Source of the DNA: Penicillus capitatus
Lineage: Eukaryota; Plantae; Chlorophyta
Assembly (NCBI GenBank): GCA_965649825.1
Contig: OZ287705.1
Span: 704,214 to 768,213, forward strand
Length of the DNA stretch: 64,000 nucleotides
Direction: 5' to 3'
Shown piece after piece: positions 1 to 64,000 of the stretch (its first letter is position 1; each line of letters opens with the position of its first letter). The position numbers and the translations under genes are program-made. The notes below the pieces were generated by a model, which was not told the origin of the DNA, did not search any database, and saw only the letters and a program-made list of their open reading frames with translations.

Positions 1-315
1 TCCCTCCGTGACGGCAGCCTCTTTGTCGGGGATTTGCGCTCCTTCGACCAGTACGGCAACCTCGTCCTCGAAAGCTCCGTGCGACGCGAGGTGGTGGGCA
101 ATCAGTTCTGCGACATTCCCAAGGGTCTCCAGATTATTCGGGGCGAGAACATTGTGCTCTTTGGCGAAGTGGATCCCTATTGCAGCATCGCCCCGGAGCT
201 CATTCGCGTCAGCGAGGCCGAGATTCAGAGGGCCAAAGAGGCAGAGAAGGAACAGGAACGACTGAAGGGAAGCATGAGGGGTCGTTTCGATTTCTTGGAC
301 AGCGTCATGGAATGA
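1..315 (+). CDS. LSM1: Sm-like protein LSm1 (5' truncated by window edge)
   Basis: Frame open from base 1: LRDGSLFVGDLRSFDQYGNLVLE...CDIPKGLQIIRGENIVLFGEVD matches LSm1 Sm1/Sm2 motifs; TGA ends at 315. Confidence 0.9.
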   Translation, partial: SLRDGSLFVGDLRSFDQYGNLVLESSVRREVVGNQFCDIPKGLQIIRGENIVLFGEVDPYCSIAPELIRVSEAEIQRAKEAEKEQERLKGSMRGRFDFLDSVME

Positions 316-403
316 ATCGTCGTCCCGCCATCCACGATGACCCATCGATCATCATTTCGATTTAAGTGACAAGACGTGACGTGCGACAGCGCCCTGAGAC
401 GCG

Positions 404-1630
404 ATGCAGCACGATCACTTGATTTGGGAGACGATTCGGAAGGGCTGCGCTTTTAAGAGGACATTCAGCGATCGACTGTTCTGTCGCAATGAGTATAATG
501 TGACGGGTCTCTGTAATCGAGCGAGCTGTCCGCTGGCGAACAGTCGATACGCGACCGTGCGTGAAGAGCAAGCGCGATGCTATCTCTACGTCAAGACCGT
601 CGAGCGAGCGCATTCGCCAAAGAGGCTGTGGACGAAGATAAAGTGCGCGGGGACGGATATCGAGATGGACTGAAATGTCGGTGCGGTGGTGGCAGATTGA
701 GTAAGAATTATCAGAAGGCGTTGAAGCAGATCGATGACGCTTTGGAGTATTGGCCGGAGATCACGATTCACAAGAGCAAGCAGAGGCTGACCAAGATCTT
801 TCAGTATCTGCTGAGAATTCGGAAGCTATCCGAGCTGCCTCGGCCGAAGATTGTGCCCATTCAGCGAAAGTATGATAGATGCGAGGGATGGATGTTGGTT
901 CGAGCGCATCTTTGGTGGCAGTGTGGAGAAGGTGGACCGAAAGAGAGAGGCGCGTGCGGAAACGGTGGCGCGGATTGAGAATGCCATCGAAGATGAACTG
1001 CTCAAGCGATTGCAGACGGGGACGTACGGAGAGATTTACAACTTCCCGATGCACGAATACAACAAAGCAACGATTTCTGGTCACGCTTTTGCAAAGGCAA
1101 TTAAATGTGTGAGCCAGACGTTGGAGAGAGAAGTGAAGAAGGCGCGCGAAGTGGATGTCGAAGCCGACGAATTCGAAGAAGCCTACGAGAGCGAAGAAGA
1201 AGCTGAAAAAGTGTGATGCCCGCAGCGACTATGTGGTCACACTTTTCTGTGCGATGCAAGGATATCGAGTATCTCAGCGATGTGGATTTTGAACAGAGCG
1301 ATGAAGACATGGAAGATCTGGAGCAGATCCTTAAGCCTCGTCGAGCACCAAGTCCTTCAAACGGCGGCGGCGGCAGTCCCAAAGGTCATACACACGCTTC
1401 GCTTGACAAGATACCGAACATATGTGCAGCAGAGAGGCCACCAGATAAGAAGTCTCGCAGAGAGCACCAAAGGTCAGCTCTCCTGGCAGAGCGCTGCTGT
1501 CTTATTAGTGGCGATGCAAACCGTTGTCTGTTTCAGGAAACCGGTAGGAAAGAGAAAGAAGCCAAGAATCGAGCTCGAGATGGAAGAGGAGTTCTTATCG
1601 GCATCGAACGTGCAAACAGGAGAGGGTTGA
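404..1630 (+). CDS. MAK16: MAK16 60S ribosome biogenesis protein (multi-exon)
   Basis: MQHDHLIW...CRNEYNVTGLCNRASCPLANSRYATVRE...KTVERAH, LSKNYQKAL, IENAIEDELLKRLQTGTYGEIYNF, acidic tail and RIELEME; short GT-AG introns. Confidence 0.95.
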
Positions 1631-1647
1631 GTCTGTTACGGCTAGGA

Positions 1648-2650
1648 CTATTTGCATCGCCGTCTCTTGTTGTTGTCGGGCATCAGTCTGTTGATCTCAT
1701 CGATGCTGCATCCGCTCTCTTCGTCCACCTCGATGCCGATCTCTTCGAAGACTTCTTTCTTGTTTCTATTGAGATTCTCAGACAAGGCGCCCCTAACATC
1801 ACAGAGCCGCATTCCGTGGAGGAGGGATTAGAGGGGCTGACAGACCAGATTTCGGAGAAGGCAGATTTCCAGTTCTTCCACTGCCGCAGATGGTCGCGCA
1901 GTTTCTGTATGTGGAGATGAATGCAGGCACACAGGCAGACATACGGGAGAGTGTACCTTCTCAGTCGTGGCTCTCTCTTCTGGCTGCACAACAACGGACT
2001 TCTCTTTCAGCGTGGACAGTTTCTCCGTCGACTCTTCCTTCTGCAGAAATCTTTGATTTGTGCCTTCTCTTGTGCATAAACTGGCACGTCGCCGCACCTG
2101 AGTCTCCAGACGTTGGATTTCGCTCTCGATCTCTTCCAGAGTACGCATCGATTTCAAAGCCGCATACTCTAATAGATTATATCCTCGACACAGAGAGGCA
2201 GTCAAAAGCGATGTGCCTTTTTTGAGTTGATGCAATTCTTCCTCCTCTTTCTTGACGAGGGCTTTGCTCTCATTGACTTGCTGCTTCTTCGCATCCGTCT
2301 CCTGTGGACAAATGCCATAGAGATGCGCATCCGTGACGGCGCAGTACGTGCCTCTTTGGTTAGGACGTCTCGATTGGACTGGATCGGCCAGAAGATGCGC
2401 GTCTTGCCAAACTCCTATCGTCGGCAGGCATCCACGTCGCACCGTTTCGTCGACATCACGATAGGCAAGAGCGCACTTTGACGGTGATCTTTCCTTTCTC
2501 GGCCAGCGTGTCCATCGTCTTCTGGACTTGCGCCTTTTTGATTCCGAACTGCGCCACGAAATCCGCGACGACCTGGACACTGAAAGGCCGGTTCTGGTTC
2601 TGGAACAGTTCCAGAATGTGATGCTCTGCAGTGGCGGCCTTTCCTGACAT
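1648..2650 (-). CDS. HOP2: HOP2/TBPIP meiotic recombination protein (multi-exon)
   Basis: Winged-helix N-terminus ILELFQNQNRPFSVQVVAD...KKAQVQKTMDTLAEKGKITVK-EFGKTRIFW, coiled coil, W..WK.AFSEIW and EEIGIEVDE C-terminus; TAG at 1648-1650. Confidence 0.85.
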
Positions 2651-2770
2651 CTTTCTTCGAACGATCCAGTTGCTGTCGTGCGCGACAGAGACCGTGCGTG
2701 TCTAAAATGAACGGTGCGCGCACCGGCATTATGTTGTCCAATCGTGCGAAGCGGAGCAGAGCAGTTCAGC

Positions 2771-3744
2771 ATGTCGCGAGACAACACCGAGATAACGGCA
2801 AACGAAGAAGCCGAAGGACCGCCCATTCGACTCGAGAGCATTTCTCATGAGCCTTCTGGAAACAACGCCGCAGGCACGGCGCCGCTTATAGACGACGACG
2901 GCGACGCTCTCACACAATTAACCTCTGCCGTATCCAGCACCTACACTTCTGTACGCGCTCTTCTTCGACCACTGAACATATGAGACGCTCCATTGCTATA
3001 CAGTTGACGTCTTTTTTCAACCGTGGTGCCACAAATCTGTCGACGGCCACTAAGAAAGTGCGTTGAGTGATGGCATCGCATAGGAAAGGTGTGATGTGAC
3101 GGTCTGTTGTCGTGCAGCTCCCGTCTCAGGTTCAGCATCTGGCAGAGGGCGGAACAAAGGTGGTGTCTGAACTGAAAGAAGGCTTTACGGATCTCATCAC
3201 GCAAGGACTGTCGGGATTGGGAGAGGACAAGACGTGGAAGAAACCGAGTTTCGAATACCTTCAGTCGACGTACGGAATCGCCAACTCCGACGCACTGATC
3301 GCGACGTTCGTCTGCGAAACGAGACAGACCTATGGCCCGAAGCACAACACCTATTCTCCGGACATCCAGGTATGCGCCGCCATCTGTGGAGGCGATGATG
3401 GGACAGCGAGTGAGGAATGCGTCGCCTAGGTGTCGTTCCCGATCATGATCAGCGTGACGAAGGAAGCGTTGTGCTTGATGGTGGAATCTTCCGGAAATGA
3501 TCATCCGGGCAAGATCGGACGAGATGAGATCCTCGATCTCACATCCAGTAGACATCTCCTCGATATCTCACACAAAAGTGTGACCTCTCTAGATGCGGAC
3601 GCTTCTCTCAGATTGGGCCTGACGGACGATCGGCAACTGGTGCTCTCCGGTTTTGGCGATACGGAATCGAGGGTACGCGCATTCAAGTGGATGCAACAGC
3701 TCTTGCCCAAACGAACGGAAGATGCCGTTTCTTCCGCGTCCTGA
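2771..3744 (+). CDS. Hypothetical protein, possibly GRAM/PH-like C-terminal domain
   Basis: Four exons join in frame through GT-AG introns (about 2951-3001, 3060-3117, 3370-3429). LIATFVCETRQ...ISVTKEALCL loosely resembles GRAM domains. Confidence 0.6.
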
Positions 3745-3883
3745 CGATGTCGCCGCCGTCGATGATCGATGTATCCCATCGTCGTTGTATTTATTTAACG
3801 AGCGATTCTCTCCGGCATCCTCCGCCCAACAGTTCATCCCTATCGACGGTTCAGCCGCCACCTTGTACTTTGGATACACGACA

Positions 3884-4649
3884 TCATTCGTTGGTATTCT
3901 TCAGCGGCTGTTGCTGTTTTCGTGCCTTGATTTCCTCAACGAGATCTTTGTGCGTCTTTTTCTTCTTCGTTGTCTTGGGGAAGAAAGCGTCGAGCTTCTT
4001 TACTGGATCGTTCTTCTTGCCGTTCTCTTTCTTCTCAAAATGCCAGGCCAGTTCTTCCATCCCTCTCTTGCCTCCTTCGTCCCTCTCCACTTGAACCATC
4101 ATTCTGAATCGCTTGTACCGTGCGACCAGTTCTTGTTTATTGCCGTCTGTCGAGAGCTTCAACACACTGAGTTTTCTCTTCAGCTGTGCAGCAGTCAATG
4201 AATTCATGTGCAGCAACGGAGGCACTTTCAGCTCCGATCCCCCTCCCTCCGTCTCCTCTGCTTCTGTCTCCGTCTCCTTTGCTGCTGGAGGTGATGGGAC
4301 ATGTACGGTATCCTCCAACAATGTTGGCCGGATCTTCTTGTACAGCGACGTGATGCTGGAGAGTGTCACAACGGCTCGAATATCGCTCTCACCGTATCGC
4401 TGTCGACATTCTGGACAGCCGACGTCGAAATGGTGTGTCTCTGCGTAAAGCAGGTGACCCCTGAGACACGTCGAACAAACTAACAGAAACGCATCGCTCA
4501 AGAACGATGCTGGAAGGCGACGTACAGCAATGGCCGCATCGCAGAGAGACGGGCGCCGTGAAGATCTCTTTACAGATATCGCAACGGAGAGCGGCATCGA
4601 GGCGACGCATTTCCGGTCGATACGCAGGGAAGTCGTCAGCATCCGTCAT
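3884..4649 (-). CDS. RAD18: RAD18-like RING E3 ligase with SAP domain
   Basis: LDAALRCDICKEIFTAPVSLRCGH (C3HC4 RING), CPECR, and SAP motif LTAAQLKRKLSVLKLSTDGNKQELVARYKRF; no UBZ finger seen. Confidence 0.8.
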
Positions 4650-4674
4650 CTTCGCTCCTTTTTCGAAATAACGA

Positions 4675-5388
4675 TTACATTCGACCGTGACGTATTTGCT
4701 GATCGAGCTGTTCCGCCCGAAGCTGTCCAGGAAGGGACTGGACGTTCTCATTGAATAGACTATACCCACTGAGCTCTCCCGGTCGTCGCACACCCAGATT
4801 CACGACCATGATCAGGAAGATGGTGCCGAGGATGTAGATGGGACCCAGATCGTATCGAGCGGCTATCGGTGAGAGGATCATCCAGCCGACAAAGAGGAGA
4901 TAGGTGATGGGACGTATGGAGAAGATCCAATAGAGCAGCACATCTGGCAATCGCAGCTTCTCAGATAAGACACGGTACAGCCACTGCGTCAGAAATCCGG
5001 CGGACGGATCCAGACGGAACGTCATGTCGGCATCGTCAGGGTCCACCTGCTGCCGTCTCTTTGGCATCGACGGAGGCACCGTCACCAGAAAGGTATCTAC
5101 TCAGGACCACGAAGGAATGAGGGGCGTGGGGAAGGGATATCCATTATTGGACCTCCGTCTGTGAGATGCAGGGTCTCGAGATCGTCCGTCAGTGCCTTGC
5201 CTTTGAAGACGATGCGTATGGCTTGTGGTATGTCGAAGGCTTCCTGCAGTCGTTGCTTCCATTCGCCCACCTGGTTGAACAGCACCGTGTGTCGTTGTGG
5301 AGGAGGGCGGAGGTCATACAGTTATGTGCTCCGGCAGTTCGAAGTCTTTTGGAGGTCTTCCCAGCAGCAACGCCTTGATGCGAGGCAT
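4675..5388 (-). CDS. SAYSD1: Ubiquitin-like + SAYSvFN domain membrane protein
   Basis: N-terminal Ubl (VGEWKQRL...IRIVFKGKALTDD), hydrophobic hairpin, then ELSGYSLFNENVQSLPGQLRAEQLD (SAYSvFN motif); two short introns. Confidence 0.85.
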
Positions 5389-5422
5389 GGTCGATGAAAA
5401 CGACGGTGATGTTTCGAATCGA

Positions 5423-6414
5423 ATGACGACGGAATGGCGTACCGTTCGTGGCGCTGCATCACGACGCCGACGTTTTCGTCATGCCAGAGCATCGAACAGT
5501 GACGTATCCCCACAGAGACGTCCAACGCACGCAGAGGAGGTGTGGGACCCCGAAGAGATCGAACACTCACTGAGGGGACTCAGGTACAGACGCGCCGCCG
5601 ATGACACATGTGACAGAGGGGGTCGCTGTCAGGAAGAGTGTGCGAGAATCGACCATGCTTCGTCAGAATCTCGAGATGCTGAGAAGCGTATGGACGCAGG
5701 AGATGGATCTGCATGGTATTGAGGGACTCGTGGTCTATGGCCTGGGTTCGCTGCAACGTCGCCAGAGTCGTTATCAGGTGCGGTCGTGGTATGGCGAGCG
5801 TGATGACTGACTGAGCCCCACGGGCTCTCCTGTCAGTTCGCCCTTCTGCTGGAGATTCTCTCGGCGTTTCCCGCCGTCTCTGTCAGACAGGCATGCGACC
5901 CGGTCTTCACGGCAACGGATGTGACTGTTCTGCAATCGTATGGGATGGAAGTGCTGTCCGAGAATGACGGCGGCCGGCGGCCGCTGTGTCATCCCTCGCT
6001 TGTCTTTATGCCACATCTGGAGGTGACGTCTGTCAGCAGAATGCGTGCGATGACGGATGGCGTTCCTTTGCAGAGACCCTGTCTCGACAACTTCTTTGAA
6101 TCGCATGTGGAGAACAGATTTCTGCGCCAGTCGTTGATTCTGTGCAACAGTCTGTCGAAGATCGTCGAACGCGAAGAGACGTCACCTCACCCGAAAGGAC
6201 AGGCGTTGTCGCGTCTGTTAACAGACGGCGCTCTCGGTACGTTCCTTCCTCGACAGCAGCAACGTCGACCCCTGAGCGTTGTCTGTCCACAGGGAAGGTG
6301 CGCGAGATGGCTCTCATTGAGGGAGACTTGGAAAAGACGGCGGCGTTTAACGATCTCAGCTTTCATTGCGTCTTTTCCGATTCCTCTGACTCACGGACGG
6401 ACGCTTGTATTTAA
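5423..6414 (+). CDS. SRR1: SRR1-domain protein
   Basis: LVVYGLGSL...SRYQ, LVFMPHL, LILCNSLS and AFNDLSFH are SRR1-family motifs. Start Met chosen by homology pattern (MTTEWRTV). Confidence 0.85.
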
Positions 6415-6619
6415 AACGTCGCTTTTGTGATAGCTGTCTGCTTACTGTCATGATGATGAAGAGCTGAAGGATGATGGTCCAAGAAATGCCTCATTATCGT
6501 GAGAGGCACTGATGGCACGTCACATCAAAACCTACCACACGTCACATTAAACCCAACACTATAAAGGGAGGATTTTTGTCACATTGAACATCTTTGTTAG
6601 AAACGTTGTTGCGTCTTCT

Positions 6620-7950
6620 ACCGTCACGTACTTACCCATATCAAAATGCGCTTGACTCCAACAGAAAAAAGGCGTAAATGATCGCGATGCGCGAGAAAGG
6701 GTTTCTTGGAGGAAGAAGAAACGAGACGGTAAAGTTGGGGAGAAAATTTATCGTAGACGGTATACGGTCCTTGCCATTGCGGAGCAAGTTTGTTGCCGTG
6801 TGTTTGCGCGCGTTGATTGTCAAAGAGCAGCACCTGGGATCCGACTGGGTTGAGCAACGGTGAGTTTGGGACAGTTGGTGTTGTTGCTGGTGCTGCATCT
6901 GGTGATCGATTGCGGCCCAACGAGTTGCAAGAAGGTCGTGGTGTCGTAACGGATGAGGTTTGTCAGAGCAAGGTGGCTCGGGAATGGAGTGCGTGCGGGT
7001 TGATAACCGAAGGCGGTCTGCGCGGCGCTGAGTTTGGTCACCGAGTTCGGATGCGCGTTAAGCATCGCCTGAATCTGGGAAAGAGCTGATGTCCATTTGC
7101 CTTGAGTTTGAGAAGGCGTTGTATACGGCGGATGACCTCTTGATTGAGACACTCGACGGTCCCATTGCATTGTGGTCGGTATGCCGGGATAGTGCGGCCT
7201 TGGATTCCTCTGGGCGACATCCAGTTGGATAACCGATTGCCTACGAACGCTGAAGCGTTGTTGTCTGCAGACACTCGGGGTTGCCGAAGAGGGCTGTCCA
7301 TCGCTCGAGCAGTTTAATGATGGATGCCGCGTTGGCTTGCGAGGATGCCGAGAGGAGACAAAATCGGGTGCAGAGGTCCACTGCGGCGATGATATATTTT
7401 GAGGAGCCGTCAGGCTTCATTGAGCCGATGACGTCCAGGCCTACCCACTGGTTCATGTGTTGCCACGTATTGAATGACTGCGCGACGGGTGAATCGTGGC
7501 GGGCAAAGTGTTGGCACTGGGGACAGCTACGTACCCACTGTTCCATATGAGGGAGCGTCAAGAAAATAGACCATTTCCTGTAACTTCCGAGTGGTAGTCT
7601 GGATGCCGCAGTGTCCTCCATCTTCGTGCGCTCTGGCCAGCCACTGAGGAAAAGCCTGCCTGTCTAGACAGCAAGGCGTCCATAGAAGTCCGTCGGCGGA
7701 GTATTCCAGGCGTTCATGGCATAGCCGAAAAAAGGTTGCGCGGTGCTTGAGACGCGCCCGCTGCTGAGGGTTGGCGTCATCGGGACATCGGCCTGTCTTC
7801 AGATAGTTTTCCATCTGCAAGTACCACACTACCCTTGGGGTCGATCGCTATCCATGACGACAGGACGCAACCTGTACCGAATTCTCGGTCTGACGGCATC
7901 CGCATTTTTCGTACAACTGCGGGAACGAAGTGGCCGACGGTTATGGATCT
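6620..7950 (-). mobile_element. Degenerate Ty3/Gypsy LTR retrotransposon fragment (integrase region, multiple frameshifts)
   Basis: HHCC zinc finger (AHEDGGHCG...SCPQCQ), DDE core (VGLDVIG...YIIAAVDLCTRF...FGNPECLQTDN...YRPQCNGTVECLN) and GPY/F module (KLAPQWQGPY...HRDHLR) split across several frames. Confidence 0.9.
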
Positions 7951-8245
7951 AGCGCAATGACATTGTCTCTCGTGCCGTATCGAACGACAAGGACTCCAGG
8001 ATCCTGCTCAAGATCTCAATCCATAATACAAAGGATACTGCCGTTGCAATAAACATATCCAAAGCGTCGTTATTATTCTGAGCCTGCTTCATGAGTGGCT
8101 CCTTGCGCCACTCTTACTTTGTGCAAAATTGATAATTATGTGTGTTGACCCCTCCCTCCTAACATGTTTCATAAGATGTGCGGCTCGCCATCGCATCGCA
8201 TCCATCCCTCCCTCCAGGGTGTCGTTCGTTTTTCTTTCTCGCGCT

Positions 8246-10486
8246 CTAACCAGCAAGTGCTGGAGCAATTGTCTTTTCTCTCTCTTTTTCTGCATCCGGT
8301 TCTTTGTGGTACTCGGCCATAATCGTTTTGAACGAAGGAATCAATGTTTCCCTTGCATACTTGTACATGCTCTCCAATCTGTGCACACCATCCCATCGTC
8401 GCCTGTCTAGTCAAAACAGAGCGTACGTTTCTGGCCATGTGTTGTAAACGACTTGCAATGCTTTGGCGTTCTCTCTCAGCCTTCGATCGACACCTAAACA
8501 CCACCGACCGCTAAAGAGCAGTCTACGACTGAAGAGATGGTCGATTTGTAACACAGCGTTTTTCGGATGCCGTGGGCGCCGCCATAGGCGGCGACAGGGA
8601 TACGGATGATTACCTTTATCAGGGCTGAATTCGTACAGGCCAAATCGTGGCTGGTATCCCATATTCCATTCAAAATTGTCAATGAGTGTCCAATAGAAGA
8701 CACCTCGGACATCGAATCCGTGTTTAATAGCTCGGACAATCTGCTCACCAGCACAGCACGTCTTCTGTAAGGAGACGCTCGACGCACGCACGCACGCACG
8801 CACCTCGTTCATGTATCCTTTGATCATAATATGTCTCCGGTCATCTTTATCATCAGCGATGCCCGTCTCGCTGATGTAAATCGGCAACCCCAAGGAACTG
8901 GAGGCCTTGATCACTCGATAGAGCCCTAACAGGACTCCGCCATCGAACAGCCGCTCGGATCAAGGGTACCCCCTATCACCTCTGGGATGTATCGGATAGT
9001 CCATGTCTGTCATGATTTCTTTCCCAGCTTGCGGTTGCAACGTCCATCCCAATTGCACACTGTACAGAAGGCGCTGGTCGATGGGTGGTTGTTAAGAGGG
9101 GTGGGTGTCACCGTGAGTAATAGTTGATCCCCCACCAGTCACACGGTGGACGACCGTCGGGGTAGGTGTACTCGAGCGTCGTGCCAAGCAATGGCACTTT
9201 CCTACAGAGCACGCGTCAGTCGTGGTGTCCCTGTCGATGGTGTACGGTATGCCATTTAAACTGTCCAGACTTAAAGAACTTGAGAACGAGGTCCCTTCCC
9301 CACCAATAGGTCATCCACTCGGCAGCAAATCTGCACGTAAGGGTTGAGCGATGGACTGTGGTAGACGTCACATCAGATGGACTTAGAGATGGAGTTCAGG
9401 ATGGTCTGGCCCATCGGCACAAACCAGATACAGTGGTGAACAATGCCGATCTGACAATTCTTTCCACAGTCCAAGGCCTTCAACTCTTTGTAGACCTGCC
9501 GACAGACCACGCCGTTAGCGATGCTGCCAGAACCCTCTGTCAACAAACTTGGCAATGTGCCTTCAGTAAGTTCAACAGGATGACACCTGCATAGCGGAAC
9601 CTAAAACGACAGGATCTAAGGCGTTGCTTGACAGGAAGGAGATCTGTTCGACTGAAGATAGCTCCCCGGAGCATGCAGTCCAGCCATGTATGAACAGAAT
9701 GTGTAAACGGTCGGTTCATTGAACGTCGCCCAATAAATTGCACGATGCGAAAAAAGTCGAAACGCTTTGATACAGAAGCCAACGAACAACTCGATGTTTT
9801 CTTCCTTCTCGAATCCGCCTGCGCGACATTGGCCTCCCCCTCGTGGCAGGATGAGGGCGGTACCTAAGTCTTGAAACCATCCGGGATGGACGAAATGATG
9901 AAACGTCACAGACGGTACAATTCCATTCTCTTCCAGACAGTCAAAAATTTCGTTGTACCTGGGAGCAAGGAGGCAGACATCACACTTAGGTCACACTTTC
10001 ACAATGTGTGACCATCACCTAAGAATGGCATCCGTATCGTAGACGCCGCGTTGGGGTTCGATTCGAGCCCATTCCAACGAGAAACGAAAGGCATTGCAGT
10101 TCATCCTTTTCAGCAAGGCAATGTCTTCCTTGTATCTGAAGGAGGAGAGATGGGTGTGGGTGGAGCGAGAGGGTGCCGTTGCCTGTTCCAGGTGTCTGGA
10201 AATGTGTTCGTCGTGCCATCGGCGATGGTGCTTTTGAGTCCACAGTATCGACGCTCTTTTGCAAATCGTGTCCAATTCGAATCGGCGTCTCCCGAGTTCT
10301 GCCACATGGAAATGGCCACCCCTGCGAGGTCTCTGTCCGTGCGGTGTGGCGACGGTGGGGATGGTAGGTACCCTTGAGGAAACGTTTCTCCTCTGTTGCT
10401 CGGAGTTTTTTGAGGACGGCCCTTTCTGAAACGACCGTGCCAATGGAATCGTCTGACGGAAAAAAATTGTCGCCTTCGGCCTCCAT
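8246..10486 (-). CDS. Glycoside hydrolase family 1 beta-glucosidase (many exons)
   Basis: YKEDIALLKRMNCNAFRFSLEWARIEP, acid/base WATFNEP, nucleophile YISETG, YWTLIDNFEW...GYQPRFGLY. Last exon inferred to end at TAG 8246-8248. Confidence 0.9.
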
Positions 10487-10650
10487 CGCGATGCGCTGCT
10501 TCGCAAAATGCCTCGCAAATTCGCAGAGATATGACGCGCTTCAAGACATTTACCTCAAACCGTGCGTTCGTACAGAGACAAGACATACATTCACGTCCCA
10601 TCCATACAAGTGACCAAAAAGGAAGGATGGCGATGATCTTCGCGTCTCAC

Positions 10651-11832
10651 TCATTGATAAGTGTGACCTTTCAAATGATAGGCCTCGTAGGACGATCCCC
10701 TCGTCTTTTCGACAGGTATCGTGGCCATAACCGGCATGAATTGCGCAAAAACCGATGCCGCTAGTCCGCTGAGCTGAATACCGAGAAAGCCGTGCTGCTT
10801 TTCTCGATGCGTTTCTTCTCTGTCCCTACACCGCCGCCACACAGATGTACTGAGTCGACGGGAGAGATGCCGTTCTCACTCTAAGGCTTGGCAGAAGGCT
10901 TTCATCACTCGGTATTCACCGTAGGTTGTCTTTCCGTGCGAGTCCGAAGGAACCACGCGATAGACAGAAAGAGATAAAGCGGAGGAGTCGGCATCGGTGC
11001 TTTCGATCACAAAATGCAGCTCTCCGGCTGATCGAATGCGATTGTGGTCGGTCGTGATGAATGCCAGACGGACGCCCTCTGCAATGTCGTCGCACTGAAT
11101 CGCCACGATGCGACGGAAAGGAGAAAGGACAGAAGGGATGGACCTGCAGTGGCCATGGCAGAGGCAGATCGGCAGCAAAGATGAAGGTTTTGGCCCATTC
11201 CCTCAACCAAACGACGGTCTCTCGCATCTTTTCATCCCGCACTGCATCCATACCCACACGCGTGACGGACCTATGGTCCAGGAAGACGCAGAGGAGACCT
11301 GCGGCGTTCGAATGCCCTTCAAAAATTGTCCGCTGCATGACGATCTCGGCGTCTGTTAAAGGACCGATGATGCCTGGCTGGTCTTTAAAGCTTCGTTTCC
11401 ACGATCTTTCCGTCAACGGCACGGAAGCCAGTCTGCGATCGTAGCTCTGACGCAGGTGGGGATCGATCAGTGTGTGATAGGCACGATTGAGCGTAGAACT
11501 GGTTTCCTGCCATCATCCATGGTCAGGCATCTCGCCGGTGGTCAGCATAAAGGTCCGAACCTCTTGGCCGCTGACATCTGGATGATGCTGTTTCTGCAAA
11601 CGGCGAAAACTGTGTTTGATCTCCGCGACTGCAGCACAAAGAAAGCGTCAGAGCGTCGCGTAGGCGTCTGTTCTGACGGACCCGTGGCGTCCGCGTCGAT
11701 CTGCAGCACATCGTAGTAGTCGACAAAATCTCCGCTGCTTTTCTCTTTCGTTGCGCAGCGCTGCTGCGTTGGACGCGAAAGGTACACGCGTCGGACAAAT
11801 CGCGGTCGGCCGGTCAGTGGTGTTACATTCAT
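10651..11832 (-). CDS. J-domain (DnaJ-like) protein with probable plastid transit peptide
   Basis: Spliced DYYDVLQIDADATVAEIKHSFRRLQKQHHPDV...LNRAYHTLIDPHLRQSYD contains the HPD motif; Arg/Ser-rich N-terminus; unrecognised C-terminal domain. Confidence 0.8.
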
Positions 11833-12651
11833 GATAAGGACCGCCCAACCCACTCAGGCAACAGGATAGGATGAAGGATGGGAAGATGCAGTATCAAGCA
11901 GCGCCCGCCGTTCGTACAGATCCTACAGGTAGGCATAGGTCTAGCATCCACATACGCGATTGCCGTGCAATGCGTTTAAAAGAATGAGGAGAGAGACCGT
12001 TTTTTCAGTTGCCTACAACAGCCCGATCAAGTAACCCGCCTCTGATTCTGCATTGATTTTATGTGTTGTTGGGGCCTCAGCCATTCCAATAGAGAACACG
12101 CCGCATCTCATGCCCGAATATAATACTGAGAGAAATCATGTCTGAGCATGCATGCATGTATGTATACATGCACAGACCATCAAGATAACCCATATGAGCT
12201 CTTCAAGATGCTGATGGTATCAGTAGTGAGCTTTCGATCATTCCGCTTGCTGGAAAGACTTGAGAACGAACGTCAGACAGGACAGTCCATTGCTTACCGT
12301 CGGACTGCGGCTGTTAATGAAAATTTGCGCACACGGCCGTGCTTGCAAAAATCGAAAGTGGGAAGAAGAAAACCCCCTCTTGTAAAATAAACGCGGTGGC
12401 CATGTCACAGAGGGAACGACTAATGAAAGAACAAATAGAAAACGGTTCACGTATTCAAGTACGACTTATGAAATGATTTGAAGTCCGATGCTATGTACAT
12501 CGTGCCACGGCACTCTGTACGGTCAAGATCTTCGTCTTTATCAAACAACATCAAGCACAACAGCAACATTGTTATGTCCAGTCTACCCTTGTGTGTGTAT
12601 GTCGGTAGGTAGGTAGGTTGGTTGGCAGGTCGGATTCAATTTCCATCTTCT

Positions 12652-15362
12652 TCAGGCTTGAGAGTATCGCGCCCTTCGAAGACCAGCAAGGCTCTTCAGT
12701 TTTTGAAAGCGTTGTCCTTTTGGGGGTTGTTGGGTACTCTTTTCTTTGCCAAGGGCGACGTCTGAGTCACAGCTGTCGGTCCTTGACCTTCTAAAACTAA
12801 CAGATAAAGTTGATGCTCTCTTATCTGTTTTCCGGCTTCGGGTTGATGGTAGACTAAAGGACTGGCCTCTAACTGTTTTATTCATTTCCGCCAACAGGTC
12901 TGCCTGGTCCTTAAAGGACAAAGTGGCGGCGGATCCAAAAGAGTTCATTCTCGATACGACTCTTTCCGCCTTCTTCTTTTCCGCTTTCTTGGATGCCTCG
13001 ATGCTCTTCATCCTCTGAAAGATCTTTGACAACATTTTCTTTTCTTCACAATCGCTTTCCATTGCACGGCTAGCAGTAAACAATGAGCTATAGGCACCAG
13101 ACTGGACCACTTGATCGCAGACCTACACAGAAAATAAAGACGGTATGTATAACGGCGGCGGCGGCGGCCGTATGGATGTGCGTTACCTCGTCCAGAGCAA
13201 ATTTGGACATCTTGCACAGAACATAGACCGTGTCCGTTTTGAGTCTCGGATTGGCTTCTTGGAGAAATTCACAGAGCTGTGGGATGATGGAAGACGATGT
13301 CAGATAGCTGGAGCACTCTTTGAACGAAAGACTCTTGAGAATCTCAAATCCGAGTCGCTTGAGCTGAATACTACAACTATTGACGAGTTCTGCAAGGACA
13401 TCAAATCCGCAGTGCTGGGCCAGAAGACGCGAGGTCTTCACTGGAAGTGCAGTAAGGACATTCATGACGATGTCATGGATTTCTTGACAGACAATTCCGG
13501 TAGGAGTCACGAATTCTAACAAGCGCGAAAGAATGCCTGTGTCACAAATTGCCCGAGCACCAGGCTTCAACGCCGACACGGACTGCAGCACGGTAAAGAG
13601 ATGATCCAGTCCAGGTTCATGTTGAAAGGGTCCTTCTCCTGATTTCTGCTGATCTAAGAAGTCTGTAAAGAGAACGTCGGTTTTGGGCACGACCCCGAGG
13701 TCGATGCATTGTTGGGGTGTCTCGATTGGGCCCTTCTCGATGATACGGGCACACAGGCTCCAGCATCGTCTTCTGAGATTCACGCAATCGCTGTCAAACC
13801 ATGCCACAATGTCTGTGAGCACTCCGGTGGCAAGAACATCGTCACAACGGTCTTCTTCTTCGATAAGTTTGGTAAGGATATTGAGGACAATCAATTTGAC
13901 GGCACTTGTGCCTTCGTTCATTTCTGTTCTGAGGCGCTGCAATTCTGAGGAACCCAAGTTTTTTGCCATGGCCTGACGTGCGACAACGTCCGCTTCAATC
14001 ATGGAATGGATGATATGGAGTGCCGCCTGCGTTACCGACATCGCATGCGGTAACTGAGCAAGGAAACTGTCACTCTTGGCCAAATCGGTCGCCATTCTAT
14101 CGTGCATATCCCATGCCACGACCAAGATATCGATGGCCTTGGATGCACACGCTTTGGTATCCCTCAGAATAATGTTGCTCAGAAAATGCGCTTCGTCCGT
14201 TCCGACGTCGAACTGTTTGCGGTGCACGGCATCCAACAGTCCGTCGAGGAGATGGAGACGCACAGATTCGAGCTCTTCTCCCTTACCCTGCTCGTAGATC
14301 TCTCTGAATAACATGTATGCCATCTGGGCAGGTAGATTCTGTAGATCTTTGCCATTGGATGCGTTGACGTTCTTTCCAAAGAGCGCAATCGCCAATGGTT
14401 TAATCTCCGCATCCTCCATTCTGAGCAACGGTGTCAGAAACTGCACGACGTCGTCTTCCTTCAATTTCGCTGCGACAACGTCGACGTGCTGGATCTCTGC
14501 AAGGCATTTGAGAGCGCCCAGTTTGGTTGGCAGCTCATTCTCTTCCCTCAGCATTTTAATCAAGGAAGGCAGAGCACGAGAGAGAAGAGTTTTGACTTCG
14601 GCGTCGTTGTCCTTGGAGACGAGACGCACCAGAGACAGAACAGACGTACAAGCGTAAGTCGCCACTTCGATCTCGTTCTCATAATCGATCTTGTCTAGAA
14701 TAAAATCCATAACCTTGCATTCCATAAAGGTCTGGCCAGACCATACATACACACATAGTGTGAGAAAACAAAGACGTCACAGTACTTAAGCGCACCTGGC
14801 AGTACTCAAGATTATGCTGAATCAAAGTCGTCATGCATCTTAGTGCCCCTTCACGTGTTTCGCGTCTCTTGGCGGTGATGAGGCGCTTGACAATGGTCAG
14901 GACTTCCGCCGGCTGCAAAAGAAGTGTCGACTCTTGGCCTAAGCACAGCCTCGCCAGGAGGTCTGCACAGGCGAAAGAGCCGTCCATGTCCGTCGTCATC
15001 GATGCCATGCATGAAAGAAGTTTTTGAAAAAGCGGTATCACATTGAGCAGGACTTCCTCCTCATCGAGTCTCGTAAAGGACCCCATTTCACCTGCATGGG
15101 TACCAGGGACCCACGCTTGTTTCAGAACGGCGTTAAGATCTCTGGGATGTCTGGCAGCGATGAGAAGCTGCACCAGCGAACCGACGAGATTCGCGTCATC
15201 TGAAACTTCGCGTTCGCCTTCGCCTTCGCGTTCGTCAGGTGGTGACCCCTCGTGGCGGACCGTCGATGAAAGGGAGAGGTCTTTGGAATGGTGAAAATGC
15301 AGTGTCAGGGTGCCGTCGTCGTTCGACGTCAGTCCGACGCCGACCACTTTGTTGGACACCAT
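12652..15362 (-). CDS. Armadillo/HEAT-repeat protein
   Basis: Long helical-repeat exon (ALPSLIKML, VVQFLTPLL, GVLTDIVAW, GILSRLLEF, IIPQLCEFL) plus flanking exons; first ATG at 15362. Confidence 0.75.
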
Positions 15363-15438
15363 TCGGTCAGTTCGGCAGAAGATGATGCTGTCCAAGAAAG
15401 GCACTGTTGTTTACTGAGAGACTCGGCACGGAGTCCAC

Positions 15439-16121
15439 TCAACGTGGCCAGACAACACAGAGCAGTACACGTTCAGTTGTATCAATCAATCGACAACAGT
15501 CTACGCAATTCCAATCCACTAACGCCGCTGGAAAAACGGTTCCTACTGTGGGAACGCAGCTACGCCCGTTTGAATTGATAAGAGGCGTTGTTGGAAGAGA
15601 TTTTTTGAGCTTCGAGGCACAAGTCAACAAGTCGCGTCGTGCGATAAGCGCCCTTCTTTTCCTAAGGCTTTGATGGAACAAACGTCTGACTGGACGCTTT
15701 GGATAAGCTCCTTGTAAGATGTCTTCTAACCGACACGCATCTTCGTCATCTGCGAAAAAATGCACGCCGTGTAAATGACGACGCGGGAGTTTCTGTGTCT
15801 TGTCGTCTCGGTGAATGCCGCCCTTGCATTTGAGCTCGGCATCGGTCGGCCGAAGGAGACGGAGAGCGTCTTGACGCATTCGCCATTGATGACGGTCGCG
15901 TCTTCGAGACACCAGGAGCATTGAGAGACGTCAACGGCGGGGGTTGCCTCCTTGCGCTGATTGGACACCGTGTCCAGCTCTGTCCAGTAGCGCCGCCGGT
16001 TGGCGAATTGGCGGCGGAGGCGGATGTTGACGTTCTTCTCGGTGAGCTGCACGACGATATCCGCGACGCTTTGCAAAAGGGCGACGAAAACAGTCCCACA
16101 ACATGAGATGGTTTTGTACAT
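15439..16121 (-). CDS. Hypothetical gene immediately downstream of ispE (frame and exon structure unresolved)
   Basis: 131-codon ORF 16121-15726 starts at an ATG overlapping the ispE stop; alternative ATG at 16104; 160-codon open frame 15921-15439; acceptor-like TTTTTTCGCAG near 15750. Confidence 0.35.
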
Positions 16122-17254
16122 CACCCTTGTACGACGGCACTGGTCGTCCAGGCATTGCTCGGCGTGTACCACTTCCCCGCCATCCGGTTGATAAGTCGAG
16201 CAGGCGAGACGAACAGATCGCTGTATTTTTCTTCCTTGGATAGGAAATCGGGAACGTCGTCCGATCCAAAGCATACGATGGTGCTGCCGCTGCCTGTCAT
16301 GAAAACCGATTCGAAATTGCCTTCCCGTTTCAGCCTTTCTTTCAGTTCCGCCAGCTCCGGAAGAATGGAGAAGGCAGGAGGCTCAAGATCGTTGACACAC
16401 AGCTCCTGGGTGATCGTGCCTCTCTGCCGCAACCCATCGAGCAACTCCAGTGGATCTGCCATGCTGCGGCCGTCCAAATCCAGTGTCTTGAAAATCTGAG
16501 GCGTCAATAGACTGACGGGAGGCTTGACGAGGAGCATCGGCGTGGACAACGGTATCGGCGGCATCACGTTCTCCACAATCTCCCCGCGACCTGCATCCCC
16601 TCGCATTGCCATTGAAAACCGCAAGAGAGAGGACCTGTGCAGTAGGCAGCGCCTTCGGAGAAGAAGACGGAGATGTCAGATCCGATCTCCCCCGACCAAT
16701 CCAGCAGATCCTGATTCGATGCAACCTGCAGCACAAGAGGGGTAACACGGTTGCGATGCTGCCGGAGGGGCAACGTTTCCGCAGATTTCGTTGGCTGCCC
16801 ACAGAGTAGTGGCTGCGTTTGCACTTCCGCCGCCGAGTCCAGCTCCATGAGGCACCGTCTTCTGCAGGTCGATATCGAAATGCTGTTGGATGTCCGTCTT
16901 GGAACGGTAGAGATTCAATGCCTTGATGACGAGATTGGAATCGTCAGTCGGAATGTCGGCGATGTTACACGTCAATCGATCGCTCTTTCCTTCGATGGGT
17001 GCCATCTCCATACGGTCTCCCAAATCGATGACATGAAAAAGAGATGCCAGATCATGAAAGCCATCTGGCCGACGCCCCATGATTCTCAAAAACAGGTTAA
17101 TTTTAGAGGGAGAAAACACCGACAGTCGATCGGATGCGCCCAGTGCACTTGGTCGTGCCACACAGCGACGCTTTGGTGAATGTGCGTGATACCATCGGCC
17201 TAAGGGTCCACGGTTATGCGTAGGGGTCTCCGATCTCAGACGCAGAAGAGACAT
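16121..17254 (-). CDS. ispE: 4-diphosphocytidyl-2-C-methyl-D-erythritol kinase, plastid (MEP pathway)
   Basis: SPSKINLFLRI...FHDLASLFHVIDLGD, DDSNLVIKAL, GHMP motif KTVPHGAGLGGGSANAA, VFMTGSGSTIV; N-terminal transit peptide with no other Met before the catalytic domain. Confidence 0.95.
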
Positions 17255-17562
17255 CAGGTGGATTTTGGCGTTTCAACGTCGAGAGCGACGTAGGGTTTCA
17301 ATTCGAAGTTCAGTAAAGAAGGCACGACGTATCTCGGCCTCTTCAAGGGAGACACAATGTATCCTCCTGCAGACATCCCTCGCCTGAGCAGACCTTCGCT
17401 TTCTGGCGACAGAGATCGACCTTTGGCCGTGTGTCTTCCTGTCGGCAGGCACCCTTTGCCCTTAAAGTATGTTTTTGCGCCGCGTTTTGAGCTGAGTTGC
17501 CAGTAGCCTTTCGTCGGTGCACGCTTTGCTCGCACAAAGGCAGCCAAGATGCGTGTAAGCAT
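17254..17562 (-). CDS. MRPL41: Mitochondrial ribosomal protein mL41 (one 54-nt in-frame intron 17367-17420)
   Basis: LSSKRG...YFKGKGCLPTGRHTAKGGYIV...YVVPSLLNFELKPYV is the mL41/Mrpl27 signature. Confidence 0.9.
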   Translation of the reverse strand: MLTRILAAFVRAKRAPTKGYWQLSSKRGAKTYFKGKGCLPTGRHTAKGRSLSPESEGLLRRGMSAGGYIVSPLKRPRYVVPSLLNFELKPYVALDVETPKST

Positions 17563-17705
17563 GCCGATGGATGATGTGACTGGCTGGGATCAACGGATTC
17601 AGAGTATTCATCCGTACGACCCTTTCGGCGGCGCAGAGCAATCGACCAGACCATAAAGACAGCACCTCCGAGCACTGCAAATTCTTGCCGATTTCGATAG
17701 CCACG

Positions 17706-19968
17706 ATGTCCGACGTGTTACAGAGTCATGCCTCCCTCTTTGACGAGAAGGTGATGGAGATGACGTCGAGGAGTCACCGTCAAGCACGACGCTTCTGTCT
17801 TTGTGCAGACCAGTGGATTTCTGCAGTCTTTGGTGGCGGAAGGCCAAGAGCATCTGTTTCGCGATTGGCCAGCACTCGGTATTCCTTTCAGACAGCGAAA
17901 CGTCGCATCGCGAGTGGAGATGGTTGGTAGGAACGGGCGACGACGATAAGAAGAGATTAGTGACGCAGCTTCAGGGGATCGATGCATCGACGGAAGGAGG
18001 TCTCATCGAATACGTCCGTCGAGCCAAAAAGCTCCTCGACGAATCCAAACGCGGTGCGCATCGTCCTGCGTCTGGTGTCCCCGCACAGGCGTCGGTGGAT
18101 GTGTAGGGGTGAATCCAATGGACGGCTATACGCCCAGTGTGCCAACCGGCAAGAGCCTCGACTTTGGCAGCGATGCATTTCAGCAGCTAGAGAATCAAGG
18201 CAGAGAGACATCGATCATCGAGATATCGGCAAAGCGGTGTTGTGTGATGCAGGCGTCGTCGAAGCGGGGAAGTCTGTCTTTGTGTTGGTGGCCGGCGGCT
18301 TAGGAGAGCGTCTCGGGTTTTCTGGCATCAAAGTGGCGCTTCCGTGCGAGACGGCCAGATACACTTCGTTCCTGCAGCTGTACATTGAGAGCATTCTGGC
18401 CATCCAGGCCAAGGCCCGGAAAGAAGGCAGTCCTGATCTTCTCCTTCCTTTTGTCCTGATGACGTCGGATGACACGCACGCGCGAACAATGGACTTCCTC
18501 GAACAGCATCAGTACTTTGGCATGCAGAAAGAGCAAGTGTGATTTTGTGTGACCGTATGAAGATAGCGAAGAGCGGGTGTGTGGTGTGGACGCAGGTGCA
18601 TGTCTTAAAGCAAGAGAAGGTGGCATGTCTGGCAGACAGCGATGCACGTATCGCTCTGGAGAAGAACGATGCCTATGTCGTAGAGACGAAGCCGCACGGC
18701 CATGGCGATATCCATTCCTTGATCCATTCGAGCGGCCTGCTGTCGGGCTGGGTGGCACAGGGCCTCAAATGGCTCTGTATCTTTCAGGATACGAATGCTC
18801 TCGTTTTCAATGGACTGTTAGCGGCACTGGGTGTCAGCGCCGCCGAAAACTATGACATGAATTCTCTGGCCGTTCCGAGAAAGGCCAAAGAGGCGATCGG
18901 TGCGATCGCTACGCTGAAACACGAGAACGGATCGGAGATCACGATCAACGTCGAGTACAACCAGTTGGATCCGATGCTGCGGAACACCATTAACAAAGAA
19001 GGAGATGTCAATGACGCCACAGGATTCTCCCCGTTTCCTGGCAACGTCAATCAGTTGGTGTTCAAAGTGTGACTTGTGTGGTGTGATGTGACGTGGCCAC
19101 GATGGATGTCTGTTTGTGCTTAGCTGGATACATACATGGAGCAGCTGAAGAAGACAAGTGGCCTCATTTCGGAATTCGTCAATCCAAAATACAAAGATGC
19201 CACGAAAACGGCGTTCCAGAAATCGACCCGACTCGAATGCATGATGCAAGACTATCCAAAAACGCTCTCGGCGGAAGCGAAGGTCGGATTTACCACCATC
19301 AACCAGGTCCGTCTCTTCAGACCTGTCACATCATCGTTCAGTATCAGGCGTAGGTGTGGGCAACGTACTCTCCTGTCAAGAACGCCGTGGCGGCGGCTGT
19401 GAAGAAGGTCGAGGAGGGATGCCCACCGCACAGCGCGACGGCAGCAGAGGCAGATCTGTATGAGTCCAATTGCAAGAGGCTAACGCAGATCGGCGTACAC
19501 GTCGGCGAAGCGGACGTCTATACCTTCAACGGCATGCAGACGACGTTCCATCCACGTGTGATGATCACGCCTTCCTTTGCCTTGACGTTTCAAGATCTAA
19601 AGGTGCGTGGCCTCACACGGTGAAAGAATACAGAGGCGATGCCGGACGTTGGATCCAGGACAAATTTCCGTCCCCTTCACGCGTGACCATCAAGAAAGGA
19701 TCCGTGTGTATCTTGGACGGATCCAGCATCACGGTCGAGGATCTGGAATTGGACGGCGCGCTCGTCGTGTCAACCACGAATGCATTGACGATCAAGGATG
19801 CAAAGGTACGAGCCTTGGCGTTGTCGAATTGCTCAATCGGCGGCGTGTGTCTTGCAGATCGCTAACAAAGGATGGGCAGTGAAAGCCGTGGAGGACGACA
19901 GTGCAGTGGCCGAAGAGATTCGCATTCGCGGATTCATTTTTGACAAGATCGAGACGGAGACCATGTAA
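17706..19968 (+). CDS. USP: UDP-sugar pyrophosphorylase
   Basis: [87 protein letters not shown]. Confidence 0.95.
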
Positions 19969-20074
19969 ACGCGATGTCACCTTTCAGATGCACTGCCGAC
20001 ATAGAAGCTATCCTTAGCCTTAGCCAGCGTCGGATTATCAAGATGCCGACGTTCTTCGAATGTCTCTGTGTCTG

Positions 20075-20404
20075 TTATCTACAGCGATGCCCGTGAGCAT
20101 CGGCGGAGAGGATGACCAGCTGTAGAGACAGTGAATGTGATCGTGAACGGACCCTTTCTGTTACTGAGTAAAGATGACAGTACTTGCAGAAGCTGCGACG
20201 GTTAGCGTTGGATCGATGCTGGATGTGTTGTCCACGGCTGTGGGCGCTGAGAGGCATCGATGAAAAGCGTCGTCGTCGTCGTCGCGTGAAAAGACGTTGA
20301 AGCACCGAACTGTCGTCGAACTTCTGTCGTTCGCTTCGTTGCGCGTTACCCACGTGTCCCGTACCGCGACAGCGTTTATTGCTGCCTCGGACAACTGTGG
20401 GCAT
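20075..20404 (-). CDS. Possible small hypothetical gene
   Basis: ATG-initiated 109-aa ORF filling the gap between USP and TAF11, divergent from TAF11; no family recognised. Confidence 0.25.
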   Translation of the reverse strand: MPTVVRGSNKRCRGTGHVGNAQRSERQKFDDSSVLQRLFTRRRRRRFSSMPLSAHSRGQHIQHRSNANRRSFCKYCHLYSVTERVRSRSHSLSLQLVILSADAHGHRCR

Positions 20405-20535
20405 TGGACCGGCATTCCGCTGCTTTCAGGTTCGCACAACAGGATGGACGGTTAGAATTTGGTAATGGCGTGATTCCTGTATTCAGGGCTCGTCCCTCTC
20501 CGTCACGACCTCTGTGTTCGGCACCACGAAATTCG

Positions 20536-21267
20536 ATGCATCTGGAAGAACCGCAGGGCGCAGCGTCGTTTCTCTCTGAAAGTTCAGATGAAGATCTCGA
20601 TATGGAACCGCACCATCTGGCCGTTGCTGGTGAGGAAGGAGAAAGACAAGGCTCTGTCGTCATGGCCGAAAACGATGCACCAAACGGTACGCGTGGAGCA
20701 TCTCCATAACCTGCTGTCTACATCGACCCTCCTGTAGAAGATCTCACAGACACATCGTCCGAAACAGAGAGCACAGACGCGACAGGTTCCGCCCGGCAGG
20801 CGCCATGACGCTTGATATTGACGGATGCGTTTTAGGCGGCGAGGGAGATGCGCCGTGCAAGACTAGAGAGAAGTTCTATAGGGCGATGCTCTCAAACATG
20901 AGCGAGATCGAGCTCGATAGGTGACGGTCGTTGAGTGAAGGGGCATGGAGGAGCAGGGTAGGGTGTGTGTGGTCTCAGGTATGAAGCCTATCGTCGCTCG
21001 TGTCTGCCTCGACCCAAGATGCGAAAACTGATTGCGTCGCTGAGTCATTTGCCGGTGAACGATGACAAGATCCTCATCGTCGTCTGTTCGCTCGCCAAAA
21101 TGTTCGTCGGCGAGATCGTTCAGGAATCGAGAGTGGTGGCATCCGCCGCCGGGGAATCTGGATCCCTTCGACCCGAGCACATACGCGCAGCCTTTAAGAA
21201 ACTGGAGGCTCACGGACGAGTGATGCGCCGCCGGTCGATGAAGCGATTTTTTCGATGCGCCGCCTGA
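20536..21267 (+). CDS. TAF11: TFIID subunit TAF11 (start approximate)
   Basis: MLSNMSEIELDR-YEAYRRSCLPRPKMRKLI...SLAKMFVGEIVQES...LRPEHIRAAF histone-fold motif; acidic N-terminus. Confidence 0.85.
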
Positions 21268-21621
21268 GCAATGGATGAATGGATGGTTGATTGAATGGTT
21301 CATAGAGCAGAGGTTTATTGCATTTAAGAGGGATTGTCATCGTCCAAATCAAATCTCTCAGAAATCGTCGACCCATGCCTCAATGTACATGACTAGCAGA
21401 GACACCTCAAAACAACGCGGATCATCAGTGGCCAAACAATAACTACACGAGGAAGAAAGGAGAAATAATGAGCAGACGTCGTCGTCGTATCATATCAGCT
21501 GTCACTTCACTGCGTAGGGACACGTATGCTGCGCAGAAAGAACACTTGTATGGTGCGTGCGACAAACACGCTGTTTTTTTGTGCTCTTTGGCAGCCGCTT
21601 GTCTGACAGGTCGGCCTGCGT

Positions 21622-24600
21622 TTAAGCTTCGAGTTCTGAGGCGAGTTCGCCCAGCAGATGTCGAGGAGAGTTCAGCGATGTGTCCACCATCATCATCATT
21701 CCTCCGTTCGACATAAGATCGTACGATCGGTGAAATGTCACAGGCTCATCTGCATCGGATTCCACCAATCCCGGAATCTCTTTCGGAAGCTTGTCGGCGA
21801 TCTCTTCAGAATTGTTGTTCAAACACTGCATGGCGACCTGCAACGCAACGGGTTCCGTCGGAGAGTGCTCCACCATGGAATACGGGGACGATCCGGCATG
21901 AACGGCACCGTAAGAAGGCGTCGAGCGAGCAGGACAGGAAGGCATGGCATAGGGCGGCAGCATATCATAGTGTGGCGCTCCGGGAACAGAGACAACGGGA
22001 TAGGCGGGTGGCGGCGGCGGTGGCGGCGCTGCTGGAATCATCAGAGATCCGTAACTGCCTATTGGAGAGTAGGTACCAGACATGAACATCATTTGCACAG
22101 CAGGACCACTGTCGTGCGCCGTATAACGTGCCGTCTCGCACGAAAGCGGCGAATACAGTCCGTTCTGACTCCCACCTGCGTTCTTCTCCGGAGATGGATC
22201 TGTCAGATCACTGGCGAATCCGACAACGGATCGATCCATCGCCGGCGTCGTATACATATCCGATGGGAGACAGGCGGATTGGACACTGGTCAGTGGCTCG
22301 GAATGTCTCCTTTCGGGTACGGCAGCCGAGAGCACCGGCGAAGCATTGGACCCAAACAGTTCATACTCTGGATACGATTCGATCGAGTGCTCGACGGTAT
22401 GCACCGTGCCAGACGACTCACTGGAGGAGCACTGCATGGCCTGGCTCACACTGTCGCTGTCTGTCTTTGGACACATGGAGATGGAGGAATCTTCGGACAG
22501 CGACTGTTTGTCAGACTCCAATCTCCTCGAAGCAGCACGTCCAAGAAGGACAGGCGCAGCTGACATCGATGTGGACGACTGCAGCGGAGGGAAATCTGGA
22601 TCTGACAGGGACGGTGCGTGCACCGGAATCGGCAACGGTTTACCTGAGGAGATCTCCCAGGCCGTTTTGGACGTCTTGCCTTGGCCGGAATCCACGCTGG
22701 CGGCTCGCACGATCACAATATTGCCGTTCCGATGGACAACGTCCTTCTCCGCATCGATCCTGCTTTGAATCACGGCCTTTTCCGAAGGCTTCGGGATCGA
22801 CGCCAGCACCACCTTCTGCGTTTCTTCCATCTGCTGTGGACTGCAGAAACTGGATACCGGCAGCCTGGACGACGTGATGGATTTTGCACTGGACAGCGAC
22901 AGAGAGCGGTGAGGCAGTGACTTCTGTTGATGTTTCTGTCCAACCTGCTGCCATCCAGCCGCCGTTCCACCATTCATCGCATTCTTCTTCACTCCGTTCC
23001 CTTCATACAGCGTGCCGCTGTTTCGCATCGCTGGTGGTTTTCTCCGTCCAGCGCTCGCTGTGACCCAGCCTTCATCATCTGCCTTTGTTTTGGGCGTGGA
23101 TCCTGTGAGATGGTCTTTGGCATGTCCATCGCCATCTGCCGGTTTGGATGTCTCTTCTGGCAGGGATTCGATCAGAGACTGCAACTTTCGGCGAACTTTC
23201 CGTGCGTACTTCGCGCCCACGTTCTCCTGTTGTGCGTTCGCAATGGCCTGGTTGATTTTCTCGACGACATCCATCATGGCATCGCGCCCAGCAACGCTCC
23301 CGATTTCCAGTACAAAGTTCGCACAGTTGACGGCCTCTTCCAGTGCTGCCTTGATGGCACACCTCGTGCTTTCTAAGGAATCGTCGGGATCGTTCTTTTG
23401 AGCATCCGAGAGCTTCTTGAGACTGGAACGACGTCCAGAGTTCTTTTCCGGACTGTCTGGGTCCGTCGATCGATCGCTCTGTTTCTTGTTCTTTCTTCTG
23501 GATGACGATCGTTTGCTTTCGGCCGCCGCCGCCGCTTCCGCCGCCTCCTCTTCTAGAAGCGCCGCCATGTTGGCGTCGGCGCGCTCCACGCGCTCCTCAT
23601 AATCCGCTGCCTGTTCAGCAGCCTTGGCCCACGCATCATCGAAGCAGTCTTTCTCAGATTTCCGAGCCGCCTCTCCACCCATGTACGCCCTCTTCAGTTT
23701 CGCCTCCAGAAGTTTCTGCTGTCGCGTTGTCTTTCCATGCTGCCCACACAGAACAAACGCCGGCGAAGCGCCATCAATACCATCGGCCTTTGCCCTCCAA
23801 TCACAGCCAAGCAAAGCAAGTGTATACATCATCTCCTTCTTATTCGCCATAGCTGCGTGATGCATGGCGGTGCCACCAACGCTGTCTCGGCTGTTCACGT
23901 CTGCTCCCAAATCCACGAGCTTCAGCACCATGAGCTTGTCGCCGCAACCGGCAGCAAGATGCAGTGCCGTCCGTCCTTCGTTATCTCTGGCACCGATGTC
24001 GGCACCGAGCTCAACGAGCTTCTCGGCGACAGGCAGTAATCTGGATCGGTCCTGTTCCATCTGTGACATCTGCAACGCCTCTGTCTTCTTGAGCAGCAAC
24101 TCCAGTCCCTCTCTTTCCCGTTCAAAATCTCGACTCCACTTGTCCCACTCATCATCGTCATCATCCTTATGTCGGTGGAGATGATGATGCTCTTTGTCGA
24201 CCGTCGTCGTCTCGCATCTATAGCTATCCAATGCGGCATCTGGATTCAAAAAGAGCGATCCTGGCCGTCTTCCACGTGTTGCTTTCCTGAGAAGACTCAT
24301 GAGTTCCGCCCCCTTCCATGTACTGCATGATCGTGCGTTTGATGGTAAGTGTGCTCTATCCAAATCGTTCAAACACATACTACTCAGCGTCTCTGAGTTG
24401 CCTGTGCGAAAACGATGCGTTCGTCAAGAGAGTCCGGTCGTCAGGAAGACTGCCTACCCAGAGTGGCCCATGCAAAACCCGTCCGGACAGGCACCATGCC
24501 TCCAAAACTGCTAGACTCCTCTCTGGAACCTTTCGACAGTACGGACGACGATACACCGGATCTCCTTAAGGACAGACTGCCGAGTCCCTGAGCACAGACA

Positions 24601-26636
24601 TCCCCATTATGGCAAGCAAGGAATGGAGAGGAGGTGCCGATCCTGCCTGCAAGTTTCCATTGGAGCCTGCCGTGACGCCAGACGGTACGTGAGCCAACGC
24701 AGAGTACGTTCCGTGTGCTGTGTTCTGCAATGGAGTGCATTCTGACATATCGCGTGCATTTAGATCGGCACCCAATTCGACCAGTTTTACAACGGCATCG
24801 AGAAATCCGCAGCCGGCTGCCAAATGAAGAGGCGTATTCTGAGCGTTGTCTCGACTGTGTACAGAACATCCAGCCTGCAGACAGGCCAAGATCAGAAGTG
24901 CCATGGACAGAGGCCTCTGCCATGCCTTGACAAGTGGATCAATGACATGCGCCTGACCAAAAGCAGCGGCATAGTGTAACGGCGTGCTGCCGTCCTTTGT
25001 TTGGGAAGAAACGGCAGCTCCATGTTTGATGAGCTTCAAAACAATGTCCTTTCTCCCGGCACGGGCGGCAATGTGCAGTGGTGTCTCCACATTGCGATCG
25101 TCGGTCGCTGGTTTCAACCTTGCCCCTAATTCTACCAGCAGTCCAATAACATCCACGTGTCCCGGACCCTGATCACACGCATTGCTCGCTAAGAGCAAGG
25201 TGGGAGAATGGTATGGACCTTCATCGTCGCCAGCTGCAGACATGTCCACCCCTTTGCCGTCTTGACCTCTGTATCTGCTCCAAGTTCGATCAACTTGGCA
25301 ACAGCTTCGCACTGTCCGGCATCGGCTGCCAAGTGTAAGGGTGAGTATCCTGCTCTCGTGTCGCACTCTTTTAATGTGGCACCGAGTTCTAACAGTCGCT
25401 CGATGGCGGAAGCTCGGCCGTGCAAGGCTGCATAGTGCAGGGGTGTCCGTCCGTGGCAGTCTTTCACATCGACGGCGTGATTCAAGTCGACCAATACAGA
25501 GATGGCATTGACCCATCCCCAATTGGCCGCCGAATGCAGCGGTGTGAACTGATACGTGTCTCTGCTGTCCACTCGGCAGCCCAGTTCTGTCACAAGAATG
25601 CGTATTAAATCGACCCATCCTTGTTCGGCGGCGACGTGGACGGCAGTTCTGCCCTCTTCACTCTGTACCCATGACGGACAGCCCAACATATGCAGCTTCC
25701 TCACGACTTCGATCCGATTCCATGCAGATGCGCAGTACAACGGCGTGCATCCGTCTCTGTCCTTTGCAGCGGGATTACCCCCCAACTGAATGAGCTTCAA
25801 GACAGCCGGCAGATGTCCTTCGCCGCACGCAACATGCAATGGCGTCGAACCCACAGAATCTCGAACGTCGACTTTGGCACCCAGCCGAACCAACGCTTCG
25901 ATCGATCCCACCTGGACACAGAAAACAACACATCACGCTCTTACGGACGTCGCTTTCGTCGTTACCTGATTGTAGGCGGCCGCATAGTGTAGAGGTGTCC
26001 ATGTGTTGGCGCTTTGGCAGTGTACGTCACAGTTAAATTTCTTGATCAGCTTTTCGATATTCGACACCTTGCCTTCCATCGCTGCAAGATGCAATGCAGA
26101 CCATCCGAGGATCTGTTGGACAGCAGAGATGCCTGTCTTGCTGGCATCCTCTGTTAATTGAAGCACTTCCTGATTTCGCCCATCGCACGCAGCAATGTCC
26201 CAACCGAGATGGAGAAATCCTAAGAAATCTTGCATGCAGCCACGTCGAGCGACTTCATGCAACGGTGTACAGCCAGACGTATCTTCCAGTAGAGCAGCTA
26301 TCAGCATCGATATCAATTGTACCTTCCATCCCATTCATCTTCTCACTCTCCAATGAGATGATCGCGCACTTGATTTTGAACAGCTGCCAGATGGACAGGT
26401 GTGCAATTGAGTATGTCACGTGAGAGTAAGACAGCAGGTCCTCCGTGTTCCAGCAGTCCCTTGATGATTCCCAAGTGTCCTCGCATCACAGCCAAATGCA
26501 GAGGCGTCCTGCCTTCTGCATCTCTTGCCGTGACGTCCGCCCCCTGCCGAAGCAGTCGGAGTAACTCCTGCTCGTTTCCTTTGCGTGCAATCTTGTGCAG
26601 CAGTGTTGACCTTGGTCCAAGACTGGCAAAAGACAT
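21622..26636 (-). CDS. Large ankyrin-repeat protein with coiled coil and long low-complexity C-terminus
   Basis: Many G.TPLH.AA..G repeats from 26636 to about 23800 joined by GT-AG introns; the last exon is a 918-codon frame with an ERADANMAALLEEEA coiled coil and a Ser/Pro-rich tail. Confidence 0.8.
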
Positions 26637-26994
26637 CTAATGAAGCACACGATCACTCATTATTGCACTGAGAACAGTTCGGTGAGATTTGTGGGAGAGT
26701 GACGTGACGTGGTGACTCGGCCTTACTGCAGCGCGTACGTTGTCGTCTCGACCGAAACGGAAAAATTCGTCGCGGGCGGGGCGTGGCTTTGTTCAAAGAA
26801 ATAGAAGTTGCAAGCAATGGTCTTCTCGAACAGTGGCGGCCCAAACGATGATTGTGTGAACTGAGCGACGGCGTTCCTTCGAAAATCAAAATGCAAAGCG
26901 CAAGCGGATCTCAGGATGTCGTAGGGAAGGTCTTCGACGCGACGTGTCGCATCAGAGGATAGACCGTCACATCGATGTCCCAAACGCCGATCGA

Positions 26995-28816
26995 ATGAAC
27001 ACAGCCTCGACACCGCCTGTCGGCGAAAAGGAGCTGCAGGAATGCTTGGAGGAGTTGGAAGAGATGCTGAAGCAACGCCGACGGAACTTTGGCGAACGGG
27101 TGCAGTTTCTGGACGCGCATGTGTTTCCATCGGTCGTCTGTGTGACTCGATGTGTGCGACAAGACTGCTGCTGTGTTTTAGCTCGATCCGGTAGAGCGTA
27201 TGGACTTCCTGCTCAAATGCTTGCTGCATCTGATGGGACGTGAGCCCGACTGTGCCTCCCAGCTGCGTCATCTATTGCTGGAGATCATTCCCACCTCCAT
27301 CGTCAGGCGCTCTGTTCAGATCTTGAGCTTCTCGGCTGAAAAGACGTGTCTTTTTCGAAGGAGGTGCCTGACGTGCTGTGGGCGTCGGTTGTGGATCTGT
27401 TTGAGGGGTACTGTCGATCGGGAGTGCCACGACTGGCCGTTAAGGTTGTCACATCAGGGTCGCATCTTGTCAATCGCTCCTTGACGTGACGTTCTTCAGG
27501 TTGCCAAGACGTTTCGTTTGACCTCGAGTCAGATCGTGAATGTGGATCTGGTCGCATACATTCGAAGCCTCTTCGAATGCCACAGCACGCACACACCTGC
27601 ACTCTCCCTCTTGATACACTTTGAAGATCTGAGCAGCCATTTTGACGTTATGGAGATCGCCAAGAAGCTCGTGAAGGGGAATTCCATGGATAAGTCCATG
27701 TCATGGATTCAGTCATTAGATGAACGATACCGTCACGAGATCATTCGCATGTGCCAGTCCGAAAACAAATGGAAACTGGCCTGGACAGTGGCCAAGGCAC
27801 TCAATCTCGACAAAGACTACAGTCATGTGCATCTGCAGCTTCGCAAGGAGAGCATTCAGAAACTGATCAAGAAGCAGAACTGGCAGATTGCTGTATCGCT
27901 GGCCGAGGACAGCGAGGAACTGCAGGTCAGCAGTCATCGTGTCTGTTTTATATGATGGATGGCTTGTGGACACCGTCTAGGCCTTTGTGGTTGACGCCAT
28001 GATGCAATGCAATGAGGTCGATCTGGCTGCCGAGTACCAAAAGGCATTCGGTCTTCCAAGTGCATCTGTGTCGGTGGACGATGTGTCCCTTGCCGCGCGC
28101 CGTGAACAGTGGAGGCAGAATTACTATCAACTTCAGCTGCCAGATGAGAGCGTGATGCTGGTCACGACAGAGCAACAACTAAGCGACGCCCAAGCTGTTC
28201 TTTGCTGTCAGTCAAGAATCGGTTTTGACATGGAATGGAAACCGGGCACTGGGTCGACTCACGCCAGCACCTTACAGGTCCAGAAAGACAAAGCCTGTTT
28301 GCACTGCCTATCATCTCCGTGTGTTTTCAGTTGGCTGGCGAGCATTTCTGCTACATTCTTGATCTGCTTGCCCTGCAAAAGAGCGAGGCGCTGCACAGAG
28401 TGGTACAAGCAGTGTTCTGCGATCGGGGCATTATGAAACTCGGTTTCAGTCCATCGCAGGATTTGAGAGGCATCGAAGTCATCTGCCGAGTACAGAAACC
28501 TGCCAACGTCTGCGATCTGCAACGAATGTGGAGCGTCTACCGTCAAAAGCCGCCGCCGCCGCCGCCCTCCAGTTCTGCCACTAGAGACAGGCATCGTGCT
28601 CCGCGGTCGAAGGCTGTCCAAATGGTGGGATTGAGTGAGGTCGTTCTCACTCTTCTGGGAAAGCCGTTGGACAAGTTCATGCAGATGTCTAACTGGAACA
28701 GGCGTCCTTTGACAGAGGGGCAAATCTGCTATGCTGCACAGGATGCTCATGTCTTGCTTGCGCTTTACGATCACATGGCAGCGGGCGTCGACACGTCGCT
28801 GTCATCGTTGTGTTAA
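26995..28816 (+). CDS. DEDDy 3'-5' exonuclease, Mut-7/EXD3-like
   Basis: ExoI IGFDMEWKP, ASTLQ, KLGFSPSQDL, ExoIII GLSEVVLTLLGKPLDKFMQMSNWNRRPLTEGQICYAAQDAHVL. Confidence 0.85.
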
Positions 28817-28828
28817 CATCTGGCGAAA

Positions 28829-30167
28829 ATGTCTGTTGAGGCATCGCTCGAAACACATTTGGCAGAAACCCGTGCGGCCCTCGAAGAGATAACGCGGTGT
28901 CTTCTGGAAAAGAACGACGACGAGGGCGAGTATGACGCGACGGAGAGTTCGGAGCTCATAAAGCTCAGAGACGAACTCGAATGCTCTCTTCGCGAAACAG
29001 AGAAGGCTCTGCTGCAATTGAAGAAGGAACGTCTGCTTGAAGAAGTGCGAAAATAGCAAGTCTATTGGCGATCTTATGACCTGGTTGTGGAGCGCAGTGC
29101 TCGGCGAATGGCGAAGAAGAAGAGCTGGATGAAGTCACCGGAGAAGTGGAGGATGTATTGTTGGATGACGAGAGGCATCGATAACGAAACGCGATCTGCC
29201 GATCATGGTGTCTGTGTGTTAGAGTGAGAGAATTGGAAGCGGCTTTGGAGGAGATGCATGCAGCCATTGAAGATGCCACAAGGAAAGGGCAGCAGCAAGA
29301 GACAGCGCACTTTGCCGAATGGGAGATGTATGGACGGGGCGTAGCTTCGAAGCTGATGGCGCAGATGGGGTGGGCACGAACACATGACTGAAGGCATCGA
29401 ACAGACGCGTGGCTGTTTAGATATATCGACGGCAAAGGCCTTGGCCGAGAGAAACAGGGCGTGACGACGCATCTCATCTCCAAAGGAATGCATTCGGTAA
29501 AGAGGGCAGGACTGGGGACATGTCAGGCGAACGGTATGTTCATTGCCCAGATGTTTGTGGAGTTTAGAAGAGATGTTTGACAGAGATCGAGGCGAAGAAG
29601 AAAACGAAGAGAGGTGGTCGAGCGAAGACGGCGAGGAAACGGATGCGACAGGAAAAGAAAGAAAGGGAGGGGCAATTCGATGATGCGGAGGAGGAGGGTG
29701 TGTTCTCAATCGTCAATCGCGTCATCGGTCTGTGCGAACGCTCTTGATCTAAGAGATGCGATCTCAAAGTGCTCAGGCGATTCTTCCAGAAGCGATAGAG
29801 AAGCCAAAGAAGCAAGCAGCAGTTTGACTCGCGCGTCTGTAAAGAGGACGAAGAGCGATGCCAAGGGTGCACGAGATGGAGTCCGTGCTCGAGAGATGCT
29901 GGCAGTGCAGGAAGGAAAAGTGGCGGCTGCTCGAAAACGCGTCCGACATCTGGAAGAAGCCATTCGACGCAATGCCAAGAACAAGGTCCAATCTGCACAT
30001 AGCTGCATCGATCTATGCAACGTCGTTTTCTGTAGAGTCTGTTGAGGGCGATCGAGGAGAAACTGCGGCATGCGAAGGCAGATTTGGAGGACGCACAGCA
30101 CAAACACTTACATATCGTAAAAGACCTTCAACGAAACGCCAGAAATCAGCAGTCAGAGAGGTTTTAA
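28829..30167 (+). CDS. G-patch protein related to ZGPAT/plant C3H18, apparently lacking CCCH and Tudor domains
   Basis: N-terminal LETHLAE...LRDELE...LLQLKKERLL coil, [34 protein letters not shown] G-patch, KRGGRAK...GVFSIVN and C-terminal coil. Confidence 0.75.
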
Positions 30168-30278
30168 ACGTGATCTATGTTGTACTGACTGGAAAACACC
30201 GACTCTTACTGCGACTTGTCTCGTCTCATATGTCTCCATCGGTCTTGCCTATCCCTCCCTTTATACGCTTGAATGGCC

Positions 30279-31909
30279 TCATGAGGGTATTTCGTAGTCG
30301 TCGACGATCGTCCGTTTGGACTCGGTAGGAGGGGCCAGTTTGAGTCCATAGTCCGGCAGTTGCTTGAAGAGTCGCATGAGAACTTGAGGCGTGTGTTCTC
30401 GAATAAGCAATCCGTTGCGCATCATCTCGAAATTCGTCGTCTCGTTACTCCAGATCAGATGCTCGATGAAGAAATCGTGCAGTGATTTGTCGTCCAACAG
30501 AGAGCTCTTGATGAATGCCTAAAAGCGAAGGACTCAGCTAGAAGGCTGAGTGGCTATCGGCATTACTTCTCTGTCAAAGGGAAGCATAAAACACCTCCTG
30601 GTGTCTTCTTCCGTCGGCGCACAATCGCAACGATCTCGGCGTCCCTTGAGATCAGAGTACTTATTGTACACGTAATGGAGAATGGCGGCGTGGTCCGATG
30701 TGATCTCTCTAGACAACAGCACCGTGTTGGCGACCGCAGACCAGGAGAAATGATCATCTGTGCGTACTCTGGCTTTTTCGTATAAAAATACCAACGGTGT
30801 GCTCCGTTCGGTCGAATGCCTTGTTCCAACCGCGCCGCCGATTTGCCATTTCCATAAGCAACGAAATAGTTTGGATTTCCCTTGGAAATCGTTTCATAGT
30901 TCTTGAAGTAGAGATCGGATCGGACATGGGCAAAGTTCCGCTTGAAGAGGGACGCCTCCAAGAAGGGCTCCACAACGTGATCGTGCTCCGGCAATGCCTC
31001 GTAGTTTGGAAACACGACAATATTGACCTATCCCACACAGTTCACACCCCACGCCCACACACATGGCAGGGGACGCACAGATTTGTCCAGACTGTTCAGG
31101 TACTGCTGTATGTTGTAGTCTGGAGTGCTTCCTGGATAGAAGAGCTCATCTGTGTCCAGATGAATCATCCATTCGATGCCGTCCTTGAATCCTTGCTTCA
31201 GGGCCACTTCCATGTTCAGCGTTTGCATGACGAACAGTTCATGGTTGCAGGGTTTGTTGAAGAATGCCCCGAGCCAGGATTCGTTCCAGGCACGGCTGTT
31301 TGCCTTCATGTGATCGAGCTTGTAGTTATTGCCAAAGACTTTCACACCAGCCCATTTTTCCAGTTCGTGCCGAGCCGCTTCGTGATCTGCCTGTCCATTG
31401 GTGAAGAGATAGAAATCCGAGACGCCGATGGCCGAATGGTATTTGATCCAGAGCTTCGTCGATTCCACATTTCCAGAGGTGGTCGTCACGATGGCCACCT
31501 AGATGCCCATCAGACCCTCCGTCGCGTCACAGCCAAGGCAGGAACGCACTCGTGGTTCGTTAAACTGCTCGACGAATTCGGTATTCGATGGAATATGGAC
31601 ATCGACCAGTTGATGCTGATGGGACGTGTGTGTCTCCATTTTGTCAACGGGAGGACCCGTCCTGCATCGAAGGGATGACGAGGTCACGCATCGCAGCTTC
31701 TCTGGGTGATATGCTTACCATGTCATATGGGATTCGACAACGATAAGTTCAGTTCGATTGAATGCCTGGGGACAGAGTCACAAGGGAGTGAGGGAAAGGG
31801 GAGGTGCCTCGAGGAAGAAAGCATAGATGCACAGAAGGACGGGCAGACCGACGAGGGTCTGCAATAGATAGCGCGGCTGCGGAGGAGCTTTGGACTGGAT
31901 GGTCGACAT
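30279..31909 (-). CDS. KOB1: KOBITO1/ELD1-like glycosyltransferase (type II membrane)
   Basis: N-terminal TM, WMIHLDTDEL (DxD), FPNYEALPE...SLFKRNF...NPNYFVAYGNGKSAARL...RPNGAHRW. Confidence 0.85.
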
Positions 31910-32336
31910 GGCAGAGTTGATGAAAAGAGGATGACGATTGACTCCGTTCGGCGTCAAACCGACGGTTAGCCGTTGTTCCTTGTCGTCGGACAGAGGCAAC
32001 CAACCGTGCGTCTGTGTTTCTTAACCGTCTATTGCTTGAATCTTCATTCCTTTTGTCGTATTGCGTCCATTCCGATACGCTCGCCATCATCTCCACGTTG
32101 ACACAGAAGGACAAGGCGATGCGTATGGCCCTGGCAGATAAACAGCATCCAGCACCATGGCGCTCGACCAGCAGCAGGTCTCGAAAACCGAAAGCGCACT
32201 CGGTCTCGAAGTCATCGGAGAAAATGTGGATGGTATGACCCAACCACTGATTGCTTCAACAACGCAGCTCGCAGAACGTGCGTGCGTGAGTACAGTGAAT
32301 GGTTCAGATTGTTCGTAGAGGCCAGAGACGGATGCT

Positions 32337-32877
32337 GATGGACGTGGATCTGGATGCCACGACTGTCATGCCAGATGAAAAGGCAGAATCCCGTATTCCT
32401 TGCTGTTCTGTCGATTCGCCACCACATCAGCAATATCATCCATACGAACGCCAGAAAGAGAATCTCTCAAGCTGCCGCCGCCGTCAAGAAGAGATCCGTC
32501 CAGACGATGCGCTCCGCAATAGACCCTCAAGAATCCCATGCAAACCGCAGGCTGCACAGCGCAATAGGGGAGACGGCAGCGTCGATTTCAAGGATGGCGA
32601 GAAAGATGATGATAATAACAGTGCCTGCGATGGGCATCAAGGGAATGACCAGTTTATGGAAATGGACAGAAAAATGCGTCGTTTGCGTGAAAGAATGGAT
32701 CGATGGTCTTTCGACCTCAAACAATGGAGCCATCAGATGAATGGCCGACTCGAAGTGCACAGACATCGGTCGTATGTATGCTTGGATCCATCCTGTCGTG
32801 TGTTTGACAGGAGTTGCATCGACAGTTGGACAGGGCAACGACGGCACGTATCTTTAACGCGGTCGTTCGAACGGTAA
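32337..32877 (+). CDS. Hypothetical protein
   Basis: ATG-initiated open frame of about 180 codons with a coiled-coil-like end (MDRKMRRLRERMDRW); no family recognised. Confidence 0.35.
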
Positions 32878-33215
32878 GGGCTGCTGTGGATGTTGGATGC
32901 TGGGCTGAAGTGGCGGCGGGTGTTTGTGGCGATGTAGATCGTGTTGTCCACGGGTCGCCAACTTATCCTGCAAGCTGTTCTTGCATTCTTTGCTACAGAA
33001 TTGCCGATGGCGTCGTCTGGAGATATATCCTCCACGCGTTGTCCAGAGAGGAACGCCCTGCGATACAGGCTGCGTTCTTTTCGTAGACTCCTCGGCGAGA
33101 GCAGGGAGAGCAATTCAGCACCGTTACTGTCCAGCATGCTCAAGGCTTTTACCCGCGGCATGTCGTGGGCCAGAAATCATCGATTCTCAAAGAACGAGCA
33201 GCAGCAGCGTCCCGA

Positions 33216-34180
33216 TGGAGACATCGAAGACGGTCAGCCACGTCAGAGGAATCGATATTCTCTTCGTCCTTTTGGTGTCAAGCCCCTCGGTATGCCGAAC
33301 ACGTGTGTCGCTGAGGGATGACGCTCGGGGTGGATGTCTTTTAGGGAGAGGTGCGAAGAAGACCCGCCGCCGGAATGCGATTGGGCCGGCCGTCAATTCG
33401 GTCGAGACATCATCTGGAGGACAGCATAAAGAGATCTATCCACCTTTCTTCAACATATCATTCAAAGGCAGTCATACATGTGCACTATCCGATAAGGTGC
33501 CTCAACCGGCATCAGGAAGCAACACCTCCCTGCGGAGTGGTGCAGCAATAAATCATCCATCGGCGAAAAGAGAACTCTCACTCCGACAGCGGAAACCGCG
33601 TTTCACGAGACGTCAGCCTCAGTTGCCTTCTCAGAAAATGCCGCGTGCAGCCACCAGGCGTGTTGGACGTAGCAGCAACTCGGAAGAGGGGGTGGTGGTC
33701 TCTGAGAGTCTATTAGAGGCAATAAAGCCAGACGCGTGGAATTCTCCTCCCTCACACCTCGAAGCAGAATCCGATAAGATGCTACTCCATCCAGAAATGC
33801 TCTGGAGCAGCAGCACCGAGAACAGTATCCATACCCTGTGGAACGAGAACAGGCGTTCGTTCTCGGAGAGGCGTATCCAACAACCACTCTCTTCGTTCTT
33901 CACAACCAGTTCGGAGGGTAAAGAGAGTGAGGGGTCGGATATGAGCTTCTTTGTCGGCTCTGAGAGCTCCATTGAGAATCCATTCTACGATTCCCTCGAT
34001 CTCCTGGACAGATGGGACGAAGAGTGTGTGTATCGAGAAGCCAAATGGCTTTACCTCAGTCCGAATCTTGTGTACGGCGTCGAAGATATCGAAGAGAGAG
34101 ACGATGTGAGGCAGACAGCAGTTCGCGGAGATGTGGACGAAATAAAAACGAAGTGGATCTCAGTGAATGATTTTATCTAA
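33216..34180 (+). CDS. Hypothetical Ser/Glu-rich protein (start uncertain)
   Basis: Part of a 418-codon open frame; C-terminal half is protein-like (ENPFYDSLDLLDRWDEECVYREAKWLYLSP). Confidence 0.45.
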
Positions 34181-34754
34181 CAGGAGCAATCAATACCTTG
34201 ACGACGACGACGGACATTCTCAACCCTGCAGTGATCCTCGCGATTCAACCATCCCTCGCTGTACCTATTGATCCAACGCAGCCATGCCTTTTCATTGGCA
34301 GCGATGATAAGGACATTGTCTTTTCCTTTTTTCTGCATCGATCTGGAACACAATCGTCACAGCGTCGGACGTTCCATCGTCATGCAGCTAGTTTTCATAA
34401 TCTTTTTTGAACAGAACTTCTATTTTCATTCCTGTTTTCTGTACCCTGTTGCCTTTTGACTTACGACGACGGACAGTTCCTTATCAAAGAGATCCATCCA
34501 TCCATCCATCCATCCATCGTTTCAATACCTGACTTGTATGCATCCTCTTTCTGAGGGTCCTTCTTATGTTCCATACATTCCAGGACGCACTCATGTTTCA
34601 TGCTCGATATCGTATGCGTCTGTGAGAGACACAACTGTGGCACATCAACCATGCTGTCGCATGTTCATTATATGGCAGCGTTATCCGAAACACGGAGCCC
34701 ATCCACATTGTGACCTGCTTGATCTTTTGTGCAAAATCTTGTTGTGATATGCAT

Positions 34755-35939
34755 TCAAAGAATCAGCTTCCCGATTCTGTCTCCTCCTCTCGCGTCTCTT
34801 CCTGTCGCTTTCGAATGACGCCCACTTCGGCCGGTCGGATGACTCTCTCGTGCATCTTGTAACCGCACTACAGCCAAAGGACCATCACTCATGCTGACGC
34901 ATCCAGCCAGTCTCTACCAAGTTAACAATGCCAACGGTGCCTGGTTCCTTTGACGGATCTTCTAGCTCAAACTGCGCCATGTGTTCGTTAGGATCGAATG
35001 CTTCGCCCAATGGGTCGTATCTTGTGACGCCGTTCGTTTGCAGCACCTATCCAGACAAACAGAAGCTTAATGGGCTTGACTGCCACGTGGGCCATCCATC
35101 GATGGAACAAATCACATTTCTGAAGTCTTTCTGTGTCAGCTGGATGCCAACGATGACATCGTTCAAGGCCTTCAACACTTTTGCTGGATCAACGGTGCTG
35201 GCGTCCTTCACACCTCTCAGCTCTTCTGGTAGACTCTCGGCGGCGCGATCGAGATTGTCAAGAGGCCCTAGCAGACTCTGAACAAACCCCTGAAATCGCA
35301 CAGACGCTGTGATCAGAGGGCGGGGCGAGAAGATGTAGAGGGAGGAGACTTGTATGGCGAATTTCTTCGCCTGTGATGACTCCCGTACAAATCGAGCTCT
35401 CAGATTCTCCCCGTCAGCCAATCCCGAGAGCACCTTCTTCCGTTCCTCCTCCAACTGCATCCACCCATCACGACACAGCAATCATCTATCCATCGTTCTG
35501 TATTGCGGCGAGGATACCTGTAAAGACAGCTCCTCGAGTGCGGCGTCCTTCTTTTTCAGAATGGCTCGAAAGAGTTTCGAAACGTCTTCTTTGGAGGACG
35601 TCTGAGTGTCACCCTCTTCACCCTCTTCTGTTTCCAAGGCCTCCTCTTCTGCCGGTGTCTGTCCTTCCGCAAATCTCGTCTCTCCTTTTCCGTCTTCCTT
35701 TTCCTTCTTCTCTTCTGTGGAGAACCATCGCATTCTCTCTCTGTCCATTCTCTCCGAGACAGCGATCCATTGCCGACACTGAAGAAGCAGATCCACATCC
35801 ATATGTGTGGTTGTTTGCCATATCTAACCTGTACGGCATTGAGGGATGTAGCGGTTCGCTGTATGGACCGTGTTGAAGCAGCAGGACTCAGATAGCTATA
35901 GGCCAAAGAGCACAGTTGCCGCAGTGCGTGTCGTCGCAT
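34755..35939 (-). CDS. MGE1: GrpE nucleotide exchange factor, mitochondrial-type
   Basis: Targeting peptide MRRHALRQ..., LADGENLRARFVRESSQAKKFAIQ-GFVQSLLGPLDNLDRA, GVTRYDPLGEAFDPNEHMAQF, GYKMHERVIRPAEVGV. Confidence 0.9.
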
Positions 35940-35979
35940 GTCTGTCGAATATAACGACGCTAATGAGAGCGAATGGAAA

Positions 35980-36600
35980 ATGAGGCGCGTTCGATTGCGT
36001 CTGAAAATCGCCAGCCCTCTCGTGCCTTCTACAAACAGTGTCCTGTCTCTATCCATTGTCTCGAACCATGGGCACCATGGAATGCTTGTCTGCAGATATC
36101 TGCTTCAGCTGAAACCGACGTACGATTGGAATGATGTCCTGAACAAAGTGCTTCCTTCTCCCTCATCGGCGAGATCTGTATGACTGAGGACGTGCTGGTG
36201 CAGCTCTGTCGCGATTTAGAGTTGAGACACACGCCTAGACATGTCCGAGTTCTTGACGAGAGGCAAGAAGATTCAGATCTGCAGAGCTTAGTGGATGACG
36301 TCGTTCTCTATCTTCATTACTGTCAAGTGCCAGCGAAACAGGCCGCTGATTGTTGTTGAAGGGAGGTCGTGTGCTATGGACAGAAATGCAGTCGGAGTGC
36401 AAAACGAAAGGCTCGATGTCGTCGAATGCGAAGAATGGCATACATTGCAGCTCGGTGATCACAGCGGAGCCTCTTCGTCTTTCTCTTGCCGAGAAGCGGA
36501 ACCTGCGCCCTTTATTGAGTGCTTAGAGCTGTTGTCTACTGTTTTGAACAGACATGTCAGCATCTGTTTGTCCAGAGAGATTGGAACGCCCTTCCCTTAT
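35980..36600 (+). CDS. Hypothetical multi-exon gene divergent from GrpE
   Basis: Exons MRRVRLRLKIASP / YLLQLKPTYDWNDVLNK / DVLVQLCRDLELRH...LVDDVVLYLHYCQ link through plausible GT-AG introns; 3' end uncertain. Confidence 0.4.
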
Positions 36601-36858
36601 TGAATGTCATTTGTTGCTCTTGAGCTGAGTCGGACCATCAACGCCAGCAGTGGTCACACATTTTCCGCGACGGATCGATGCCACATTCAAATCATGTCTA
36701 CACAAATGGATCCATACCTAAACAGCTGGCAGCGGTCTTACGCAGATCTTTCACAGAAGGAATGGGTCAGATGCCTTAACGAAAAGAAAAAAACAAATTT
36801 GCTGATCACATCATGAAGTGCTGAACAGTGAATTGCGGATCTGGCGTCGATACCGTCT

Positions 36859-39800
36859 TCAATCTTCTTCCCTGACAGGCGGCATTGTTCTTACGTCAAA
36901 GGATGCTTGTATTCTCTCTTCTTGACGCCTCATCGCTTCCTGATTCCGGGCGACATAAGAACGAATCCAGGAGAACTTTCTAAAGAACAGGACAGGTCCT
37001 CCGCCTTCTGGTGCACCGATATCCATTCTCTGCGTTATTTGACCAGACTCCTCATCGTGGTCCCGACACTCAAGATATATAATATACATGTCCAATGCCA
37101 GATGTGCTCCAAGGTACAGACGATGCAGCATGTAAACCACAAAGAGGACATTGGCGGCGAAGGTACATACAGCGATGCCCATCTTCGCACCCTCAGAGGC
37201 ATTTGGGTCGTTGCTGACAATCCCGGTATAGAAGACAGAGATGGACATGAGCATCGAAGTAGCTTCGAGACCGTTAAGCGAAACGGCCCCCAGTGCGGAT
37301 CTCCAAAAACTGCCGATTTTCGTAGGAAGAAAGCGGTCAAGAGCGTTTCCACTGTATTCAGGAACATTTGGATGGTCCTTGTACTCGCGGAATGGCCTTT
37401 CGATCCAGTGCAGTGCAAAGGCCACAATAAGGACACCGAGAGCAGAAGTCGATTGCAGATTTGGACCAAGAGGAATGGCAAAAACGACGGATGCTTGAAT
37501 CAGCGCCTTTCTGATGAAAACCACTCCCTCCCAATAGGGTCCCCATCCATCTTCCTTATAACTTTGGTAGAGAAACCCATAGCGCTTAATAAAGACAAGA
37601 TTCTTCAGCCTGTGCTTGTTGGCGTGTACCCAGATGAAAATCCAGAGAATGAACAGAAACGAACAGGATAAACCGACACCTCCAGCCATGCCGGTTACCC
37701 AATGCTTATCCTGATAACAGTAAAGGCTAGTGTCTTGCACCCACACCTTTGAAAGAGTTTCTGTCATGTAGTGCTGTCCATGGCAGTCATGATCAACATC
37801 ATCGGCGTCTTGATCGACTTTAATGCAGTTGACAGCCTGCATGAAGGTTGCTGTGATGGTGCTGTATGCTTGAAATAGGAAGACCAACATGACGACAACA
37901 AACCAGGCCACTGGATCGTTGTGTGCTTGTTCCCTTTGTGCCTGGAGATCGGTGTTCTCTTCAGGGCCTAGTTGTATCTCCAGGCTGCCGATATCTCTCA
38001 TCTCGTCCGAAGATGCGTCACTCGTCTGTGTTGTGACCGACGTCTGAGTGCGTCGTGTCTTTTCACTCAGGCGGCTGCATATCCATTCAACGAAAACCAA
38101 CGCCGGGAGAGACATCAGATGCAGGACCAGGCGACTCCAGAATACAAACGTTGATTTTGAAGAGATCAAAGTCGACAGGCTGCTCTTCACGAAGCTTGTG
38201 CATTCCAATGGCACATAAAAGAAGCCATTTGTGAAGGCAATAAGCGAATCTACACAGGGCACAGCATTCGGTCATTTCGGCAGTGTCTGTGGACGTGCTT
38301 ACTTTGCCAGGACAGAAGAGCACGAACGGGCGCGAACCATCTGACGCTGATGTCCGATGCTGTGGCTGTCACCTGCAGATAGTTCACAAGGATCTGCACC
38401 GTGACAGATCAGAGGCTGTAGGTCATGGGATGTGACATGCCTTTAGTGTTTCGCTCAATTTCTCCCTGGCATCGGTGTGATCTGAAATCAATGCGTCTCG
38501 CACTTTTGTCTCGGGCTTCTCCATCAACCAACGATATATCTTTCGAGCTGCACAACAAGAAACGGATGAGATACTTTACTGAGCATGAATTTGTGGACAG
38601 CTTAATGCAAAGAGGCGTTTCACGGATCGCGGTGTCAGGTTCTGGCCTCTAGCAGTTGATTCTCTACTTGAATCTAAGATGCACATTCATCAACACACTT
38701 GTGAAGATGAAAAGCTCACCTCCATGGTTGGATTGCGTGTGCAGAAAGCTGTTAGAGTAGCTCTGGTTGATGAATCGCCGTCCAGTATTGTTGTTGGAAT
38801 GCATCCTTGATAAGCTTCGATAGAGCTGCCTTCTTTGCATCTCTGGAGCCGCATTCCTTGTCATGGTTGCTGTAATCGTGACATTCTCTGACACTAAGGC
38901 GGACGCTGTCCATATCTGCAGGATCATCAAAAAGACAGATGGCAGAAAGCTGGATAGGACGGAAAGTGCAAATTGCCATTCTTCGGGGCATGATTTACAC
39001 TGGCCTTCATCCAAACGACCGTAACCGTCTTCACACGAACCGCAGAGAACACTCTTGTAACCCTCTGCACACTGATGGTAGCTTTCGAACTCTGGACGAG
39101 GTGTCCTCTTGTCTTCCCTTTTCTCCTCGAGATACCGATCGAGTTCTTCTAGATCCTCGAGGACAAGCGTCGCATTCTCATAGTACTTTGCGAGTCTATC
39201 CATTCGGTTCTCATAGACGCATGCTTCCTTGATGATGCATTCGTGAAACCGAGGAGAGAAGGGTGTCGAGTGCCAGTAGCCATCCTCAGGGACCAGAACA
39301 GAGCCACCAGGGCACTGTGCGTGCTCTTCGCAGTCCAGGCACAAGGATGAGGTGTTGAAGGAGTAGCGATCTGCGGGACATGACGAGCACCCAGTGTCCG
39401 ACTCCACTTCGCCCGGGACGCATTCCCTCGTCGTGAAGTTCAGGTGTGCCAGTAGCTGCTTTCCATCCGATCTCTGGTATCGGAATTCGATGGCAGACGT
39501 CTGGTTGATGCCGACCCCTCTTGTCTGGTTGACATTGACGATCCCGTTCCTCGCTCGATACGTCTGCTCTCCGAGAATGTCGGGAGACACGGCGAGCACT
39601 GCGAGACCTGAATGAAGAAAACAGGTGTCGGCAGCATCCGCACAGCTTGCGTGCATCGAACCTGCGTCCGGAATCCCGCCAGTGATTCTCTGGTTGAAGG
39701 CGTCTCTGACTTCGATCTTGATGCCATCCTCGCGATCTTCCTGGCAATCTGCAGAGTCCCTGCACGGCGGCAGCAGTCTAGCGCCCCCTCTGTGGTCGGT

Positions 39801-42581
39801 TATGCCGCCGGATTCTGGATCCACGATCTGAAGCGAGTCCACCCTGCCTGCCATGTCTGGGCCGTAGATGCCGCCAGACTCCTTCAGACAGGCACACTAA
39901 GAACAACGGCATGTGCCTTCTGTGCGACGCTGTACCAGGACCCTGTTGGCTTCGAAGTGGAAGCAGTCCGTCAGTGGACTGCTATCGATCTGTGCTCGAC
40001 TCAGCTGCCTCCAGTTTGCCACGTCTGATCGCGATTTGCCGCACCCGACGATCACCAGCCCCGGATCCGCGACGAACAGGCCGCCGGCCCCGAAGGCGGC
40101 TGTGTTCCCGATGAAGGACATGTTGAACAGGTGGAACAGCCGACACGGCTCGATGTCGAGGACATTGGTTTCACACTTTGTATCGTCTCCGGTGCTCCAG
40201 TTGCCGACGATGCTCACGAACATGCCACCTGCGACGTGGAATGAGGAAGAAGAACGTCTCTCGTGAGCCTGCGTTACCTCCGACCAGCGCATCGTTGTCT
40301 TCGAAGTGCGTCTCCTGTGTGCTGATGTCTGCCATGGCGCTGTCCGGAACACCGCCGTAGGCCAGACACACCCCGCCGCCTCCTCCGTTGCCGCAATGCC
40401 TGAGAGAGTCCTCGGCGATCACGCTTTCCTCCTCGCTCGATTCTCTCCTGTTGAGACCGGAGACAGACGCCGATTTCAGTTTCCTGCCGAACGGTGGGAT
40501 CTGTGCTGACAGATCGGCTCTGAGGTCATCGCCGTCGACCGCGTGGTTCTGCACGAAGCGGCATCGTTTCATCTGGCACAGACAACCGTGCAATGGGTGG
40601 TGCATCGCCTCCAGCGACCGGCCATACCTGAAGCGTGTTCTCCTTCTGTCGGTTCCCTTCCACGAAGACGCCGCCGCCTGAAGCTGCCTTGTTCCGGAGA
40701 AACTCGTTCCACCACTCCGACTTCGCCGATCCGAACGTCACACTTGCAGCAGATCTCAGGGCCGCTCCTCCTCCGTGCATCGCGACATTGTCGTGGAAAC
40801 GTGACTCCTCAATGCGGACGTCCCGCGAAGAATCCAGGACGAACAGACCGCCTCCCGCTCTCCTCGCCCTGTTCCTCTCGAAGTTCACGTTCCTCAGCAG
40901 CATGGTCCCGCATCCAGCACACATGAGACCTCCTCCATCCACGGCCGAGTTCTCCGCGAACAGGTTCCGTGTCTCGGGATCTTCGTTTCCAGAGCCGGCC
41001 GACACCGGCTTCGCAGTGAAGCGCGCTCCATTTGTCAGCATCACCGCCCCGCCGAGGCCGGCTGAGTTCCTCCGCCATGTCGTGTTGCGCTGCGCGATGC
41101 CACCACTGTTCCGAAGAAGTGCCGCTCCTCCTGCCTTTTCGGCTCCGTTCCCGTCGAACATGCATCCATCGATGTCGATGTTGACCAGATGCACTGTGAC
41201 AATGTGAAGAGCGCCGCCACTCGCTCCAGCACGATTGGCCTTGAAGGTCGATCGCATGATCTCAAGGGTCTTCAATGCAGCAGAGGCAGCGGCAAAGTAG
41301 ATGGCACCTCCGATGTTCTCCTCCGTATTGCTCCAGACAGTTTCTTCGATGATCGCGGCCTGGTTGTCTTGAAAGTGGCAACCTTCGACGCGGACGAATA
41401 TATCGTTCTCAAAATCCGTCAGATCGTTAGCGTCCAGCGTTGCGTATATGGCGCCGCCACTCGTCGCCCTGTTTGTCAGGAATTCTGTCCCGATCACGCT
41501 GAGCCTTTCAACTGAGCTCACAGCAACGGCACCTCCACCATTGCCAGGAGATTTGAAAATGAAGTAACGGTCATGCTCGATCAACTCTCCGCTTCTTCGG
41601 TATACCGTACCATCCAAGCCCCCTTCAATCACTGTGTTGTTGCGAAAGTGAGAGTCGGATATCTCCAATTGCGATCCTGGGTCCGTCACATAGATGGCTC
41701 CTCCTTTTTGATTGGCAAGATTGTTCATGAAATTGGAACGAAGGACTTTGAGAGTGCACTGTTCACCGTAGACAGCGCCGCCCATATCCGATTTGTTGTC
41801 ATCAAAAACCGAGTCCCTTATGATCACAGTGAGGGGTATAATGGCCATGCACCACCACTTGGCCAGGCAACCCCTAGCAGAGATCGCACCACCAGCTGGT
41901 TGATAGAGGTCGAAATTTGAGTTGTTGCGAAAAGTCACCCGGTCAAAGACAACACTCTCGTGAGGACAGTTATCATTGTCCAGTTCAATCAACACCGCTG
42001 GGTGACCCCTGCAGCCTTCAAATGTGAGCGATGTGATCGTGACATTTCGTACCCTAGACAGCACATACAGTGAAGAAGAGAATGAGAGAAGCCATGGTGG
42101 TACTCACGCGATGTTGAGGATGCTGTCATCTTCTGGACAGACCAGTATGGTGACTTCATGAGATTCGCCTCTGAGATGTACATCGTGTTGTTCGATCCAC
42201 AAACTCTCCGACAAGACGAACACATTTCCACTCAAGTTAATGGTTTCGCCAGACTCGGCATTGCTCATCGCTTCTTTGAGCTCATCCACTGACGACACGT
42301 ACACACTGCCAGTTTCCAGACCTACAGACATCGATGTTTATCTAGAGTATGTCTAAGTAGACTTGTTCATGAGATCGCTCTTGTGCACAAACAATCAAAA
42401 TTTGGCGCCGCAGGCTGTGGGATGAAATCCTGGAGGTTTAGACAAAGAAGAGAGAATCGGCGATTGGATAGATGTTCGTGTTACCTTTGGTCGAAATGTT
42501 ATCCGTCGTCGCTTCTGTGTAAGAATCAGATGCAGTAGATGTCAGCACGACGCAGAGGAAAAGGAGATATCTGAAACCCAT
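36859..42581 (-). CDS. Large secreted/membrane receptor-like protein: signal peptide, PMP/pectin-lyase-like beta-helix (GGAI/F..N repeats), Cys-rich repeat, multi-pass TM domain
   Basis: MGFRYLLFLCVVLTSTAS signal; repeated F..N.A..GGA(I/V); CVPGEV...CSSCPADRYS...CPGG..LVPEDGYWHS; about 7 hydrophobic helices with WVQDTSLYCYQDKHW and YWEGVVFIRK. Confidence 0.85.
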
Positions 42582-44451
42582 CTGCCTAAGCAAGCTTCCG
42601 TCCAGCTGGGAAACAAAAGCAGTACGGTTCTGTCAGGTCTGCTCACAAGGCAACAGTCCGTCGCGATCAGACAAGACAGACATCGGAAAAACGAAACGCA
42701 TCTTAATGAATTTTTTTCATTCGCATGGAAATGCAGGAATGTGTAACGGCAATTCATGCTACCTAGAAGCGTTGCGTTTCTTGTTTCGTGCTTGTCTGAC
42801 CCGAGGAACCACAGTGATCGGGATTCAAATGGCGAAAAGTTCTCTTATGTATTCGGACAGGAACTCCACAGCAATACACAGCCTTGACTGCAAAAACAGG
42901 CCGTCGTACATGCATTAATGAATTCTAACCGTCACGGTATAACCGAAATGCTAGGGCTGAGGACTGTTTGGATAAGCAGATTGGAGATCGTTCTAAATAA
43001 AACACATGGTGTTCTGTGTTTCCGATATGTGTCTGGGCAATTCACGCCAACCTTGACAATCATACGTGCCGCTCAGACGTGTAGAGGGCTGGGTTGGACA
43101 GAGGCTGCTGTCACCATTAATGGTGCATTCGCAACAAATGCTTTCAATTCCACTCTTCACGCTCGTCGGGTACGCTCCCGCACAAAAATCGCATGAAGGC
43201 AAATACAGTCATTATTTCGCAGACGGTATTTGTTGTCCTTGCCTGACTGAAATGCCATAAATGAGGCTCGTCACGATGACAGACCTGTATCCTCCCTCGT
43301 CGGAGAACAAACCTCATTGATACTGAGGTTCTTGCTAGTGGTCTTAATCAAGGAGTCCCTGCATGAATACCTGCATCACAGGAAGAGATACCCCGAGTCG
43401 AGACTTGAATACGCTGGCGCAACTTCTCTGCCGAAAGCTAGTGCTCAGCGTTCTTCAATGACGCCGACTCGCTAATGTTCTTAATGCGACAATCAATCAG
43501 TATAGTCTTGACAGCGAAGGGTCCGTGAACAATGAGCTTTTGACGAATAAGGATGCCCCTTCATTGGAAACACCTCATCCTTTCAAGGCATCAAGGTGGT
43601 TAGCACATCTGAGAAAACCAAGAGTATGAAGTGTGAAGGTCAACGTACGAATTTCTCTATTGACAGGAAAACAGCAGTATTCACTCCGACACAGATATCG
43701 TCAGTGCGTAGAAAACCTTATGGTCAAAGAGTGAGCTAGTAGTTAAGACGTACGTCTCCGCCGATCAAGTAGTCTAAATCATTAGATGTCACACATCGTG
43801 CTACTCGCCTTCAGATGATGGACACAAATTGGACGAAATCGTCCCAATAACCTGTAGACCGCCAACAACTCCGATTCAATCCCAATGATTTCGCAATCGT
43901 CGTCCAACAGCCTGTGTCCACGAAATCGTAGATCCTCACAATGCGTCATGGACTAGATCGAAGCTACGCTGCAGCAGCTTCCCCATATCCCTTTTCAGGC
44001 CATCGAGCTATCCAAGCCAATCATGCATCTGGATCATCTGTTCGCTCATGTCTCCAACGTGAAGGCGTATAGGACGGCGGGGTCACTGAGTCATCTTATC
44101 CTCTCTTATACATCAATAGAGCTCTTCATTTACATCTCTGCAATCCACGCCGCTGCTCAGAAAACCCACGTTCGTTGAAGCCATCCATCGGTGCGGTGGC
44201 TGAGAACAGCCACCTCTTTTCACCGTCCAGTTGCTGTCTTCCAGACAGCACCACAACTGACAACAGCAAAGAACAGAGACGCGCTTTCCTTTGTAATTCG
44301 CCGTCCGTTGAAGTCGATGCCGAATCCGACTGCGGATTCTATTTTAGTACCAGTCTTTGAAATGCATCCTCCGCCGACGATTGAGTCTATTTGATTGTCT
44401 GCCCTTTGCGCCGTCTTCCCTTTTGCGCGTTCCTTTCTGATTCTCAGTGAT

Positions 44452-45630
44452 ATGCGTTGTCGAAACGTCTTCCTCTTCCTGACTCTCCTGCATGCGCTCG
44501 GAGCTGGACTTTGTTACGTACCGGATGAAGAGATAGATGGCACAGCCATGCGCAAAAGCCCTTTCTTTCCGTCTGGGAAAGAGGTTTTTGAGAACACTGC
44601 GACGAGCAATGTGTTATGCATCGAAGTGAAGAAAATCAAAAAGATCCTTAATGAAGCATATACGCCGCCATGTTGCACCGAGGAGATTGAAGGAAAGATC
44701 GATTGTTTTGTCGGCGACTCTGCTATGAAAGTCCAACATGTTCACATCGATGCGACCGGAGACACGCATGTGTACTCTGGTCCGTCAAACCTCGGAGGAA
44801 ATGCATATAGTGGAATGGGATGCGTCAGTAAGGGCGAAGGCTACGTTGATGTCCTGACGCTAACCTTGGACCATCAAATCACGAGGAAGTCGAAGAATCC
44901 GGCAGGGTGGAATTCAGGCTGGTCTGTTAATCCGAGAGGTTGCATTTTCATAGACCGGCCAGAATGCGTGTACTCTACGGCCAATCGTCTCGACTGTTTC
45001 AACAGAGGAACTCAAAACGCTCCGTACAATCATTGGGCTATCGGTACAGTTTGGAAGAACAGAGGGATAAAAGGCGCCCCCCTTTACTCGCCCCTTCGGT
45101 GCATTACGCGCTATGAAGGAGCGATCGATTGTTTTGCGATCCAAAGAGCAAAAGAAGGTACCGTTAACACAGGTCCCATATCGCATCTCAGAATCGTCGA
45201 TACCGTTATTCCGTCATGGGAGATCATAGGCCGTGAAGTACAGAAGGAAGGCACCGTCACAGGCACTAAAGATAGGATGGATTTCTTCGGTCGTGGATGG
45301 GACAATCAAGTCAAGCAAAGGACATGGACAGCGACAGGAGGCTGGGGAAGCTGGAAAACCCTCGAAGGCGGCCACTTCTTGTCGGATCCAAAATGCATTA
45401 GCGCTCAGTACCCATACACGATCTGGTGCTTCGCCGTCGGCATTGACGGATACAGACTCTACAGGAATATCTACAGCAGTAATGCATGGACGGGATGGAA
45501 GGACGGCTGTGATACGAGCATTTATCAATTCCCCGAGGCGCCAACATGCTTCTTCAGCAAAAAAAGGGAAGTGTCTTGTTACGGCAGAGATTTCAACGCG
45601 CGGTTGATCGAAATCGTCTACGACGTCTAG
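44452..45630 (+). CDS. Intronless secreted seven-repeat beta-propeller protein, PLL/fucose-lectin (DUF346)-like
   Basis: Signal peptide MRCRNVFLFLTLLHALGAG; seven 45-50 aa repeats of form P.C....(R/K).DCF.(R)G.D.....W...W.GW (e.g. RMDFFGRGWDNQVKQRTWTATGGWGSWKTLEGG). Confidence 0.75.
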   Translation: MRCRNVFLFLTLLHALGAGLCYVPDEEIDGTAMRKSPFFPSGKEVFENTATSNVLCIEVKKIKKILNEAYTPPCCTEEIEGKIDCFVGDSAMKVQHVHIDATGDTHVYSGPSNLGGNAYSGMGCVSKGEGYVDVLTLTLDHQITRKSKNPAGWNSGWSVNPRGCIFIDRPECVYSTANRLDCFNRGTQNAPYNHWAIGTVWKNRGIKGAPLYSPLRCITRYEGAIDCFAIQRAKEGTVNTGPISHLRIVDTVIPSWEIIGREVQKEGTVTGTKDRMDFFGRGWDNQVKQRTWTATGGWGSWKTLEGGHFLSDPKCISAQYPYTIWCFAVGIDGYRLYRNIYSSNAWTGWKDGCDTSIYQFPEAPTCFFSKKREVSCYGRDFNARLIEIVYDV

Positions 45631-46837
45631 TGTCGTCCGTGGCCGAAAGTTTTGCTTTCCTGTGTTTCTGATGTTGTGCATTAGGAGCACGAAGAATGAA
45701 ACATGTGGCTCTATCCGGTGCTCGACAACATCTCTTTCTTATCAGTTTAACCATTAGGCTTCTAAACACACTGCAGTATCAAGTTCCTACTGTCTTTGTC
45801 TCTATCTCGAAGTACGTCGAACCGCGACGTGTATGCGTCTTGTGTGAAAGCTGGCACGGTTGACAGGTAACGTCAGTATCGTCAATTGAGCATTCTTCCT
45901 GAGACAACGGCTTTCTAAAAGCCCCGTGTTGAGATTGCAAGCAGGCGACGAAAGATCCCGTCACTTATTTACGACGGGAATGTGTTTTCGTAACAACACC
46001 GAACCGAGAAACAGGCACCTTCTCTGTCGCGATATGCGAAGAAGCCTGTTTTTTCACCGCCAGTCGGTTTGCAGTCGTCCGTAGAATCTTCGCCGTCTAT
46101 TCTGCGGAATTCTTATTATCTCAAAATCCGATGCTTTTCAGTTCGATAGATGCTTCTTCATCGAAGCAACAGAACAAAGAGGAATCCACAAAGTCGCAAC
46201 GTCAGCGACAGGCAGCCACTCGACACTGTATTATCCATCGCGTATGAGCACTTCGTCGTCTTTTTCCCCAAAGTTGGCCGGTAACGCATCGACCCGCGTC
46301 AGCCGCTCTCGGTCTGTCTGTCGTAATTTCGACACCTCCATCGACTAAAACAACTCGCTGGGCGTTTCTATCCACGCCTTGTAGTTTTCCCTAACGAAAG
46401 CTGTCTTGAAATCTTGCTGAAATCGATGTCAGCACTCGACGGACGCGTCACGTAGAAATATAGAAACTCTGGATTCTTATCCTCTCCGACGTCGAACAGC
46501 ACCTCTCTTGAAAGCAGTTGAGAATAAACGGCCAACTGATAACAATGCTGTTCTAAGCGCATTTGTTCATTCCTTTGAAACGAAGCTGCGTCAACGAGAC
46601 TTCGAGCCCAGACGAGGCTCAAAAGCAAACGTTCGTTTCCAACTATTGCAACTAGACAACTTCGTCGAGGACTTAGGAGAGGAGGCGGAATTGCATTGAA
46701 AGCGGTCAGTCCATCCGATCTGGCAGTAACGGTCTCATTCAATGAACGGACTAACTCAAGTGCAAAGGGATGCGCGTTTGGATATGTATATCCCAGTATG
46801 AAAACTAGAACTGCCACTACAGAAGCATTCAATCGAC

Positions 46838-47207
46838 TCACAACATGTCGTCTGCCCACAGACACATTTGGAAGACCAAACCCTCGACATCCAACTTAAC
46901 GTTTCCCTTGTTCAGCATTCTTATTTTTCTTCTAACGAAAAGAGAGTCGCTCTTCGGATGACAATGGATTCCTCCAATCTTCAAATCTGAACGAACGATG
47001 CGATGACATGGGACCGCCTTCAATCCATTCATCTTCAGAGACTGTCCGACTGTTCGAGGAGAAGTTTTGAGAATCTTGGCCAACTGACCATACGTCGTTC
47101 GTTGCCTTCCCTTTCGGCACCAATTGACACAAGTGGAAGATAGTGTTTCGAAATGTAGAGTACTTAGGAGTTTTACCTACAAAGCGAGTTCGTCCTATTG
47201 TAGACAT
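46838..47207 (-). pseudogene. MGMT: O6-methylguanine-DNA methyltransferase-like gene interrupted by a 4-bp duplication (pseudogene, sequencing error or rescued by splicing)
   Basis: FRNTIFHLCQLVPKGKAT in one frame; TYGQLAKILKTSPRTVG...VPCHRIV (active-site Cys motif) in another; tandem AACG-AACG at the junction. Confidence 0.75.
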
Positions 47208-47221
47208 GATTCACTGTTTTC

Positions 47222-47410
47222 TCACTCTTCATCGTTGACTTTAGTCGTCGCGGCACTTTCCAGTTGGCGCGTGATCTCTGTCTCCAAGTTGTCTGTTGCT
47301 ACGGCGCGGATGCTGTACAAGTAGGTCGCACCAACGAAACTGGCAAGACACGTAGCGACAGCCCAGTTTGGCAGAATAGTTCTTCGGGCGCCAATAACAA
47401 AACGCGTCAT
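47222..47410 (-). CDS. COA3: COA3-like cytochrome c oxidase assembly factor (62 aa)
   Basis: NWAVATCLASFVGATYLYSIRAVATDNLETEI matches the Coa3/CCDC56 TM + Y.YSIRAV motif. Confidence 0.7.
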   Translation of the reverse strand: MTRFVIGARRTILPNWAVATCLASFVGATYLYSIRAVATDNLETEITRQLESAATTKVNDEE

Positions 47411-47470
47411 GAAACTCCTTCGACGTGACTGAAACGCGCTCTCTGACGAGACGATCAAAACAGATCTCAG

Positions 47471-48464
47471 ATGAAGACGTACGGACGACCGGCCTATGCG
47501 GCGAATCTATTCAAAGCTCCGGCAATCTGCGTCAGGGTTAAAAAGCACAGACAACCTGCACGCGTTACGAAACAGTGCACCCGTTCGTGCTCCGATGATC
47601 ACCGACATCACGCCTATTATGTTCGTAGAAGAACGGTGTGCGATGCAGCCAAGCAGTTTACTCGGGAATCAGAATCTCCTGCTTCGCCCACAACATGGAA
47701 GCGGATTGTTAGTAAGCTAAGATTCTACGAGGTGCGCACGGGTAGAGAAGAGAGCGCACGATGATGCTTGAATTGGACAGATCCAGTCCATTTCGTGCGA
47801 TGGCCTGCTGTCAGCAAAGGCTTCTGGTGCTGCGGTCATCGACGTTCGGCCAAAGAAGGAATACGAATCGGTACGTCTTGCATGCGGTGCTGAATTCGAA
47901 CCGTGTCCCAAATGAAGGGATTCATCGAAGATTCGATCAACATTCCATTGTACGAGTTGATCAAGGGATGGTAAGTGAATCTTTAGCCGCCTCTTCTGTT
48001 GTACTGATATGCACAGGTCACCAAGAAAGGCAGTAACACGGCTTGGCTTCTTGGCTTTTGGCGTACTGAATGGGACGGAGTTGAACGAGAACTTCTTCGA
48101 CGGTAACATGATACCACACATGTGTCTGTCGTCTACTGAGAGCAGAGGTGGAGCAGGTTGCCACTCCAGAAGATGATATCATCCTCGTCTGCGGTCAAGG
48201 CGGAACAGTGCAACAGAATTCCGCCAACCAAGCCGTCTTCCCGTCGCGGTCATTCCTCTGCATATTTCTCTCTTTCTGATTCCTACAATCCGAGTAGATC
48301 GCTAATAGCTGCACATGAATTGATATGCAATGGATACAAGAATGTTCGAGTACTCCAATCTGGCGCAAGAGGATGGGACGAAGAAGGAAGGTGAAGCCAA
48401 GAACATTCAACTCTCATGCTTCACGTGTTTTCACAGAGACATGCTGATGGTCGTGGACGAGTGA
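47471..48464 (+). CDS. STR14: Rhodanese-like protein, STR14-type, plastid
   Basis: VIDVRPKKEYE-GFIEDSINIPLY...RLGFLAFGVLNGTELNENF...IILVCGQGG...SRSLIAAHELICNGYKNVRVLQSGARGW. Confidence 0.85.
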
Positions 48465-48664
48465 ACAAACCACACACTTCCGGCGGACCTTGCCTTCTTG
48501 AATATCGATATCGTTTCTCTGCGCTTGGATGACCTTTTATCCCTTTCAGTTTTGGTCCTGCAATCTGTTGCCAGAAAGGAGGCACTGAGAACGGCATTTA
48601 AGGAAGGATTAAACAAGTCCTATTTAGATGGCGAATCCGTCCATCGGTCATCCAATCGACAGGA

Positions 48665-49348
48665 CTATTGCGTCTTGGTTTTTGGATTCTTGATTGGTAT
48701 GGATCGTATGATGAAAAGTGTTGTCTCCAACACCAGTCCAAAAACAAGACCAAGCACACCTCCCAGAGCTTGAAGCACAGGGCTGTCAGCGAATGCCCTT
48801 GAACCAAAACTGCCAAGCAAGAAGAAAACGAGCATGGTTATGAGAACATGTGCACCAAAGGACAGCTGCATTCGAGCGTTTGGCAGAAAATTGAAGGAGT
48901 TGTCTTCGAAATCCCTCTTCGCGACGTTATGAACCATCTGCTGATACTTACGATCTTCTTCCTTTCTTCGGAGTTCTTCCAGCTTCTCCAAGAATTCCGG
49001 ACTGTACTGTCGCTTTCTTGGTGGAGATACAACGATACGAGATCCTTTGCAGACTTCATTGATCCAAGGGCCGTCCTTCTCAGTGCCTCGAAGGGCCAGA
49101 CAGCACTTCTTCACCAGGGCGAAGGGAACTGAAGCTTCTTTGCGAGACAGTCGTGCGTCTTCCTTCAGCGCCGGGGATATGTCTGTGGCTTCGTCTACCA
49201 TTGTCAGCAGCTCACAAAGCGTATTCGTCATTGAGACGCGCATATTTCGTGACGACCCACCACCCCTCTCGAAACGCAAGCCGCTGAGCTCTTGACGGGA
49301 CAGCACAGAAAGCCGTTGGCGAATAGCGTCCGTAGTCAACGCAGTCAA
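48665..49348 (-). CDS. VMA12: V-ATPase assembly factor VMA12/TMEM199 (true start exon unresolved)
   Basis: RQYSPEFLEKLEELRRKEEDRKYQQMVHNV...QLSFGAHVLITMLVFFLLG...GLVFGLVLETTLFIIR with Lys-rich tail. Confidence 0.85.
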   Translation of the reverse strand: MTALTTDAIRQRLSVLSRQELSGLRFERGGGSSRNMRVSMTNTLCELLTMVDEATDISPALKEDARLSRKEASVPFALVKKCCLALRGTEKDGPWINEVCKGSRIVVSPPRKRQYSPEFLEKLEELRRKEEDRKYQQMVHNVAKRDFEDNSFNFLPNARMQLSFGAHVLITMLVFFLLGSFGSRAFADSPVLQALGGVLGLVFGLVLETTLFIIRSIPIKNPKTKTQ

Positions 49349-51066
49349 TGTGTGTACGTTCGTACTCGTGATGCTCTGGTATTGTCGTCTTCGAAGTTGC
49401 CTTCGAAGTCATCTCTTTTCGACCCGGCCGTTCTGCCATCCATCTGCCTTCGTTTATCACACGCATAAACACGTACTTGACGATTGTTTCGCTTTTGGAC
49501 TTAACAACACGTTGAAATAAGCCTGATGCAGTCGGAAACGATTCTGCATCGTTTTTTGCAATCTCTATATAAACTCTAAAGCAATGCCTGAGTTGGTTTC
49601 TGCTAGTTGACATGTGGATGGAGGTTGCATACGAGAGTCCAAATGGACGGTCGGACAAGATCGTTTGCGGTGGGAGAAGGGTGGGAACAACGACGCGTCC
49701 GGCGATAAACCAGTACGGATGTTATCGCGTGGAGTCAGTCGATTACCGGACATGAAGAACAGGTGGAGATGTTCTCGAGGAGTCTGCCTGAATGTATGGT
49801 TCCGTGAAAGCGAAAGATATCGTCTTCATAAAGAATGTTAATCCAGACATGATGGTAGCGGAGCTGAAGTCTGTCCGTCACCTGAGGATATCGAGAATGA
49901 GTCTGTGTCTGAACTATGGTCCTTTGTTTGCAACCCACCTCTTATGTGCCATTGAGTGAAGTGCAGCTAGTGTGATAAGGACGTCATCGCGATATGGTGC
50001 TGTGAAGCGTGGTTGAAGGGGTGGCGCACTTTCCGTGTGCTGCTATGTAGAGTGAAGCTGGCGTGATGTAGACGTCATCTTTTGCGCTGTAGCGAGGAAA
50101 GTTGGGTGATGCTGGTGCCATCGAAAGCACATCCATGTACCATATCCTGTGGGGCAGAGTGTGACCAATACCTGACCTCATTTCCTGTGTATCCGTGCCT
50201 ACCTGAATGCTCCTCATGTAACGAAGAAGCCGATGTTCCATCCGGTGATGAAATGACTGCATTTGACCATTGCGACGTCATCAACTACGTTCGGAAAAGC
50301 CACATTCGTTTGCGGGAATATGGAACGACGCGCGTCTCAGTTCGCTCAACCCTAGGTCTTTGAGCCGTTCTGCGACACCGTCGGATGCTTTCCCGCCGAC
50401 TGCAGAGAAGATTCCTTTTTTGTGGAGCTCGATACGTCGATCCTTGGCGAGTTTGGTCAACTATCCGCGGTCGCCAAAGCGCAACATCCGCAACAAGTCC
50501 TCGTCATCGTGGCGGTAAATTCCTCTCCATTGCGTCCACAAGGGGCAGTGCTTTTGTGCATTTAAGAACTGGATGAGAAGAGCATTGACGAACATCCAGT
50601 ATCTCATGGACGAGCATACGATCCTGGAAAAACTCTCCAAGATATGCGTGAAAGATACCAAAGAGCTGCCGTGCGTCGATCCGAACACCGTCGACATCGA
50701 CATCGTTCCACAGGTTGTGTGTGTCCCGAGAGCCGATCGGGTTCATTTTCACATCTACAGATCTGCCACATCATGAAAGTGCTGACGCAGCAAATAGAAG
50801 ACTGTGACGATGTCAACCTTAAACAGGTGCACGAACAGGCACAGTTGAACATTTTGTCTCTACAGAAGCTATGTGCATGCAGGTTGTCCTATACTTTACC
50901 GAATCTGTGTGCCGCATCGTGGTATCTCTGGACCGAGCGGATTCCGATTTGAAGCGCATTCTACCTATTCTGGATTATACATTTAAAGCGGTAGAATCGT
51001 TGCTGCTTTCTCGAAAGTAAAGATTTGCGCGTTCTTTCAATGTCTCACATATTCATGTGTCCTTGG

Positions 51067-51097
51067 TTGGCTGAATTTGGCTGAATTTGACTGAATT
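51067..51097. repeat. Short tandem repeat (TTGGCTGAAT)x3, imperfect
   Basis: ttggctgaat ttggctgaat ttgactgaat seen directly. Confidence 0.7.
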
Positions 51098-51556
51098 CTG
51101 TGTCACGGAACGATCATGAAGACCTGTTCAAACATTTCGCGTCAGTGGTCGTTAAACTGTCTGAAATTATTCTTCAAGGACGCGCGAGAGAGAAAACTGC
51201 AAGCACCGCCTGCCATCACCTGACTGGACTGGGTCTTGATGATTTTCATTCACGGCTGAAAATCATTATGGTTTGTGTTCAGGAAAGAAGTGTTTCTCAG
51301 AAGCCATGCACCAAGCCGACGACGGAAAATAATAAACGCGCTGTCCTGCTCGGTTGGTTGCTCAAGTACGAAGAACAAAGCGACGATTTTCTCAGACCGC
51401 ATGCTGTCCTTGAGTACTCTCAATTGGCCAGAATTGCATCCCGTTCTATACGTGACAAAGGCTTTCTGAGGAACCGCGTCTACACCCTTTGTTCCTGTGT
51501 CCGCCAAGGGGAGTTTCTAGACCGAAATTCGCCGTTGCTCTCCACAGAGCCCTCGC

Positions 51557-54500
51557 GCACATCAGGTTGCAACCTGATCCGTAAGTACGATTTCGAAGTG
51601 CAAGATGCCGGCGCGACACGCTGCAGGCGCGTGTGGAAGTTGTCGGCCGGACCCATTAGGTGCGGTTGGATTTGAATTCGGCGGTAGAAATCGTCAGGTT
51701 TGGCGTATCCGACGGTCAGGGTGAAATTCCGGCTCGGCCAACGGAGGGCCGATAGTGCGCGAAGTCTGCCGTTGAGGGGTCGTAACACCTCTAAGAGCGT
51801 GTTGGGTGCGGATGGCGGGTCGCCCATCCCACCCCATTGGCGTCTTGGTGCGCCCAAGTGCTGGAGCCCAGCGGCACATCAGGTGTAACCTGACCTGTGA
51901 GTACGATCTGGAAGTGCACGATGCCGCCGGCGACACGGTCGAGCGAGGGTGGGGATGGGTCGGCGGGGTCGAGTGGATGCCGACGGACCCTTGATTGGAG
52001 CCCGACGGCGGCGTGCTCGGCCTGTGGCGCGGTATTTCCGGATTCGACATTTCGGCAGATTGCGGCCGACGGAGGGCCCACCGTCGGCAATCTTCGACGC
52101 AGACGGGTGCGGGACGCCTAGGGACACGTCGCGGATGCCAATCACCGGAGGCTCGTTTGGCTTTGGGCGGTGTCGTACGGGGTTGAAATCGTGGCGGTTA
52201 CGTCGCATCAGGTGTAACCTGGCCTGTCAGTACGATCTGGAAGTGCACGATGACGCCGGCGACACGGTCGAGCGAGGGTGGGGATGGGTCGGCGGGGTCG
52301 AGTGGATGCGGACGGACCCTTGGTTGGAGCCCGACGGCGGCGTGCTCGGCCTGTGGCGCGGCCTTTCCGGATTCGACATTTCGGCAGATTGCGGCCGACG
52401 GAAGGCCCACCGTCGGCAGTCTTCGACGCAGACGGGTGCGGGACGCCTCGGGACACACCGCGGATGCCGATCGGTGCAAGCTCGTTTGGCTTTGGGCGGT
52501 GTCGTACGGGGTTGAAATCGTGGCGGTTACGTCGCATCAGGTGTAACCTGGCCTGTCAGTACGATCCGGAAGTGCACGATGACGCCGGCGACACGGTCGA
52601 GCGAGGGTGGGGATGTGTCGGCGGGGTCGAGTGGATGCGGACGGACCCTTGGTTGGAGCCCGACGGCGGCGTGCTCGACCTGTGGCGCGGCCTTTCCGGA
52701 TTCGACATTTCGGCAGATTGCGGCCCACGGAGGGCCCACCGTCGGCAGTCTTCGACGCAGACGGGTGCGGGACGCCTCTGGACTCGCCGCGGATGCCGAT
52801 CACCGGAGGTTCGTTTGGCTCTGGGCGGTGTCGTACTTGGTTGAAATCGAGGCCGTTACGTCGCATCAGGTGTAACCTGGCCTGTCAGTACGATCTGGAA
52901 GTGCACGATGACGCCGGCGACACGGTCCAGCGAGGGCGGGGATGTGTCGGCGGGGTCGAGTGGATGCCGGAGGACCCTTGGTTGGAGCCCGACGGCGGCG
53001 TCCTCGGGCTGTGGCGCGGCGTTTCCGGATTCGACATTTCGGCAGACCACGGCCCACGGAGGGCCCACCGTCGGCAGTCTTCGACGCAGACGGGTGCGGG
53101 ACGCCTCGGGACACGTCGCGGATGCCGATCACCGGAGGTTCGTTTGGCTTTGGGCGGTGTCGTACTTGGTTGAAATCGAGGCCGTTACGTCGCATCAGGT
53201 GTAACCTGGCCTGTCAGTACGATCTGGAAGTGCACGATGACGCCGGCGACACGGTCCAGCGAGGGCGGGGATGTGTCGGCGGGGTCGAGTGGATGCCGGC
53301 GGACCCTTGGTTGGAGCCCGACGGCGGCGTCCTCGGGCTGTGGCGCGGCGTTTCCGGATTCGACATTTCGGCAGATTGCGGCCCACGGAGGGCCCACCGT
53401 CGGCAGTCTTCGACGCAGACGGGTGCGGGACGCCTCGGGACTCGCCGCGGATGCCAATCGGTGGAGGCTCGTTTGGCTTTGGGCGGTGTCGTACGGAGTT
53501 GAAATCGTGGCCGTTACGTCGCATCAGGTGTAACCTGGCCTGTCAGTACGATCTGGAAGTGCACGACGACGCCGGCGACACGGTCGAGCGAGGGTGGGGA
53601 TGTGTCGGCGGGGTCGAGTGGATGCTGTAGGACCCTTGGTTGGAGCCCGACGGCGGCGTCCTCGGGCTGTGGCGCGGCCTTTCCGGATTCGACATTTCGG
53701 CAGATTGCGGCCGACGGCGGGCCCACCGTCGGCAATCTTCGACGCAGACGGGTGCGGGACGCCTCGGGACTCGCCGCGGATGCCAATCGGTGGAGGCTCG
53801 TTTGGCTTTGGGCGGTGTCGTACGGAGTTGAAATCGAGGCCGTTACGTCGCATCAGGTGTAACCTGGCCTGTCAGTGACTCGCAGAAGTGCACGACGACG
53901 CCGGCGACACGGTCGAGCGAGGGTGGGGATGTGTCGGCGGGGTCGAGTGGATGCTGTAGGACCCTTGGTTGGAGCCCGACGGCGGCGTGCTCGGGCTGTG
54001 GCGCGACCTTTCCGGATTCGACATTTCGGCACACTGCGGCCGACGGAGGGCCCACCGTCGGCAGTCTTCGACGCAGACGGGTGCGGGACGCCTCGGGACA
54101 CACCGCGGATGCCAATCGGTGGAGGCTCGTTTGGCTCTGGGCGGTGTCGCACTTGGTTGAAATCGAGGCCGTTACGTCGCATCAGGTGTAACCTGGCCTG
54201 TCAGTACGATCTGGAAGTGCACGATGACGCCGGCGACGCGGTCGAGCGAGGGCGGCAATGTGTCGGCGGGGTCGAGTGGATGCCGACGGACCCTTGGTTG
54301 GAGCCCGACGGCGGCGTGCTCGGGCTGTGGCGCGACCTTTCCGGATTCGACATTTCGGCACACTGCGGCCGACGGAGGGCCCACCGTCGGCAGTCTTCGA
54401 CGCAGACGGGTGCGGGACGCCTCGGGACACACCGCGGATGCCAATCGGTGGAGGCTCGTTTGGCTCTGGGCGGTGTCGCACTTGGTTGAAATCGAGGCCG

Positions 54501-57500
54501 TTACGTCGCATCAGGTGTAACCTGGCCTGTCAGTACGATCTGGAAGTGCACGATGACGCCGGCGACGCGGTCGAGCGAGGGCGGCAATGTGTCGGCGGGG
54601 TCGAGTGGATGCCGACGGACCCTTGGTTGGAGCCCGACGGCGGCGTGCTCGGGCTGTGGCGCGACCTTTCCGGATTCGACATTTCGGCAGACCGCGGCCG
54701 ACGGAGGGCCCACCGTCGGCAGTCTTCGACGCAGACGGGTGCGGGACGTCTCGGGACACACCGCGGATGCCGATCGGTGCAAGCTCGTTTGGCTTCGGGC
54801 GGTGTCGTACTTGGTTGAAATCGAGGCCGTTACGTCGCATCAGGTGTAACCTGGCCTGTCAGTACGATAAGGAAGTGCACGATGACGCCGGCGACGCGGT
54901 CGAGCGAGGGCGGCAATGTGTCGGCGGGGTCGAGTGGATGCCGACGGACCCTTGGTTGGAGCCCGACGGCGGCGTCCTCGGGCTGTGGCGCGACCTTTCC
55001 GGATTCGACATTTCGGCAGACCGCGGCCGACGGAGGGCCCACCGTCGGCAGTCTTCGACGCAGACGGGTGCGGGACGTCTCGGGACACACCGCGGATGCC
55101 GATCGGTGCAAGCTCGTTTGGCTTTGGGCGGTGTCGTACTTGGTTGAAATCGAGGCCGTTACGTCGCATCAGGTGTAACCTGGCCTGTCAGTACGATCTG
55201 GAAGTGCACGATGACGCCGGCGACGCGGTCGAGCGAGGGTGGGGATGGGTCGGCGGGGTCGAGTGGATGCGGACGGACCCAAGTTTGGCGACCGACGGCG
55301 GCGTTCTCGGGCTGTGGCGCGGCCTTTCCGGATTCGACATTTCGGCAGATTGCGGCCCACGGAGGGCCCACCGTCGGCAGTCTTCGACGCAGACGGGTGC
55401 GGGACGCCTCGGGACACACCGCGGATGCCGATCGGTGCAAGCTCGTTTGGCTCTGGGCGGTGTCGTACTTGGTTGAAATCGTGGCGGTCACGTCGCATCA
55501 GGTGTAACCTGGCCTGTCAGTACGATCTGGAAGTGCACGATGCCGCCGGCGACACGGTCGAGCGAGGGTGGGAATGTGTCGGCGGGGTCGAGTGGATGCT
55601 GACGGACCCTTGGTTGGAGCCCGACGGCGGCGTGCTCGGGCTGTGGCGCGACCTTTCCGGATTCGACATTTCGGCAGATTGCGGCCCACGGAGGGCCCAC
55701 CGTCGGCAGTCTTCGACGCAGACGGGTGCGGGACGCCTCTGGACTCGCCGCGGATGCCGATCACCGGAGGTTCGTTTGGCTCTGGGCGGTGTCGTACTTG
55801 GTTGAAATCGAGGCCGTTACGTCGCATCAGGTGTAACCTGGCCTGTCAGTACGATCTGGAAGTGCACGATGACGCCGGCGACACGGTCCAGCGAGGGCGG
55901 GGATGTGTCGGCGGGGTCGAGTGGATGCCGGAGGACCCTTGGTTGGAGCCCGACGGCGGCGTCCTCGGGCTGTGGCGCGGCGTTTCCGGATTCGACATTT
56001 CGGCAGACCACGGCCCACGGAGGGCCCACCGTCGGCAGTCTTCGACGCAGACGGGTGCGGGACGCCTCGGGACACGTCGCGGATGCCGATCACCGGAGGT
56101 TCGTTTGGCTTTGGGCGGTGTCGTACTTGGTTGAAATCGAGGCCGTTACGTCGCATCAGGTGTAACCTGGCCTGTCAGTACGATCTGGAAGTGCACGACG
56201 ACGCCGGCGACACGGTCGAGCGAGGGTGGGGATGGGTCGGCGGGGTCGAGTGGATGCCGACGGACCCTTGGTTGGAGCCCGACGGCGGCGTGCTCGGGCT
56301 GTGGCGCGACCTTTCCGGATTCGACATTTCGGCACACTGCGGCCGACGGAGGGCCCACCGTCGGCAACCTTCGACGCAGACGGGTGCGGGACGCCTCGGG
56401 ACACGTCGCAGATGCCAATCGGTGGAGGCTCGTTTGGCTCTGGGCGGTGTCGTACGGAGTTGAAATCGTGGCGGTCACGTCGCATCAGGTGTAACCTGGC
56501 CTGTCAGTACGATCTGGAAGTGCACGACGACGCCGGCGACGCGGTCCAGCGAGGGTGGGGATGTGTCGGCGGGGTCGAGTGGATGCCGACGGACCCTTGG
56601 TTGGAGCCCGACGGCGGCGTCCTCGGGCTGTGGCGCGGCCTTTCCGGATTCGACATTTCGGCAGATGACGGCCGACGGAGGGCCCACCGTCGGCAGTCTT
56701 CGACGCAGACGGGTGCGGGACGCCTCGGGACACACCGCGGATGCCAATCGGTGGAGGCTCGTTTGGCTCTGGGCGGTGTCGTACGGAGTTGAAATCGAGG
56801 CCGTTACGTCGCATCAGGTGTAACCTGGCCTGTCAGTGACTCGCAGAAGTGCACGACGACGCCGGCGACACGGTCGAGCGAGGGTGGGGATGTGTCGGCG
56901 GGGTCGAGTGGATGCCGACGGACCCTTGGTTGGAGCCCGACGGCGGCGTGCTCGGCCTGTGGCGCGACCTTTCCGGATTCGACATTTCGGCACACTGCGG
57001 CCGACGGAGGGCCCACCGTCGGCAGTCTTCGACGCAGACGGGTGCGGGACGCCTCGGGACACACCGCGGATGCCAATCGGTGGAGGCTCGTTTGGCTCTG
57101 GGCGGTGTCGCACTTGGTTGAAATCGAGGCCGTTACGTCGCATCAGGTGTAACCTGGCCTGTCAGTACGATCTGGAAGTGCACGATGACGCCGGCGACGC
57201 GGTCGAGCGAGGGCGGCAATGTGTCGGCGGGGTCGAGTGGATGCCGACGGACCCTTGGTTGGAGCCCGACGGCGGCGTGCTCGGGCTGTGGCGCGACCTT
57301 TCCGGATTCGACATTTCGGCAGATTGCGGCCCACGGAGGGCCGACCGTCGGCAGTCTTCGACGCAGACGGGTGCGGGACGCCTCGGGACACGTCGCGGAT
57401 GCCAATCGGTGGAGGCTCGTTTGGCTTTGGGCGGTGTCGTACTTGGTTGAAATCGTGGCGGTCACGTCGCATCAGGTGTAACCTGGCCTGTCAGTACGAT

Positions 57501-60500
57501 CTGGAAGTGCACGATGACGCCGGCGACACGGTCGAGCGAGGGTGGGAATGTGTCGGCGGGGTCGAGTGGATGCCGACGGACCCTTGGTTGGAGCCCGACG
57601 GCGGCGTACTCGGGCTGTGGCGCGACCTTTCCGGATTCGACATTTCGGCAGATTGCGGCCCACGGAGGGCCCACCGTCGGCAGTCTTCGACGCAGACGGG
57701 TGCGGGACGCCTCTGGACTCGCCGCGGATGCCGATCACCGGAGGTTCGTTTGGCTCTGGGCGGTGTCGTACTTGGTTGAAATCGAGGCCGTTACGTCGCA
57801 TCAGGTGTAACCTGGCCTGTCAGTACGATCTGGAAGTGCACGATGACGCCGGCGACACGGTCCAGCGAGGGCGGGGATGTGTCGGCGGGGTCGAGTGGAT
57901 GCCGGAGGACCCTTGGTTGGAGCCCGACGGGGGCGTCCTCGGGCTGTGGCGCGGCGTTTCCGGATTCGACATTTCGGCAGACCACGGCCCACGGAGGGCC
58001 CACCGTCGGCAGTCTTCGACGCAGACGGGTGCGGGACGCCTCGGGACACGTCGCGGATGCCGATCACCGGAGGTTCGTTTGGCTTTGGGCGGTGTCGTAC
58101 TTGGTTGAAATCGAGGCGGTCACGTCGCATCAGGTGTAACCTGGCCTGTCAGTACGATCTGGAAGTGCACGACGACGCCGGCGACACGGTCGAGCGAGGG
58201 TGGGGATGGGTCGGCGGGGTCGAGTGGATGCCGACGGACCCTTGGTTGGAGCCCGACGGCGGCGTCCTCGGGCTGTGGCGCGGCCTTTCCGGATTCGACA
58301 TTTCGGCAGATGACGGCCCACGGAGGGCCCACCGTCGGCAACCTTCGACGCAGTCGGGTGCGGGACGCCTCGGGACACGTCGCAGATGCCAATCGGTGGA
58401 GGCTCGTTTGGCTCTGGGCGGTGTCGTACGGAGTTGAAATCGTGGCGGTCACGTCGCATCAGGTGTAACCTGGCCTGTCAGTACGATCTGGAAGTGCACG
58501 ACGACGCCGGCGACGCGGTCCAGCGAGGGTGGGGATGTGTCGGCGGGGTCGAGTGGATGCCGACGGACCCTTGGTTGGAGCCCGACGGCGGCGTCCTCGG
58601 GCTGTGGCGCGGCCTTTCCGGATTCGACATTTCGGCAGATGACGGCCGACGGAGGGCCCACCGTCGGCAGTCTTCGACGCAGACGGGTGCGGGACGCCTC
58701 GGGACACACCGCAGATGCCAATCGGTGGAGGCTCGTTTGGCTCTGGGCGGTGTCGTACGGAGTTGAAATCGAGGCGGTCACGTCGCATCAGGTGTAACCT
58801 GGCCTGTCAGTACGATCTGGAAGTGCACGATGACGCCGGCGACACGGTCCAGCGAGGGCGGGGATGTGTCGGCGGGGTCGAGTGGATGCCGGCGGACCCT
58901 TGGTTGGAGCCCGACGGCGGCGTCCTCGGGCTGTGGCGCGGCGTTTCCGGATTCGACATTTCGGCAGATTGCGGCCCACGGAGGGCCCACCGTCGGCAGT
59001 CTTCGACGCAGACGGGTGCGGGACGCCTCGGGACTCGCCGCGGATGCCAATCGGTGGAGGCTCGTTTGGCTTTGGGCGGTGTCGTACGGAGTTGAAATCG
59101 TGGCCGTTACGTCGCATCAGGTGTAACCTGGCCTGTCAGTACGATCTGGAAGTGCACGACGACGCCGGCGACACGGTCGAGCGAGGGTGGGGATGTGTCG
59201 GCGGGGTCGAGTGGATGCTGTAGGACCCTTGGTTGGAGCCCGACGGCGGCGTCCTCGGGCTGTGGCGCGGCCTTTCCGGATTCGACATTTCGGCAGACTG
59301 CGGCCGACGGCGGGCCCACCGTCGGCAATCTTCGACGCAGACGGGTGCGGGACGCCTCGGGACTCGCCGCGGATGCCAATCGGTGGAGGCTCGTTTGGCT
59401 TTGGGCGGTGTCGTACGGAGTTGAAATCGAGGCCGTTACGTCGCATCAGGTGTAACCTGGCCTGTCAGTGACTCGCAGAAGTGCACGACGACGCCGGCGA
59501 CACGGTCGAGCGAGGGTGGGGATGTGTCGGCGGGGTCGAGTGGATGCCGACGGACCCTTGGTTGGAGCCCGACGGCGGCGTGCTCGGCCTGTGGCGCGGC
59601 CTTTCCGGATTCGACATTTCGGCACACTGCGGCCCACGGCGGGCCCACCGTCGGCAGTCTTCGACGCAGACGGGTGCGGGACGCCTCGGGACTCGCCGCG
59701 GATGCCAATCGGTGGAGGTTCGTATGGCTCTGGGCGCTGTCGTACTTGGTTGAAATCGTGGCGGTCACGTCGCATCAGGTGTAACCTGGCCCGTCAGTAC
59801 GATCTGGAAGTGCACGACGACGCCGGCGACGCGGTCGAGCGAGGGTGGGGATGTGTCGGCGGGGTCGAGTGGATGCCGACGGACCCTTGGTTGGAGCCCG
59901 ACGGCGGCGTGCTCGGCCTGTGGCGCGGCCTTTCCGGATTCGACATTTCGGCACACTACGGCCGACGGCGGGCCCGCCGTCGGCAATCTTCGACGCAGAC
60001 GGGTGCGGGACGCCTCGGGACTCGCCGCGGATGCCAATCGGTGGAGGTTCGTATGGCTCTGGGCGCTGTCGTACTTGGTTGAAATCGTGGCGGTTACGTC
60101 GCATCAGGTGTAACCTGGCCTGTCAGTACGATCTGGAAGTGCACGATGACGCCGGCGACACGGTCGAGCGAGGGTGGGGATGGGTCGGCGGGGTCGAGTG
60201 GATGCCGACGGACCCTTGGTTGGAGCCCGACGGCGGCGTCCTCGGGCTGTGGCGCGGCCTTTCCGGATTCGACATTTCGGCAGACTACGGCCCACGGCGG
60301 GCCCACCGTCGGCAGTCTTCGACGCAGACGGGTGCGGGACGCCTCGGGACTCGCCGCGGATGCCAATCGGTGGAGGTTCGTATGGCTCTGGGCGCTGTCG
60401 TACTTGGTTGAAATCGTGGCCGTTACGTCGCATCAGGTGTAACCTGGCCTGTCAGTACGATCTGGAAGTGCACGATGACGCCGGCGACACGGTCGAGCGA

Positions 60501-63500
60501 GGGTGGGGATGGGTCGGCGGGGTCGAGTGGATGCCGACGGACCCTCGGTTGGAGCCCGACGGCGGCGTCCTCGGGCTGTGGCGCGGCCTTTCCGGATTCG
60601 ACATTTCGGCACACTACGGCCCACGGCGGGCCCACCGTCGGCAATCTTCGACGCAGACGGGTGCGGGACGCCTCGGGACTCGCCGCGGATGCCAATCGGT
60701 GGAGGTTCGTATGGCTCTGGGCGGTGTCGCACTTGGTTGAAATCGAGGCGGTCACGTCGCATCAGGTGTAACCTGGCCTGTCAGTACGATCTGGAAGTGC
60801 ACGAGGACGCCGGCGACACGGTCGAGCGAGGGTGGGGATGGGTCGGCGGGGTCGAGTGGATGCCGACGGACCCTTGGTTGGAGCCCGACGGCGGCGTGCT
60901 CGACCTGTGGCGCGGCCTTTCCGGATTCGACATTTCGGCAGACCACGGCCCACGGAGGGCCCACCGTCGGCAATCTTCGACGCAGACGGGTGCGGGACGC
61001 CTCGGGACACACCGCGGATGCCGATCGGCGGAGGCTCGTTTGGCTCTGGGCGGTGTCGTACGGAGTTGAAATCGAGGCGGTCACGTCGCATCAGGTGTAA
61101 CCTGGCCTGTCAGTGACTCGCAGAAGTGCACGATGCCGCCGGCGACACGGTCGAGCGAGGGTGAGAATGTGTCGGCGGGGTCGATTGGATGCCGACGGAC
61201 CCTTGGTTGGAGCCCGACGGCGGCGTCCTCGGGCTGTGGCGCGGCCTTTCCGGATTCGACATTTCGGCACACCACGGCCCACGGAGGGCCGACCGTCGGC
61301 AGACTTCAAAGCAGACGGGTGCGGGACGCCTCGGGACACACCGCGGATGCCAATCGGTGGAGGCTCGTTTGGCTCTGGGCGGTGTCGTACGGAGTTGAAA
61401 TCGAGGCGGTCACGTCGCATCAGGTGTAACCTGGCCTGTCAGTGACTCGCAGAAGTGCACGATGCCGCCGGCGACACGGTCGAGCGAGGGTGGGGATGTG
61501 TCGGCGGGGTCGAGTGGATGCCGACGGACCCTTGGTTGGAGCCCGACGGCGGCGTTCTCGGGCTGTGGCGCGGCCTTTCCGGATTCGACATTTCGGCAGA
61601 TTGCGGCCGACGGAGGGCCGACCGTCGGCAGTCTTCGACGCAGACGGGTGCGGGACGCCTCGGGACACGTCGCGGATGCCGATCACCGGAGGTTCGTTTG
61701 GCTCTGGGCGGTGTCGTACTTGGTTGAAATCGTGGCGGTCACGTCGCATCAGGTGTAACCTAGCCTGTCAGTACGATCTGGAAGTGCACGACGACGCCGG
61801 CGACACGGTCCAGCGAGGGTGGGAATGTGTCGGCGGGGTCGAGTGGATGCCGACGGACCCTTGGTTGGAGCCCGACGGCGGCGTGCTCGGCCTGTGGCGC
61901 CGCCTTTCCGGATTCGACATTTCGGCACACTACGGCCGACGGAGGGCCCACCGTCGGCAGTCTTCGACGCAGACGGGTGCGGGACGCCTCGGGACACGTC
62001 GCGGATGCCAATCGGCGGAGGCTCGTTTGGCTCTGGGCGCTGTCGTACTTGGTTGAAATCGAGGCGGTCAAGTCGCATCAGGTGTAACCTGGCCTGTCAG
62101 TACGATCTGGAAGTGCACGATGACGCCGGCGACACGGTCGAGCGAGGGCGGCAATGTGTCGGCGGGGTCGAGTGGATGCCGACGGACCCTTGGTTGGAGC
62201 CCGACGGCGGCGTTCTCGGGCTGTGGCGCGGCCTTTCCGGATTCGACATTTCGGCAGACTACGGCCGACGGAGGGCCCACCGTCGGCAGTCTTCGACGCA
62301 GACGGGTGCGGGACGCCTCGGGACACGTCGCGGATGCCGATCGGTGGAGGCTCGTTTGGCTTTGGGCGGTGTCGTACTTGGTTGAAATCGAGGCGGTTAC
62401 GTCGCATCAGGTGTAACCTGGCCTGTCAGTACGATCTGGAAGTGCACGATGCCGCCGGCGACACGGTCCAGCGAGGGTGGGAATGTGTCGGCGGGGTCGA
62501 GTGGATGCCGACGGACCCTTGGTTGGAGCCCGACGGCGGCGTTCTCGGGCTGTGGCGCGGCCTTTTCGGATTCGACATTTCGGCACACTACGGCCGACGG
62601 AGGGCCCACCGTCGGCAGACTACGACGCAGACGGGTGCGGGACGCCTCGGGACACACCGCGGATGCCGATCGGTGGAGGCTCGTTTGGCTTTGGGCGCTG
62701 TCGTACGGAGTTGAAATCGTGGCGGTTACGTCGCATCAGGTGTAACCTGGCCTGTCAGTACGATCTGGAAGTGCACGATGACGCCGGCGACACGGTCCAG
62801 CGAGGGTGGGAATGTGTCGGCGGGGTCGAGTGGATGCCGACGGACCCTTGGTTGGAGCCCGACGGCGGCGTTCTCGGGCTGTGGCGCGGCCTTTTCGGAT
62901 TCGACATTTCGGCACACTACGGCCGACGGAGGGCCCACCGTCGGCAGACTACGACGCAGACGGGTGCGGGACGCCTCGGGACACACCGCGGATGCCGATC
63001 GGTGGAGGCTCGTTTGGCTTTGGGCGCTGTCGTACGGAGTTGAAATCGTGGCGGTTACGTCGCATCAGGTGTAACCTGGCCTGTCAGTACGATCTGGAAG
63101 TGCACGACGACGCCGGCGACACGGTCGAGCGAGGGCGGCAATGTGTCGGCGGGGTCGAGTGGATGCCGACGGACCCTTGGTTGGAGCCCGACGGTGGCGT
63201 CCTCGGGCTGTGGCGCGACCTTTCCGGATTCGACATTTCGGCAGATTGCGGCCGACGGAGGGCCCACCGTCGGCAGACTACGACGCAGACGGGTGCGGGA
63301 CGCCTCGGGACACACCGCGGATGCCAATCGGTGGAGGCTCGTTTGGCTTTGGGCGCTGTCGTACTTGGTTGAAATCGTGGCGGTTACGTCGCATCAGGTG
63401 TAACCTGGCCTGTCAGTACGATCTGGAAGTGCACGATGACGCCGGCGACACGGTCGAGCGAGGGTGGGAATGTGTCGGCGGGGTCGAGTGGATGCCGACG

Positions 63501-64000
63501 GACCCTTGGTTGGAGCCCGACGGCGGCGTTCTCGGATTCGACATTTCGGCAGATTGCGGCCGACGGAGGACCGACCGTCGGCAGACTACGACGCAGACGG
63601 GTGCGGGACGCCTCGGGACACACCGCGGATGCCAATCGGTGGAGGCTCGTTTGGCTTTGGGCGCTGTCGTACGGAGTTGAAATCGTGGCGGTTACGTCGC
63701 ATCAGGTGTAACCTGGCCTGTCAGTACGATCTGGAAGTGCACGATGCCGCCGGCGACACGGTCCAGCGAGGGTGGGAATGTGTCGGCGGGGTCGAGTGGA
63801 TGCGGACGGACCCTTGGTTGGAGCCCGACGGCGGCGTTCTCGGGCTGTGGCGCGGCCTTTTCGGATTCGACATTTCGGCAGATTGCGACCCACGGAGGAC
63901 CGACCGTCGGCAGACTACGACGCAGACGGGTGCGGGACGCCTCGGGACACACCGCGGATGCCAATCGGTGGAGGCTCGTTTGGCTTTGGGCGCTGTCGTA
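51557..64000. repeat. GC-rich 329-bp tandem satellite, about 37 copies plus one diverged edge monomer; runs off the window
   Basis: Anchor CGCATCAGGTGTAACCTGGCCTGTCAG recurs every 329 nt (e.g. the repeat-derived ORFs at 52208, 52537, 52866 ... 62078); one copy is 308 nt. Confidence 0.98.

What the first reader, a model, noticed from the sequence alone, without database searches (positions are those of the whole stretch)
16119..17562. Operon-like TGATG stop/start coupling of nuclear MRPL41 and plastid ispE: candidate bicistronic mRNA
Seen: on the minus strand the MRPL41 TGA (17256-17254) shares its A with the ispE ATG (17254-17252). This ATG is the only in-frame Met before the conserved SPSKINLFL kinase start, so ispE must begin there to keep its transit peptide. 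The spliced MRPL41 CDS (about 250 nt) has no internal AUG in any frame; the only one lies inside the 54-nt intron. Known: bicistronic nuclear loci translated by leaky scanning occur in Chlamydomonas and Chromochloris, often with short AUG-poor upstream ORFs. Minus-one TGATG overlaps are typical of bacterial translational coupling and viral termination-reinitiation. Inference: one mRNA feeds a mitochondrial ribosomal protein and a plastid MEP enzyme, with zero intercistronic spacer.
Basis: partly seen in the sequence, partly recalled or inferred. Interest (0 to 1): 0.85.

Follow-up and report, generated by a model that had tools for sequence, protein, structure and literature searches.

The report
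Candidate two-gene messenger in green alga
In an uncultured green alga a small mitochondrial ribosomal protein gene ends exactly where a chloroplast isoprenoid-pathway kinase gene begins; related algae keep this join, so it is probably one more example of the two-proteins-from-one-mRNA genes already known in green algae, though no RNA data exist to prove it.

Summary
On the minus strand, MRPL41/mL41 (17562..17254, with a 54-nt intron) ends in a TGA whose A starts the ATG of ispE (17254..16121, two introns). The spliced MRPL41 has no internal ATG, and this ATG is the only possible ispE start.

New evidence comes from three further genomic sources. L002/L003 has TGATG again. L004 has TAA plus 7 nt, and L029 has TAA plus 6 nt. 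In all four the first ATG after the MRPL41 ATG is the ispE ATG. Third-codon identity of only 0.39-0.44 shows deep divergence.

The pairing is specific to this lineage. Auxenochlorella, Nannochloris and 19 metagenome MRPL41 loci lack it.

The locus fits the validated green-algal bicistrons translated by leaky scanning (Gallaher 2021; Duenas 2025), in which 5 of 43 Auxenochlorella loci already have a zero spacer. The arrangement is therefore a new member of a known kind, not a new mechanism.

Three caveats apply:
- No transcript evidence exists for this lineage.
- ATG-free MRPL41 also occurs in monocistronic relatives.
- The genome is very compact, so overlapping separate mRNAs remain possible.

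Confidence in a bicistronic mRNA with leaky scanning is about 0.6.

The parts
17421..17562 (-). MRPL41 (mL41) exon 1; ATG at 17562-17560 in the context cggcATGc
   Evidence: Pfam PF09809. 79% identical to L002 exon 1 by tblastx. Context.
17367..17420 (-). MRPL41 intron: 54 nt, GT..AG, phase 1, in frame and without a stop. It holds the only ATG between the two start codons.
   Evidence: The same intron position occurs in L002 (51 nt), L004 (39 nt, with an in-frame stop) and L029 (40 nt). Homologues lack the insert.
17254..17366 (-). MRPL41 exon 2, ending in TGA at 17256-17254
17252..17256 (-). TGATG junction. The MRPL41 stop and the ispE start share the A at 17254.
   Evidence: The identical overlap is present in L002 and in the independent sample L003.
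16775..17254 (-). ispE exon 1: an N-terminal extension of about 45 residues (putative chloroplast transit peptide), the SPSKINLFL motif and the GHMP_kinases_N domain
   Evidence: The TIGR00154 alignment starts at residue 46.
16726..16774 (-). ispE intron 1 (49 nt, GT..AG)
   Evidence: The intron position is shared with L004 and L029.
16635..16725 (-). ispE exon 2
   Evidence: 87% identical to L004 and L029 by tblastx.
16591..16634 (-). ispE intron 2 (44 nt, GT..AG)
16121..16590 (-). ispE exon 3 (GHMP_kinases_C domain), with stop TGA at 16123-16121
17563..17705 (.). 143-bp head-to-head spacer between the MRPL41 ATG and the ATG of the divergent UDP-sugar pyrophosphorylase gene (17706, + strand). 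It presumably holds a bidirectional promoter and a very short MRPL41 5'UTR. On the MRPL41 strand, upstream ATGs lie at -49 and -92.
   Evidence: The same arrangement occurs in L002; my reading of that sequence gives about 127 bp. The promoter role is inferred.
15439..16121 (-). Downstream remnant or truncated gene (ORF3). It starts at a second TGATG (16123-16119) and is homologous to the C-terminal part of a 404-aa protein of L004 with a weak CS-domain match. There is an apparent frame change near 15845. It probably serves as 3' flank or 3'UTR rather than as a third cistron.

Best explanation
The locus is a nuclear bicistronic transcription unit of the kind already validated in green algae.

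- Transcription starts in the roughly 143-bp region shared head-to-head with the UDP-sugar pyrophosphorylase gene, giving a short 5'UTR (inferred).
- The three short introns are removed (shown by homology).
- The mature capped mRNA carries MRPL41 (84 codons, mitochondrial ribosomal protein mL41) followed directly by ispE (346 codons, plastid-targeted CDP-ME kinase of the MEP pathway).
- Some scanning 40S subunits start at the MRPL41 AUG, whose context is never optimal (no A at -3, no G at +4).
- The others scan on. They meet no AUG in 251 nt, so they start at the next AUG, which is the ispE start (inferred mechanism: leaky scanning).
- The overlap UGAUG is simply the shortest possible spacer.
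- The pairing arose in the common ancestor of the window organism, L002/L003 and L004/L029, and has been kept since then.
For: 1. Both ORFs are genuine genes under purifying selection.
- PF09809 scores 57.8 bits and TIGR00154 scores 183.2 bits.
- MRPL41 codon-position identities, window versus L002, are 0.78/0.88/0.44.

2. The join is conserved in diverged relatives.
- L002 and L003 are the same species from two samples; both have TGATG.
- L004 has TAA plus 7 nt, and L029 has TAA plus 6 nt.
- ispE is only about 76% identical between the window and L004.
- The flanks of the junction are only 28/65 identical.

3. In all four, the first ATG after the MRPL41 ATG in the spliced RNA is the ispE ATG. 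Two of the seven MRPL41 introns do contain an ATG.

4. An in-frame stop lies 9-45 nt upstream of every ispE ATG, so the start cannot be extended in the genomic sequence.

5. [quoted passage not shown] This argues against a fusion made by readthrough or frameshift.

6. The dimensions fit validated loci.
- Here ORF1 is 255 nt; the validated medians are 291-357 nt.
- Inter-ORF size is 0 in 5 of 43 Auxenochlorella loci, and many loci have no AUG before ORF2.

7. Leaky scanning was shown experimentally for such loci in A. protothecoides.

8. MRPL41 precedes another gene, KRI1, with a 39-nt spacer and no intervening ATG, on an MMETSP transcriptome contig (L028).
Against: - No RNA evidence exists. 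No transcript-derived protein of this lineage is in the databases searched.
- ATG-free MRPL41 is not specific to the paired state. With the amino-acid sequence fixed, P(0 ATG) is 0.2-0.7 per species. In L030, where the next called gene is on the opposite strand, the MRPL41 CDS has no internal ATG. The Auxenochlorella and Nannochloris proteins each have one internal Met.
- The lineage is very compact. In L004, same-strand CDS spacers are 85-204 nt, so transcription units that overlap without being functionally bicistronic are conceivable.
- The ispE AUG context in the window (C at -3, T at +4) and in L002 (T at -3, A at +4) is itself poor.
- No Kozak consensus could be derived for this genome.
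- The L028 contig could be an assembly merge of two overlapping mRNAs.
Confidence: 0.6

Rival explanations
1. There are two overlapping monocistronic mRNAs. Because the genome is extremely compact, ispE has its own TSS inside the MRPL41 gene, and MRPL41 is polyadenylated inside ispE. The tight join then reflects genome compaction only.
For: - In L004, same-strand CDS-to-CDS spacers are only 85-204 nt.
- The head-to-head ATGs in the window are 143 bp apart.
- ATG-free MRPL41 also occurs where the gene looks monocistronic.
- From my own knowledge: overlapping transcription without functional polycistrony is documented in compacted eukaryotic genomes (Williams et al. 2005 PNAS, a paper cited by PMC6009652, which came up).
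Against: - Spacers of -1 to +7 nt are an order of magnitude shorter than the other spacers in the same loci.
- They stay that short across lineages whose third codon positions are nearly saturated.
- Both a promoter and a poly(A) signal would have to sit inside conserved coding sequence.
- A TGTAA in ispE at about 16970 is not conserved in L004 (my reading).
- Green algae are known to use true bicistrons of exactly this geometry.
Confidence: 0.22
2. The mRNA is bicistronic, but ispE is translated mainly by termination-reinitiation. Ribosomes that finish MRPL41 at UGA restart at the overlapping or nearby AUG.
For: - The stop and the start are within -1 to +7 nt in all four loci.
- This proximity is not required by leaky scanning; validated loci have median spacers of 40-183 nt.
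- Duenas et al. state that some reinitiation cannot be excluded.
Against: - ORF1 is 84 codons long. Reinitiation efficiency falls with ORF length and is best for a few codons.
- No UGGGA (TURBS motif 1) occurs anywhere in ORF1 of any of the four loci.
- Experiments in A. protothecoides showed ORF2 output inversely related to ORF1 start strength, which is the opposite of what reinitiation predicts.
Confidence: 0.12
3. The ispE start is supplied differently. An upstream exon is spliced into the transit-peptide region, or a readthrough or frameshift product fuses MRPL41 to ispE.
For: AG dinucleotides exist downstream of the ATG within the poorly conserved transit-peptide region.
Against: - An in-frame stop lies 9-45 nt upstream in all loci, and the window has no AG in the 25 nt before the ATG.
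- An ATG is kept at this position in all four loci while the surrounding sequence diverges.
- The frame relation between the ORFs is not constant.
- None of the eight longest ispE proteins I read (P0021, P0026, P0027, P0046, P0068, P0075, P0111, P0116) carries an MRPL41-like N-terminus.
Confidence: 0.04

Closest known systems
Exclusively bicistronic nuclear loci of green algae (Gallaher et al. 2021, PMC7896298; Duenas et al. 2025, PMC11892635)
   Same: - A short conserved ORF1 (255 nt) is followed on the same strand by a longer ORF2.
- The inter-ORF distance is tiny or zero.
- No AUG lies before ORF2.
- The ORF1 start context is not optimal.
- The 5'UTR is probably short.
- ORF1 encodes a mitochondrial protein and the partner is functionally unrelated, which is common in those sets.
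- Collinearity is conserved between species.
   Different: - The MRPL41-ispE pair did not turn up in word searches of the Duenas 2025 main text or supplementary files. The supplementary lists of Gallaher 2021 are not held.
- MRPL41 is monocistronic in Auxenochlorella and Nannochloris.
- The host is an unidentified, uncultured lineage that branches near the base of the core chlorophytes in a rough ispE tree.
- Transcript and translation evidence, which defines the class, is missing here.
Viral termination-reinitiation at overlapping stop/start codons (calicivirus VP1/VP2, influenza B M1/BM2), and bacterial translational coupling
   Same: The UGAUG overlap of the stop and start codons.
   Different: - There is no TURBS-like UGGGA motif.
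- The related lineage uses 6-7 nt spacers.
- The complete absence of AUG in ORF1 is what leaky scanning needs. Reinitiation would need that only near the stop.
- Bacterial coupling relies on 70S/30S ribosomes and Shine-Dalgarno biology, which do not apply to a nuclear mRNA (established knowledge).
MRPL41-KRI1 transcript contig of an MMETSP alga (L028)
   Same: An orthologous MRPL41 (63% identical) is the first ORF and is AUG-free, with a second conserved gene 39 nt downstream on one assembled transcript.
   Different: - The partner gene is different (KRI1, a nucleolar ribosome-biogenesis factor).
- The spacer is longer.
- It is an RNA assembly, not genomic DNA, and could be a merge of overlapping mRNAs.
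Overlapping transcription in compacted eukaryotic genomes (nucleomorphs, microsporidia; Williams et al. 2005, from my own knowledge)
   Same: Very short intergenic spacers, so that mRNAs must contain parts of neighbouring genes.
   Different: In those systems the extra gene sequence is not translated from the shared RNA. Here the geometry (an AUG-free ORF1 directly ahead of ORF2) would allow translation of both.

Membership tests
Green-algal bicistronic nuclear loci (Gallaher 2021; Duenas 2025) | Two conserved protein-coding ORFs, collinear on one strand, with a very short inter-ORF distance | tested here: met
   The spacer is -1 nt. Both ORFs have family matches above the curated cut-offs.
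Green-algal bicistronic nuclear loci (Gallaher 2021; Duenas 2025) | Both ORFs found, exclusively, on one mature capped and polyadenylated transcript (Iso-Seq) | not testable with these tools
   No transcript-derived sequences of this lineage were found in the protein collection. All four loci contain introns, so they are genomic.
Green-algal bicistronic nuclear loci (Gallaher 2021; Duenas 2025) | ORF1 much shorter than ORF2 (median ORF1 291-357 nt) | tested here: met
   ORF1 is 255 nt and ORF2 is 1041 nt.
Green-algal bicistronic nuclear loci (Gallaher 2021; Duenas 2025) | Depletion of AUG between the ORF1 start and the ORF2 start | tested here: met
   There are zero ATGs in all four loci and in L028, against 3.4-3.9 expected from composition. 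This is not specific: P(0) is 0.2-0.7 once the protein sequence is fixed, and the L030 MRPL41, which looks monocistronic, is ATG-free too.
Green-algal bicistronic nuclear loci (Gallaher 2021; Duenas 2025) | ORF1 Kozak-like context weaker than the genome consensus and weaker than ORF2 | tested here: inconclusive
   ORF1 has G, C or G at -3 and C or T at +4. It never has A at -3 or G at +4. ORF2 has A at -3 in L004, L029 and L028, but C or T at -3 in the window and L002. No consensus for this genome could be built.
Green-algal bicistronic nuclear loci (Gallaher 2021; Duenas 2025) | Collinear pair conserved in other species | tested here: met
   L002/L003, L004 and L029 all have the pair. It is absent outside this clade.
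Green-algal bicistronic nuclear loci (Gallaher 2021; Duenas 2025) | Both ORFs translated (Ribo-seq or proteomics) | not testable with these tools
   Support is indirect only: the codon-position divergence pattern shows purifying selection on MRPL41, and ispE is a full-length equivalog match.
Termination-reinitiation (TURBS type) | Stop and restart codons overlapping or within a few nt | tested here: met
   UGAUG in the window and L002; 6-7 nt in L029 and L004.
Termination-reinitiation (TURBS type) | Upstream UGGGA-containing element that tethers 18S rRNA | tested here: not met
   No TGGGA occurs anywhere in the spliced ORF1 of any of the four loci. Complementarity to this organism's 18S rRNA could not be tested.
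SL trans-spliced operons (nematodes, kinetoplastids, tunicates) | An intercistronic region with a 3' splice acceptor for a spliced leader, downstream of the upstream gene's poly(A) signal | tested here: not met
   The spacer is -1 nt, and the window has no AG in the 25 nt before the ispE ATG.
mL41 / MRPL41 (Pfam PF09809) | Profile match above the gathering score; conserved KGKG...GRHT.KGGY...VPDL..F.LKPYV core | tested here: met
   57.8 bits against 25.
IspE, CDP-ME kinase (TIGR00154 equivalog) | Equivalog score above the cut-off; GHMP N and C domains; N-terminal PSKINLFL motif with the conserved Lys | tested here: met
   183.2 bits against 138.7. Pfam PF00288 and PF08544 match. Identity to green-algal ispE is 62-70%.

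The most novel reading that the evidence does not exclude
The stop-start proximity (-1 to +7 nt) is itself under selection, because ispE is made largely by ribosomes that have just finished MRPL41 (termination-reinitiation). The output of a plastid MEP-pathway enzyme would then be stoichiometrically coupled to that of a mitochondrial ribosomal protein. The window's second TGATG, at the ispE stop, might extend the coupling to a third ORF.

A milder variant: chlorophyte MRPL41, being ancestrally AUG-free, is a pre-adapted 'portable first cistron'. It has been captured independently upstream of different essential genes (ispE here, KRI1 in L028), which would show how algal bicistrons are born.
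Probability: 0.12. Interest if true: 0.65.

Novelty: new member of a known kind. Interest (0 to 1): 0.35.

Why it matters
If confirmed, this adds a new gene pair to the catalogue of green-algal bicistrons. The pair is conserved over deep divergence and comes from an uncultured lineage that branches near the base of the core chlorophytes, so it would extend the known phylogenetic spread of the phenomenon.

It also bears on two practical matters:
- The pair gives a natural series of spacers (-1, +6, +7 nt) with which to separate leaky scanning from reinitiation.
- Gene callers will mis-annotate such loci. The public prokaryote-style calls on this contig miss MRPL41 altogether.

With the MRPL41-KRI1 transcript, the locus hints that short AUG-free genes are the ones that become first cistrons. 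It does not reveal a new mechanism.

Tried and rejected
1. Transcript evidence.
- I searched the protein collection with spliced ispE, spliced MRPL41 and a three-sequence MRPL41 profile.
- Only intron-containing genomic contigs of this lineage were found.

2. A wider distribution of the pair.
- 19 MRPL41 loci from JGI metagenomes have no ispE nearby.
- An MMETSP ispE transcript starts 78-89 nt before its ATG, with no MRPL41.
- The best ispE hit (L008) is preceded by an isocitrate-lyase-like gene.
- In L030 and Nannochloris, MRPL41 lies between a protein kinase gene and an opposite-strand FKBP gene. In Auxenochlorella it lies between the kinase gene and a UbiA gene.

3. ATG depletion as proof. 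I rejected it as decisive after synonymous resampling and monocistronic controls.

4. TGATG as statistically special. I rejected this, because chance ORF overlaps abound in the window.

5. Fusion proteins. None of the eight long ispE models I read has an MRPL41 N-terminus.

6. Organism identity.
- Accession numbers gave no hit in the paper library.
- The window has no Rfam hit.
- A rough NJ tree gives only approximate placement.

7. Bacterial promoter and terminator scan. It is irrelevant for a eukaryote and was ignored.

8. Other bicistron candidates in the window. A crude scan found only repeat artefacts.

9. The known lists. Word searches for MRPL41, L41, L27, ispE, CMK, erythritol, GHMP and KRI1 found nothing in the Duenas 2025 main text or supplements. 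The Gallaher 2021 supplements are not held.
Full report
**What is there**

- The window has 54.5% G+C. It is part of a 285-kb ENA metagenome contig (ERZ25074695, ctg340182). The public gene calls on that contig are prokaryote-style and do not see introns.
- On the minus strand, an ORF at 17562..17254 matches Pfam PF09809, the mitochondrial ribosomal protein mL41/MRPL41 family.
- Removing a 54-nt GT..AG, phase-1 intron (17420..17367) turns two partial profile matches (44.7 bits) into one contiguous match (57.8 bits). It also restores the ...GRHTAKGGYIV... core seen in all homologues.
- The MRPL41 TGA (17256-17254) shares its A with an ATG (17254-17252). That ATG opens a three-exon gene, 17254..16121, with introns of 49 and 44 nt.
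- This gene is ispE. It scores 183.2 bits against TIGR00154 (cut-off 138.7), has the GHMP N and C domains, and is 62-70% identical to green-algal CDP-ME kinases.
- The bacterial-type profile aligns from residue 46. The first 45 or so residues, rich in R, S, A and P, are therefore an N-terminal extension, most simply a chloroplast transit peptide (inference).
- A stop in the ispE frame lies 21 nt upstream of the ATG, and no other Met precedes SPSKINLFL.
- The spliced MRPL41 has no further ATG in any frame. The single ATG between the two starts lies in the intron.

**Is it more than chance?**

- The pentamer alone is not. A crude scan shows dozens of stop/start overlaps between ORFs of at least 70 codons in this G+C-rich window.
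- The absence of ATG has P about 0.035 from base composition, but only about 0.2 when the amino-acid sequence is held fixed and codons are resampled.
- The signal lies in conservation, described next.

**Relatives**

- Searching with MRPL41 found three further genomic sources in which MRPL41 is directly followed by ispE on the same strand.
- L002 and L003 are one species assembled from two ENA samples. They again have ...CCT TGA TGA CA..., with the ATG in frame with ...LSVFSPSKINLFL....
- L002/L003 also have the same head-to-head UDP-sugar pyrophosphorylase neighbour as the window.
- L004 (Logan SRR2835676) has TAA plus 7 nt, and L029 (Logan ERR4592244) has TAA plus 6 nt.
- L004 and L029 share downstream synteny with the window.
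- In all four, the first ATG after the MRPL41 ATG in the spliced RNA is the ispE ATG, and an in-frame stop lies 9-45 nt upstream of it.
- The lineages are well diverged:
  - MRPL41 identity by codon position is 0.78/0.88/0.44 (window versus L002) and 0.79/0.79/0.39 (window versus L004).
  - ispE is about 76% identical between the window and L004.
  - The 65 nt around the junction are only 28/65 identical between the window and L002.
- The codon-position pattern also shows that MRPL41 is under purifying selection as a protein.
- The frame relation of the two ORFs varies (-1, -1, +7, +6), which argues against a fusion by readthrough or frameshift.

**The pair is specific to this lineage**

- 19 MRPL41 loci from JGI metagenomes have no ispE in their flanks.
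- An MMETSP ispE transcript begins 78-89 nt before its ATG.
- The closest ispE (L008) follows an isocitrate-lyase-like gene.
- In L030 and Nannochloris, MRPL41 lies between a protein kinase gene and an opposite-strand FKBP gene. In Auxenochlorella it lies between the kinase gene and a UbiA gene 586 bp downstream on the same strand. L038 also has the FKBP gene on the opposite strand. In all of these it looks monocistronic.
- A rough neighbour-joining tree of ispE puts the window, L004 and L029 together near the base of the core chlorophytes. The organism remains unidentified.

**Comparison with what is known**

- Green algae have tens to hundreds of loci whose only transcripts carry two or more ORFs (PMC7896298).
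- In the curated sets of C. reinhardtii (36 loci) and A. protothecoides (43 loci), the features are as follows (PMC11892635):
  - ORF1 is short, with medians of 357 and 291 nt.
  - Spacers are short, with medians of 183 and 40 nt.
  - 5'UTRs are short.
  - ORF1 start contexts are weak.
  - AUGs are depleted before ORF2.
  - Mutational tests show leaky scanning.
- The SI text says that many spacers are under 10 nt and that some A. protothecoides loci have overlapping ORF1 stop and ORF2 start codons. Dataset S01B lists five loci with an inter-ORF size of 0 and many with no AUG before ORF2.
- Proteins from such loci are often mitochondrial, and partners are usually functionally unrelated.
- The window locus (ORF1 255 nt, spacer -1, no AUG before ORF2, a mitochondrial ORF1 and a plastid ORF2) fits this class in every feature that DNA alone can show.
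- The MRPL41-ispE pair did not turn up in word searches of the Duenas 2025 text and supplements. The supplementary lists of Gallaher 2021 are not held.
- The locus is therefore a new member of a known kind.

**Mechanism**

- *Transcription (inferred).* It probably starts in the 143 bp between the MRPL41 ATG and the divergent pyrophosphorylase ATG at 17706. An out-of-frame ATG at -49 opens a 50-codon ORF, so the 5'UTR is probably shorter than 49 nt.
- *Leaky scanning (inferred by analogy).*
  - The ORF1 start contexts are cggcAUGc, tcgaAUGc, ggctAUGu (twice) and, in L028, tgccAUGu. None has A at -3 or G at +4.
  - ORF1 has no AUG, so subunits that pass its start initiate at ispE.
- *Reinitiation.* It cannot be excluded, and the tight spacing would suit it. 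However, ORF1 is 84 codons long, no UGGGA element is present, and the Auxenochlorella experiments contradict it as the main route.

**Weaknesses**

- There is no RNA evidence.
- ATG-free MRPL41 is widespread in chlorophytes. In L030, where the next called gene is on the opposite strand, the MRPL41 CDS has no internal ATG. Most green-algal homologues have no internal Met, though the Auxenochlorella and Nannochloris proteins each have one. The AUG-free state may therefore be a pre-adaptation rather than a consequence of the pairing.
- The lineage is extremely compact. L004 has six same-strand genes with CDS spacers of 7, 138, 112, 204 and 85 nt, and introns are 39-54 nt long. Separate but overlapping mRNAs, as in other compacted eukaryotic genomes, are therefore a real alternative.
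- The ispE AUG context in the window and in L002 has a pyrimidine at -3.

**A related observation**

- An MMETSP transcriptome contig (L028, 2835 nt) carries an orthologous MRPL41 at 135-392, then 39 nt, then a 703-residue KRI1 homologue at 432-2543, with no ATG between the two starts.
- This is either transcript-level evidence that MRPL41 can serve as a first cistron with a different partner, or an assembly merge of overlapping mRNAs.

**Verdict**

| Reading | Confidence |
|---|---|
| Bicistronic mRNA, leaky scanning | about 0.6 |
| Overlapping monocistronic mRNAs | about 0.22 |
| Bicistronic mRNA, mainly reinitiation | about 0.12 |
| Other start or fusion | about 0.04 |

- Novelty: a new member of a known kind.
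- Interest: 0.35.

Noticed in passing
window 16119-16123 and 15439-16121 (minus strand): There is a second TGATG at the ispE stop. The ATG opens an ORF homologous to residues ~204-330 of a 404-aa protein of L004 (2581-3795; weak CS-domain match). The N-terminal ~200 residues are absent from the window. The DnaJ gene that separates ispE from this gene in L004 and L029 is also absent here; only a weak DnaJ-like match lies at 11662..11420. The reading frame changes near 15845. This looks like a deletion remnant or pseudogene, or an assembly indel, rather than a third cistron.
   Followed up: partly
window 51877-64000: A tandem array with a 329-bp unit: 36.9 copies, 94% matches, no indels, running off the end of the window. 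It creates many artefactual ORF pairs on the minus strand.
   Followed up: no
window 17563-17705, with the ATG at 17706 (+): A UDP-sugar pyrophosphorylase (UDPGP) gene lies head-to-head with MRPL41, with only 143 bp between the two ATGs. L002 has the same arrangement (about 127 bp). This is probably a bidirectional promoter.
   Followed up: partly
L028 135-2543: An MMETSP transcriptome contig carries MRPL41 (85 aa), a 39-nt spacer and a KRI1 homologue (703 aa), with no ATG between the two starts. It may be an independent bicistron with MRPL41 as the first cistron.
   Followed up: partly
L004 571-597, L029 398-424, L028 130-141: Tiny upstream ORFs overlap the MRPL41 start codon. L004 and L029 have an 8-codon uORF with its ATG at -20, and L028 has a 3-codon uORF at -5. 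If they lie within the 5'UTR, they could divert ribosomes past the MRPL41 AUG towards ORF2.
   Followed up: no
window 17367-17420; L002 3843-3893: The MRPL41 intron is in frame and free of stops in the window (54 nt) and in L002 (51 nt). Intron retention would add 18 or 17 residues. In the window it would also put an in-frame AUG in the path of scanning ribosomes. The public gene call P0121 reads through the intron.
   Followed up: no
L004 590-5760: Six consecutive same-strand genes have CDS-to-CDS spacers of 7, 138, 112, 204 and 85 nt, and introns of 39-48 nt. This green-algal genome is unusually compact.
   Followed up: no
L001 5601-5912 (= window about 17654-17343, minus strand): The public prokaryote-style gene call on this contig picks an overlapping out-of-frame 103-aa ORF instead of MRPL41. 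As a result, the real MRPL41 of this organism is absent from the protein collection.
   Followed up: yes
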